Shown: positions 1 through 64,000 of the stretch, piece by piece
How positions within the stretch are numbered: the first letter of the stretch is position 1
Layout: each line of letters begins with the position of its first letter
NCBI RefSeq assembly: GCF_052425735.1
Contig: NC_135759.1
Span: 13,144,001-13,208,000 of the forward strand
Reading direction: 5' to 3'
DNA from: Oculina patagonica
Taxonomy: Eukaryota
DNA length: 64,000 bases
Notes under the pieces: generated by a model
Databases searched by the model: none
Told to the model about the DNA's origin: nothing
What the model saw: the letters and a program-made list of their open reading frames with translations, nothing else
Translations under genes and position numbers: made by a program

Positions 1-1
1 G

Positions 2-58
2 GGGGCAAAGGGCGTCACCGGTAGTTACAACCGACGTCCAGCCCCGTGGGAAGTATGA
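2..58 (+). CDS. C-terminal end of an upstream Polinton ORF (partial, ...GAKGVTGSYNRRPAPWEV*)
   Basis: Open frame from base 2 to TGA at 56-58, which overlaps the ATG at 55-57 of the next ORF. Confidence 0.45.
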   Translation, partial: GAKGVTGSYNRRPAPWEV

Positions 59-390
59 ATCGATTACGTCGACAGCGTCCGTTCTTGGAGAGCATTCTGA
101 GAGAAGCCAATCGGTTCAAGCGAGAAGAGATGTTACAGCACGCCAACGCCGATCAGATCAACGCCGTGAGTGAGATGGTATTGAATTTGCTCAAGAACCG
201 CATTCCGCTCAGTCCACCGATCACTGCCAAGCTGCGACGATATAAGAAGGTCTTGCGCGAACTGGGTAAGCGCAGAAACTCGTTGAAGAGAAGGCGAGAA
301 GGTCTCCTGTCACAGAAGGGTAGTGGGTTTTGGAAAGGACTGCAACAGATCTACCAAGCATGTCTCTGCAAAACACCCTCCAGACAATGA
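55..390 (+). CDS. Small basic Polinton protein (probable virion core protein) with a QKGSG|F putative viral protease cleavage motif
   Basis: ATG at 55. The pattern 'AVSEMVLNLLKNRIPL...LRELGK...RRREGLLSQKGSGF' resembles small conserved Polinton ORFs (recognised from memory). R/K-rich. Confidence 0.65.
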   Translation: MNRLRRQRPFLESILREANRFKREEMLQHANADQINAVSEMVLNLLKNRIPLSPPITAKLRRYKKVLRELGKRRNSLKRRREGLLSQKGSGFWKGLQQIYQACLCKTPSRQ

Positions 391-722
391 TGAAAATGTT
401 ACGCGAATCGGCGGACAGAGAAGCAGAGTGGGAAAAGAGAGCAGACCATTGGCACAAAGCCTACGCCCGCGTCAATCATGACTATTTGGCTTTAAAATAC
501 GACGCAGAGTGCGAAGATTGCATTCGAGAGAGGCAAGAGACTCCGGAAGGAAAGACCCTAGTACTGTGCCAGGAGTGTAGCGACAAGTGTACATCGAGAA
601 GCGACTTGAAAAGGCGCCTAGACAAGTTAGAAGAGGAAGTTCGTTACTGGCAAGGGTGTTACGAAAGCTTGTTGGAAGAATACTTCAAAGATGACCGAGG
701 AAGTCGTGATGGTTCCCGCTAA
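387..722 (+). CDS. Polinton hypothetical coiled-coil protein with CxxC...CxxC (possible Zn-binding) motifs
   Basis: ATG at 387 overlaps the previous stop (ATGA). CEDC and CQEC motifs flanked by heptad-like helices. Confidence 0.6.
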   Translation: MMKMLRESADREAEWEKRADHWHKAYARVNHDYLALKYDAECEDCIRERQETPEGKTLVLCQECSDKCTSRSDLKRRLDKLEEEVRYWQGCYESLLEEYFKDDRGSRDGSR

Positions 723-1290
723 AGACTTGAATCGTTTGGTGCAATATTACAAAGGCGAAATCACGGACAATGCATTGTTGAACAAAGCGGCTCGCATAGC
801 AGCCGAAAGTCACTTGCTGTTAAAAGATAAATCCGTTCCCGACGGTATCGCCGTGGCACGAGTGAAACCTCTCGCTCGCGAACGGGCTCGTTTGACCAAA
901 CGGATACGTCAATTTCCCATGGGAGGAGTAACAGCCAGACGGCCGGGCGAAGAAGCGGAGGAGGAGGAGGAGGAGTTGGAGAATGTGGGTTTGGTGACGG
1001 GACCCGTGGAGACCATGTTGAAACAACTCATAAAAGGAAGTGCCAAGAAATCACCTCCCACAGTCACCCCGAGGGCGACAAAGAAAGCAAAGACGGCACC
1101 TGCGGGCAAACCGACATTGGCAGAGAGATTCAAGAGTTTAGAAGAGAAACTAAAGACGAGGAAAAAGCCAGCTGTGCGGAAAACGGAAGCCGAGAAACTG
1201 AAACCATTACCCGGTTGGGAAGATTGGGCCAAAGGCAAAAAGTTGAGACGAAAATTGGAGTATGACGAAGACCAAGAAGAAGAGGACTGA
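691..1290 (+). CDS. Polinton hypothetical protein, 199 aa, with an acidic tract and basic C-terminus ending KPLPGWEDWA
   Basis: Long ORF. The C-terminal motif LKPLPGWEDWA is conserved in the element B fragment at 2596-2697. Confidence 0.7.
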   Translation: MTEEVVMVPAKDLNRLVQYYKGEITDNALLNKAARIAAESHLLLKDKSVPDGIAVARVKPLARERARLTKRIRQFPMGGVTARRPGEEAEEEEEELENVGLVTGPVETMLKQLIKGSAKKSPPTVTPRATKKAKTAPAGKPTLAERFKSLEEKLKTRKKPAVRKTEAEKLKPLPGWEDWAKGKKLRRKLEYDEDQEEED

Positions 1291-1627
1291 AAAAAAGACG
1301 ACACGGCGACGACAACGCGGACGTGGGATCGACATTCAGAAGTGGCTCGGCAAGACTGGAATCGAATTTCACTGGCCCGGTTATCAGTACATGGGTCCCG
1401 GAACCAAATTGGCCAAGCGATTGAAACGCGGGGACCCGGGCATCAATCGATTAGACAAGATCGCCAAACAGCACGACATCGATTACAGTCACGCCAAGAA
1501 TCTAAGGGACAAGTGGAAAGCCGACGAGAAAATGATTAAAGCCATCAACAAATTACCTGGAAGTAAAACCATGACGGAACGCATTGTCAAACGAATCATG
1601 CAAGCCAAGAAAATGTTGAAACTTTAA
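1262..1627 (+). CDS. Parvovirus VP1u-type phospholipase A2 (Polinton/adintovirus PLA2X), copy A
   Basis: HWPGYQYMGPG (YxGxG Ca2+ loop) and DxxAxxHDxxY catalytic motif (DKIAKQHDIDY). Basic N-terminus followed by QRGRG. Confidence 0.9.
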   Translation: MTKTKKKRTEKKTTRRRQRGRGIDIQKWLGKTGIEFHWPGYQYMGPGTKLAKRLKRGDPGINRLDKIAKQHDIDYSHAKNLRDKWKADEKMIKAINKLPGSKTMTERIVKRIMQAKKMLKL

Positions 1628-1884
1628 TGTTGTAACTTTGAACACATTAAAGAACAGGTTGAACGTTTACATGGTGTACATCGCATTCGATCGCCGACTC
1701 GTTCCCAGAACACCCGAGAAAAGGGGATACCCCCATCCCCCCTCCCTCACGTGATTTTTTTAAAAAAATAGCTTTACGTTTTCTCAGAATCGCCGACCCA
1801 AATTCTTTGAAAAACATGGCAATTTGTGGACAATATATAATGGATGGTGGTCTTGCTAACTCACTATGAAGTGTGAGTGTATCG

Positions 1885-2011
1885 CGAATATCGAATATCG
1901 AAAATCGAATATCGAATATGGAATATCGAAAATCGAATATCGAGTATCGAGTATCGAATATCGAGTATCGAGTATCGAATGTCGAGTATCGAGTATCGAG
2001 TATCGAATATC
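1885..2011. repeat. 7-bp tandem repeat (CGAATAT/CGAGTAT)n, about 18 copies, in the Polinton subterminal region
   Basis: Directly visible: ...aatatcgaatatcgaaaatcg...agtatcgagtatcg... Confidence 0.95.
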
Positions 2012-2030
2012 GGAGGACTTTGATGACGTA

Positions 2031-2400
2031 GGTCCCTAAGGGACCACGTGGTCGATATCTGGGTTCACCATGTTGAATAAATTAAAAGTAAAGCCGCCAT
2101 CTTGAATACATTAAGTGATGACGTAGGAGGGTTTGGTCACGTGGGTCCCTAAGGGACCACGTGGTCGATATCCGGGCTCACCATGTTGAATAAATTAAAA
2201 GTAAAGCCGCCATCTTGAATACATTAAGTGATGACGTAGGAGGGTTTGGTCACGTGGGTCCCTAAGGGACCACGTGACCCATATCCGGGCTCACCATGTT
2301 GAATAAATTAAAAGTAAAGCCGCCATCTTGAATTCATTAAGTGATGACGTAGGAGGGGTTGGTCACGTGGGTCCCTAAGGGATCACGTGGTCTATATCCG
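2031..2400. repeat. 113-bp tandem repeat, about 3.3 copies, rich in TF motifs and containing a palindrome
   Basis: GGTCCCTAAGGG recurs at 2031, 2144, 2257 and 2370. Full units contain E-boxes (CACGTG), a YY1-like GCCGCCATCTT and a CRE-like TGATGACGTA. Confidence 0.95.
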
Positions 2401-2404
2401 GACC

Positions 2405-2530
2405 TGTGATTGGTTCACTGCCATAATCCTGCAATCTGATTGGCTACTGCCGATACCCTTTTCGCGCATTTTATGCAAATTAGGTTACTTCCGGTCTTTT
2501 CACTTCCGGTCCAACTCGGATGACGTCATC
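2405..2530. promoter_or_regulatory. Terminal enhancer/origin-like motif cluster of Polinton A
   Basis: ATTGG (CCAAT) at 2409 and 2439, E2F-type TTTCGCGC at 2460, octamer ATGCAAAT at 2473, ETS ACTTCCGG at 2487 and 2502, CRE TGACGTCA at 2521. Confidence 0.6.
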
Positions 2531-2595
2531 CCTCATTATATATGCAACATGAAAGCGAGGTTTTAGGATCTATGTTAACCCATAAGACTACTACT

Positions 2596-2697
2596 ACGAG
2601 AGGAAAGCGACCGACCGAAGTAGAGACCTTGAAACCGTTACCAGGCTGGGAAGACTGGGCCGAAGGGCGACGCACCAGACGCAGACATGTCCAGTAA
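2596..2697 (+). pseudogene. 5'-interrupted homolog of the 691-1290 ORF (TRGKRPTEVETLKPLPGWEDWAEGRRTRRRHVQ*)
   Basis: Translation aligns to TEAEKLKPLPGWEDWAKGKK of ORF 691-1290. Homology begins right after the ACTACTACT terminus of A. Confidence 0.75.
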
Positions 2698-3088
2698 GAA
2701 ACGTAAAACAACGCGAAAAAAGACGAGACTTCCCAAGATCAGGAAGGAGTGGTTGAACCGCAAAATATGGACCCAGGCAGGAGGAAAAGTCGACATACAA
2801 AAACTGTTGGCCAAGACGGGAGTAGAATTTCACTGGCCTGGTTATCAATACATGGGACCCGGAACAAAACTAGAAAAGCGATTGAAACGAGGTGATCCCG
2901 GCATAAACAGGTTGGACCGTTTGGCTAAACAGCACGACATTGACTACGGAAAGGCTCGCTCTTTAGAACAGAAGTGGAAGGCAGACCGCAAGATGATCAA
3001 GGCCATCGACAAGTTACCGGGCAAAAAGACCAAGACTGAACGCATTGTTAAACGCATCATGCAAGCCAAGACAAAATTGAAACTTTAA
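2687..3088 (+). CDS. Parvovirus VP1u-type phospholipase A2 (PLA2X), copy B
   Basis: HWPGYQYMGPG and AKQHDIDY motifs. Clearly paralogous to 1262-1627 with many synonymous differences. Basic N-terminus followed by QAGG. Confidence 0.9.
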   Translation: MSSKKRKTTRKKTRLPKIRKEWLNRKIWTQAGGKVDIQKLLAKTGVEFHWPGYQYMGPGTKLEKRLKRGDPGINRLDRLAKQHDIDYGKARSLEQKWKADRKMIKAIDKLPGKKTKTERIVKRIMQAKTKLKL

Positions 3089-3220
3089 AAAAATCACACT
3101 TTTAATTCTTTTCGTTGTTTACAAGTAATAAAAAACACAAACTGCTTCACCATTGTCTCACTTGTTTTATCTTCCTCTAAGTGAACGCAAACCTATTTTA
3201 AATAAAAAAAAGACAACATG

Positions 3221-3227
3221 AAAAAAA
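3221..3227 (-). terminator. RNA polymerase III terminator (T7) for the tRNA-like gene
   Basis: AAAAAAA on + directly abuts the discriminator base. Confidence 0.75.
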
Positions 3228-3299
3228 GCCCCCAGCGAGGAGTCGAACCCCGATTGCCTACTTTAGTGGTAGGAGTGATAACCGTTACACTACCGGAGG
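3228..3299 (-). tRNA. tRNA-like Pol III gene, anticodon CUA (amber), non-canonical A33, inside Polinton B
   Basis: Minus strand reads CCTCCGG TA GTGT AACGGTTA TCAC T CCTAC CACTAAA GTAGG CAAT CGGGG TTCGACT CCTCG CTGGGGG C. This gives a 7-bp acceptor stem, D-arm with GG, perfect 5-bp anticodon stem, 7-nt loop and TTCGA T-loop, with A/B boxes and a T7 run immediately after. Confidence 0.85.
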
Positions 3300-6058
3300 T
3301 TGTTATACTACCCGCGTCGTTGTGGTTGGTTTTGAGCTGGCGCGCGCACGCGCAGAGGGTTGTGACGTCATCGCCTTGGAGTCACGTGACCTTTTTTCCC
3401 TTTGCCCGATTTTCCCACCCCAAATTTCCGCTGGGGGTCTGGGGCGAGCTCTTTTTGGCCGCCGGGGCCTGGAACCCACACTCGGACACCCTGGGACCCA
3501 CTCTTATGACGTCATCCACATCCTACTCACGTGATTTTCTCCTCTACGCATGCGCAGAAATACTGCTCTGTGATTGGCTGCTTCCGAATTTAAGCGGACC
3601 TTACTACTAATAAAGTCATTACAGCAAAACTCGTCACTTTTGTGTCGATAACCTCTAAACCCGCATGAGTGTGGCTATGCTACCGAAAAACTTCTTTGGT
3701 TGGTATTATCTTATTCCCCTTTTTCGTTTCTTTCAATGTTTTTCTGATTCGTTTCCTTTCCAGTGACAGAGTTCTACTTCTGCTGTTATAGTACATTTTT
3801 TTCGGAACCAGTCTATCTTTGCAGGGGAGGTATCGTCCCTGTAAACGTTTTGAACCATCTCCAGGCGCGGTTCTGGTTATCTTTTTAGGAAGGTTTCTGA
3901 AATGATGGTTTCTCTCTTCTACAAATATGACTGTTTGTTATTCTGCAAGTCTTATCTCTTTCTTTTGAATCAACCTCACGTTTTTATAGCGGAACCTCAC
4001 TTGACGATCACTTAATTGTTATCAACCATTTTGGCAGCGAGTTAGTAGTCAGATTAATAAACTTCTGCTGTACTTTTTTTCATTTCTTTTAACCGTGTCA
4101 AGGGAACTCCCTGTTTTGTGTAACTGCTGACGATTCCCGCTGGAGATCAATGTGCACACACAGCCTAACCCAGAGACAAAGTGACGATCGACTACTTGGA
4201 ATGGAGGAATGCAAAAGTCCGTTTGGAACTTACGACATCAAGATTCCTGTGGACTCAAAGCTCTCATGCACTGGGAATTCCTGGATCCTAGGAAAGAACT
4301 GCAAGGACTTAGAGGTAATTTGAAGTTCTTGTCTATAAAGTGATAAGTGAGAGACAGGGCGTTTGCCATTTGTATCCAACGATTCATCCCAACGTAATTT
4401 TCGGAAAAAAGGTAATATCTTCCTAGGTATTTCCTTTTTCTCACCGGAACGACAAAATTTCTATACCATTTGTTCGCATAACAAGGCTCCTTATATTGTT
4501 GGGAAGATTGCAGAATCACGTGCTACATAGTTTGAGCTTACACGTGATAACTCTCCTACCTAACCCGCCTTATTTTGTAGGTATTACATAAAAGGGAGGG
4601 GTGTATCACCGCTCTTGATACTTATCGTTTGGTCTGTATAGGAAAGAAGACGAAAATGCACATATAATGCGTAACCAAGTTTTGTTTGGCTGTACTCTTC
4701 TAAAACAAACCCTTTCTTATCACAGCTTACCAAGTTCACCCAAATGAATGTATGGGCTTACTTCTTCTATTGGTCGGACCAGTACCCATCGGGACCAGAC
4801 GACCGCATATGCAGGGTCCCAAGACAGCGAAGGGCACATATTAACAGGCATTACTGATCATGAGTGTTCTGTTACTTAATAATCAGTTTCAAAAGTAAAT
4901 CAATAAAAGATTAAATGGACTGGTTATTCAACTATTGATTTCTGTAGAACATAAACAGCGAAAACAATGAAATAAAATGCAAACAAAATTTTAGACCAGA
5001 GTAGATCAAATGTTTATAATGTATTAAGCTCAGGGTTGGTAGGGATGGTCTTTTACATGCGAAACCATGCAAGCTGCTGCTAAACTGTGAGCTGACTTTG
5101 TGCATTACAAAGAATGACTGAGAACGGCCTGATAGCATTCAGAATGTGGCGTACGAAAGCCCCTTGTACTTGCCCAGTTTAGTTGAGACCTAAAAGGCTC
5201 GCTTCGCTCGCTTATTCACTGTGAAAACTCGTGAGGTCGAATTGTGGCAAGTCTAGGTCCTTGTCAGTATTCGTTGCAGATGCGGTAGTGCTCACAAGAG
5301 CTGTATTTTTTTTTACAAAAAATTCTCCCAGGACATGTTTGGTTGGTTTGGACGATAAACTGACCCCATATAATAAAAAGTCATAACATTATAGGTTTTC
5401 CCTTGCTATACGATTACAGCTTTATCATGAAAAACAAAATTGCTTCTGTAGCTAGAAGAAAGATATAATGAAGAAAAATTATTTCTAAGAATATTTTAAA
5501 TCACCAAAAATCTGAACAAGTATTAAACTGCATAAAGACAATAGCAGTTTTTTTCGTAATTTTGTTATATAGCCGGAATTTTTCCCCCCAACAGCGCGCG
5601 GGCGCTCTCATAGGTTACTTTGAGGTCACATAACATCTAATAACAAAACTCTTTCAAAAAAAATGCTCCCCGCCAAAAGTCTCTAAGTGGGCAATATTTC
5701 AAAATCTCTGACGTCAGAGGGTAACAGTGCACTGTTATCCGCGAATGTTGACCACAGTTGCACGTGAATCTTCGGGAAACCAAATAGTTTTGTTTCCTCA
5801 GCTCCGCCTGAGGAAACGTCGAGATTTTTCGGGAAACAAAATTAACTGTTTCCCTCGGAACCAGTCATTACTTTAAGTGTAAAATATTTTAGCCGTAAAT
5901 TGTTATCTGTATAAAACTCAAAACAATGAAACGTGACATGGGCAACCTCCGGCTTGTTTTCTTCTTGTATGAAGGCAGACAATCCAAAGACCTTATAGCC
6001 GGAGAATAGCCATAGTCTATCATAGAGTACAAACTATTTGAATCAAGAATCTCTCTCG

Positions 6059-6991
6059 CTAAGTGGAGTTCATTCCCACTTGGTTTTTCGTGATTCTCAA
6101 TCGGTGTAATGTGCTTTTTATCGCACTCCGAAACTCCTTTACGCGCCAGAAATAAACAAACGGATTCAGAGAGGAATTAATGAAAATGATGGTACCCGAA
6201 ATTTCTAAGGACATTTTCTTAGCAGGACTGTGACCGCCAAGCTGTATAACGGCTGCTGTGCACAGATATGGAAAATAACACAGGAACAGAAGAAAACAAA
6301 CAATGAACGTGTTCAACACCGACCTCCTGTAACTAGTAAAATTGACTCGACTTGAAGACTGACTTTCGTCAAACCTTGCTTGATTGCGTATTTCTTGACG
6401 ATGACGTCTAATAACACGATAAATTTTGCAGTACATCAAAACAATAATCGAGAAACATGCAGTAGAGGAAGCAAACCCCAGAACGTAAAATAATCGAAGG
6501 TCATGTGTCCACGTATATCCCCATATTGAGGATAACAACCACGAGCCAAAGATAAATACCAGTATTTTTTTGCTTGTCACAAGGGATATGTATCTCAAGT
6601 GTAGGAAGAGTACAAGGTATCTGTCCACGCTAATTAAAGTTGCCGTGATAAATGAAACCCCAGATAGAAGGCTTGAAATGACATCAAAAGCAGTTTGTAG
6701 AGCTCGCGGTCCATCTTTATCATTAACAAGGAAGTACACCCGGGATATGATATACAAAGGCTGCGTTACTGTTCCTACCAAGAAATCAGTCAAGGAAAGA
6801 GCAAACAACAAAGTGTTTGACGGTGAATGCAGAGCTTGGGTTCGCCAGATTGAAAAAAGAATGACTGCATTTCCAAAACTTGCAATGAACAGACCAACCA
6901 CGTTAACAATACAGTTGGCTAGCAAACAGGTTCTTAATCTGGCGATTGAATTAGTTTGATTAATCGCATGGTGCAAAATAAATTCTTCCAT
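6059..6991 (-). CDS. Intronless class A (rhodopsin-like) GPCR, orphan melanocortin/adenosine-receptor-like type
   Basis: 310 aa with 7 hydrophobic segments. GN (TM1), LSLTD (TM2), SVDRY (TM3), CYFP (TM6), NSSLNPFVY (TM7) and FR helix 8. Confidence 0.93.
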   Translation of the reverse strand: MEEFILHHAINQTNSIARLRTCLLANCIVNVVGLFIASFGNAVILFSIWRTQALHSPSNTLLFALSLTDFLVGTVTQPLYIISRVYFLVNDKDGPRALQTAFDVISSLLSGVSFITATLISVDRYLVLFLHLRYISLVTSKKILVFIFGSWLLSSIWGYTWTHDLRLFYVLGFASSTACFSIIVLMYCKIYRVIRRHRQEIRNQARFDESQSSSRVNFTSYRRSVLNTFIVCFLLFLCYFPYLCTAAVIQLGGHSPAKKMSLEISGTIIFINSSLNPFVYFWRVKEFRSAIKSTLHRLRITKNQVGMNST

Positions 6992-8002
6992 TGGGTTTTT
7001 GCTTCACAAACAGAATAAGGTGTCCTCTTAGACACCAGCAACCTCTGTGCGCCTGTCTCTTGTTGCGATGGGCGCTGAAAATCACTGAATTGTCAATTTT
7101 TTGACTATTTTAAATCAAACTTAATAAATTCCGCAAGGACATATTAAAGATCCAGGTGCTTTTTGTACGAACCACAACTGATGGCTATAATTAGTTTAAA
7201 AACAATAATACTGAGCTGTTTGCAGCCATTATTTGCCTTTGCGTGGTATCCTGTCCTTGTCATAAACAAGCCATTGATCGAGTTTATTGATATTTGTTGG
7301 AGGGCAGCACGACTGGTGAAGCAAATCTCAGTTTGTCTTAAAACAATTTTTATACACGTTAGGTTTAGTTTGCTTCACACACATGACATGTACGCCAACT
7401 CAATGTACAGCCAATTTATCAAATAAGGTACGTGATCGTTTTGCTTGTAAATGCTTTGTGAATTTCATTTACCCCCTCAAGATTTATCTGATCATTTCCC
7501 ACCCAATTTTGCCAAAACGGATGAAATCCACGGGGTGCCTGTATTATGGGGCCAATAGAAACTTCTTGTTAGTTTTAAGGTTCTTTTTGAATGAAATATG
7601 AAATGCATCATATCGGGAACGAGGTGTTTCTTTTATTATCAAGCGGGATTACTGCCCTTATGATCTTAAATAAATGTGGATTAATTTGTTTTTAAGTCCG
7701 AACACATTATTAATGAAGTTGATCCCCGCTTGTTGATATATTGCACACGGGAATGCCACACGCAAAGGAAAATCGTTTTGCACATGTGATGACTACTAAA
7801 AACTGTGTGATTATCTATATGAAGAGTTTTCATTTGAGCACGCCTGCTGATGTTATGGCTTCAGACTGTCATTTTGGCCCTGCTCTTTTGTGAAAGAAAA
7901 AATCATTTTGGACAGGTGGTTGACTTCTTCTTTGTAAAGAGAAAGGATTTTATTCACAAGATGGTCAGATTAACACGAATGGACACAGGGTATGAAGGAT
8001 CG

Positions 8003-8087
8003 CATCCTCGTACCCAGGGTCTTCGTTTCCTTTCGCCCGTTTCTTCAAGCCTGCACAGAAGGGACGAAGCCTCGAGGTACGAGAATG
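8003..8087. mobile_element. 85-bp MITE with 9-bp TSD (Academ-like)
   Basis: Ends CATCCTCGTACC...GGTACGAGAATG. GAAGGATCG duplicated at 7994-8002 and 8088-8096. Confidence 0.7.
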
Positions 8088-9753
8088 GAAGGATCGCAAT
8101 CTTGCGTTTCATTGAGTTATGTATTTCCTTATAGCTTCTTAGATTAAAACTAACTGAAAATATATGTAATAATCATAAATCCGTGCCATTCAGATACAAT
8201 TTTCAAGTACACATAATTATCATATAAATATTTGAAAACAGAATGCGTCTTTTTGGAACAGACGGCCTTCCGAGTTTCCCAAGATTTGCCCGCCATCTCA
8301 GTCGTTTTGTTTGTTTTAATTATGTTCATATTTCAAAGCCGTTACTCATCTTTCTTAGGTCAGTGAGCGAGCGATGAGAGCGCGCGAGCACGAGTGCGGA
8401 AGGAGCGAAGAAAAAAATATACTCGCCTGTGGACTCCTTTGGGGAAAAGTACGCTTTTGGTCCTTTAGTCTTCTTTGGTTAATTAAGTTGTATGCTTATT
8501 CAATACTCGATGTATTTTTGGCCATGCAAATAAAGCTACTTGTTGTTGTTGTAGCCTCTGCTCTCGATATCTTAAATGATCAAAATATAAAACAACAACC
8601 ATATGGTGTCACGTGTGTTTATTAAAGTGCAGTATGTCATGGAAACAAAAAGTTTCAACAGATTCGTCAAACAAACGCTCCATAACTAAATGAATACAAG
8701 CATTACGATTCAAACTGTCCGGTTGTCCTACAGTTACTGATTCCTTTCGTCCCACCTTCTACTCTATAACGTTCGTGCTCGTTCTATTTCCCTTTTTTTT
8801 TTTCGCCAACTCGACAATATTGTAAGAGAAAATATAAGGTCTGTGAACAAACTACAGTGTTTTGGTCGTTAATCTGGTTAATTTTGATATCGACTTAAGA
8901 TTTAAATTTTGTGAATGTTGACTTTAAACTTTTAAGACGGAATCCACTAGGAAGTCGAGTATATTTATTAAAGTTGGACAAAAATCAATTTCCAGAATAA
9001 TTTAAATCCTATTGCGTTATTTTCTACCCTATAAAAGGTAAATTAATTTCCGTCCCACAACAATTCAGAGTTAGAAATGATACAAAGGAGGAAAAATCTC
9101 ACGTGTGCCATTTCCAGCAAGTGGACGGACAATGTGTTCATGTTCGGGAAAAAAGTATGTGGTCTCCAGTAGAAATGTTGTCAGGGGCGCCTTGCGAAGT
9201 GGAAGCGGACCAAATGTTTTGTAAAGATTCTCGAAAGATTGAAGCGTAACAAAAAGCTGCATCAGGTGTAATGTTTTGTACATATTTTGTCCATAACTAC
9301 TCGAAGTCCTGGCGGATTTCCTCTTAAACCAATATTGTAATCTTAGTTATCGTTATTTGTATTAATTCAATTTTAGTTATTAGTTACCATTCTTGTAACT
9401 CGCATTTGAACAAGCCTTGGCCTGGAGTTTGCGCTTTATAATTCTTTTTATTATTTTTATTTAGTATTATTTAAACTTGATAATCTTTCTTGCAAGGTCG
9501 GCTTAATAACAAACACACTGCAGGCGGTACCTGTCCAGGGAAAGCAAAACAAAAACTTCAAATACAGTGTTTGCATATTTCGAAAACGGAAAGGGGACAA
9601 AGCAAAAATTTGATAACGAAAATTCTCCGTTTTTTCTTCCGAATTTGAGCATTTTTTTAGCGTGAGGTAATCAAAGAGTTTTTATTTTATTTATTTGCCT
9701 TTAAATTTATACAGTAAGAAGAAAGATTTTTCTTTTAAATCATTGAAATTGAA

Positions 9754-11854
9754 ATGTTCACAATTCGGCGGACTAAGTTCTTTACATATGACAAGCTCTT
9801 GCTAATGTCGCTGATTTTAATTATTTTCGCATTGGCAATTGTTATTCCTGTATTTAATGGAACATCAAGAGAAACTCACTCTTCCCAAAAGTGGAAAGTT
9901 ATTTTATTCTACACCACGATATTCAGTGTCCGCCCAACATCAGTGTGGCCAGCAACATCTCTCCAAACGTGTAAAGTTCCTTGGTGTATTATATCTGATG
10001 ACAAACAATTACTGCCTGAAAGTGACGCAGTGATTTTCCATGGTAGAGACATGCCAGATGTACTGCCTAAGGTACGATCGACCAATCAGCGCTGGGTTTA
10101 TTTCGTTCAAGAAAATCCCCATTACACTTCACCTAAGCCCTCCAAGTATAACGGAGTATTTAATTGGACAATGACATACAAACGGTCATCAGACGTGTGG
10201 GTGCCTTACGGCGGCTACAGGAGAATTAAAAACACTTCATTGCTCAGCAGCCACGCCTCTGTACAGCAGGTGGGTTCCCACTTATTTCGTTTTATCCTTT
10301 ATAGTGGACGTTTTCCCGTGAGTCGCGGTTAGAAGTCTAGGCTCGAGTATTGCGGTATTATTTTCTCTCACGCAATGTCTCTCTATTTACTTGTGCCTAA
10401 CGCTATCTACTGATAAATCACAATACAGTGGAAAGCGTAGTTTGTTTTGTCAACACTTATTCACTGTGTACAGTGATTTATCCGGTGGTTAGCCTTATCC
10501 ACCTTTTGAACATCCGGGGCCAGATGTGTAAATAGGTACTGGGAAATCGTTGAAGCATTCTGATAAATTAAACCTGGAAATAATCTACGATGTACTAGCA
10601 TGCCATCCAGGCCCCAGTTGTTCAAAAGATGGATAACGCTATCCATCGGATCGATCACTATCCAATGGATAGCTTAGTTTGCTTTTGTCAACACTTATCC
10701 ACTGGATAGTGATCTATCCAGTGGATAGCATTATCTACCCTTTTAACAACTGGGCCTAGGGGGATAAGCAATACCCGTACCCCAGGTTGGTAGTTATCCC
10801 CCTATACCGGTATATAAGCAATATCACAAGCCGCTTAATTAATAAGGCGCCACTAACTTCCCACACCTCAACCACTCTCCTTTAGACTTTTATCTCTATC
10901 TCTAGTAATTTGATAACGGAAAGTCGTGGCTTATGATTTCAAAAGGACAGACCATACAAGGCTAACCGACGACGTAGTATGATTAACTGCCTGGTTAGGG
11001 AGGGGGAGGGTGAGGTCGACATTACCATTAGTAATTATCTTCGGTATGACACACTTTAGCTGGCCAGGTAGTTATTTTTTTCAGGTAACTACGTCTTTCA
11101 CTAGTAAATAGTTGGATCTTATGGAGAACTACATTTGTTGGAGTTTGATGGAATTGCAATATTTGCGGCCTGGAATTTAGGAAACATGCAAAATATATTA
11201 TAAAGAAAAATCTTCATTTCCTAGTTATAATGTATGGCATTTGCTTCGTTATGTCTAGAAAGAAACGTTTCAGCCGAGAAGACCAGACTGGTGGCCTGGG
11301 CGTCAAGCCACTGCTCATCACCGGCATTTCTCCGTGAGCAGTATGTGGAACAGCTTCAGCTCGACATTCCTGTCGACATATTTGGTAAATGCAATCCCAA
11401 TGCTCCTATGTGTCCTCGAGGGAGCAAACACTGCGATGCACTGTTGAGGACATACAAGTTTTATTTAGCATTTGAAAACGGATTCTGCGAAGACTACATC
11501 ACAGAAAAGTACTGGGAACAAGCTTTAGAACATGACATGGTTCCGGTGGTTATGGGTGGAGCTGATTACAATGAACTGGTGATTCCACAATCTTATATTA
11601 ATGTGCTTGACTTTTCTTCTGCCATAAATCTGACATCATATTTAAAAGCTCTTGATAGAAACAGTTCCGCTTATAACGAATATTTCCACTGGAAGAGAAA
11701 GTACGAAACTGAACCGACAGCACCGCTATGCAAACTGTGCGAAATGTTGCATAACCAGTCTTTGCCAAGCAAAGTACACTGGGATTTAGGGAGCTTCTGG
11801 GGGGTAAAAGAGAATTGTATGCGACATTCAAAATCGATAAATGATCAAATTTGA
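9754..11854 (+). CDS. Alpha-(1,3)-fucosyltransferase (GT10 family), type II membrane protein; exons about 9754-10269 and about 11259-11854
   Basis: N-terminal TM, SDAVIFH and ENP...FNWTMTYKRSSDVWVPYG in exon 1. Fucosyltransferase motif YKFYLAFENGFCEDYITEKYW and VPVVMG...P.SYINV.DF in exon 2. Exact junction unresolved. Confidence 0.85.
10608..10757. mobile_element. Palindromic MITE in the FUT intron (a degenerate second copy lies at about 10400-10522)
   Basis: TIR-like ends GGCCCCAGTTGTTCAAAAG...CTTTTAACAACTGGGCC, with internal TGGATA/TATCCA repeats. Confidence 0.65.
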
Positions 11855-11873
11855 TCCAGTTGTAACAAGTTAA

Positions 11874-12099
11874 CGACAACGCCCAACGACAGGATACCCA
11901 AAGTTGCCAGGAGATGGACTCGAACTGGAAGGAGGAAAACGGGTAGACCAGAAACCACCTGGCGGAGGACTGTGCAGAAAGAGCTGGGTCTATCATGGGG
12001 AGAAAAACCAGCCAAAGCTCAGGACAGGGTTGGGTGGGGAATTATTATTGCGGCCTAATGTCCCCGACGGGACGAAGAGCTTTGGTGTTAGTTAGTTAG
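11874..12099 (+). mobile_element. 5'-truncated RTE-clade LINE with (TTAG)n tail and 13-bp TSD
   Basis: Degenerate RTE C-terminus (IPKVA..WT..GRR..GRP.TTWRRTV.KE..LSWGE...AQDR..W). TGTAACAAGTTAA duplicated at 11861-11873 and 12100-12112. Confidence 0.85.
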
Positions 12100-13314
12100 T
12101 GTAACAAGTTAAAAGTGAAAGTTCCATTATTTGCATGAAAGTTGTAGACATTGCGCGATGATAGCGTTGTACTATGACAGAGGGAGATATCAACAACATT
12201 ACATAAGTCCTTGATTTATGATTTGCCCAGATCTTACCTTGAGAACAGCAATGAACTTAGAAAAATGGCAAATAAATAAATAAACAACATAGGACGTTTT
12301 CCTGTGCATTTAATTTTTTTACCCTGGCACGAACTTCTTCGCATAATTAAATTCAATCATGAACCTTACTTAAATAGAATTAACTTTGAGTTTAATTTCC
12401 CTAGTAATTTTACAATCTTTATACTACTCTCTTCTGTAGCGATATGCGACAGAGATAATAAACCTTTGATCGCAAATCAGTTGATGTTCACTTCTCAGAC
12501 TGATGTGCTGTTATATAATTTATTATAAATAATGAATCTAATACATGTTCATGTCTCTACAATCAACCTAGTTTCTTTTCTGAACTTGAATGGGCTAAGA
12601 ACAAAACACGTACAACTATTAAATCTGTAATATAGTTAAGACAGTTCTTGGGCTAAATTCTTTTTACAGGGCTCGCACTTACTTTCAAACTATTGTTGAA
12701 TTGAAATAATCTACAAAAGATAAAGCTGTACCAAAGGACTGAAAAACCTCAATTCTGAAAGAGCGGGCTTGAGAGAACCTTTAACTAACAATTGTAGGTC
12801 AAGGCGGAAACTCATAAGGGAATTGAAATATGTCATACAGCTTTACTGATTTCATTTCAAAAGCATCATGTTAAAAGAGGCTGGATCTAGCCTTCTTTCG
12901 ATAACTGTCGTATAACATTACAGGTTTTTATATTTCAATATGTTATTTGGCAACTTGAAACTTCTGGTACTAAATAGAATGAAACAAAAAGCACTTACAA
13001 ATTTCAAGCCCAAAATGAGTCAACCAGATACGCGCTATTTCGGAAAAAATGTTTAAAAATTTAAACCAGAATTCAAGGTTATATTAGTTTATAAAATACT
13101 CCTTTCTCGGGTGTTTAAAACCGATTGTCTCTTACAGAAAGCCTGAAGTTAGTAAACCTCATCAGTACTCAATACTACTCATATATTTTAATAGAGATAG
13201 GTCAACATATTCAAATTCTAACTTGGTTCCGAGATTTAGTGGATTTAGCTAGTTTGAGTTCGGGTTTTCAAAATTAGCCCTTGTTATTTACATTTCTACA
13301 TATTTTAAAACATT

Positions 13315-16300
13315 TCATTCCAAAGCTTTCAAATAATTTGACGGCGCCCAGCCAGACTTGCCTCCAATCTTTACTAGCCACCAGCCTCCTTGATCCATCT
13401 CCAGCACTTCCATTCGATCACCTTCCTTGAAGCTTATGCACTCTTTATCACCTTCATCAGTATATGCTGCTACTGCGACATAAACTGTTTTCGTATTTTG
13501 CTGTTGTCCACCCTTTGGAGGATTTGGTCTCGCTGGTCTCTGTGGTAATGTTGGTTTTGAATTCACTGTTTCTAGGTACGAAGCCGGTGCCCAGCCCTCG
13601 TTACCATCTTTTGTCTTGACAAGCCACCAACCACTATTGGAATCCTCTAAAAACTCAAATTCGTCTCCCTTGCAGAATGACAAACCTTCGCCGTCATCAG
13701 AGGAGAACGACTCCAAGGCTTTGCAAAGCGTTTTGGGTTTTCCAGGAACAGAAGTTGTTGTTGTTAGCGATGGTTTTGGTGGCACTTCGACATTCTTCGT
13801 GCGCGGTTTTACTTGAGGTTTAACCGGACGATCAGGTTTCTTGGGTACAGCATTCGGTAAAGACGTAGGCGTTTTGACTGCAGTTTTAACAGCAGGTAAC
13901 GGTGGCTTAATACGCTGCGACAGCGCGTCACTTACAGCCTTTACCTGCTGAGTCGACACAACTTCCGGTCTTCGTTTTGAGGTTGGCTTTACACCCGTGG
14001 GGGCCACTGGTCTCGGAGGCGCTGCAGACTTCTTATCCGCATTGGAAGCAAGATAGCTTGACGGCGCCCAGCCTTCTCTGTCTTGTATTCTTACAAATGA
14101 CCATCCATCTTGATTTTTCTCTATTAAATGTGCTATTTGTCCTTCTTTGAATGAAATACTCCCCTCGAAATTATCCTCATAATCTGCCAAAGTGACAAAC
14201 GTTTCGTGAACTTCTGAGATTTTATCAGGGACAGACACTGACGATTTAGCAATGTTTGGTGAGGTATTTGAAGCAAGAAGTACTCTCTTTGAATCGATTT
14301 GTTTTGGAGGCTCGCGTTGTTTTGCTAAGGAAGCGACTTTTTCAGGTGTTTTCTCCTTGCCCCTTTTACCAAGGTATGAGGAAGGTATCCAACCTTCTTT
14401 ACCTCCGATTTTTCCCAGCCACCATCCATTTGGAGCCTTGTCAACAACCTCCACTGACACACCCTCTGTAAAGTTTAAGGCCCCTTCGATGCCCAGAGAA
14501 CGAAAGTCATTAAGGGTGAAATATTCCACTTCAGGTGACTTCGGAGTAAGGGAGTCACCTAATGCCACGGTTCGCTCGTATGACATATTTGTAATGTGTA
14601 CTGGCAACTTCTTCTTAACCTAAAAAAGAATCAGAAAGAGTAAGTCAAAATAGCTCGTGGCTGTTCCATGGTGGGATAGTACCGATCGATCTTCAACCGT
14701 GGACAAACGGAGTTTCAAGCCATAAAGTTTCGAATTTATTCAATTAACCTCCGTGTAGACCTGAGCTATGGCCAAACAGATTCGCCTGATTAGTCAGTTT
14801 GCAAACCATACACGGTCAATATATTTCAAAAATTTGCTTTTCATTGGAGACTTACCGAACTCTTTCTTGGAGGCACTTTCCGAGCTTTCGGTTCCGTTCT
14901 GTTCGAATCTGTTCAGCAAGTGCAAAAACAAAGAAAACAAATAGTTTTATTCGCACGACTGGGGACACCTGAAAAAAACCTTGAAAACACTCCTAGACTT
15001 CAACAGGAATCAAAGCTGATATTGATTCAATGTTCTACTCATTGAGCTATAAAGCCATCGGGAACTGCAGCTCAATAACAAATTCAACTGATTTATCTGC
15101 TACACTGTATATCATTGTGCAGAGTGTGATGAAATAAATGAGATAAATCGACTGATTGAAGAAAGTAACCGAAAGTAACCGGCCTGTCACGGGGTGTCTA
15201 AAATGTATTTACCAGTAGGTTTAGCAGCACTCTGCACACTGCTCACTTGACTTAAATCTTTCTCTCTTGCTAATGATGCTGTGCCATGGCGTATACCGTG
15301 AAGTTGAGAAGGGTCAGGTTTTTTCAGGTACATGGCAGGTGCCCATCCTTCACGATTCTGGTAACTGGAGGAAGGAACAATAAGAACATGAGCCCGGGAC
15401 ATGAGGCAGAAAGCTCGAGTTAAGTTTGATTAATTGCTGGATTGCTTATGATAAAAAATTACCGGGTTATACTCCTGACCACCAGTACTGTAATACTATT
15501 GGCTTTGAGAACAAGCACCAGTCACTATGATATCAGATTCCATTGACTATGTGTTCATAACATTGGGACGGACGGATGGAGGTCGAATGTGCTGATTGGC
15601 CCGACAATGCATCACTATTGATAGGACTTACCGAATAAGCCACCAACCATCAAAGTTTTTCTCTAGCACAGTCACCAACACACCGACTTCAAATGAAATT
15701 TCATCATCAAGCTCAGCTTTGTAATTTGTCGTTGTGATCAATCTCTCTAACAAATACGTGAAGACAGAAATTAAAATTAGAAACAGAAAAAATTTAGACG
15801 GGAAATGAGGGTTTATTTACTATGTATACTAAGATTCAACACAGCAAACCAAGTGTATATTGTAAAGCGTTTGATATGAAGCAATGAACAGCGCAGTTGT
15901 GAAGTAATTGCTTAGAAGCCTGGGAAATATTCGGCACTTCAACGGAATTAGAACTCTCCGTGTTCAAAACACTTCACTTCATTGGTCTACATTAATTGGG
16001 GGTCATTCTTTGTAATTCTTTGATTTCTTTTATCTGCAGTTAATATGGGAACATTTCAGTAAACATTAAAATCTAATAAGACTGAGTAAACTTTCAGTTT
16101 CTAGGTTCGCGACAAATTTTTCTGCTTTTCTGTCATGTAAACGTCATCCACGATAGCCAAACAGATCAGAGTACAAAAAGAGCAGCAAACCATTGTGTGG
16201 ATATGTTTTGACCAAAACAGCGGCACTTGCAGCTCCCCTGTACCAAACAGTCATTATAAATGATTTGACACATCACTTAACTTTTGTTTCGAGTTATTTG

Positions 16301-19300
16301 TGGTAACTGCAAAAGTTATGCTCAGGGACAATCGCTTGGTAAAGAGTGCAACCAAAGGTGTATTAATATACAAAGGTCACCTCCTGATTGAAGTGGCTGA
16401 TTTTTAAACTCATCTGTATCGCCATCCTCATTCTCAAGATAAGCTGCTGGAACCCAGCCCTGCTCTTCATCCACATTAACAAACCACCATCCTGAAATAG
16501 AACACAAAAATATTTTAATTGCATGCAATAAAATCAGACAACTTCCCGGTAATTATTGATATGGGAAGTGGCACATTCATAAAACAATTGAACAAACAAA
16601 CAAAAAGAGCCATCATGCGGAATCATAGATGTTAACATTTACATAGTCAGTAAATAGTTTGGAACTGAATACTGCTCTTTAAAAGTGTGAAAAGCACACA
16701 GAGTTTCCAGAAAGGCACTTGAGGTGCTTCAGAGAGAGACAAGCATGTATTTCATCTTTAATCCTCATCAGGATTTAACACATACTTCACACACACACAC
16801 ATAACCTGAATTGAATAGAGCTTGACAGAAATATAATATTAGCTGTACCATTCTCATTTTTGTCAATAACTTCCACTATATCTCCTGCCACCATATTGAC
16901 TTCATTTCTGTTCTGTTTCTTGTAGTCTGCAATGGCTACATACTGCTCCAGCAAGACGGGCCCAGTGATATGGTCAGCTGTTAAAAAAGGTCAAACAACA
17001 CAAGTCATAATGCAGAGTTGTACAACTTAATAAGTAATATTATCTTTTTTTTTTTATCCAACTCTGCTTCGTATAGTAAAAATAATGCACGAAACGAGAA
17101 CAAATATCTCACAATATTTGTACTAGTCTCATTCCCCCCAACCGCGTGAAAGGTTATAAAATGTGGCAAGTCAGCATTTTAGGGAAAGAAATTGTTGGAT
17201 AATAAATCTCTTATTACACATTTCAGTGTGTATAAGTATCACTGTATATTTTTACTCAATATTCATATTTTGACTCGTAAAAATAAACAGCGATAGTACA
17301 CACCATTACAAAATGTCTAATGGTTTCCCCAAAAATATAATGTAAATTTTTTTTAAATAAATGACACTCCCACTGTTTTCAGCTTAATACTTAACTATAT
17401 TGATGGCCTTTACCCTAATGGGGGAAACGGGCCATGGTTTGCTCAATAAGCTCTTAAAAATGATTAACATGACTGTTACACAAACATCTCCAAACCCTTA
17501 AGAGTTTTCAAATACGGTATGTCACATAATGTGATGACATGTATGTTTCTCTGATAAATACATGTTCTTGTTGGTGTCCATGACATTTTATACCTGAATC
17601 CTTTTCCTTCTTTTTCTTGTCTTTCCTACATAAAAAGACATATACACTAGTTAACATTTGGAGGTTTACAACATCTAGTAGATGAACAATGTATAATGCA
17701 TGATTCAATATCAATCTTTTTCAGATACAACACTTGTCCCTGACTTTTTCTCTGTGTATACCCCACTAGGGAATGTCTTCACAAGCTACCACCTGCCAGT
17801 TTCTTGTTTCAGTGTTGGTTTACAATGACCCTGACCATTACAGGGGAGGAGTCAATAATAAATGGCTTTTATTTATTTAACTTTACCAGAAGTCAATTAT
17901 ACATTATGCAGGGTGTGACAGGGGGAAAGAATAAGATCATAGCCCTTTCAGTTCCAAGTGATTAATAATACTGATCATTAATTCATGTTTAAATTTTAAC
18001 TCATTTAAATTTAAGTTAAGATGAAGGCACACCCCAACCTCAATTATAATTTGTGACTAACTTACTCCTTAGGAGGAAGGTCTATGTCCTCTGACTGTGG
18101 CTCAAAAAATTTCACAACAATATCACAAGTTGATATCTTGGGTGGCAATGAGATAAGATCCTGGAAGTTAATAACATTAATACCTAGATGAACCAAAATA
18201 CACAGAGTGAAGAGAATGCCACCTCAAACTACGCTTAGTCTAAGGATTCTAGAACATGCACTTCTTAGAAAATAGCCCTATTCTGTTACCACCATTACAT
18301 CTAAGCTGCATGGTCCCCAAAATATTTCCTTTTCCAGTTTTTGAAGAGGAATACAAGTAAGGTAAACTTCCAACTTGCCACTAAACCTGCAAACACAAAC
18401 TGAAGTTTTTAACTTTTCTAACCTTGCAATATTCACTGATGGGTTCCTTCCTTCGCAAAGCCACATCTCGCACATGGCTTCTTCCAAAGATAATTTTACC
18501 TGCACATTGAAACAAACTGAAATCTTCACCACAGGCACACAGAAATGGTTTGTTTAGTAAAGACTTAACAGTATAAGACACTGTCCTAAAACAGTCAAAA
18601 TCATAAACGTCAAGAAACTTGATTGTACTTGACTTTCCAGCTGGCCACGTGACTTAAAATTGCACCAAAAAAGGATTAAGACTTGAAGTGAGATAGAACA
18701 ATTACTAACTTCAGTTCCATTTCTGCTGTTTTCACTTTTGCCAATCACAACAAATCAAAAGCGTGAAGCAAACATTTGCAGCTGGGGCCAAACACTTGCC
18801 TATGGTCATCTATAAAAACTTAATCAGTCACAAATGGGTTTTGGTTTGCCTGCACTGATTGATTAAAAAAGTATGAAATGCTCTGATTGGTGAAAGCATG
18901 TTATATTGGGGTTTAGAAACCAATTAATTAAAACATGGCTTGTCAGCAAATGAAAACCAAAGCGAACTTATGACTGAAAATTTTGGACAGGACAAAAGGA
19001 CAACCTATAACAATCTGAAAACAAATTAACAAAGGAAAAAACAATAACAATAACTGGATTAGCTCACATTTTGTGGAAAAGAAAAGGTTAAAAAGTAAGA
19101 CAGAGTAACAGAGACAAATCTTTTTATTAACAGTGGAACCCTCTATGCCTTGGAGTTTTATAAATCTGCGATCCAGCGAGCCATGCGAGCCACGGTGTGA
19201 GCCATGCGAGCCAGGCGAGCCACTCAAGGCTGATTTTTACGTCTGTTACGCTGCTGTAAGTGTAAATGTATCACTGTATGATAGTGTTGCCCCAACCAAC

Positions 19301-22300
19301 ATTAAGAGCCAACCGCAAGCAAACGGGTGGAACTAACCGCAAGCAAAATAAAGTGGAGCTAACCGCAAACAAAGCTGACAATCCAGCCCACAATTCCAAC
19401 TCGACAATTTAATTTGAAATCCAAGACCAATCAAAGCAAAGCGTACGTAGTTATTCGGTAATATTCGCTGTTTCCTTCGGCATTGTTTACCATTATCCAA
19501 TCAGCGCAGAGCAAACAGCGTGACGGTTGCTCACTGGAACACTAAATCACGTCCCCGGTTTCGGGTCGCTTCGAAAGCTGCATTTCTCGAAAATTATTCG
19601 GCGGTTAGCGCTTGGATTTTGAATGGATTTTCGATTGAAAGCGCCAAGAAGAAGCTTCAACCTTTCAGTTTACCTGGTGTTTGATCAGGAAGCCTGGCGA
19701 TTCCGATTTCTGGCTGAAAATCGGCTTGGCACTGGAGCGGTCGAAATCGAGCTTTCCACCCTTGTTTTCTTCTTTATGTGAAGCAACAGTCAACGCAAAA
19801 CCCTCCAAATCGCCCAAATTCGCCATTTTGAGCCGCAGAAATGACAAAATACAACAATTGAGGTAGGTTTACGTTTATTTTGAACTTTACATAGACATTA
19901 CTCAAAATAAGTTAACGATAATAAGACGCTTTCAAAATCCTTATACATTTCTTTATATTTCAAACATACAAACAGTCACACCGCTTGTATGGGCCCCCTG
20001 TGTTACTAAGCAGCTAAGTTCGAAGCATGTATGATGGAATGATGTTAACCTCGAGCGAATTTACGTCTTATATTAGCAAGAAAACGTACCTCTTTACTCG
20101 AAGATTGTGCCAAGGAGCATAAACAACATTTAAACATTTAAATTCTGTAAGAAGAACTGTCCTTAAATTGATCGTCGCATCTTTTCAACTCTCCAACTCA
20201 TGGTGCGTCAAGATTATAACCGAGTGTTTTTGGACAATTACAACAAAGTTGCCAAGTTTGGGGTGCGTCTTATAGCCGAGTGCGCCTTATAACCTAATAA
20301 GTATGGTATTTTTATAATTTTATTAGTCATGGCTTGCATGCCTCACATGGCTTGCATGGTGGCTCGCAGATTATGGAGACCCTATGCCTTGCAGCCACAT
20401 TGTTAAATTATGCGAACATCTCCCATTGATGCCCACTTTTTGGCTAAAACAGTAGCTCAGTCTGCATTACTGTTACGGTATCCCATATCAACTGGTCCAC
20501 AAGTAAATATGGTAAGAATGCAAAGTTCTTAGGTCCACAGTTGTGAGATCACACAAGTTTAAAAGACCACTATGCAAATAAATCTGTACTTAAACAGATT
20601 TTTTAAAGTTGTATAAAATTATAATGTTGTGATTTAAATTTATCTCTGCTTTAAAATTTTTCAAACCAGTTTGTTTTTAGTTTTCAATATCTCATATTCA
20701 TTTTCATAATCTGGTTTGAAAAAAGTAAGTAAACCAAAGATAAATTTAAACGTATATATGAACATTGAAGTTAATTAGGCTATAATGTGGTACTGGTAAA
20801 CTGACATACAGAAATTATACCAAACTGAACTGTACCTGGTAAAAATGGTAAAATCCTTTTAGAAGGATCTTTCACACCACTCTCATCTGGGAACTCTTCT
20901 AAAAGCTTGGTCTGTTAAAACAAGAGTATAAAAGAATACTAAACTACCATTAGGCTCAATTTACAACTAGAGGATTACACTGACTCAGTTGCATCGGTCA
21001 TTGTGAGTTAGCGGTTCATGCAAGCCTTTCTGGTTAACTTAATAACACATAAGTTAGCCCAGATAGCACTCAGGTAAGTCTACAGTTAGCTAAGGTAGCT
21101 TGCAGTTAGCTATTATACTGGGATTAGGGACTTTTAGCTCGCATGGCTCACTGGCTGGCAGATTGTACACACAGTCTCAGTGTTAGTGCTAGTACCGGTA
21201 ACTGATGAGTTGACAACCGGTAGATATCCCCTACATATGTGTACATGAAACAGGATGTATTTTAACTGGCCATATTAAAACTGCTTAGTACAAGCTTCGA
21301 TAGCTTCTGTACTACAGAGTGTTGCAAGTTAGTGTGATCTTAAATTGCAAATTGGTATTACATGCAGGCGCGGATCCAGATTGGTTTCCACCGTTTTACG
21401 GAAGTCCGTCAGAATTAAAAACTAAAAAATTTCCGGGAAAGCATACCCCCCGGTCACCCTAGAAGCTTGCGCCTTCGGCGCTCGTTTAGGAAATCAGTCA
21501 CTATTTCTTCTATATAGATCTGCGCCTGACGTGTAAGGTTGTCCTGGGTCCCTGTACCTACAGTTTGTGATTTACAAATGCACCAATCCCAAGCCTGATG
21601 CCATCCCCAAGACACATTTGTATTCTTAGTTAATGATACACACCTGTAGGTCAAAAAACTTGCTGTATCTTCTATAAACAACATTAACACTTCCATCTGA
21701 CCAAGTGACATTTATGACATACACCTACAAAGAAAATAACTATTGTTGTATCAAACTGACCAACAATCAACTGTTACATTTGAGAAATATACAGGTTTGC
21801 ACATGCTTACATAGCCTAATGCAAGTAAGACAAGAATAAATGGGCCACAACTCAAAAGCTTGTGTGAACCACATCCTTAGACATTGACGTACTCAAGAAC
21901 TTTTATGTGCATGTTTCCAATCATCACTAAAACAATTGCACAACTTTGGTTATGTGAGGCATATTTATACACACTTAGCCTGTTTGGCTAGAAATCCAGT
22001 AATCACTGGTGGAACACAATCATGTGCATGTTGCTCTTAAAAAGGGAAAATTATTCTTCATTTTTAGTTTTAAAAAACATAAAATTGTAGGTTTTAGACA
22101 TCAGTGCGTTAGCATCATATTTAGTAACTAACTAGGTTGGCATAGAGTGTCTACTAAAACTTTACAATAAAACTACCCACTTTAATTTTCTATGAGCCAT
22201 AGTTAAGTTGGCTACATCTCAGGCTTGTAGAAAATCTCAACATAATAGCAACTTTGCAATCACAATTGACCAGGGCCATACCTAGCATTTTTTGTCTGCG

Positions 22301-23321
22301 GGGGCAAGTTTTCCTGGCGGGGGCAAATGGGTTATTTTTTAGTAAAGTTTTTATTTTTTTCTTTAGTTTTCTTAGTTTTTCAGTTTTCCTGGTGGGGGCA
22401 ACTGCCTCCCCTGCCCCCTGCTCTAGGTATGGCCCTGTTGACTGCCATGATCTCAGTGAACAGCTCTTTCGAGCAAAATACTTCAGTATTCAAACTGTTT
22501 CAGTATTCAACAACAGCTGTTTCATAATATTGCAGTCAGTAAATATACATGCATGACTTTCAACTTTAGACACCCATTCCCTTCCATTAAATATGACATC
22601 AATTGAAAAACTATGTTCAAAGGTATCTTTGATTCCTGTATAAAGATTATGTCTGTTTACCTGGAATTTTAAGTGTCCTCTTACACCCAGGTTCAGCAAA
22701 AATGTTGTTCCCCTATCATTAATTTGCTTACTCATTAAAATAAATGAAATTGCCTGAAATCAATAGCAGTTGAGTTTCGATTTTCATTGATTTTTTAACC
22801 AGGTGATAAAAATCGATTACTATATCGATTGCTTTCTAGACGGATAATTTAACTTTGTTATGATCTAACCACAATAAAAGCTGGCGTATCAGCTGACAGA
22901 AAAGAGACAAAAGATTCACCCCTTTAGGGCTAAGGTTCAATGAATCAGCTTGCATGTGATTATTTGTCTAGCATGCATAATGCTGTAATGTTACAACCTA
23001 CTTATTTGCTATTTATGTTCATTTTCATATCCAAAACGAAACAACAACGGACTTTGATTTCCCTTCGTCGTAGTATTCATCATTTTCTTGACTATTCAGA
23101 ATAAAGAGTAAAATAGACCTGGCAGTTTATCTTACAAGCATACTAGCGTTGTGTCAAATGAAACGGCTCAACAACAGATCAAGATAATCTAACAAACTTT
23201 GTCTTCTCATAGCTCGAGTACTGTTAACTGATTTATCTGCAGTACTTACGTAGTGCTTGCTTGGTATTTTTCGTTTCTGGATGTCAACAATTTTAACATC
23301 TGCCAAACTTCTTCGCGACAT
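13315..23321 (-). CDS. SH3PXD2A: SH3 and PX domain-containing protein 2 (Tks4/Tks5-like): PX + six SH3
   Basis: GT-AG exons 23321-23250, 21724-21644, 20911-20836, 18499-18423, 18160-18066, 17625-17594, 16977-16849, 16491-16381, 15746-15632, 15364-15213, 14908-14856 and 14619-13315. PX sequence ([32 protein letters not shown]/..[18 protein letters not shown]) and SH3 GWW/GWxPxxYL motifs. Probably co-orthologous to vertebrate A and B. Confidence 0.9.
19153..20383. mobile_element. Non-autonomous hAT-like DNA transposon in an SH3PXD2 intron
   Basis: ATGCCTTG duplicated at 19145-19152 and 20384-20391. Degenerate TIR (ATAAATCTGCGA / TCGCAGATTAT) with subterminal GAGCCATGC repeats. Confidence 0.55.
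21365..21528. mobile_element. Short MITE (Harbinger-like ends)
   Basis: CAGGCGCGGATC...GATCTGCGCCTG inverted ends. Confidence 0.6.
22271..22437. mobile_element. MITE with 15-bp TIR and 5-bp TSD
   Basis: CAGGGCCATACCTAG...CTAGGTATGGCCCTG, with TTGAC on both sides. Confidence 0.75.
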
Positions 23322-23661
23322 TGCTCGAATTTTCTGTTAGATGAGAAATTCTGTTCGCTTCTGGATCGACCCCTGGATGGACTTCCACAACGCTCAGAAA
23401 AAGAAAGTGAGCCTGCGAACAGCCGGAAATGAAACCTCCCCGCTTTCCTTGCCCCACCCACCCCACCCTACTTCGAGTGGTTCAAAATCGACCACAAAAC
23501 GTCGAAAACCAAGTCCGCACAGTAGTTCGCACTAAAAACTCGAAACGATTCGGAAGCACCCAATTTAATCCATATAAAGCACCGAAAAACATTCTTGGCA
23601 ACTTGCGTTACCCGAATGTCACACTGTCCTAGCGTGACGAAGACAGGAGTATGAACCCTAT

Positions 23662-24067
23662 CAGAAACCCATAAGGGTTGAAACGTGTAACGCGCGCGCA
23701 CAGCGTGAATATTCTTTTGCTAGATGGAAACAGAAGTTGTACGCGATGCTTTATACACGAAATGACACACGCACTATTTTGTTTGCGCTAAGTTGTGAAT
23801 TTCGACCTAAAGGCCGTAATCACAAAACTAAAGGAATACATTAAGTGTATCGAAGCGAAGTTCCGACACAGAAGATGAAACAGGAGATACCATTACTTAT
23901 TCAACCAAGTGCAAAAAAGATCGCCACCGAGCGGAGCGCGCGCGCTGAATAATCCAAATATAGTTGATTGTTAATGGCCCTGATTTCCAAATATGGTACC
24001 AGTGTAGAGGCACGCTTGTACAATGCGAATCTAGGGAGTTACACGTTTCAACCCTTATGGGTTTCTG
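23662..24067. mobile_element. 406-bp MITE, P-element-like (CA...TG, 7-bp TSD), upstream of SH3PXD2
   Basis: Perfect 30-bp TIR CAGAAACCCATAAGGGTTGAAACGTGTAAC. ACCCTAT duplicated at 23655-23661 and 24068-24074. Confidence 0.85.
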
Positions 24068-25390
24068 ACCCTATCGTATATTAAGGGTTTTTGGGTGGGC
24101 TTATTACTACGAGAGCTTATATCCGGAGTGACTTGTAAGTAGCTGTAATCACTTCAAATTAGAACAATATTGACAGTAAATTATTTAAAAAATCAAGAGA
24201 AACTAAATAAAGCATTAAAAACGAAAATGAATTTGCAAGGACCTCCGTGACAAAATGGAAGTACCGGATTCTGATTCTCTCACTGGTTGAAGATCTAATC
24301 AGCTATACTGCTAAATACGATATTTATATTCCAATATTTCGGATGGCACGGCCTTCCTTCTTCAGTGTCTTACAAAGTTTTGCAGAATTAAAATATGGCA
24401 AATACGATATGTATAGGTAATCATACGGTTTCGAGTTTATTTTGGAATTAATTTGCATGAGCGAGTTTTTCAAAAAGCTGAAATTGCACTCGCCGTTTTA
24501 ACTCAGTTATTTATTAGTGAATTTTAAGACTAACACTTGCTTCATTTTGTGGCATTCTATCGCAACTACATCAACAATGCAAGAGAAATAATTTTTAGCA
24601 CAAAATTGTATACTGGGTTTACCAATGAACAATTTTAGGTTACTTTAACATCAAAATTTGTTCCATTTCAACATTAAAGATTCCCTATTTAAACTTTTTG
24701 AGGCTAATAATTTTCAAACTACTCGGTGAAAGTTTTTTAGTCTAATCAGCTTAAGAAATCTATCGGCACGGTTCAGAGCTACGTTATTTTTACATAAACT
24801 TAAGGTGGCTTTGAACCCTACGGACAAATTTTATAAAAAAAATTGTAAACATGTTTCTCTTGCTAATCGAACAAAAATATATCAAAAAACCGTCACTGAG
24901 TAGTTTTTAAGTTATTAGCCTCAAAAGGTCAGAAAAAATGTATTTTGACCTCTTCTCACGATGCTATGGCAACTATCTTTGATGACATTTGGATTCGATT
25001 AATTTACAATTGGAAATCGAAAAGAAAGATTAAATGCCGAAAATGTCATCACAAACCACAAACCTGAGGGCTACGCAACCCAGTTCACAAAAACTGAAAA
25101 GCGCGAAAATGCGACTATATGATAGTTGCGAGTGCTTTTTTAAATTTACATCGTAAAAGAAAAGAAAAAGAAAAAAGGTTTCTTCTTTAAAAAATGGTCA
25201 AAATGAGCTTAAATAATATTGAAATACCCAGTATGTTTTGTTTGGCGTAAAATTTCAATCGAATCTCGAAAGGGAGTTTTTGAATTTAATTCGGCACAGA
25301 AGGATTGGGTGAATTCTTGTTAACGGAAATCACACCCAAATTACTGTTTGTATTTTTATCTAGTTTTTATCTATTTTATCTTTTCTCATT

Positions 25391-25537
25391 NNNNNNNNNN
25401 NNNNNNNNNNNNNNNNNNNNNNNNNNNNNNNNNNNNNNNNNNNNNNNNNNNNNNNNNNNNNNNNNNNNNNNNNNNNNNNNNNNNNNNNNNNNNNNNNNNN
25501 NNNNNNNNNNNNNNNNNNNNNNNNNNNNNNNNNNNNN
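25391..25537. other. Assembly gap (N run)
   Basis: Run of N characters. Confidence 1.
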
Positions 25538-27446
25538 ACGTCTTGTGTGGGAAATGAGAGTGTTTCACAGCTGTTAAAGAGGTGAAACTGGGCTTCCAGT
25601 TTTCATGCCAGTTCTTGTATATGCTTCAAACAAAAGCGCCTCTGTCAGTGAATTAACAAAATGTAACTTTGAGGATTTTTAAAGAACGTTCCTTTCATTC
25701 AGCTTGGTTGCTATGGGCAGGGAACAAATGTCCGGAAGGTTTCATCTGTTTACTTGCTCCTAGCAGTATTTACTTTGCAAGAAAAAAGAGTTTGTTCAGA
25801 ACACGTGCATATCACGATACATGCATAAATTGCTTCATTAAATGTCATCTTCTTCCCGCACGTCAAGCTTACGAAATAGTAGTTATTCAGTTATTCGATA
25901 GTTGTTATTCAGGTCATTTGGTTAACCGAACTTTAGACGGGACGAAAAACCAAGAGCCGTGCTCACCGGTATGTTGGTCAATCTTTTAGTTAAGATTAGA
26001 ATAATTCATGTTTGCATGGCTATGTTTTATTTACAGCTCATGCTGAACATTTCCCAGAGAAGCCTTTTTACTCTTCCGCCGGCTACGAGAAAGACGCTAC
26101 AATATCTTGTTAGTTTTTCTGGTCAGTGCGTTTAAATAGACAGTGCAGATTTTTCATATAAAAAGGCGAACGATTTGGTTAAGCAATCGCTTGAAACTAT
26201 TGTGAAACTTATAAATGTTTGGGATTATCGAAAAATTTATTCATTCTCAGTCGTTCCAACTCGACTGCAGCGGAAAAGCACAGACAATAAAAAACGGAGT
26301 TCTTGAAAATACCCAAACTTGTACAATCTTTCCATTACACTGAAAACCTTTATCAAGATTTCACTTCATTTCTCAGTTTTTAATAAAAATGGACATTAGC
26401 AGCCGACATCCGAAATTCAATTTACCATTGGGAGTATTTACATTAGCTGTCGTTTATTGAGGTTGCCTTTTGACAGCGATGAAATGGAGTATTGTCGTTT
26501 TAATGAAATCCCACCAAGTCTCTTCATTTCAGATTATTTATGCACTCGTTCGCCCAGGCATTCTTTGATTACGGAACAAAAGCTCTTCATTTGAAACTTG
26601 TCCTGGCTTAATGAAGTTCTTTGTTGTTTCACGCGTTCGTACGTAGAAATATACAAAAATCAGAAACAGTGACGCGAATAAGGCCACATTATGGTTTAAA
26701 AAACCTCCACTGATCAAAAGAAATAAGCTTTCGACTACTTTGTGCACGACTTAAAGAAGCCTCTTTCTCATCTCGTGATGTGAGTTTTTTCTACCTATAT
26801 CTCCGATATACCACCATTTTATATATTGTGTCAGTTATATATTTCTGTTTAATTTAATTTTTACATGTGTTTTGATATTTTTCAGTTGCAGGCACCTGCA
26901 GTAAATTAGTAAAAATCGCTGAGTTAATATAATCAACTAAAGTACGACGCTAGAACACAATCCCGTGATCATGACAGACCTTATGTTAACATGCTAACAC
27001 AAGGCGGGCGTGTTATCGAGTGGCGCACTTAGACAGTGCTGGGAGCTAAAACAATCGCAGTTAGATATCTTGGTAGGTAACTTGAAAAGGTTTCTTCTTA
27101 AAACTGTTGCTGGTGTTTCAAAACTCTGAAAGAGAAAACAACAGTTACTTAACACCCTGCTATGTCACTTCGCGCTCTTCAGGGACATTAGGACATCTGA
27201 GCATATTTTTCCCAGGTTACGTACGTTCTGCGTACGTTAAAAAGTCCACTTACTCGCGCCCGCTTCTTGGCAAAAAATTAATTAATTTTTTTGTTCTCCT
27301 AAGAATAATGCTTTACTGTCGGAATACAAGATAAGCTTCATTTTGTTATTTAATGCCAAATAATGTCCTTTCATTTATTATGCTAATTTTATTATTTAAA
27401 TGTTTTTTTTTCATTTATTTTACTTTTCAGCTTATTTTCCATTTCA

Positions 27447-28866
27447 ATGCTGTGGCTAACGTTACGGCTGGCCGTACCTTTGCTAGTTTTGAACTGTCTT
27501 GTGTACTGTGCTGTTGCAAACCCGTCACCCTCACCGATCAGGAAAGAGCCAACTCACAGTGAACTGAGAGCTACTCCAGAAACTAAACTGCCACAAAGAG
27601 CGGGCCTGAAACAAACTACAAGACCTACTGTGAAGACAACGAAAAAAAGCACAACAAAGAAGACTGCGGCTCCAGCACTTGTGAATGAGTTTTCACTTAA
27701 TGACATACTCTTTAAAGGACGGCAGTCAAGTAAGACAACAGTTGTGTATTATTTAAGCTAGTGCACCTGTGTACATATGCCGCACCTCTCCCTGCCAGGT
27801 GAATGCACACATTCAGTTTTTTGGTTTTGTCCTATACTTTTTCTTTGTATGGAAATGGACATTTTAACAACTGCGTATAGCGTCGTTTTTAGACTTTTTT
27901 AGTATGATTTTGACCTCCTTCAGTTGAAAATACATATACTTCACATGAAGGAAACGAAAACTATTGGTATGACCTAGTTAACGCTGTACTTAGACTAGAG
28001 AAATGAGTCATGAAACAGTAATATGAGTTTAATCATGGGAAAAACGCCACCGAAAAGCTAGAAGAGAATGAATTACTTGAAAAGCTACTTGCTTAGATTC
28101 GGCATTCCAAGTTTCGGTTGGCTTTGTGGTGTTTTTGTTTACTGGGCGGGTAAAAAAAAAACGAAAGACAGTCATTTGATAATCTTTTGTTCGAAGATTT
28201 TTAAGGCTACTGTATTATTAAAACGAAATCTGTCTAAGGAACAAATAAGGATTAATTGTACTTGTGAAAAAATCGGACTGTTCTAATTTCCACTAGTACT
28301 CTCGCAGGCTAGGGAAAAGAGGGGGGTGAGAGAATCGGGAGAAAAAAAGGGGGGGGAATCCCAACCCCCTTCCTCCATTTACTCTTCCTGAATTCTTACA
28401 ATCCTACTACCACCAACCCAACAACCCCCCCCCCTCCCCTCACCAGTTATTACACATGTATTTTATAACATCCTGCAGTTTATCCTCTATTCTGTACATG
28501 TCAGCTTGTGCTTCCTCAGTTTAAAAAGACAAAGTATTTTCGAACCGAACAGGGCATGCTGCATAGTTAGCGCCAGTTAGTTAGCGGTCATAGTTAGCGA
28601 CTTCGTTCTTCGTTCACCCTAGTACCCAGAGCCTTCAGTTTCCTCGACCAGATCAGCTGGCGGAGGATTCTAAATTCTAGAATGTTTACAAATAAGAATT
28701 AAAATTGTTGCATCGTTTTGCAGATGAGGCAAACGCTTTCCTTAAAGCAAATGAACAAAGAGGAAAAGCTCTGGAAACGACGTATGAACACATCCGCGAA
28801 CAAGATCTTAATGACTTAGAAGCATTAGTTAAGAGAAGAAATCACATGCGACGGTCTCGATTGTGA
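27447..28866 (+). CDS. Orphan secreted protein/peptide precursor, about 140 aa, 2 coding exons (27447-27729, 28724-28866)
   Basis: Signal peptide MLWLTLRLAVPLLVLNCLVYCAVA and a T/K-rich mucin-like linker. Donor A|GTAAGA and acceptor TTTGCAG| are phase-compatible, giving ...NEANAFLKANEQRGKALETTYEHIREQDLNDLEALVKRRNHMRRSRL*. Confidence 0.65.
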
Positions 28867-31800
28867 GTTAAGTTAAACTCACTTTGTAAAGTATAAGTTG
28901 ATATATATTGTATCAACCGTGGTATATTCTGTATATTTTCGCATTGGAAAGGTATTGTAAACTATTTCTGAAGAATCCATCTTTTTAAATTTTAGAAATT
29001 ATTAAGGGGCTCTAAACGGCTCCCACAAAATATTTTGTATTTATTTTTTATATGAAAGAACTGTATCTGGGTTTAGTCTTCTAGTGGAGCAACATTCAGT
29101 TCCATTATAGAATGTAAATATTATTTAAGATACTGCAATCACAGCGACAACCGATGAGGGTGCCGGACATGAAGACCTGGACAGAAAGTACGGAAGACGA
29201 CTGATCCGACCCGGGAGAGGCGGGAGGACCGGGGGGCGGCGAAAAGTCTTCGCCGCGGGGCTAGGGCGCTCGTCTCCACTGACCGCTAGCCGCAGGATCA
29301 GGCCGTTTTCCGTTTTAAATATTATTACTTCGTGTATGTCTACTAGCTATCCCTGACACAAACATGTAAGCTAGTGTTAATAAATGGAACATAAATTCAT
29401 AAATTTTCTCATAAACTGCATTGATTCTATAAACTGTATGGGTTGGCTCTACATTGAAGACATTGAAAATCCGCAATTTTGATTGGTTCTCCCATTTTTT
29501 CGTATTCGTTGATAGAACACGATCATGCGCTCGTTGCTCTTAAAAAAGGAAAACTATTTCTGATTTTTGTCCTAAAAATACATAAAAATTTAGGTTTGCG
29601 ACTGCGAGCCCGAGTTTTCTGTGGAGGACTCGAGTGTGAGTCGCTGACTATTCACTCATAGAAACTCGGGCTCGTAGTCTGTAAGTCGCTTGATTTCCAC
29701 GCGCTTACCCACGTGTCCAGTCTTCCTCCCCAATTTTATTTTTCCTTGCAACAAGTTTATTTTCCCTTGTGTTCGAGCAAAGTCGGCAGAAAACCGCCCA
29801 TTTTTTGTCACTTTTTGTCAAAAATACTTATATTTGAAAGCAGATAATTTTACTATGGAAATACATTAACAGCCTTGGAAAAATCGCTAACTTAGTTATC
29901 GACAGTTGGAGAAATCGACATACTCGCGCAAACACAAGAATTGGCGGTGTGATCACTGGCATGCAAAACGCTGGTTGAAAACCTGTCATAACAGCATCCC
30001 ATTCTGTGCACTTATATCAAGCACCAGTGGCTGCTGAGTTTATGTTCTTATGCAGTTCAAACCAATCTGCTGTTTCCTGGGGCCAATCCTATACAAGTCC
30101 TTACGACTTACTCGTCCCCAGGCGTTGCTCTTTGGTGCTCGGTGCGCTTGAAGTTGTGGGACTGTTGCAGACGACAAAACAAGCCCCGCGTTCCCCTTTT
30201 CCCGTTTCTTGGGACGAGGCAGCAGCTTATCTATGCATAAGGCATACGGAGGTTTTACTTTACGCGCTGCGAACGAGCAAGTCATGCCAGCGGGAACGAG
30301 TTAACCTGGTGTCTAGGATGAGAAAGTGCGTCACTGTTTATTGAAGATTTGTGAAATTCTGTGAAGATTGAAAGCGAGTTTGCGACGACGAACAATGATA
30401 ACGTCGACTCACTTCCTCAAAAGAAAAGCAGAAAAAAGAACGTACCAGGTGTCGCTTGGACCGTTTTATTTTTAACCGATCGCAAAGAAACTAAATTAGA
30501 ATGGAGGCGGAAAAAACACTCAGCGAGTGTTGTTTATCACGATTCCAGATTTAGTTACAACTGGTTAACTATTCTTACACTAAATGATCTGCCCTGAGTG
30601 TCGTATACAGCGGGTACCAGCCGTGAAGTTGTTGATTCAAATTTCAATATTAAGTCATTCAAATATCCTCTTTGTTTGAATCAAACCGCACAGCCAAGCA
30701 ACTAACTAGAGTTTGACTGAAAACTGTATAGTTTTTTTTATGGCGTAAAAGGTAAAAGTATTTCTCTTTGGATTCTACACGCCTCGGAGTCTACTGATGT
30801 GTGAATAATGTATTAATTCTGTGCGATCACAATAAGACCTGTGATCTTTTGTTCGCCTTGAACTGGTATCAGTCAGTCAGTCAGTAAATTCACTTCCGGT
30901 CAGTTGTTGTACTACGCCGTGTGACCATGTGCCGGCCATCCTAATAAACAAAGAAACGATAAGGTGAATATCGAGCTTAAGGACAAAATAAGGTAAGTCT
31001 TCATACAACTGATTACTTAAGATACCTTTTAGAACAGGAAAACAAGATGCATCCTTTATGTGGATTACTAAAAAACGCTAATGGTAATCAAAAATCTATT
31101 TACGGATCTCACTTTTTATTTCGTAAAAGAATGGAGAAACCGTACATATAAACTGAGAAGAGTATTATCAGAACACATTTAAGGTCATTAAAACGTTGTT
31201 TTCTGAGGAAAGTGTTTACATATACGAAGAAAAGAACGTGTATCAAGGCTGCTGTTGTTGTGTTTGTGTGATGATGAATCAGCACTCGCCAGTATCGGGC
31301 ATGTGGTCTGAACACACGTGTGATGAACTGATCTAATGAATGAATGAGTAGTAGTAGTAAATAACACGGGCAGAAAACGCGGGAATCTTATGCTGGTTCA
31401 TCAACTAGATCCTTTAGAAGTACATTATACTTTCTCAACTTTTCTCCGTTGTCCTTAAAGATCTCAATTTAAATGCCTCTTAAGTTTTGTTTTTCATTGT
31501 CGACTATGAATTCAAGTATACATCACTCATAGATACTTTGTTAGGCAATCTGTAGTTTGTTCAATCACATTCATTCGGCCGTCGTTGTAGAAATAAAAAT
31601 GTACTGATTATTTGGGAATCATATGCCGCTGCCTGGAAGCTATAAGTTCCTACAATGCAACATAGTCAACTCTTTATAGTTGATGGTGGAAGCTATCATT
31701 ACACTCGAGCCTTCTTACAGACGGCGCCGAGGCCCGGCGAAGGGGAGGCGGCGGCGGGGAGCGGCCGGGACCCCGACCGACACCAGAAACGCAGAGAAGG

Positions 31801-34429
31801 GGAGAGCGACGCGCGGCCGAGAGCCCACGGACAAGAGGCACCGGGCCCAGGCGCGAACAGAGGCAGGTGGTAGCTAATCCGGTGTAGCTACTTGATTAGC
31901 TTGTCACAGCCTAATATACTGACTGCTCTCAGTCTGAAAGCATGTGCCCAGCTGGTAATGTTATGATAATCCCTTCACAGGAAAAATACGGCGTTAGAAA
32001 AAAGAAAAGGTCAGGGGGCGGAAAACTCGGCTGTTCATTCGCCTGAACAGACTAAATAACACTCAGCCGGGAATTAAATTTATAGTTCAATCACGGCGCT
32101 TTTTCCTTCAAACTGGGGACGATGTTATTTATAGTCTGTACTGAATGTTGGGATTATTTTAGCTCAGTAAATGTAAGCAGCTGGGGTTGAGAAAAAAATA
32201 GTCGAAAATAGTTTTAACAGTAAATCAATGGCTTATGAATGAAATCACGTATTGTGGCCGGGCAACAGGTGTGCTCCATTTCATATCGTATTGCGGTTAT
32301 ACTGTTGGGAAACGGTGACTGAAATTCTGATTGTGCAAAGTCAGTGAGTGTTGTGTGAGTCTGTTCATTTAAAGTGCGTTTGAAATTGAAATTTGCAATA
32401 AAAGAAAAGTTTTAGAAATGCTCTGTTTCTGATCTCTGAAATACACTGATTTTTTATTTTGTTTAAAGTTAGACTTGTTAGGGACTTGAAGTTGATAAGG
32501 AAATTGTGCAACAGATAAACTGAGCTTCTAGGTTAGAAAGCTAGTAACTGATGAAGAGCTACCACATGAATGCGCTGTTAACAAACTGTTTGCTTACTCT
32601 ACTTTACTTTCTCAAGAGAATTTTTAGATCGAGAAAATTGCTTACCAGTTGAACTTAAAACACCATGATACTTTTTCCTTTGAGTCTCTTAACTGAAATT
32701 CACAGTAAAGAAAATAGTTTGCATTCAGCTTTTTCATCATTTATTTGATGCCAGAGGTTCTCTGTTGCGGGTTTTTAATTCTCCACTTCAGGGTTCGGAT
32801 AACTTTACTTCTATTTGAAATTGTTTGCTGATGTTCAGCCCATTTTTCATTTCCTCTTACTCGTGGTGAGACAGGGCCTGAACGGCACCAGAAAAAGTCT
32901 CTCACGGACACAAAAAAAGAGTCCAAAAATGGTTCGACCGGCGACTGCCGAAGTCAAATATTAGCTTTTTCTGAACATTTTGCGAGTGGCAAGATATGAG
33001 CAAGTAACATTGGTTGCACGATGCCTGCAGAATAAACATGTTGTTTCACCTGTTAGAGGGTTACACAAGGTCAAACCCTAATCAAAATGTTGCAAAAAAC
33101 CGCATGACGAATAGTTCTCTGATCAGTGAGATATTCCGAATCTTGCTATAACACACCAGAAAGCAACACAAGATTAGCGCTCAAAATGTAAAAAGAAATT
33201 TCTAGCTTGGACTGATGTTGAGAATATTTTTAGCTTGATCGGAAGTAGGGTGTGTGAGAGAAATCGCGAACCGGATCCCATGAAGTCACGCACTGTTTAC
33301 AAGTCGACAGTAGCACTCTATTAGTTTGAGAGTCATACAAGTGAAGGGAACTTTTCTAGGCTACCCTTTTAACATCAGTTAGTCAGCTAGCTGCACTTTA
33401 TAATACACATTATCTCGATGTTATAGAAAAATATATAACTTAAGGCGAAGGCATTCCCACCCAATGCCGAAATTTCGGCCCGTCCGCTGCTGTTGTCCGG
33501 TTAAAGGAACCGCGGAACTGAAGTTTAAGCTGGTGTTTGACGGCCACGTTTATGGGCAAGGGTTGGACTTCAATACTGGCTTTAGCTTTTTAAATCGACA
33601 GTGAAAATTCTTGAATTTGGTGATATGTTTTCTGCTGTGCTGTTTGCCAGTGGTGTTTGGAATTCAAGGTGAGGCTCTGTGGTCAATTAAGATATTAGCA
33701 GTCGGATATCTAATCTGCAAGATAACATTAGCACGAAAGCGCTTTGGTCATTCATGGCACCATCGAAGATTACAAAACAAAAACAATTTATCTTATTTCG
33801 AAATATGTAACTGTGTGATGTGCCTTTGCAAGACAACAAAGAAATACGTTTATTTACAGTCCAGTGATCCGCGCAAACTATTTTGGGGCAGTGACGGATC
33901 AAATTATGGCAATTTGATTATCTTTATAAAAAGAACTGACGATCATTATTTAATACTGGTTTGTTTTGTCTCTCAATAGCCATGTTTGGGCTTGAAATGT
34001 GATAGTGAAGAGAGTTTGGCGTTCTTTTCATAAACTCCGTTATTTACCTCTATCTTTGGTATATACTAATAAATTTCTACCCGTTACCTCGTTATAAAGA
34101 AATGTTTCTCGGTGACTGCCACTCATTCTTTTGGGAATATTTACATAAAATATTATTGCTGTGCCCAAAGCTTGGAATTATTAACCTTTGTCTAATGAAA
34201 ACATGAATTGCGCAAAAACTTTGAATTTTGATAGTTGATACTTGATGAAAGTAGCTCATATCTCATTGGACGTCATTTGAGAACCTGATAACATTTCTGT
34301 CACGACCGGAATGTATTGCTCATTGTTTTCATATTGTTCATCTGTCAGCGCCGAATTAGCTTTCCGCCAATGAAGGGAAATGATAGGTTGAGACAAAACT
34401 CGTGAGCCGCGACACGACGTTACAAAACG

Positions 34430-34500
34430 CCTTTCAATGACGTCACGCATGGTAAAAATAGCAACATGAGAGCTGGGCGGGAATGAAGAGAATATAAACG
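34430..34500 (+). promoter_or_regulatory. DUSP proximal promoter: CRE, GC box, TATA
   Basis: TGACGTCA at 34438-34445, GGGCGGG at about 34475 and TATAAA at 34493, about 160 bp upstream of the ATG. Confidence 0.7.
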
Positions 34501-34655
34501 CGGGCTTGTTGAACTGATCGCCAGTTACACAGAACTCCGCGCGTACAAGCACGAGTCCACCGAACACGAAATAATCTCTCGTATTTAATTTTCTTTTAGT
34601 AAACAAGGAAAGCCACACCGTTATTACAAATCAAAACATCGCTGAATCAAAGAGT

Positions 34656-37618
34656 ATGGTTGCAATGGATGAGAGTGAGTTGATTTGGCCCCTTGCCCCG
34701 CTCACCGTTGTAAACATGGCCAGTTCTCTGAGTCAGAAGTGTATAGTCATTGATTGCCGTTCATTTTTGTCATTTAACGCTGCTCACATCAGAGGATCAC
34801 TTAACGTTCACTGCCCACCTATTTTAAAAAGAAGACTTCATCGTGGATCATCCACGTTAGATTGCCTGCTCACATCTCCCGAGTCCAAGCGAAGGCTCGC
34901 TGACGCTGAAACTTTGATTTTATACGAGGACAGAACACAAGACTGGAAAGATTTGGAAATGGATAATACAATGAAGATTATCTATATGCTTCTAAGGAGA
35001 GAGAGAATAAACAAGAACCTATATTTCATCAAAGGTAAGTTTTGTTCATCTATTACCGCTCCTCTTGTTCTTACTGCACGTCTGTGATATCCATTGTTTG
35101 GTTGGCCACGTGTTTATAGCCTGTGAATACATCTTTATCGCTTGATCGTTACTTCCAAATGTTTGCCTTATTTGGGTCAAAATTTCATAGTATCAATTTC
35201 ACAACATCGCAATCAAAAATAAGCGGATAGTAGATTTATCGGTTATTCCTCGCTTGAATGAAAGCGAGTGTTGTGATAAACATACCATAACAAAGCCATA
35301 ACGTAGTGAATGAGAACTATTTAATTATGTGTGCGGTTCCCATCAAGAATTCATGAATGAATGAGTTTCTTTGTTATGAAAATGGAGGGAAAATAACAAA
35401 AGCGTCACGTGCGAAGATCTGATCCAGTCCCCAGTGGCCCATGCCACTGACAAAATGATTTGACAAACAAGCAAAATGTGCGTGTCTTTTTTATAAATCA
35501 CTTTTCCCATCTGAGAAATCAGGACCGTCAGAGATTAAGAAATCAAACAGCCCTACGGATTTCCTTTACAATATATGTTTCCGTTGCTGTAGATGTTTGG
35601 GCACATTTGCAACTTCTTCATCCCTTATTATTCAATTTTTTTTTTGACACAACCGGTTCCCGCGGATTTACAAACACGCAAAAACGTGATTCCTCTGACC
35701 AGCTGTGACAGTCATTTCAGCATATTTCGTGTTCCACTCTTCCTTCCCTTACTTTATTCGGTTGTCGGGCTTTTTAGCGAGTTTAAGATCGTTTAAACCT
35801 TGCAGGTTATTGAAGTCTCGTCTAAAAACAGAGTCTGGCTATTTTAGCCTCTTACAACGAAACTTTACGACCGTTGCTTATATTTTGCAATGTCGTGTTT
35901 CTGAAAATAGACTTGTTTATCTTCCACTCGAAGTACATATTGCCAAAGCTCCTTAAGATAACAATCCATGAAATGACGTCACGGCTGCTTTGTCACGGAA
36001 GACGTGTGTTGAATCATGAATATGTTCAACATGGAGTAAACAACATTGAGAAACTGAAAAACTTTTATCTTCAAGATTCAGTGTTATAAGTTTTACTTTA
36101 AAATTCATTTTTTGTGACCCCTCACCCTTCATAGTATAACATATCTTTGTCTAATACCTAAAATAAACTTAACGTCAGTATTGCAGAACTGCCGGTTTCA
36201 CTAAATTTTATTATGTCGTTTTTGTTTGCAGGAGGCTTTGAAAGATTCTCGTCGTCGTACCCTTCGATGTGCTACTTTGCTAAACCACAATCACCAACAC
36301 AAACAAGTTCTTCTCCTCTTGGGTTAAAGTTAAAAGCGAAAGATTCTAAAAGAACATTTAGTCCGAGACACGAGACAGAAATCTGGGACTTCACTGAATC
36401 ACGTTCGACAGTGAAATCAAATGAACCCGTGGAGATTTTACCGCATTTGTATCTTGGAAGTGAAATCCATTCGTCTCAGAAAGAGCTCCTTCAACGCCTG
36501 GGCATCACCGCTGTTGTGAATGTATCAAGAAATATTCCGAACTTTTTTGAGGAGACATTTCATTACAAGTCTATCCCAGTGGACGATACTTATACTGCAG
36601 ATATTGGCCGATGGTTCGAGGAAGCTGCAGCGTTTATAGGTAAGAACGGTGATCTTTTGAACACTGACTTTGTTAAAACACAAACCTTGGACAAGTCGGA
36701 GACGTGCCTTCTATTCCCGCCTTTTTCGTCAGAGCCGTTACTTAGCGACCTGGAGGACCATACTCCTAACAAAAATGCCCCAGAAAACCGCACTTATTCC
36801 TGGCCCTGAAACAAGAATATAGGAGTTGATTATTTTTAAAGCTCTTTTGAGAAATATCGGAAGTCGATATAGAAATATTGAGCTTTCTTTTGTTAAACAA
36901 TATCAAATTTTGCTCTACGCATTGCTGTTTACGAAATGTCGTTTATCTTAGTAAAGAAGAACCAAAACTTAAGATTAAAAAGCGTTTAAGACGAAACAGA
37001 TTATCAGAAGTGAATATCCGGTACGATACACGTGAGCGGAAGTTTCTCCACAATATTTGTGCAGGTCTTTATAGAAACAAACATAATTTTTATTCTGGTC
37101 TATTTATATCCTACATCTTCCTTTGATTCAAATTTAATATTGTAGAGACGTGTAAAGGAAGTTGTTATATATTACCACTTAACCTCAGTTATATGTATGA
37201 GTTTGTCTTATATTTCCCTTTCTATGATTTTATTTCAGACTCAGTAAAGAACTCGAAAGGAAGAGTTTTGGTTCACTGTCAAGCTGGCATCTCCAGATCA
37301 GCAACGATTTGCCTCGCCTACCTAATAAACAGATATAGACTGAGGCTAGACGAAGCTTACGAGTATGTAAAGAAACGGCGCTCCGTAATATCTCCAAACT
37401 TCAACTTTATGGGACAATTACTGAACTGGGAAACAGAAACTCAGCTGACAGACAGAGCAGCAAGCAGTACTGAGCTGTTAATAAACACACCAACAACAAG
37501 TTGTGCCGTCACATCTCCATTTGGGTTCTTTAGCTTTTCGTCTCTGCCTTGTGGATCAGCCATTACTCCGTCTGGTAACACGCAGAATTCACCAGGACTT
37601 GTCACATCACCGATGTAG
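34656..37618 (+). CDS. DUSP1: Dual-specificity MAP kinase phosphatase, DUSP1/4 (MKP-1/2)-like; exons 34656-35034, 36232-36639, 37239-37618
   Basis: Rhodanese/KIM domain (IDCRSF..FN..HIRGS.NV...ILKRR), GGFERF, PVEILPHLYLGS, VHCQAGISRSATIC.AYL, RRSVISPNFNFMGQLL and C-terminal SP..TSP. Splice phases are consistent. Confidence 0.9.
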
Positions 37619-39671
37619 TTCAGTAGAAGTAGCCTGATAGAGAAAATAATATTTAAGAATAAGAAGTTGAACAGGCGAATTCTTAAGCAAAACTCTGAGA
37701 AAAAATAGAAATATTATAGACAAAAAGCAAGATGTTGCTTTGATTCATTCATTAAGCCATATAGCATTAAATGCACTACTAATTGTTTTGTTTCTATAAA
37801 AATTAATTTCACCCATGCCTCTTTAAAATAGTCCGACTGTAGGGAAAAATTATTCACTATGATTAGCAGAAGTACATAATCTCAGATTATGGACTTCTGC
37901 TATTAGAATATACCATAAATAAGACTGAACAAATTATGTGGGGTAGTTATATTGATCAATAGTTCTTAACAAAATATTGTTCATTTCATCTTCCTTATAC
38001 CCTGTGGTAAATACTCAATGTACTCGACATACGTAATATTTTTGTACGAAAAAGAAGTAAATGAAAAATATCTATCTTGCTAATATTTATTAAGTGATAG
38101 AGATAAAATATATTTCACGTTAACGAGGGAGACCTCAGAAGCAAGGTTTCGCTTCTTGAATTTTGTAATATATATGTAAGAAAAAAAAAATGCAGTTAAA
38201 TGTATATTATATAAAAATTAACACCAAATTTATATTGTAAATTTGAGAAAGATAAATTGAAATATAATATAAATGGAAACAAAATACGGCCACGAGAGGT
38301 GGACGCGGCGGAGTGTATTGAAATAAAAAAAAAAAACAATTTAAGAAAAAGTCTCATGTTATACTGCCTCGGTCGCAGAAAGGGTTCCATCACAAATAAC
38401 TGGTTGATTTGTATTTGATAAGAAACGCAATATTTAACAGATAATTATAACCTTAGCTTTGAGCACTATAACAAGAATGTCGAATTCAGGGATCGTCACA
38501 GAAAATATTTAAGTTAATTTCTCTTCCCTAATAGATCAGAATAGATCAGGCGCTCAGTGGATATTTTCAAAGTTGGTGACGATCTCAGTGACGAAGAGAA
38601 AATTTACAAATAAAAACCACAAAAACCAACGGTCCGATATAAAAATGACGAAAATCGTCACCGGAAATAGGTCGAAGATCTGTGTAAAATAAGGAACAAA
38701 ATACAAGAATTCAAAATGTTTACCTCCCAGTGATCAAATTCCTTGAATATTTGAGTAAAGGAACTCGATAAACTATTTTTATCTAAAGTAAAACAGTTCT
38801 CGAGTAAGGTACATCCTTTAGGGTAAAGTTTAAAGACCAACGGTTAAAAAAAATCACTGTTTAACAGAAGACAGTTAAATTTTCGACCACTGCGACGGTT
38901 AACAATATTAAGAAGATTTCTTTCGCACTCTAAATGTTTTTCACGTGCCTACTGTACGATAAGCTTGTGTTAGGCACGCAGGTAAAACAAAATTTTGAAA
39001 GGAATTCAGTTTTATCGCAAAGTATATAACAAAACGATCTGGCGTGTGAGGGTTGAATGTGTTAAGACCCATACAGGTTAATTATAAGTGCCTTTAGATT
39101 AACTAGACAGTGACTTGTTAAAAGATCTGTTTTTTTTTTTTTCATTTTCTAATGCTCTAGCTGGTGACTAATAACGATTCTTCATGTTGACCGCTGATAG
39201 TAAAAGTTTCACGCTACTTTACAGAAGTAGGTATACCCCGGTAACCCTCTGAAGTGTAGAACAAATAACAAGTGAGTGTGAAAAACGCCCACTACGTAAA
39301 CAATACGTGCCGAAACCAAAATTGAATAACAGGCATCTTGGCCAACGCCTCGCCTTGCCATCTATGTTGGTCACGTATGTAAGAAGAAGGATTCGATTTG
39401 TGCTTTTTTTTTCTTTTTGTTGTCGTGTCACGCGATGCGGGGGAAGGAAACCGCAAACTACGCGGGATGGCACCGTGCTGGAAGAAGGCTTAGACAAAGT
39501 CGATGTCCCTTCCAGGCCACAGTATTGACGTGAGTCATGACCCGCAAATCATCATTTCTATCCCCGGTTATATTTTACGTGATGTCACGTGTGGATGCTG
39601 CAACTGATGTAAATTTCAACATCAACAATAAAATGAATTTAAAAATATCTGGTTTGTAGCCAGGCATGATA

Positions 39672-40147
39672 AGATTAAAAAATATTTGATAAAAGTTGAC
39701 ACTGGCTTAAAATATGTACAGGACGTTTCGGCTACTGCTGTAGCCTTCTTCAGCAATATGTAAATTTAAAACGGCGTCCCTGGTGTTATAGGAATAAAAA
39801 CTAAAAAATGCAGAAAAAGGTGACAAGGAATGTACTGAATAAAATTGGGGGTGGAATTCTAAAAATGCGACTAAAAAGGATAGAATAGGGGGTGGAATGC
39901 AATTAAAAATTGTTAAGTTTTTTATAAATGTTTGGGAATGCTACGTGTTCATTAATAGCGTTTCCATCTCGGACTTTATTCAGTACATTCCTTGTCACCT
40001 TTTTCTGCATATTTTAGTTTTTATTCCTATAACACCAGGGACGCCGTTTTAAATTTACATATTGCTGAAGAAGGCTACAGCAGTAGCCGAAACGTCCTGT
40101 ACATATTTTAAGCCAGTGTCAACTTTTATCAAATAATTTTTAATCTA
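39672..40147. mobile_element. Penelope-like element remnant: about 170-bp inverted pseudo-LTRs flanking a short ORF tail
   Basis: 39672-39843 is a near-perfect reverse complement of 39975-40147. Each arm carries CTGAAGA-stem-GAAAC. Confidence 0.75.
40065..40096 (+). ncRNA. Minimal hammerhead ribozyme-like motif (mirror copy at 39722-39753 on -)
   Basis: CTGAAGA A GGCTAC AGCA GTAGCC GAAAC GTC: conserved core boxes, 6-bp stem II, palindromic ACGT stem III and a GUC cleavage triplet. Stem I is weak. Confidence 0.6.
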
Positions 40148-41522
40148 ATAAAATGAATATTGTGCTTTTTATCATCGTTTGTGAAACGAATGCTAGGACT
40201 GCTTAATTCTATTAAGTAAAAGGACAAACCACAGTAAAATCTCGATTTCTCGTACCTCAAGTGAAACGAAAAATCGGGGGTTCGAGACATAGGGGATAAA
40301 ATTGCGCAGTTGTTCGACTTTGAGCAAATTTGAAAATTACTTTTAGCTCGAAATACTGTATCAGGAGGTTCGAGAACTCGGCATTCCACTGTGTGACTGG
40401 GCATGTATTGACCGCAAACGGCAAACCTCAAACTTCAGCTTGAATTGAGGTTAGCGCTAAGCAAAGTTTTATCACAATGCTCAGTCACGCACTGATTGTA
40501 CGTGATCCTAAAATCCGTCTTTTGTGAATTGGCGTTCTACTGACAAAACATTCAAAGTTATGCTCATAAGAAGTGATGACTTTAAGGAAACAAGATGTTG
40601 CCTTAAAACGACAATTGAATGCTTTAGAAGCCTTTTTCTAGCCTTTATCTGAAAGGATTTTCACCAAACGTTCAAAAACCTCATTTAAACATGCAAAATA
40701 ACATTCCTTTTCACTTCCAAGCAAGTATTTTGTTTATAAACGGATTGCGCAGATTACAGTTGAGATATTATAGAGCAGGTCAGGCTGTTCGTTTATTATT
40801 TCTTTTGCAGTTTCGTTGGCCATAAAGTCGCCTTGGTGCGCGTTGAAAACGTTTCCACCTAACCTCAACGAAAACAGAGCATTTTTAACGAAAAGTATCA
40901 CTAAGTTTTTCTTCGATTTTTAGAATAAAAATTCGTATTTTTTTATTCCTGTGGTTCGTTTAGGCATACTTTGTACGATTTTCACGTTCTTTACTGAATA
41001 GGTCATGAAGAATATATTTTATCATGAAAAATACCACAGTCCTTTACGGGTTAACCAGTCAATGGGTTATACTAGGACCACGTGCTCCTGGCCGTTAACA
41101 CCGATTAACAAGGGCATACAGAAATGCAGTGCAGCGAAGAAAGAACGGCGGTTGTCGGTCTATGGCGTCATGGATTTTACAATGTGCATGCCCCCTCAAA
41201 GACTTCTCGCGGTAAACCGTTTTATTGTTTATTGGTGGAAAAAATGTCACGTGGAGCGTGTCCAACATCGCCTGGTTTGAGTTCGAAGTATCTAATCGGA
41301 GAGCGCACGCTGTTGGTTAGACTTGCTTACAGGTCGAGCTCACAGAGCGCGAAGCGCGAAAGTGAAACGAGAAGCAAACGACATTTAGGAAGTCTAGCTG
41401 TTGGTGAAAAAAAAAGAAAAAAAAGAAAAATCAGCTACATAACTAAACAAAGTAATTTGCCATCTATTAGACTGTCATTTCCTTGACGGACGGGAACGTA
41501 TTTCCAAATACATCTTATGGAA

Positions 41523-42858
41523 TAGTCCAGTCCCTGAACTCTCTCTTCCGTGCGCCTTTTGGGGCTGAACCCAGGCGCGCGAAGAGAGAGTCCAGGATAA
41601 CTTGCATGCGCATGCGCCAGTTTTTTCCCCAAAATTGGGGGGAAAACCTTATTTGGCAGCCCTTTTGATGACGAGTTTAACTACGCGACCGTGTACCAAA
41701 GCAGGATCACCGGAAAAACTTTAAAAAACCTAGCTTTGCAGCATGCAGGTTATCCTGGCGTGCGTTTCTCAAAAGTCCCAAAAACTGTTCGGGTACGAAA
41801 ACGGTCCCGTAAAGCTCCCGAAATCTCTTTTTCCTGTTTCTCAAAACGCCCGAAAATTGCGGGTCCGAGAAAATCACTCCATTTTTCCCGTAAGCTTTAC
41901 GGGAGCTCTTGACCTCTCGAAAACACTTCTCGGGACTTATTTTGTTGCTATAAAATTGCATCTCCGAAGCACTTTTTTGAAAACAAAGGGCGGTGAAAGG
42001 CTTGCATGAACAGGACAACAGAAAAGGATGTGAGAGAGAAAGACGTCTCGCAGAATTCGGTTGTTTATAATTGACAAATTTCAAAACAAACTCTGACGCG
42101 CCAAGAAGAACATTTACTTCGCGAAGAGAACGTAGCGGGGTTAAAAAACGTATCTGATGGCCGACTTTTTCCGCCTGAAATTGTTTACAAAAACTTCCGA
42201 AATTCATTCAGTGTATGTACAGTAAGTCCGTCAAAGTACTGAGCCACAATGATAGGGAAGAATTCAACCAAAAGTGACTTTATTCAACCAAACTTCAAGG
42301 CTCAAAAACAAGACAGTGGCTGTTTGTAGCGCGAGCTTCGTAAATTACAAGCCCCGGATAAACAAAATTAAACAACAGAAACGCTTTTAACACTTACATC
42401 AAGCTGCCATTACATTAAGTAGCCCAGAGGTGAATCAGTGTTAAAAAAATAAACATTGCTGAAGACTGTACACTGAATCGACAGAGATAAAACTGTGCAG
42501 AAGATTCATCGAAAAAGTTTTGAATTTGATGCGTTCAGTTAGTGACAAACCCAACTTAGTGCAGCGGTGTCAATTGCAATTTTTGAACCAATCACAGGCG
42601 GGGAAGTGGAAGCACGTGCTATTTCTTGCGTTACAAATCCCGAAAACCTCCCCGAACCAGTAATAGGGGACACTTTCGGTCCTTTTAAGAAACGCTTTTC
42701 CGAACCCGAGAAACGCGCCCGATAACAGCCCCGAAAAGTTTCCGGGACCGAGAAGTTCTCGGGACTTTTGAGAAACGGGCCCCTGGACTCTCTCTTCGCG
42801 CGCCTGGGTTCAACCCCTATAAAGGGCGCGTGGAAGAGAGAGTTCAGGGACTGGACTA
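41523..42858. mobile_element. Academ-like non-autonomous element (TAG...CTA, 9-bp TSD) with a nested insertion
   Basis: TIR TAGTCCAGTCCCTGAACTCTCTCTTCC. CTTATGGAA duplicated at 41514-41522 and 42859-42867. Confidence 0.85.
41758..42782. mobile_element. PIF/Harbinger-type non-autonomous element inserted in the right arm of the Academ-like element
   Basis: TIR ..CGTTTCTCAAAAGTCCC / GGGACTTTTGAGAAACGGGCCC, with a CTG 3-bp TSD. Confidence 0.75.
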
Positions 42859-43429
42859 CTTATGGAACTGCAGGATTAGTCGATCGCCGTATAGCGTCAT
42901 TTTTGCAGTTCAGTTTAACTCGTTCAAATTTCACTCCAAACAATCGCTTATTACAATTTCCTGGGATTTCCTGATAAAGTAGTTCGACCGATCCACATGT
43001 GGCGGCGCCAGTTTTCGTCACCGTAAATCTTTGACATCTTTGCGCAAGTAGCTCCTTCAACTTTCCTCAGAAAGACTTTTCAAAACCCCGGCCATGATCA
43101 TTCTCATCAGTGATCACAGAGGTTCCTTGGGAAGGGTTTTTAGACTCGACGGGATCGGGAAAAAAACTAAGAAACAGTTTTCGCCAGCTGGTTTTGAAAT
43201 CTGCATCTTAAATTGCTGGGGCTATGTTTACTTTTGGGGCGTTTTCTGAAAAGTTCTTCGAAGAGGGGCTCTGCTCTTAGCTTTGATTGAAATTCTTAAT
43301 AAATGCGGCCTGGTCCACGCTTGGTCCACGCGACCTGTACACATGGCACGATGGCACCAGACACCAGGCTTCATTGTTTTATTTTGAGCGCGGCCTTGTG
43401 TGGAGAAAGACTGGCGGATAAACTGCACT

Positions 43430-43475
43430 TCAGCCAATCAGGTTTCACCGCGTAGAAAATATAAATGGCGGCAAA
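43430..43475 (+). promoter_or_regulatory. ERGIC1 housekeeping promoter motifs (CCAAT, YY1)
   Basis: AGCCAATCA at about 43432 and AAATGGCGGC at about 43463, roughly 120-150 bp upstream of the ATG. Confidence 0.5.
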
Positions 43476-43582
43476 ACAGTTGTTGCGGTGAATAACCAAC
43501 TTGTCAGAATTTATTTACATTATTCCTTTTTATTAGGGAGTGAATGGTTTTACTTTGCACCAATTTACGGCGCTGAGGGAAT

Positions 43583-46500
43583 ATGCAGTTTGACGTTAGA
43601 AGGTGAGAGGTTCTTGTGTGTGATTATTCAGCTTTTGGTGTGTGTGCATGATGAGTTTTCACCAAATATTCTGCACAACTAAACTACCGGACACGTGTCA
43701 AAACACGTTGGCGTGTAACTTTAGCATCTGAAAAAAAATAATAAACTAGCACTCTCGTTGTAAAAAGGATAAACATTTATTAATATTAGTTGAACTTGTG
43801 CCAAATTTATAAGCGTGAATTATTGGTGTATTACCGAAGCTTGATACATAAGCTTAGTTCGAAACATTAAAATTTAATCCTTATTTTCGTATTCAAATTA
43901 CCAAAGATGCACAAAGGAGCGAGTAGGCTTTGTTCACAGTGTGTATTCACTGGCTTCAGTGTATTCACTGGTGGCATAAAGAAGCTAACGCGTTAGCCAA
44001 ACATTTCCCAATAAAATAGTTGTTTTTTAAGTTTTCCACTTTAATATTTAGTCGCCTCAGCTGCTCTCATTTGTTAATTAAAGCCAGATATTTGGTAAAT
44101 ATAACTTTTGAATATTCAGAACATCACACTGACTAGTATTCTTCTATGTCGTGAATTTTTTTTTAAACTTAAAGTTTTATTTTGCTTGGCAGTGACCTGA
44201 AGTTATCTGATACTTTATTAGTTATTTTAATGTAATACTTTAATGTTATTTTTTGACTTTGATTTTTTATTCCCAGTGTAGCTAATTGATCATTCAGTAA
44301 TCAAGCTTAATCAAACTTCAGTCGTTCGATTGATTTGAATTGGGTTTGGTAATGGAACAATTGAACTCACCTAAATGTTTTGCCAATCGAACACAAGTGA
44401 ACGTTCGAAAATCAAATGCTTTTTAAAGCAAACAGAATCAAACTCTACACTGAAAGAACTTTTTCCTTGGCCTGCACTCTGTCATTCCAAACCGGCTTCA
44501 TCTGGTTTTTGAACAGTGCGTTGCGGTCAAATAAGCCATGGGCAAAGGCTTCAATTTCAAACATGTTCACTGGAAAGATGTCGCAATTACAATAATTATT
44601 TAGTCTACAATTCTAGAAGTGGTCATTTTCACTGTGGTCATTTTAACATATCAAAGTGAACATTTCCAGTGATGGCAAATTAACTGGGGACTTCCTCAAT
44701 AACCTCAAGTTAATAAGACTATTCCTGGCCAGTATTATACCAGAAATAGGAGTTATTCACTTCTGATTATTATTTCTGAGTTACCCTTTACCTCTGTCTC
44801 TAAACAAGTCTACCGGTATGTGCGAAACCATGCAAATTAAAATGAGTTTGATTTGCATGAAAATGGACCTGTAGGTGAAACTCACTTTTTTGTGAATGGT
44901 TTCGCAGGTAGACTCATTTTGAAACGGTGGCAAAGAGTAACTCGGAAATGGCTGTATTGACCGGGTATCATAAAGGCAATTTGTTTTGCTGCGCTGTTAA
45001 AGTTTGCTAGTAAGATACATCTCATCAATTTTATATTTCTTGAAATAATAAAGGTTTAAGGTGGTTGAAAAGCATTTTTGTTTTTTACACTTCCCTAATT
45101 GCGTAGTTATAAGAGGAACTGAATCTCTCTATTTTATAATTCAATTCTATTAAAACTTCAGTGCTTATCAATGTTTATATGCCATTTGGTTTTTCTACCA
45201 AACAAAATCGAACTAATTGTGTCGATTAAGTATGGTTGGTTCGATTGAGATCGGTAATAAAACTCACCAAAGAAATCCTGTTTGATTGTGTTTGATTGCC
45301 GAACCAGTTGAAAAACAATGGTACGATTAGAGTTCAATTGATTTCACATTTGGTTCTGTTCTATTGACCATGCCGTGGATGTATACAAAACATGGACCAC
45401 ACCATGTTTCAGTGGTTTGGTTTTTGTCGTTTGGATGGTTTCGCTTCTTTCGGGTGTTTTGTTTCTGTTATTTTCTTCTGTTATTTGAAAACATGCCATC
45501 AATTTATACCCTGTCCCCATTCTACACTTTGATTTGCTTTCGAAAATTAGGGGTGGTCCATGGACCAGGTCCGCAAGGTGGTCCATGAAATCGGGTCCAT
45601 GTTTTGTATATGTCCCCATGCTGGGTTTATTAAACTAAACTTTGGGGATTACAAAGGTGCCAAATGGATAGTGGGTGGAAATGTTGTTTATCATAAACAT
45701 TTATTTAAGACACTGGGTTGGCTGGTAGTAATGATATTCATTTGTGTACTGCCAGCTCTGGTTACATCAGCCTTTGGTATTATTGCAGGACTTGTTTTAC
45801 AATTCAAACAGGTTGTATATATCACACCAGACCATATGCATGATTATACTGCACAGCATGTATAGCAAGTGCATTGTTGAGTTATACATAAGCATCCAAT
45901 TTGTTTTTCAAAACGCAAGAGAAGTGTATAGAGAAGCATGGGGCATAGTAGAGTGCTTCTCAACAATGCACATGGAGTAAGCTAAGTATTTCCTTAAAGA
46001 TTGTTTAAGAAATAAAACGCTCAAACACAAGATGAAAGCCACATGCATTTTAACTTATAAAGTCCTTACACAATGGAGGCTGAACGCTTAATGGAAATAT
46101 AATGAAACAGAACTGACCAATCATAGCATGTGGAACATCACATTCTTATAATGTCTGATATGCACCCTTGCAAAGGTACACAGGAAGACGTCCTTATTTT
46201 CTTTTCCTTTCAAAGTTTAATTGACACCTATAAATATTGAATTGACCACAGCTGTGTACAGGTCATGAACAGTAAAAGTGTTTTATTTAAGCACTGGGGT
46301 GGGTGGCCAACCAACACAATTCATTTTCTTTTTTGACCTAACAAAAGTTGTTGAATGCATTTCGTAAAATCATTAAATGGTAACAAGGATGTCAAGGATG
46401 TACATATCTTTTACTTTTAATCTGCAGATTTGATGTTTACAGAAAAGTACCCAAGGATTTAACTGAACCAACACTGACAGGAGCAGTTAGTAAGTTTAAT

Positions 46501-61500: not shown

Positions 61501-63423
61501 TTTATAATATTATTTACGGTAAGTCGGTATTAAAGGCTAATTTTTCGATTTCAGATTTTCAAAATTAAAAAAGGTGGAAAATTAAAGCCATGGCGATTTG
61601 TGGCGTATTGGATCATTTGTAGATGACTCAATACATATCCCATGGCCCCTGAATGTCAGGTCCTTCTTGAAAGCACATAAGCAATATGATCTGAGTCAGA
61701 GTGAAATTTGAGACATGAAATTTGAGATAAAATTCTCAAGTCGGTCTGTCACCAAAAACCACTTGTGCCGCAAATTCTTACTGGATGGAAACGATGACTA
61801 CATAATTTCTTTGCAGTGGAAACATGTTTTTTATATGTGAACAAAACACGCGACCGAATTCTAAAACAAGTCGGTTTTCATGTTCGATGAATATTATATT
61901 TGATGCCTCGCCGCCAACTTGTTTTGATAACATCTGTTCTTAAATTACTATGGTGCTGGCAAATACGGAAAAGTGCAGCTTACACACCAAGAGGTCGATG
62001 CCAAAAACCCTTGAAGGAAATGACTTTTATGCAATGATGCTTGCTTGTGGGGATATCTTTCAAATTGGTGCAGTACGACCAGCAGGTCGGTATGACCTTT
62101 GTGTTCGTTTGAATTTGTTTAATTTGCTTATTACCAGCCAACGACTTCCAGTAGTTAAAACTACTAACGATTTAAAAGTATTTTTTATGCAAAAAGCTTC
62201 ATAACGATGTTTTACTTCTTATAGCAACATTCTATTTAGTTTATATTTTACAAACTCTGAACTTATCACGATTTCCGTGTTGAGCTCATTTGCATATTGT
62301 CACGAAGTTAACACCATTTATTGATGCGAACCTGTAATTCCTCTTAAACTTAACAGAGATTTTATTTGATAAATAGGGACACCATTTCCAAGGCAATCTA
62401 TTGATACTTTCAAATTCGATTGAAGAAACGCCGCATGTCTACAAACAACGACTTTTGAAACCCCACTTTTTTGATACGAATTGAATAAGGAGATTTGGAA
62501 TTTTGCTTTCAGCCAAACGCAGCAAATGACAGAAGTTTACTGAACGTTTTTCTATTATTCGGGACTTGATTTGTCTTATGTAAAAGTTTCGTATCATTTC
62601 TTTTTATATTAAGCATGTAGCAGGGGATCAAACATGGTGAATATTTTTAGGTCAAATTTAAGTACTTTCCACTGTCTGACAGTTTGATTGACATTTCTCC
62701 AAAACAATAAACAATTGAACCAAAATATTGCACATGGTTAATGTACTAGTGACGTTACACAAGTGTGCCAAATTTGAGGGAAATCGGTGAGATGCGCTGT
62801 AGACTCGCCTGCATGGCTCTCGTGCGGACTCACTCTTAAGACCATGTAGATCTTATTAAAATTTATTATATTGACACCTGTAGACATGTACATGTGTCAG
62901 GAAAGACTGTTCTGCTTAAAGGCTTAAAAATAATTATTTTATTTACAGTTCTGTTCTCAGAATTTATTTCACACAGTCATGTGTAAGTGAAAACCATCTG
63001 CAAATTGTTGAAGCAAGATTGAGTTACATTGTTAAATTTGTGGTTGTGAAATTAATATCAGTGATAAAGCATTCTCCTGACATTGAACATTCATTTGGTA
63101 TGTGTGCTGTTGGTGCAAGAAATCAAATGAATACCATATTCAGGGTTCATATGGGACCTGGAAAACCTGGCAAGTTTTGGAATTTTATTGTGGCACTTAC
63201 ACATGTTGTTTCCGGGACTTTCCAGTCCTGGAAAAAGACTACTGGTCCTGGAAAGTTCTGGAAATATTTAGTCTGTTATGTGTATTTAACATTCAGTTTG
63301 GGCCTGGGGTACATTAAAAAAATAGAAAATACATTTACCAGTGTTGTGGTGATCATGTTTTACTTCACAGACATGAGGTTGGATTTCAGGAGAACACTCA
63401 TAAAGAGGACATAAATCATGGAG
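43583..63423 (+). CDS. ERGIC1: ER-Golgi intermediate compartment protein 1, 5' part (6 exons; continues past the window)
   Basis: Exons 43583-43602, 46428-46489, 46876-46948, 57097-57185, 57716-57749 and 63371-63423 splice in frame to MQFDVRRFDVYRKVPKDLTEPTLTGAVISICSCLFIVFLLLSEFYSFINTEIASELFVDNP...LPRMKCEHLGLDIQDEMGRHEVG, matching ERGIC1. Missed by the ORF track. Confidence 0.93.
47810..48032. mobile_element. Palindromic MITE with GCAAGCACAA repeats (Harbinger-like)
   Basis: Ends TTTTCACTAGCGACGCAAGCACAAGC / GCTTGTGCTTGCATCGCTAGTGAAAA. Confidence 0.7.
48097..49530. mobile_element. Tc1/mariner-pogo-type MITE (TA TSD) containing a nested element
   Basis: TA|CAGTCGAAGCTCTC...GAGAGCTTCGACTG|TA, with internal GTCCGCTTACG repeats. 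Confidence 0.8.
48324..49247. mobile_element. Non-autonomous DNA transposon with subterminal AATCGAAC arrays, TA-flanked
   Basis: Arrays of AATCGAAC at the left end and GTTCGATT at the right end. A degenerate relative lies at about 44300-45345. Confidence 0.6.
49800..51617 (+). CDS. THAP-HTH-DDE_Tnp_4 transposase; exons 49800-50097 and 50323-51617
   Basis: THAP C2CH (CAAFGC...FP.DP...W...VCSEHF) spliced to GAEPSIF. Coiled coil, FYTGF, LMRLKAGL..DLADRFGIS HTH and the DDE triad (LDCSE, VDRGF, HVERAIG). Confidence 0.92.
51670..51903. repeat. Probable small repeat inserted in the ISL2EU spacer
   Basis: Ends in CCACTATTCACCTCCACTTTGGTGAATAAT, a terminus I recall from common cnidarian non-autonomous elements. 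Not verified. Confidence 0.35.
52769..54640 (-). CDS. ISL2EU accessory protein: SAP-like + SWIM zinc finger + YqaJ (lambda-exonuclease-like) domain
   Basis: LTAKDLRDILRS...GAKADLV (SAP-like), CTCPAG...CNHV (SWIM), and TRGQ....W...R...LTASNF, YG...E, LAASLD, EIKSP, YY.QVQGQL (YqaJ). Confidence 0.9.
   Translation of the reverse strand: MVLKYKDKEISSLDDIQKLTAKDLRDILRSHSETTGGAKADLVLKVYALLMREVLPANANSEDNQEVPSVQDQDQGQVGEEFKYDAIMRKISALGWSSDLRHLPEMNFIQLYDYLVVSTRKYRHIVLKGTHYKKLKSYQFFFKGNVKKLEVKLFENKTYVRANVLPSMKKTPYRVVVEFSPTCDVLRAACTCPAGLGLNGKGKCNHVGGVLFAIEDFIRRGSQNNPEPLTCTSRLSVWVVPRNQSVAAKPLDKVLIRKIRFGKKNIRTQPKIIRFDPRAPQHRTRDEEGFKALCENLQNCLHSSSFFLFHDLKSKCASAQSSSTLDEGERGQDSTPFTDNYDIATERFKSIVDEHVSNMTITEEEILETERLTRGQNKNQHWFDKRKQLLTASNFGKAAKTKVEPSKKIKAMLYANFTTEAVQYGIESEEKAAALYIREMAKEGVTVKVEEVGLLQSKEKPFLAASLDRIVTNLITKEKWGMEIKSPLSKAGMRVEDACKNKNFFLEKLSDGMIRLKRNHDYYIQVQGQLYAASNLALKGIIFVVYFGEEMPLFIENIHFDGSRWNDELLPRLEYFFKRAFFPEMLTKRVERGKLLYLHGGWIPFGHYSCSANGLKLRFSRSQ
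55837..56017. mobile_element. Degenerate Tc1/pogo-type MITE
   Basis: TATAACGGACACC ... GGTGTCC...GTTGACTGTA ends. Confidence 0.5.
57809..62835. mobile_element. Kolobok-like non-autonomous element (TTAA TSD) with nested MITEs, in ERGIC1 intron 5
   Basis: TTAA|GAGAGGGT... and ...ACTCACTC|TTAA. Imperfect terminal homology including CCATGCA and GAGTCTACA at both ends. Confidence 0.6.
58810..59121. mobile_element. Academ-like MITE with 10-bp TSD
   Basis: TIR CATTCTCGTCCCCATAGCCCTTTCGTTTCTCTTAGCCGGC. GCCTCAGTGC duplicated at 58800-58809 and 59122-59131. Confidence 0.8.
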
Positions 63424-64000
63424 GTAAATGATACATGTGTGACCTTGGAATAAAACTGTCAGCTATGTGTCAGTCTTAAAAAAAAATTCAAAATTAAAAA
63501 AATACATATTTTGTAATGCAATATTATGCTTTGAGTTTAAAGAGCCATTCAAAGGACATCTGTAATAAAAATTATGCAGATCATCAAGTTCTATTACGGG
63601 TGCCCTAACAAGTTTAACTGTTCGTAACCTGGTATGTTGAGAGAATGATCATCACGATTGTTTGCCATTTGATACCACTATTTGATCATCAAATGATTGT
63701 AACCAATAGCCACTATTTGGTGTGAAAATATTGAGTGAGCTTTATGAAACAGATAACATCTAAGGACAAACATCTGTGTAAATTGTTGATGTTGTACAAT
63801 TTTACACAACACCTGTCTATTTGGGCGACTTCTTTTCCAAGCTCAGGGCTTGACAAAAACTTGAATTCCAGGTTGCCTATGGGGCAAGTAACTCTCAAAT
63901 TTTGCTTGCCCGGGCACTTTCCCCCCTTGCCCAAGTTCTTAAACTTATTAATAATTCATGACCCCCCACCCCCCTCAACACACACACACACACAAAAACA

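Follow-up and report, generated by a model that had tools for sequence, protein, structure and literature searches.

Polintons or Mavericks (Polintoviricetes), including those of stony corals in the available parts of PMC11131425, are the closest described relatives of the element studied here, which resembles them in its (AGT)2//(ACT)2 ends, 6-bp TSD, rve integrase, DJR-like capsid, candidate ATPase- and adenain-like genes and PLA2, with pPolB found in sister copies. Vertebrate elements have TIRs reported at 46-1,447 bp (PMC8097293), and the general range is given as 100-1,500 bp (PMC10748475, in the parts available), whereas the composite TIRs described here measure 2.1-3.1 kb and hold a buried terminus and a captured gene. 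Replication of Polintons via a racket-like single strand is a proposal made from sequence (summarised in PMC4196379). How polymerases get swapped onto conserved cores is left open in the available parts of PMC10748475 and 10.64898/2026.10.13.758929, and such a swap requires conversion of the far end too. The window, i.e. the whole stretch of 64,000 nucleotides of Oculina patagonica DNA that was analysed, starts at G000:C2:13144001, and its first bases lie already inside a Polinton.

One Polinton with composite mirrored ends at the C2 locus

The C2 locus is one Polinton without most of its polymerase gene, with composite mirrored ends and its own TSD. Counted from the first letter of the window, its features are:

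1..3608, plus strand: right part of a single 18,548-bp Polinton (G000:C2:13129061-13147608)
691..1290, plus strand: core ORF of the family, 199 aa, containing KPLPGWEDWA; homologs at 75 of the best 80 of at least 468 metagenome PLA2 loci
1262..1627, plus strand: PLA2-A, 121 aa (PF08398, E 6.4e-12)
1500..3608, plus strand: right TIR, 2,109 bp; mirror copy at C2:13129061-13131169, 2 mismatches
1885..2401, no strand: subterminal repeats, a short-period tandem array at ~1885-2010 and three copies with 113-bp spacing at 2019-2401
2404..2592, plus strand: buried A-type terminus, 95-97% identity to free ends of type-A pPolB elements
2572..2697, plus strand: chance fusion frame, 41 aa from ATG 2572 (51 aa from ATG 2542), different from the PLA2 frame
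2593..2602, plus strand: joint, ~10 nt that fit neither the A end nor the stub's C1 allele
2596..2697, plus strand: 33-aa 3' stub of B', which is a diverged homolog of the core ORF; homologous to the C-terminus of that ORF
2687..3088, plus strand: PLA2-B, 133 aa (PF08398, E 2.9e-10), with YMGPG and HD motifs
3300..3608, plus strand: outer terminus of B type, which is the functional end and matches the kind carried by elements with type-B pPolB
3609..3614, plus strand: TSD AATAAA; second copy left of the element, single copy in the empty-site contig of run X8

The whole series, from the inner terminus through the stub and PLA2-B to the outer terminus, is mirrored at the left end, where the inner edge of the TIR abuts the pPolB fragment. 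The terminal motif (AGT)2//(ACT)2, as in PMC8097293, is present on the TIRs, AATAAA stands on both sides of the element, and a contig of public run X8 passes from the left host flank to the right flank across one AATAAA, representing the empty site. An earlier note on this DNA, made from the letters alone, had reported a second, different terminus ending at 3608 and followed by AATAAA, had expected the same hexamer before the outer left end and had recognised a second, diverged PLA2, and all three are borne out, PLA2-B having 77-81% DNA identity to PLA2-A.

The element encodes an integrase (rve PF00665, E 4.1e-13) with a chromodomain in addition, and its capsid candidate is a DJR-like 467-aa ORF with an Atlas value of 0.98 to PF21738 clusters (24% and 15% of cluster members; recognition 2232, slightly below the tool's 2300 mark), which gave no match in Pfam and PDB sequence searches and to which a 99%-identical protein is filed under a stony coral. 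An ATPase-like and an adenain-protease-like ORF have sub-threshold matches to Pox_A32 (E 0.089) and Peptidase_C5 (E 0.009), respectively, with motifs and gene order that fit. The pPolB comprises aa 1-153 only, short of the full length that marks an autonomous Polinton, and a sister copy on C10 encodes a pPolB of 1,288 aa (PF03175, E 1.8e-47). On the host side, a single-ORF rhodopsin-family GPCR of 310 aa (window 6059-6991, minus strand; 7tm_1, E 1.5e-29) lies 2.4 kb from the insertion.

The sequence GACTACTACT, which the earlier note took as the end of its element A, is indeed present at 2586-2595. Because ...GACTACT closes all four free A-type elements whose two ends could be resolved (C8:28.9M, C3:18.3M, C6:27.3M and C5:16.2M, each with perfect 6-bp TSDs), the A terminus stops at 2592 rather than at 2595 and the joint lies at 2592/2593; slippage at initiation may have added an extra ACT. 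The 33 aa next to the terminus are homologous to the end of ORF 691-1290, as had been noticed before: aa 163-188 of that ORF can be aligned (69% of 26, E 1e-9; whole-genome E 1.8e-5), and the copy at C1:26.7M retains ~95 aa of the B' gene. The ATG at 2572 does open a 41-aa frame into this fragment, but PLA2-B is read in a different frame and starts from an ATG of its own at 2687. That the A end might drive PLA2-B, as the note proposed, is a conjecture. With window 2400-2800 as query, the whole joint turned up at five places: at this end, in inverted orientation 16.5 kb upstream, at a single site on C10 and at either end of an element on C14.

Buried termini, polymerases and the captured PLA2 in the family

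A whole-genome search with the 199-aa ORF, which has no match in Pfam and Atlas, gave 55 matches, and the census covers both ends of 31 copies, with diverged families (including those on C4) and orphan end matches left out. Five short A-end matches (C7:9.98M, C9:28.7M, C6:6.09M, C8:16.9M and C6:21.8M) stand outside all counts because their partner ends were not found. Among further ORFs of the family, one of 165 aa (L036:3286-3783) has a sub-threshold SLATT_1 match (E 3e-4) and another a GRF zinc finger.

The conserved pPolB stretch is present in 24 of the 31 copies, with 53-100% identity between copies, and these form seven polymerase groups (11, 4, 3, 2, 2, 1 and 1), type B being found in 11/24, while the core ORF across the same copies has a median identity of 99.3%. 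In these 24 pPolB-bearing copies, the terminus type tracks the polymerase and not the ~99%-identical core gene: the Mantel correlation of terminus with pPolB is 0.69 (p 1e-4), a value inflated because the pPolB-side terminus is physically linked to pPolB, as compared with 0.14 (p 0.11) for terminus with core and a weak 0.35 (p 0.01) for pPolB with core. Given this linkage of the polymerase-side end, more weight attaches to the opposite end, whose terminus agrees in 22 of the 24 copies, two being broken. One copy departs from the rule: C2:42.6M combines a B-type end with a polymerase that is just 73% like type B.

Buried termini, joined to a foreign stub beyond which an outer terminus lies, were observed in seven of the 31 copies, in five joint types, each at or near the last base of the terminus:

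A to B': C2 and C14:13.5M (TSD GCCGCA) at both ends; C10:13.9M (TSD CATTTT) at one end
C to B': C1:26.7M, C-type end, ~190 bp further upstream in the B' gene
A to D: C3:3.6M, A end joined to stub D
A to D, second: C13:15.7M, 312 bp further on in D
E to F: C1187, end E joined to stub F

The four further joints at C1:26.7M, C3:3.6M, C13:15.7M and C1187 are mirrored at both ends, with TSDs; each composite has its own TSD (that of C13 matching 5/6), and at the C13 joint terminus and target show a 5-of-7 similarity. The preference for insertion into the KPLPGWEDWA gene that had been suggested is weak, only two of the five joint types lying in that gene. The C10:13.9M copy is a one-sided composite with intact pPolB and a TIR of only 187 bp. 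Composite elements measure 18.5-21.0 kb on C2, C14, C1, C3 and C10 (C13 ~20.4 kb), intact copies ~20-21 kb, and the C1187 copy is longer owing to later insertions. At G000:C9:17603110-17603245 (L186) the order is reversed: a B-type terminus is followed, with no microhomology, by the ~135 bp that close an A-type end.

Stub D (L042:6166-7870, L081:5080-6530) contains short pPolB-like pieces, each on the minus strand, which in the C13 copy stand in N-to-C order along the plus strand. A joint like that of A to D is a loose end in run X4, and the right flank of the C3:3.6M copy (L042:8089-8754) reads like what we take to be a LINE ORF2. At G000:C13:3136100-3136475 (L141), a terminus is duplicated with an inverted piece between the copies, resembling fold-back repair.

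Composite ends occur in six of the seven pPolB-less copies and in one of the 24 pPolB-bearing copies, the 6/7 count not being independent because five pPolB-less composites have one common deletion joint, with a type-B pPolB fragment of 89-94% DNA identity to type-B copies; collapsed to lineages, the counts are 2/3 and 1/24 (p 0.025). The seventh pPolB-less copy, C5:16.2M (G000:C5:16195977-16214243; L093, L156, L094), is 18.3 kb long with plain A-type ends and a perfect TSD, and is a near-palindrome of one arm (~8.8 kb each) around a ~0.8 kb unique centre.

A true nest exists at C1187, an unplaced contig with a local duplication. Here an 8.5-kb element with TSD TCAGTA and 683-bp TIRs, which carries pPolB, a VLTF3-like gene and a GTPase of the EF-Tu type (E 4.7e-36), interrupts the PLA2-A gene of a host copy (G000:C1187:335378-367635; L160, L120, L121, L175) that has a composite TIR of 2,599 bp, the TSD AAATCC and a different pPolB deletion. 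Beside the nest lies a further 4-kb piece of the second family, that of the nested element, with integrase-like, PLA2, DUF5679 and protease-like ORFs.

The reading frame of the captured PLA2 is open in 7/7 copies, and of its variable sites 10 are synonymous and 2 nonsynonymous, where a synonymous share of 0.21-0.26 would be expected (p 7e-6 to 5e-5); between the PLA2-B genes of C2 and C10, which have the joint in common, 6 synonymous codons and 1 nonsynonymous codon differ. This pattern of substitutions suggests that the captured PLA2 has been under selection after capture, and exchange with unseen free B' elements would yield an equal synonymous excess in PLA2-B. Gene conversion from PLA2-A was considered as a source of the excess and gave no clear signal; of the six C2-specific PLA2-B sites in the aligned part, two have the PLA2-A base, three the base of other copies and one neither.

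Origin of the composite ends

With moderate confidence, we interpret the joint as an old insertion of an A-ended element ~1 kb inside the end of a relative, followed by copying of the joint to the opposite end during replication. In a first step, the integrase would have joined an intact A end into the relative B' near its B-type end. A strand that started at the outer B origin, newly made or displaced, could then have folded back via the inner inverted repeats (panhandle or template switch), with the result that the stub and B end would take the place of the sequence distal to the opposite inner repeat. Such arms might pass from copy to copy by recombination in the core, which is nearly identical among them. 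The product would finally have integrated as a unit and been replicated by a type-B polymerase in trans.

In the five two-sided composites, the outer 150 bp have 0-1 mismatch within an element and 7-23 between elements, and the inner 200 bp have 2, 0, 1, 4 and 12 differences within the element; towards the inside, end identity decays plainly in C1 and C13, a little in C2 and C3 and not at all in C14. Judged by these end comparisons, the pattern fits copying from the outside inward, and the near-palindrome at C5:16.2M likewise counts for end copying. The loss of pPolB likely has two effects, leaving the element free to use another origin and sparing length below an upper size limit of ~21 kb, a constrained genome size having also been argued for vertebrate Mavericks (PMC8097293). 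The C10 copy could represent either a precursor, composite at one end, or a recombinant formed afterwards. Two hits each in B' and D, neither of which was seen as a free donor, suggest that composite ends in turn served as targets later on.

Several facts count against this copied-insertion account, namely the C2:42.6M exception, the pPolB-core correlation, the loss of the other half at every resolved joint, which leaves no TSD to be shown there, and the failure to find an uninterrupted B' donor, which was seen neither in the element's own genome (best candidates scored) nor in viral contigs; in metagenomes, protein identity was at most 46-58% among the best 80 of at least 468 loci, and two PLA2 genes in one locus occurred in 0 of these best 80, many of the loci being short. 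Full-length donors for stubs D and F were not found either, F having one 77% match over 860 bp on C4.

A history without any integrase step, the chief rival, is rather unlikely in our judgement: a polymerase running off the A end would have switched template to a co-replicating relative, or free ends would have joined broken DNA, with end copying after. Such a run-off switch also yields joints at exact termini; the ~10 unexplained nt at 2593-2602 of the C2 joint and the 5-of-7 similarity at C13 could point to template switching rather than to the integrase, and the inverted pPolB pieces in stub D and the fold-back end at C13:3.1M are damage of the same kind within the family. The C9:17.6M joint, however, is devoid of microhomology, and the C1187 nest, which interrupts a gene of the family and is flanked by a 6-bp TSD, establishes that Polintons do receive integrations.

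A purely chromosomal history appears highly improbable; in it, deletion and ectopic gene conversion would have pared down proviruses lying nested or in tandem, and extrachromosomal fold-back would have played no part. A tandem-integration-and-deletion model is proposed in the available parts of 10.64898/2026.10.13.758929, and the one-sided C10 copy could arise in this way, but the composites lie on different chromosomes with their own TSDs and their ends match within the element and not those of other copies, indicating that symmetry preceded or accompanied integration.

Hardly credible is the model of the earlier note, in which A inserted into B at this very place with the other half of B upstream. 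It agrees with the local anatomy and the AATAAA at the outer left end, but the left side is a mirror image: the direct TSD ACGAGA that had been expected at the inner left end is absent, TCTCGT standing there as the mirror of the right joint, and in place of the 5' half of the B gene only the 3' stub is found, twice. Moreover, the empty site is without the whole element, and the unit recurs, at both ends here and in other copies with their own TSDs, which the note itself had named as evidence against its model. Because the arrangement is one mobile unit, there is no A-inside-B nest here; as history, a probable integration of A into B is supported by the exact A terminus, the four other terminus-to-stub joints and the C1187 nest. 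Misassembly of the joint or of the mirrored left end, a concern the note had raised for the junction, deserves next to no weight: although the family is multi-copy and the bridging contigs cover only the right-hand joint, the joint is bridged by contigs of two public runs from two studies (X1, 2539-2916; X8, 2428-2963; none among the listed pieces of runs X3 and X4), TIR pairs differ by SNPs and indels, and the pPolB-to-TIR joint recurs in five copies.

Returning to the copied insertion, we tentatively put forward a wider reading of all joints together, to which we give somewhat less than even credence. Polintons here might acquire a new replication origin when they integrate into the end of a relative and this end is then copied to both sides, whereby polymerase-less copies would become satellites of a common helper polymerase (here type B, 11/24), the captured PLA2 would be kept under selection, and the buried termini would be a base-level record of the long-proposed panhandle replication and of origin-polymerase specificity.

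Significance and comparison with known systems

If the relic of a copied insertion is real, it would show how Polinton viruses swap replication origins. The family displays conversion, one- and two-sided products, five independent joints and the terminus-polymerase match, all in one genome, and with such products at hand origin specificity becomes testable with short DNA ends and purified enzymes. For annotation, an internal ACTACT terminus is misleading, and a 2,500-bp TIR cap, as in the available parts of PMC11131425, would miss the full 3-kb repeats. In the main text of that work, as far as available, the words 'nested', 'recombination' and 'pPolB' are absent, and a search of the literature, largely of open-access papers, found no report of mirrored composite Polinton TIRs with buried termini.

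Adenovirus internal inverted repeats (PMC2518115 in its available parts, citing Steinwaerder 1999) offer a parallel in replication-induced recombination at non-terminal repeats. The adenovirus case concerns engineered vectors with no integrase, whereas the Polintons described here are natural and integrated. Products of such adenovirus rearrangements reportedly carry one end duplicated on both sides. Truncated EMALE virophages are similar in that deleted elements regain symmetric ends, while capture of a relative's terminus is not described in the parts of PMC8547959 available. The pPolB swaps of nematode Polintons (PMC10748475, available parts) likewise place divergent polymerases on a conserved core; TIRs are described as highly conserved there, whereas in the present family a different polymerase goes with different terminal bases at either end. 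The available parts of 10.64898/2026.10.13.758929 describe integration next to or into a relative leading to reassortment and propose that pPolB and integrase act on the same ends; mirrored composite TIRs and buried termini are absent from the parts of its main text covered, and base-level joints together with end copying are what the present family contributes. Overall, what is new here is a variant of the known Polinton mosaicism, the mosaicism itself being already known.

Follow-up and report, generated by a model that had tools for sequence, protein, structure and literature searches.

What is a tRNA-like gene with an amber (CUA) anticodon doing in the end of a mobile element of the stony coral Oculina patagonica? 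The gene lies near the beginning of the 64-kb stretch of DNA analysed here (the window), and its carrier is a Polinton/adintovirus element. Polintons are presumed kin of adenoviruses and have been described almost only by their proteins.

The carrier is one element of about 18.5 kb (G000:C2, about 13,129,061-13,147,608), the right end of which occupies positions 1-3608 of the window. Its terminal inverted repeats (TIRs) end in AGT repeats and are bounded by a 6-bp target-site duplication (TSD), a hallmark of Polintons. The following parts of it and of its border fall within the window:

55..1290, plus strand: three Polinton ORFs (111, 120 and 199 aa) 5' of the PLA2X gene, common to sibling elements
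1262..1627, plus strand: core PLA2X gene (PF08398), final gene of the late cassette
1500..3608, no strand: right TIR, 2109 bp, ending in ACTACT, 99.9% identical to the left TIR
1857..2401, no strand: 7-bp tandem array and three 113-bp repeats within the TIR
2687..3088, plus strand: second PLA2-like (PLA2X) gene (PF08398), inside the TIR and convergent with the tRNA-like gene
3609..3614, no strand: 6-bp target-site duplication AATAAA

A layout of the window with two Polintons was rejected, as positions 1-3608 belong to a single element with a matching left TIR. The initial annotation had placed the gene 310-380 bp inside the terminus of a "Polinton B"; the distance stands, with the gene starting 309 bp from the terminus at 3608, and the separate Polinton B does not. 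Besides the two PLA2-like genes, the carrier encodes an rve integrase (PF00665) with a chromodomain, and its polymerase, a putative protein-primed PolB, consists of a 166-aa N-terminal remnant only, being whole in siblings (PF03175). The putative capsid, protease and ATPase gave no match in Pfam or the PDB, and these labels rest on size, order and motifs. The closest database protein to the putative capsid, at 99%, is labelled Oculina patagonica at NCBI. PLA2X has been described as a trait of Alpha-class virion modules (PMC8502044). Just upstream of the window (L032:6855-7559) lie three small basic genes (73, 68 and 67 aa) with GG-type cleavage-like motifs, which probably encode core proteins. 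The observed/expected CpG ratio is 1.1 in 1500-3608 and the element core versus 0.76 in the host flank, and this lack of CpG decay fits a recent insertion. Further along the window (49650-54794), 76-bp perfect inverted repeats enclose ORFs of 435 and 623 aa, in what is probably an intact DNA transposon.

The tRNA-like gene itself has the following features, the A and B boxes being assigned by their consensus:

3228..3299, minus strand: tRNA-like gene with a tRNA-Gln-type body, CUA allele, pointing inward from the terminus (ARAGORN, Rfam)
3282..3292, minus strand: A box (positions 8-19), the same in the CUA and CUG alleles
3262..3268, minus strand: anticodon loop C32-A33-C34-U35-A36-A37-A38, with the anticodon at 3266-3264
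3240..3248, minus strand: B box (positions 53-61)
3221..3227, minus strand: T7 run, putative Pol III terminator

The 72-nt minus-strand cloverleaf first seen by eye is borne out by ARAGORN, the check proposed with it, which reports the gene at 3299-3228 (minus strand, anticodon cta) as the sole tRNA of the 64-kb window, and by Rfam, which scores it at 40.8 bits against the tRNA model RF00005 (gathering 29; E 1.1e-6) and gives no match other than tRNA at E<=1. The remaining details of that description, i.e. intact A and B boxes, an anticodon stem CCTAC/GTAGG with the loop C-A-CUA-A-A, and T7 directly 3', can all be read at 3299-3221. Its statement that the stems pair holds for 20 of 21 pairs (three of them G-U) and breaks down at U13-U22. 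The GG and TTC loop motifs and the conserved D- and T-loop bases are present, and the cloverleaf is the lowest-energy fold, with a stability not higher than that of shuffled sequences (z -0.63).

ARAGORN's label of tRNA-Pyl, which arises from the CUA anticodon alone, was discarded: tRNA-Pyl has a 6-bp anticodon stem and a 3-nt variable loop and lacks the GG/TTC loop motifs, whereas this gene has a 5-bp anticodon stem, a 4-nt variable loop and both motifs. No SINE body, tail or TSD of its own was found at the gene, in agreement with its description as a stand-alone gene; a tRNA-derived SINE was ruled out on these grounds and because 32/32 genomic matches lie in Polinton ends. Searches for a bacterial, archaeal or phage origin gave no match.

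How widely, and in what form, is the gene distributed? BLAST returned 32 genomic matches, and a D-arm pattern exactly the same 32. Fifteen inverted pairs with a spacing of 15-20 kb and 2 single copies make up 17 loci, each of which (17/17) has a capsid match beside or between the gene copies. All 32 lie in Polinton/adintovirus TIRs and none is a dispersed SINE, so that the BLAST check suggested at the outset favours a Polinton gene over a SINE or host pseudogene; the gene is found at both ends of an element because it lies inside the TIR. A decayed CUG-type TIR relic, with a gene lacking the B box (L102, G000:C12:14.73 Mb), was found by pattern only, missed by BLAST, and stands outside these counts. 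The anticodon fared differently. Its conservation among copies, the second check, fails across the family, with CUA in 7/32 and CUG (Gln) in 25/32 (30 copies were read, 7 CUA and 23 CUG, and the other two were typed as CUG by score and pattern). The two alleles share 61/72 bases, and their flanks do not align. Three of the seven anticodon-loop bases differ between them, and 3 of the 4 affected pairs remain paired. The CUG allele has the loop bases G33, G36 and G38, a possible C32-G38 pair, a G1-A72 mismatch and U73. Position 33 is A or G at 30/30 loci read, U33 being absent from both alleles. The amber anticodon thus represents a single allele within a wider tRNA cargo and is not the main story.

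The carrier family is young, with capsid genes that differ at 6-16 of 1404 bases. Among the 29 elements with a capsid identity of at least 97%, the gene is present in 16 and absent from 13, and 10 show no Pol III unit in the scanned sequence; in a 17th gene carrier the capsid match is partial. Most of the polymerase gene is missing from all three elements that have CUA at both ends. The TIRs are modular and recombine freely, as seen in two places (TSDs were examined for 4 of 14 TIR pairs). On C10 (G000:C10:13.927-13.948 Mb; L012, L001), one TSD encloses a CUG-type and a CUA-type TIR, around a frameshifted capsid gene. At L049:2074-3784, in a window-type TIR, 1.7 kb of other sequence begins exactly at what would be the first base of the gene; this insert holds a decayed polymerase-like piece and is present at both ends of a polymerase-less element.

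Variation among the copies points to constraint. In the CUG copies (n=23), 0/73 sites segregate in the gene versus 35/228 in the flanks (p 4e-5), and in the CUA copies (n=7) 0/73 versus 17/246 (p 0.016), with the caveat that the copies are related and that TIRs homogenise. The CUA-type test leans on the upstream flank, since the 125 bases downstream are nearly invariant too. The 51 positions outside the boxes are also invariant (p 7.5e-4). Sequencing runs, 4 of the 12 listed being aligned to the TIR, show CUG-type letters in 4/4 and CUA-type contigs with diverged TIRs in three (X1, X3 and X10); no RNA run containing the sequence is among those listed, which carries no information on expression. 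The X1 contig has 65 changes and 12 gaps over 2716-3577. Among its changes listed, which extend up to position 3408 (an unlisted position is not proof of identity), one falls in the gene, where C replaces U3 so that a G-U pair becomes G-C, versus 31 per 248 bases in the flanks (9/139 downstream and 22/109 upstream; p 0.003 pooled, 0.17 downstream alone). Judged by these comparisons, the gene is under constraint over its whole 73 nt, and the initial picture of a Polinton-borne, tRNA-Gln-like, Pol III-type gene under constraint is supported by an invariant gene between drifting flanks.

The likely parent is host tRNA-Gln. The gene is identical to it at 44-47 of 72 positions, the best value among the ordinary host tRNAs sampled, compared with 35 of 72 for host tRNA-His, and none of the sampled host tRNAs is closer than 47. 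The likeness to tRNA-Gln noted earlier, in the D arm and the 4-nt variable loop, holds for the 5' strand of the D stem and for that loop, and extends to length, A15-U48, U26/C44 and, in the common (CUG) allele only, the anticodon of host tRNA-Gln(CUG). In contrast, the acceptor, anticodon and T stems have been rebuilt in the Polinton gene, which also lacks U33. Host tRNA-Gln has G1-C72 and U73, versus C1-G72/C73 in the CUA allele and G1-A72/U73 in the CUG allele; the atypical acceptor stem, C73 and A33 that had drawn attention are thus genuine departures from it. At 10 of the 21 pairs both bases depart from those of host tRNA-Gln, and yet the pairing is retained. An alignment of seven sequences has 96.6% of its cells paired; since several isotypes are combined in it, this figure exaggerates the selection acting within the virus. 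The parentage is short of proven, because one non-canonical host tRNA-like sequence (L113) ties with tRNA-Gln at 47 of 72 and because several host isotypes (Asp, Glu, Pro, Cys, Leu, Phe, Trp, Tyr) fall outside the sample; the genome-wide Rfam search scored 63 of 53,253 candidates and is not a host tRNA census. L113 belongs to a set of multi-copy host tRNA-like sequences (L111-L114), which have a D arm of the Val/Asp type and an unusual loop containing AGT, and which match the gene at 43-47 of 72.

Do other Polintons carry comparable units? In other TIR types of this genome there is a second, unrelated A/B-box unit, outward-facing, with a T run and poorly paired stems, which is presumably Asp/Gly-like given its triplet:

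L042:4091-4171, minus strand: second A/B-box unit with a GTC or GCC triplet; also in L221, L048, L053 and L059

It is present at both ends of two elements and at the one end read of two more, and one of the latter two has a capsid only 53% identical. In L053 the unit is split by an insertion. A relaxed A/B-box scan gave 2 matches, compared with 1.3 for shuffled sequence, and failed to recover two known units; its matches therefore count only through their mutual likeness. In ten more distant Polinton loci of the same genome (20 stretches, 200 kb) ARAGORN gave two matches, both SINE-like and lacking a T run; the TIR pair could be placed for 4/10 of these loci, and the other six are not a fair negative.

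Among metagenome loci with capsid relatives (the best 80 of 305, 49-75% identity), tRNA genes occur in 14/80, and in 8/19 of those of at least 10 kb; the loci come from few assemblies and are not independent. Rfam confirmed tRNA genes in 13/13 of the loci scanned, L214 being outside that scan. The genes lie between core genes (L156, L194, L210, L213, L215), behind the capsid or protease gene where the contig is short (L172, L211, L218), within either a terminus recognised by eye or an inverted repeat (L142, with five genes, and L214), or next to the outermost viral genes of contigs without a terminus (L143, L160, L186, L195). Some are ordinary-looking and have intact loops of the His, Arg, Trp, Leu, Met and Val types, which shows that the clade does include decoding tRNAs. 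Seven of the loci (L172, L194, L210, L211, L213, L215, L218) share a tRNA-like family behind capsid/protease genes, in which the acceptor, D and T stems are 99% paired, the anticodon arm is free and the length ranges from 75 to 87 nt; there are no two-sided stem changes, so that the pairing represents conservation and not covariation. Two further loci have a UCA (opal) anticodon, in genes with poorly paired D and anticodon stems:

L143:10978-11049, plus strand: tRNA-like gene with a UCA (opal) anticodon
L214:155-228, minus strand: second tRNA-like gene with anticodon UCA (opal), within an inverted repeat formed by the ends of the contig

Several individual loci deserve mention. The L211 family member folds with z -3.8. 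In L142 (2128-2684), five tRNA genes, each with a T run, lie in the left end of a Polinton with its terminus at about 1395: Leu-TAA, a degenerate Arg-like gene, a Trp-like body with a short arm and a TGA anticodon, Trp-CCA and His-GTG. TTA and TCA usage in L142 is above that of the Polinton family; L214 is equal in TTA, and no such tRNA was found there. At L160:11640-12138, a PLA2X remnant lies beside a convergent tRNA-Val and a cut-off Trp-like gene, a layout as in the window TIR. A search of IMG/VR found no relatives of the element.

What might such a gene be for? Its location in the TIR, its two alleles, intact fold and boxes, constraint, optional presence and recurrence are observed. Our preferred reading, with a probability of roughly 0.5, is that it specifies a Pol III-transcribed tRNA mimic kept for its fold. 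An old derivative of tRNA-Gln(CUG), carried as optional TIR cargo by a young coral Polinton/adintovirus family, would be transcribed from both ends by host TFIIIC and Pol III; transcription would stop at the T run, and the RNA would be trimmed like a tRNA. In the weakest step of the scheme, the RNA would be kept for its shape rather than its codon. An abundant mimic may then occupy tRNA-recognising host proteins (antiviral nucleases, stress kinases, La-type binders), analogous to the presumed role of gammaherpesvirus vtRNAs and adenovirus VA RNAs, and CUA would be a tolerated anticodon change and not a viral read-through device. In favour of a mimic, all 32 matches sit in Polinton ends, the gene is invariant within each allele, its non-box positions included, 3 of the 4 pairs affected by the allelic differences remain paired, both alleles lack U33, an unrelated A/B-box unit occupies other TIRs, and the vtRNAs of murine gammaherpesvirus 68 function without being charged (PMC4337559); the relatives with free anticodon arms further support the mimic already considered in the initial annotation. 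Against it, each allele keeps its anticodon loop invariant, though a pure mimic need not do so; relatives have ordinary-looking decoding tRNAs; purine 33 is tolerated in yeast tRNA-Gln; the seven-locus family lacks covariation; and 10/29 near-identical elements show no Pol III unit in the sequence scanned.

The host genome has five Schlafen AlbA_2 matches, four of them on C1 and C2 and the fifth in a long frame, SAMD9-like by its architecture:

L230:1886-5881, minus strand: host 1331-aa frame with AlbA_2 and STAND NTPase

These are candidate tRNA-cleaving proteins that make the decoy idea testable, with no link drawn to the gene. Overall, the data suggest that these elements make tRNA-like RNAs of their own, which are more likely mimics than stop-codon suppressors; the competing readings rank behind the mimic in the order in which they are taken here.

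The first of these, which we consider possible but clearly less probable, is that the CUG allele adds a functional and perhaps nuclease-resistant tRNA-Gln to the host pool, CUA being a later change, mainly in polymerase-less copies. A Gln anticodon sits on a Gln-type body in 25/32 copies, relatives carry ordinary-looking tRNAs, and the polymerase gene is largely missing from 3/3 elements that bear CUA at both ends. There is a precedent in the cleavage-resistant tRNA of phage T5 (PMC11464382), and purine 33 is no bar to decoding, because in yeast tRNA-Gln(CUG) U33G is like the wild type and U33A a weaker allele (PMC3664417). The G1-A72 mismatch, G38 and the acceptor stem remodelled relative to host tRNA-Gln speak against such a function, as does a host that already has at least 36 tRNA-Gln motif matches. 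CAG accounts for 44% of Gln codons in four core genes, which indicates no special demand for Gln(CUG). A drifted CUA, moreover, sits uneasily with its retention in the diverged TIRs of runs X1, X3 and X10.

Somewhat less probable again is a role at the level of DNA only, in which a TFIIIC/Pol III site near the element ends acts as a chromatin barrier, or as a roadblock to read-through from the convergent late genes, and the RNA is a by-product. The position in the TIR flanks the element on both sides, and two unrelated A/B-box units occur in TIRs in opposite orientations, the Asp-like one retaining boxes and T run without stems; a cis effect of the promoter has also been raised for murine gammaherpesvirus 68 (MHV68) (PMC4337559). 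An insulator alone, as proposed in the initial annotation, fails to explain why 51 non-box positions are invariant, and it is further opposed by the 10/21 pairs changed on both sides relative to host tRNA-Gln and still paired, and by the many relatives whose tRNAs lie between core genes and not at ends.

The reading that the anticodon itself invites, an amber suppressor, we regard as unlikely. The remark that no stop is TAG is correct for the window and incorrect for the element, in which the 21 genes tallied end in TAG (2), TAA (8) or TGA (11). The two TAG-ending genes are the putative major capsid gene and the 73-aa basic gene; the polymerase gene ends in TAG in 2/3 sibling copies read and in TGA in the third. 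No conserved in-frame TAG read-through target was found in the element. Read-through of the capsid stop meets a TGA at once in 4/4 copies, and that of the polymerase would add 19 aa and 3 aa in two siblings, extensions that are not conserved. Beyond the stop of the 73-aa gene, read-through would run out of frame through the next gene, and most of the full-length homologs in related loci have a TGA stop; a conserved TAG-split frame (73+73 aa) was rejected here, since the small basic gene and the gene behind it are in different frames. The suppressor idea is thus weakened, the CUA of the window gene being real but present in 7/32 copies only and without a viral target. What is left is a charged, weak suppressor, selected on host UAG stops or nonsense-mediated decay, host stops being indicated because the virus shows no target of its own. 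CUA is identical in 7/7 genomic copies, three runs retain it next to flanks that have diverged, two related loci (L143, L214) have UCA anticodons, and a yeast tRNA-Gln with a CUA anticodon reads UAG strongly, with U33A tolerated (PMC3664417). Yet CUA is a minority allele on near-identical gene cores, 13/29 near-identical elements do without the gene, A33, C73 and C1-G72 differ from host tRNA-Gln, read-through of the capsid, polymerase and 73-aa genes yields nothing conserved, and the D and anticodon stems pair poorly in the relatives' UCA genes. A bolder version, equally doubtful, is that coral Polintons run a tRNA programme of their own, in which the CUA gene would be a natural, charged and deliberately weak amber suppressor of an animal DNA virus; if so, the CUA gene and the UCA genes of relatives would form a stop-reading viral tRNA set that blunts host termination or nonsense-mediated decay.

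A neutral passenger, i.e. a host tRNA or SINE head that was captured and then multiplied as TIRs were copied, could account for a gene absent from 13/29 near-identical elements in a young family with freely recombining TIR modules, but it is largely refuted by the lack of any copy outside Polinton ends, by a distance at which no sampled host tRNA is closer than 47 of 72, and by conservation far above that of the flanks at three depths, and is very improbable.

If tRNA/Pol III genes were acquired recurrently and independently, animal Polintons would have a non-coding arm like the VA RNAs and vtRNAs, and such cargo would suggest that tRNA is contested ground in the antiviral defence of corals. 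A comparison is provided by nature within the family, as near-identical gene cores come with the CUG gene, the CUA gene, the Asp-like unit or none.

The tRNA-like gene is real and conserved, and for animal Polintons it has apparently not been described before. The main texts on coral polintoviruses (PMC11131425), vertebrate Mavericks (PMC8097293) and nematode Polintons (PMC10748475) and that of a 2026 framework for Polinton-like viruses (PLVs) (10.64898/2026.06.19.733378) contain no mention of tRNA, and the accessible part of a virus-wide tRNA survey, with one tRNA in 7 of 97 adenovirus genomes, never names Polintons (PMC6409571). We found no report of tRNA genes in animal Polintons, although genome maps in the adintovirus and coral supplements, Repbase or subscription papers may already flag them.

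The gene resembles adenovirus VA RNA genes in being an internal A/B-box Pol III gene of a linear dsDNA virus, in this case one related to Polintons. VA RNAs have a decoy role and a fold of about 160 nt, unlike the true 72-nt cloverleaf of the Polinton gene, and identity with VA RNA was rejected, tRNA being the only Rfam match. The TMER/vtRNA genes of MHV68 are likewise tRNA-like, of the Pol III type with A and B boxes, and lie close to one end of the genome in a DNA virus of animals, and their vtRNAs are described as uncharged yet functional (PMC4337559). In contrast to TMERs, the Polinton gene has no 3' pre-miRNA hairpin, T7 following at once (the fold of the sequence downstream is no more stable than that of shuffles, z 0.03 and -0.24), and it is optional, with one gene per TIR and two anticodon alleles. 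Protist PLVs, virophages and MELD viruses, of the same broad kin, also bear tRNA genes on mid-size linear dsDNA elements: 558 tRNAs are predicted in a protist PLV/virophage set (PMC12220804), and tRNAs are flagged in non-animal MELD viruses in a figure legend (Fig. 6; PMC8502044), these reports being predictions read as codon compensation. The present case differs in its animal, integrase-bearing Polinton carrier, its location in the TIR, its non-canonical position 33 and its stop-anticodon allele. Finally, phage T5 counters PARIS with a cleavage-resistant tRNA-Lys that has an altered anticodon stem-loop (PMC11464382). The Polinton gene is similarly virus-borne and altered in its anticodon stem-loop; unlike phage anti-defence tRNAs, which decode, it has one allele with a stop anticodon, and decoding by it is only putative. 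With these differences, the Polinton tRNA-like gene is a variant of a known viral strategy.
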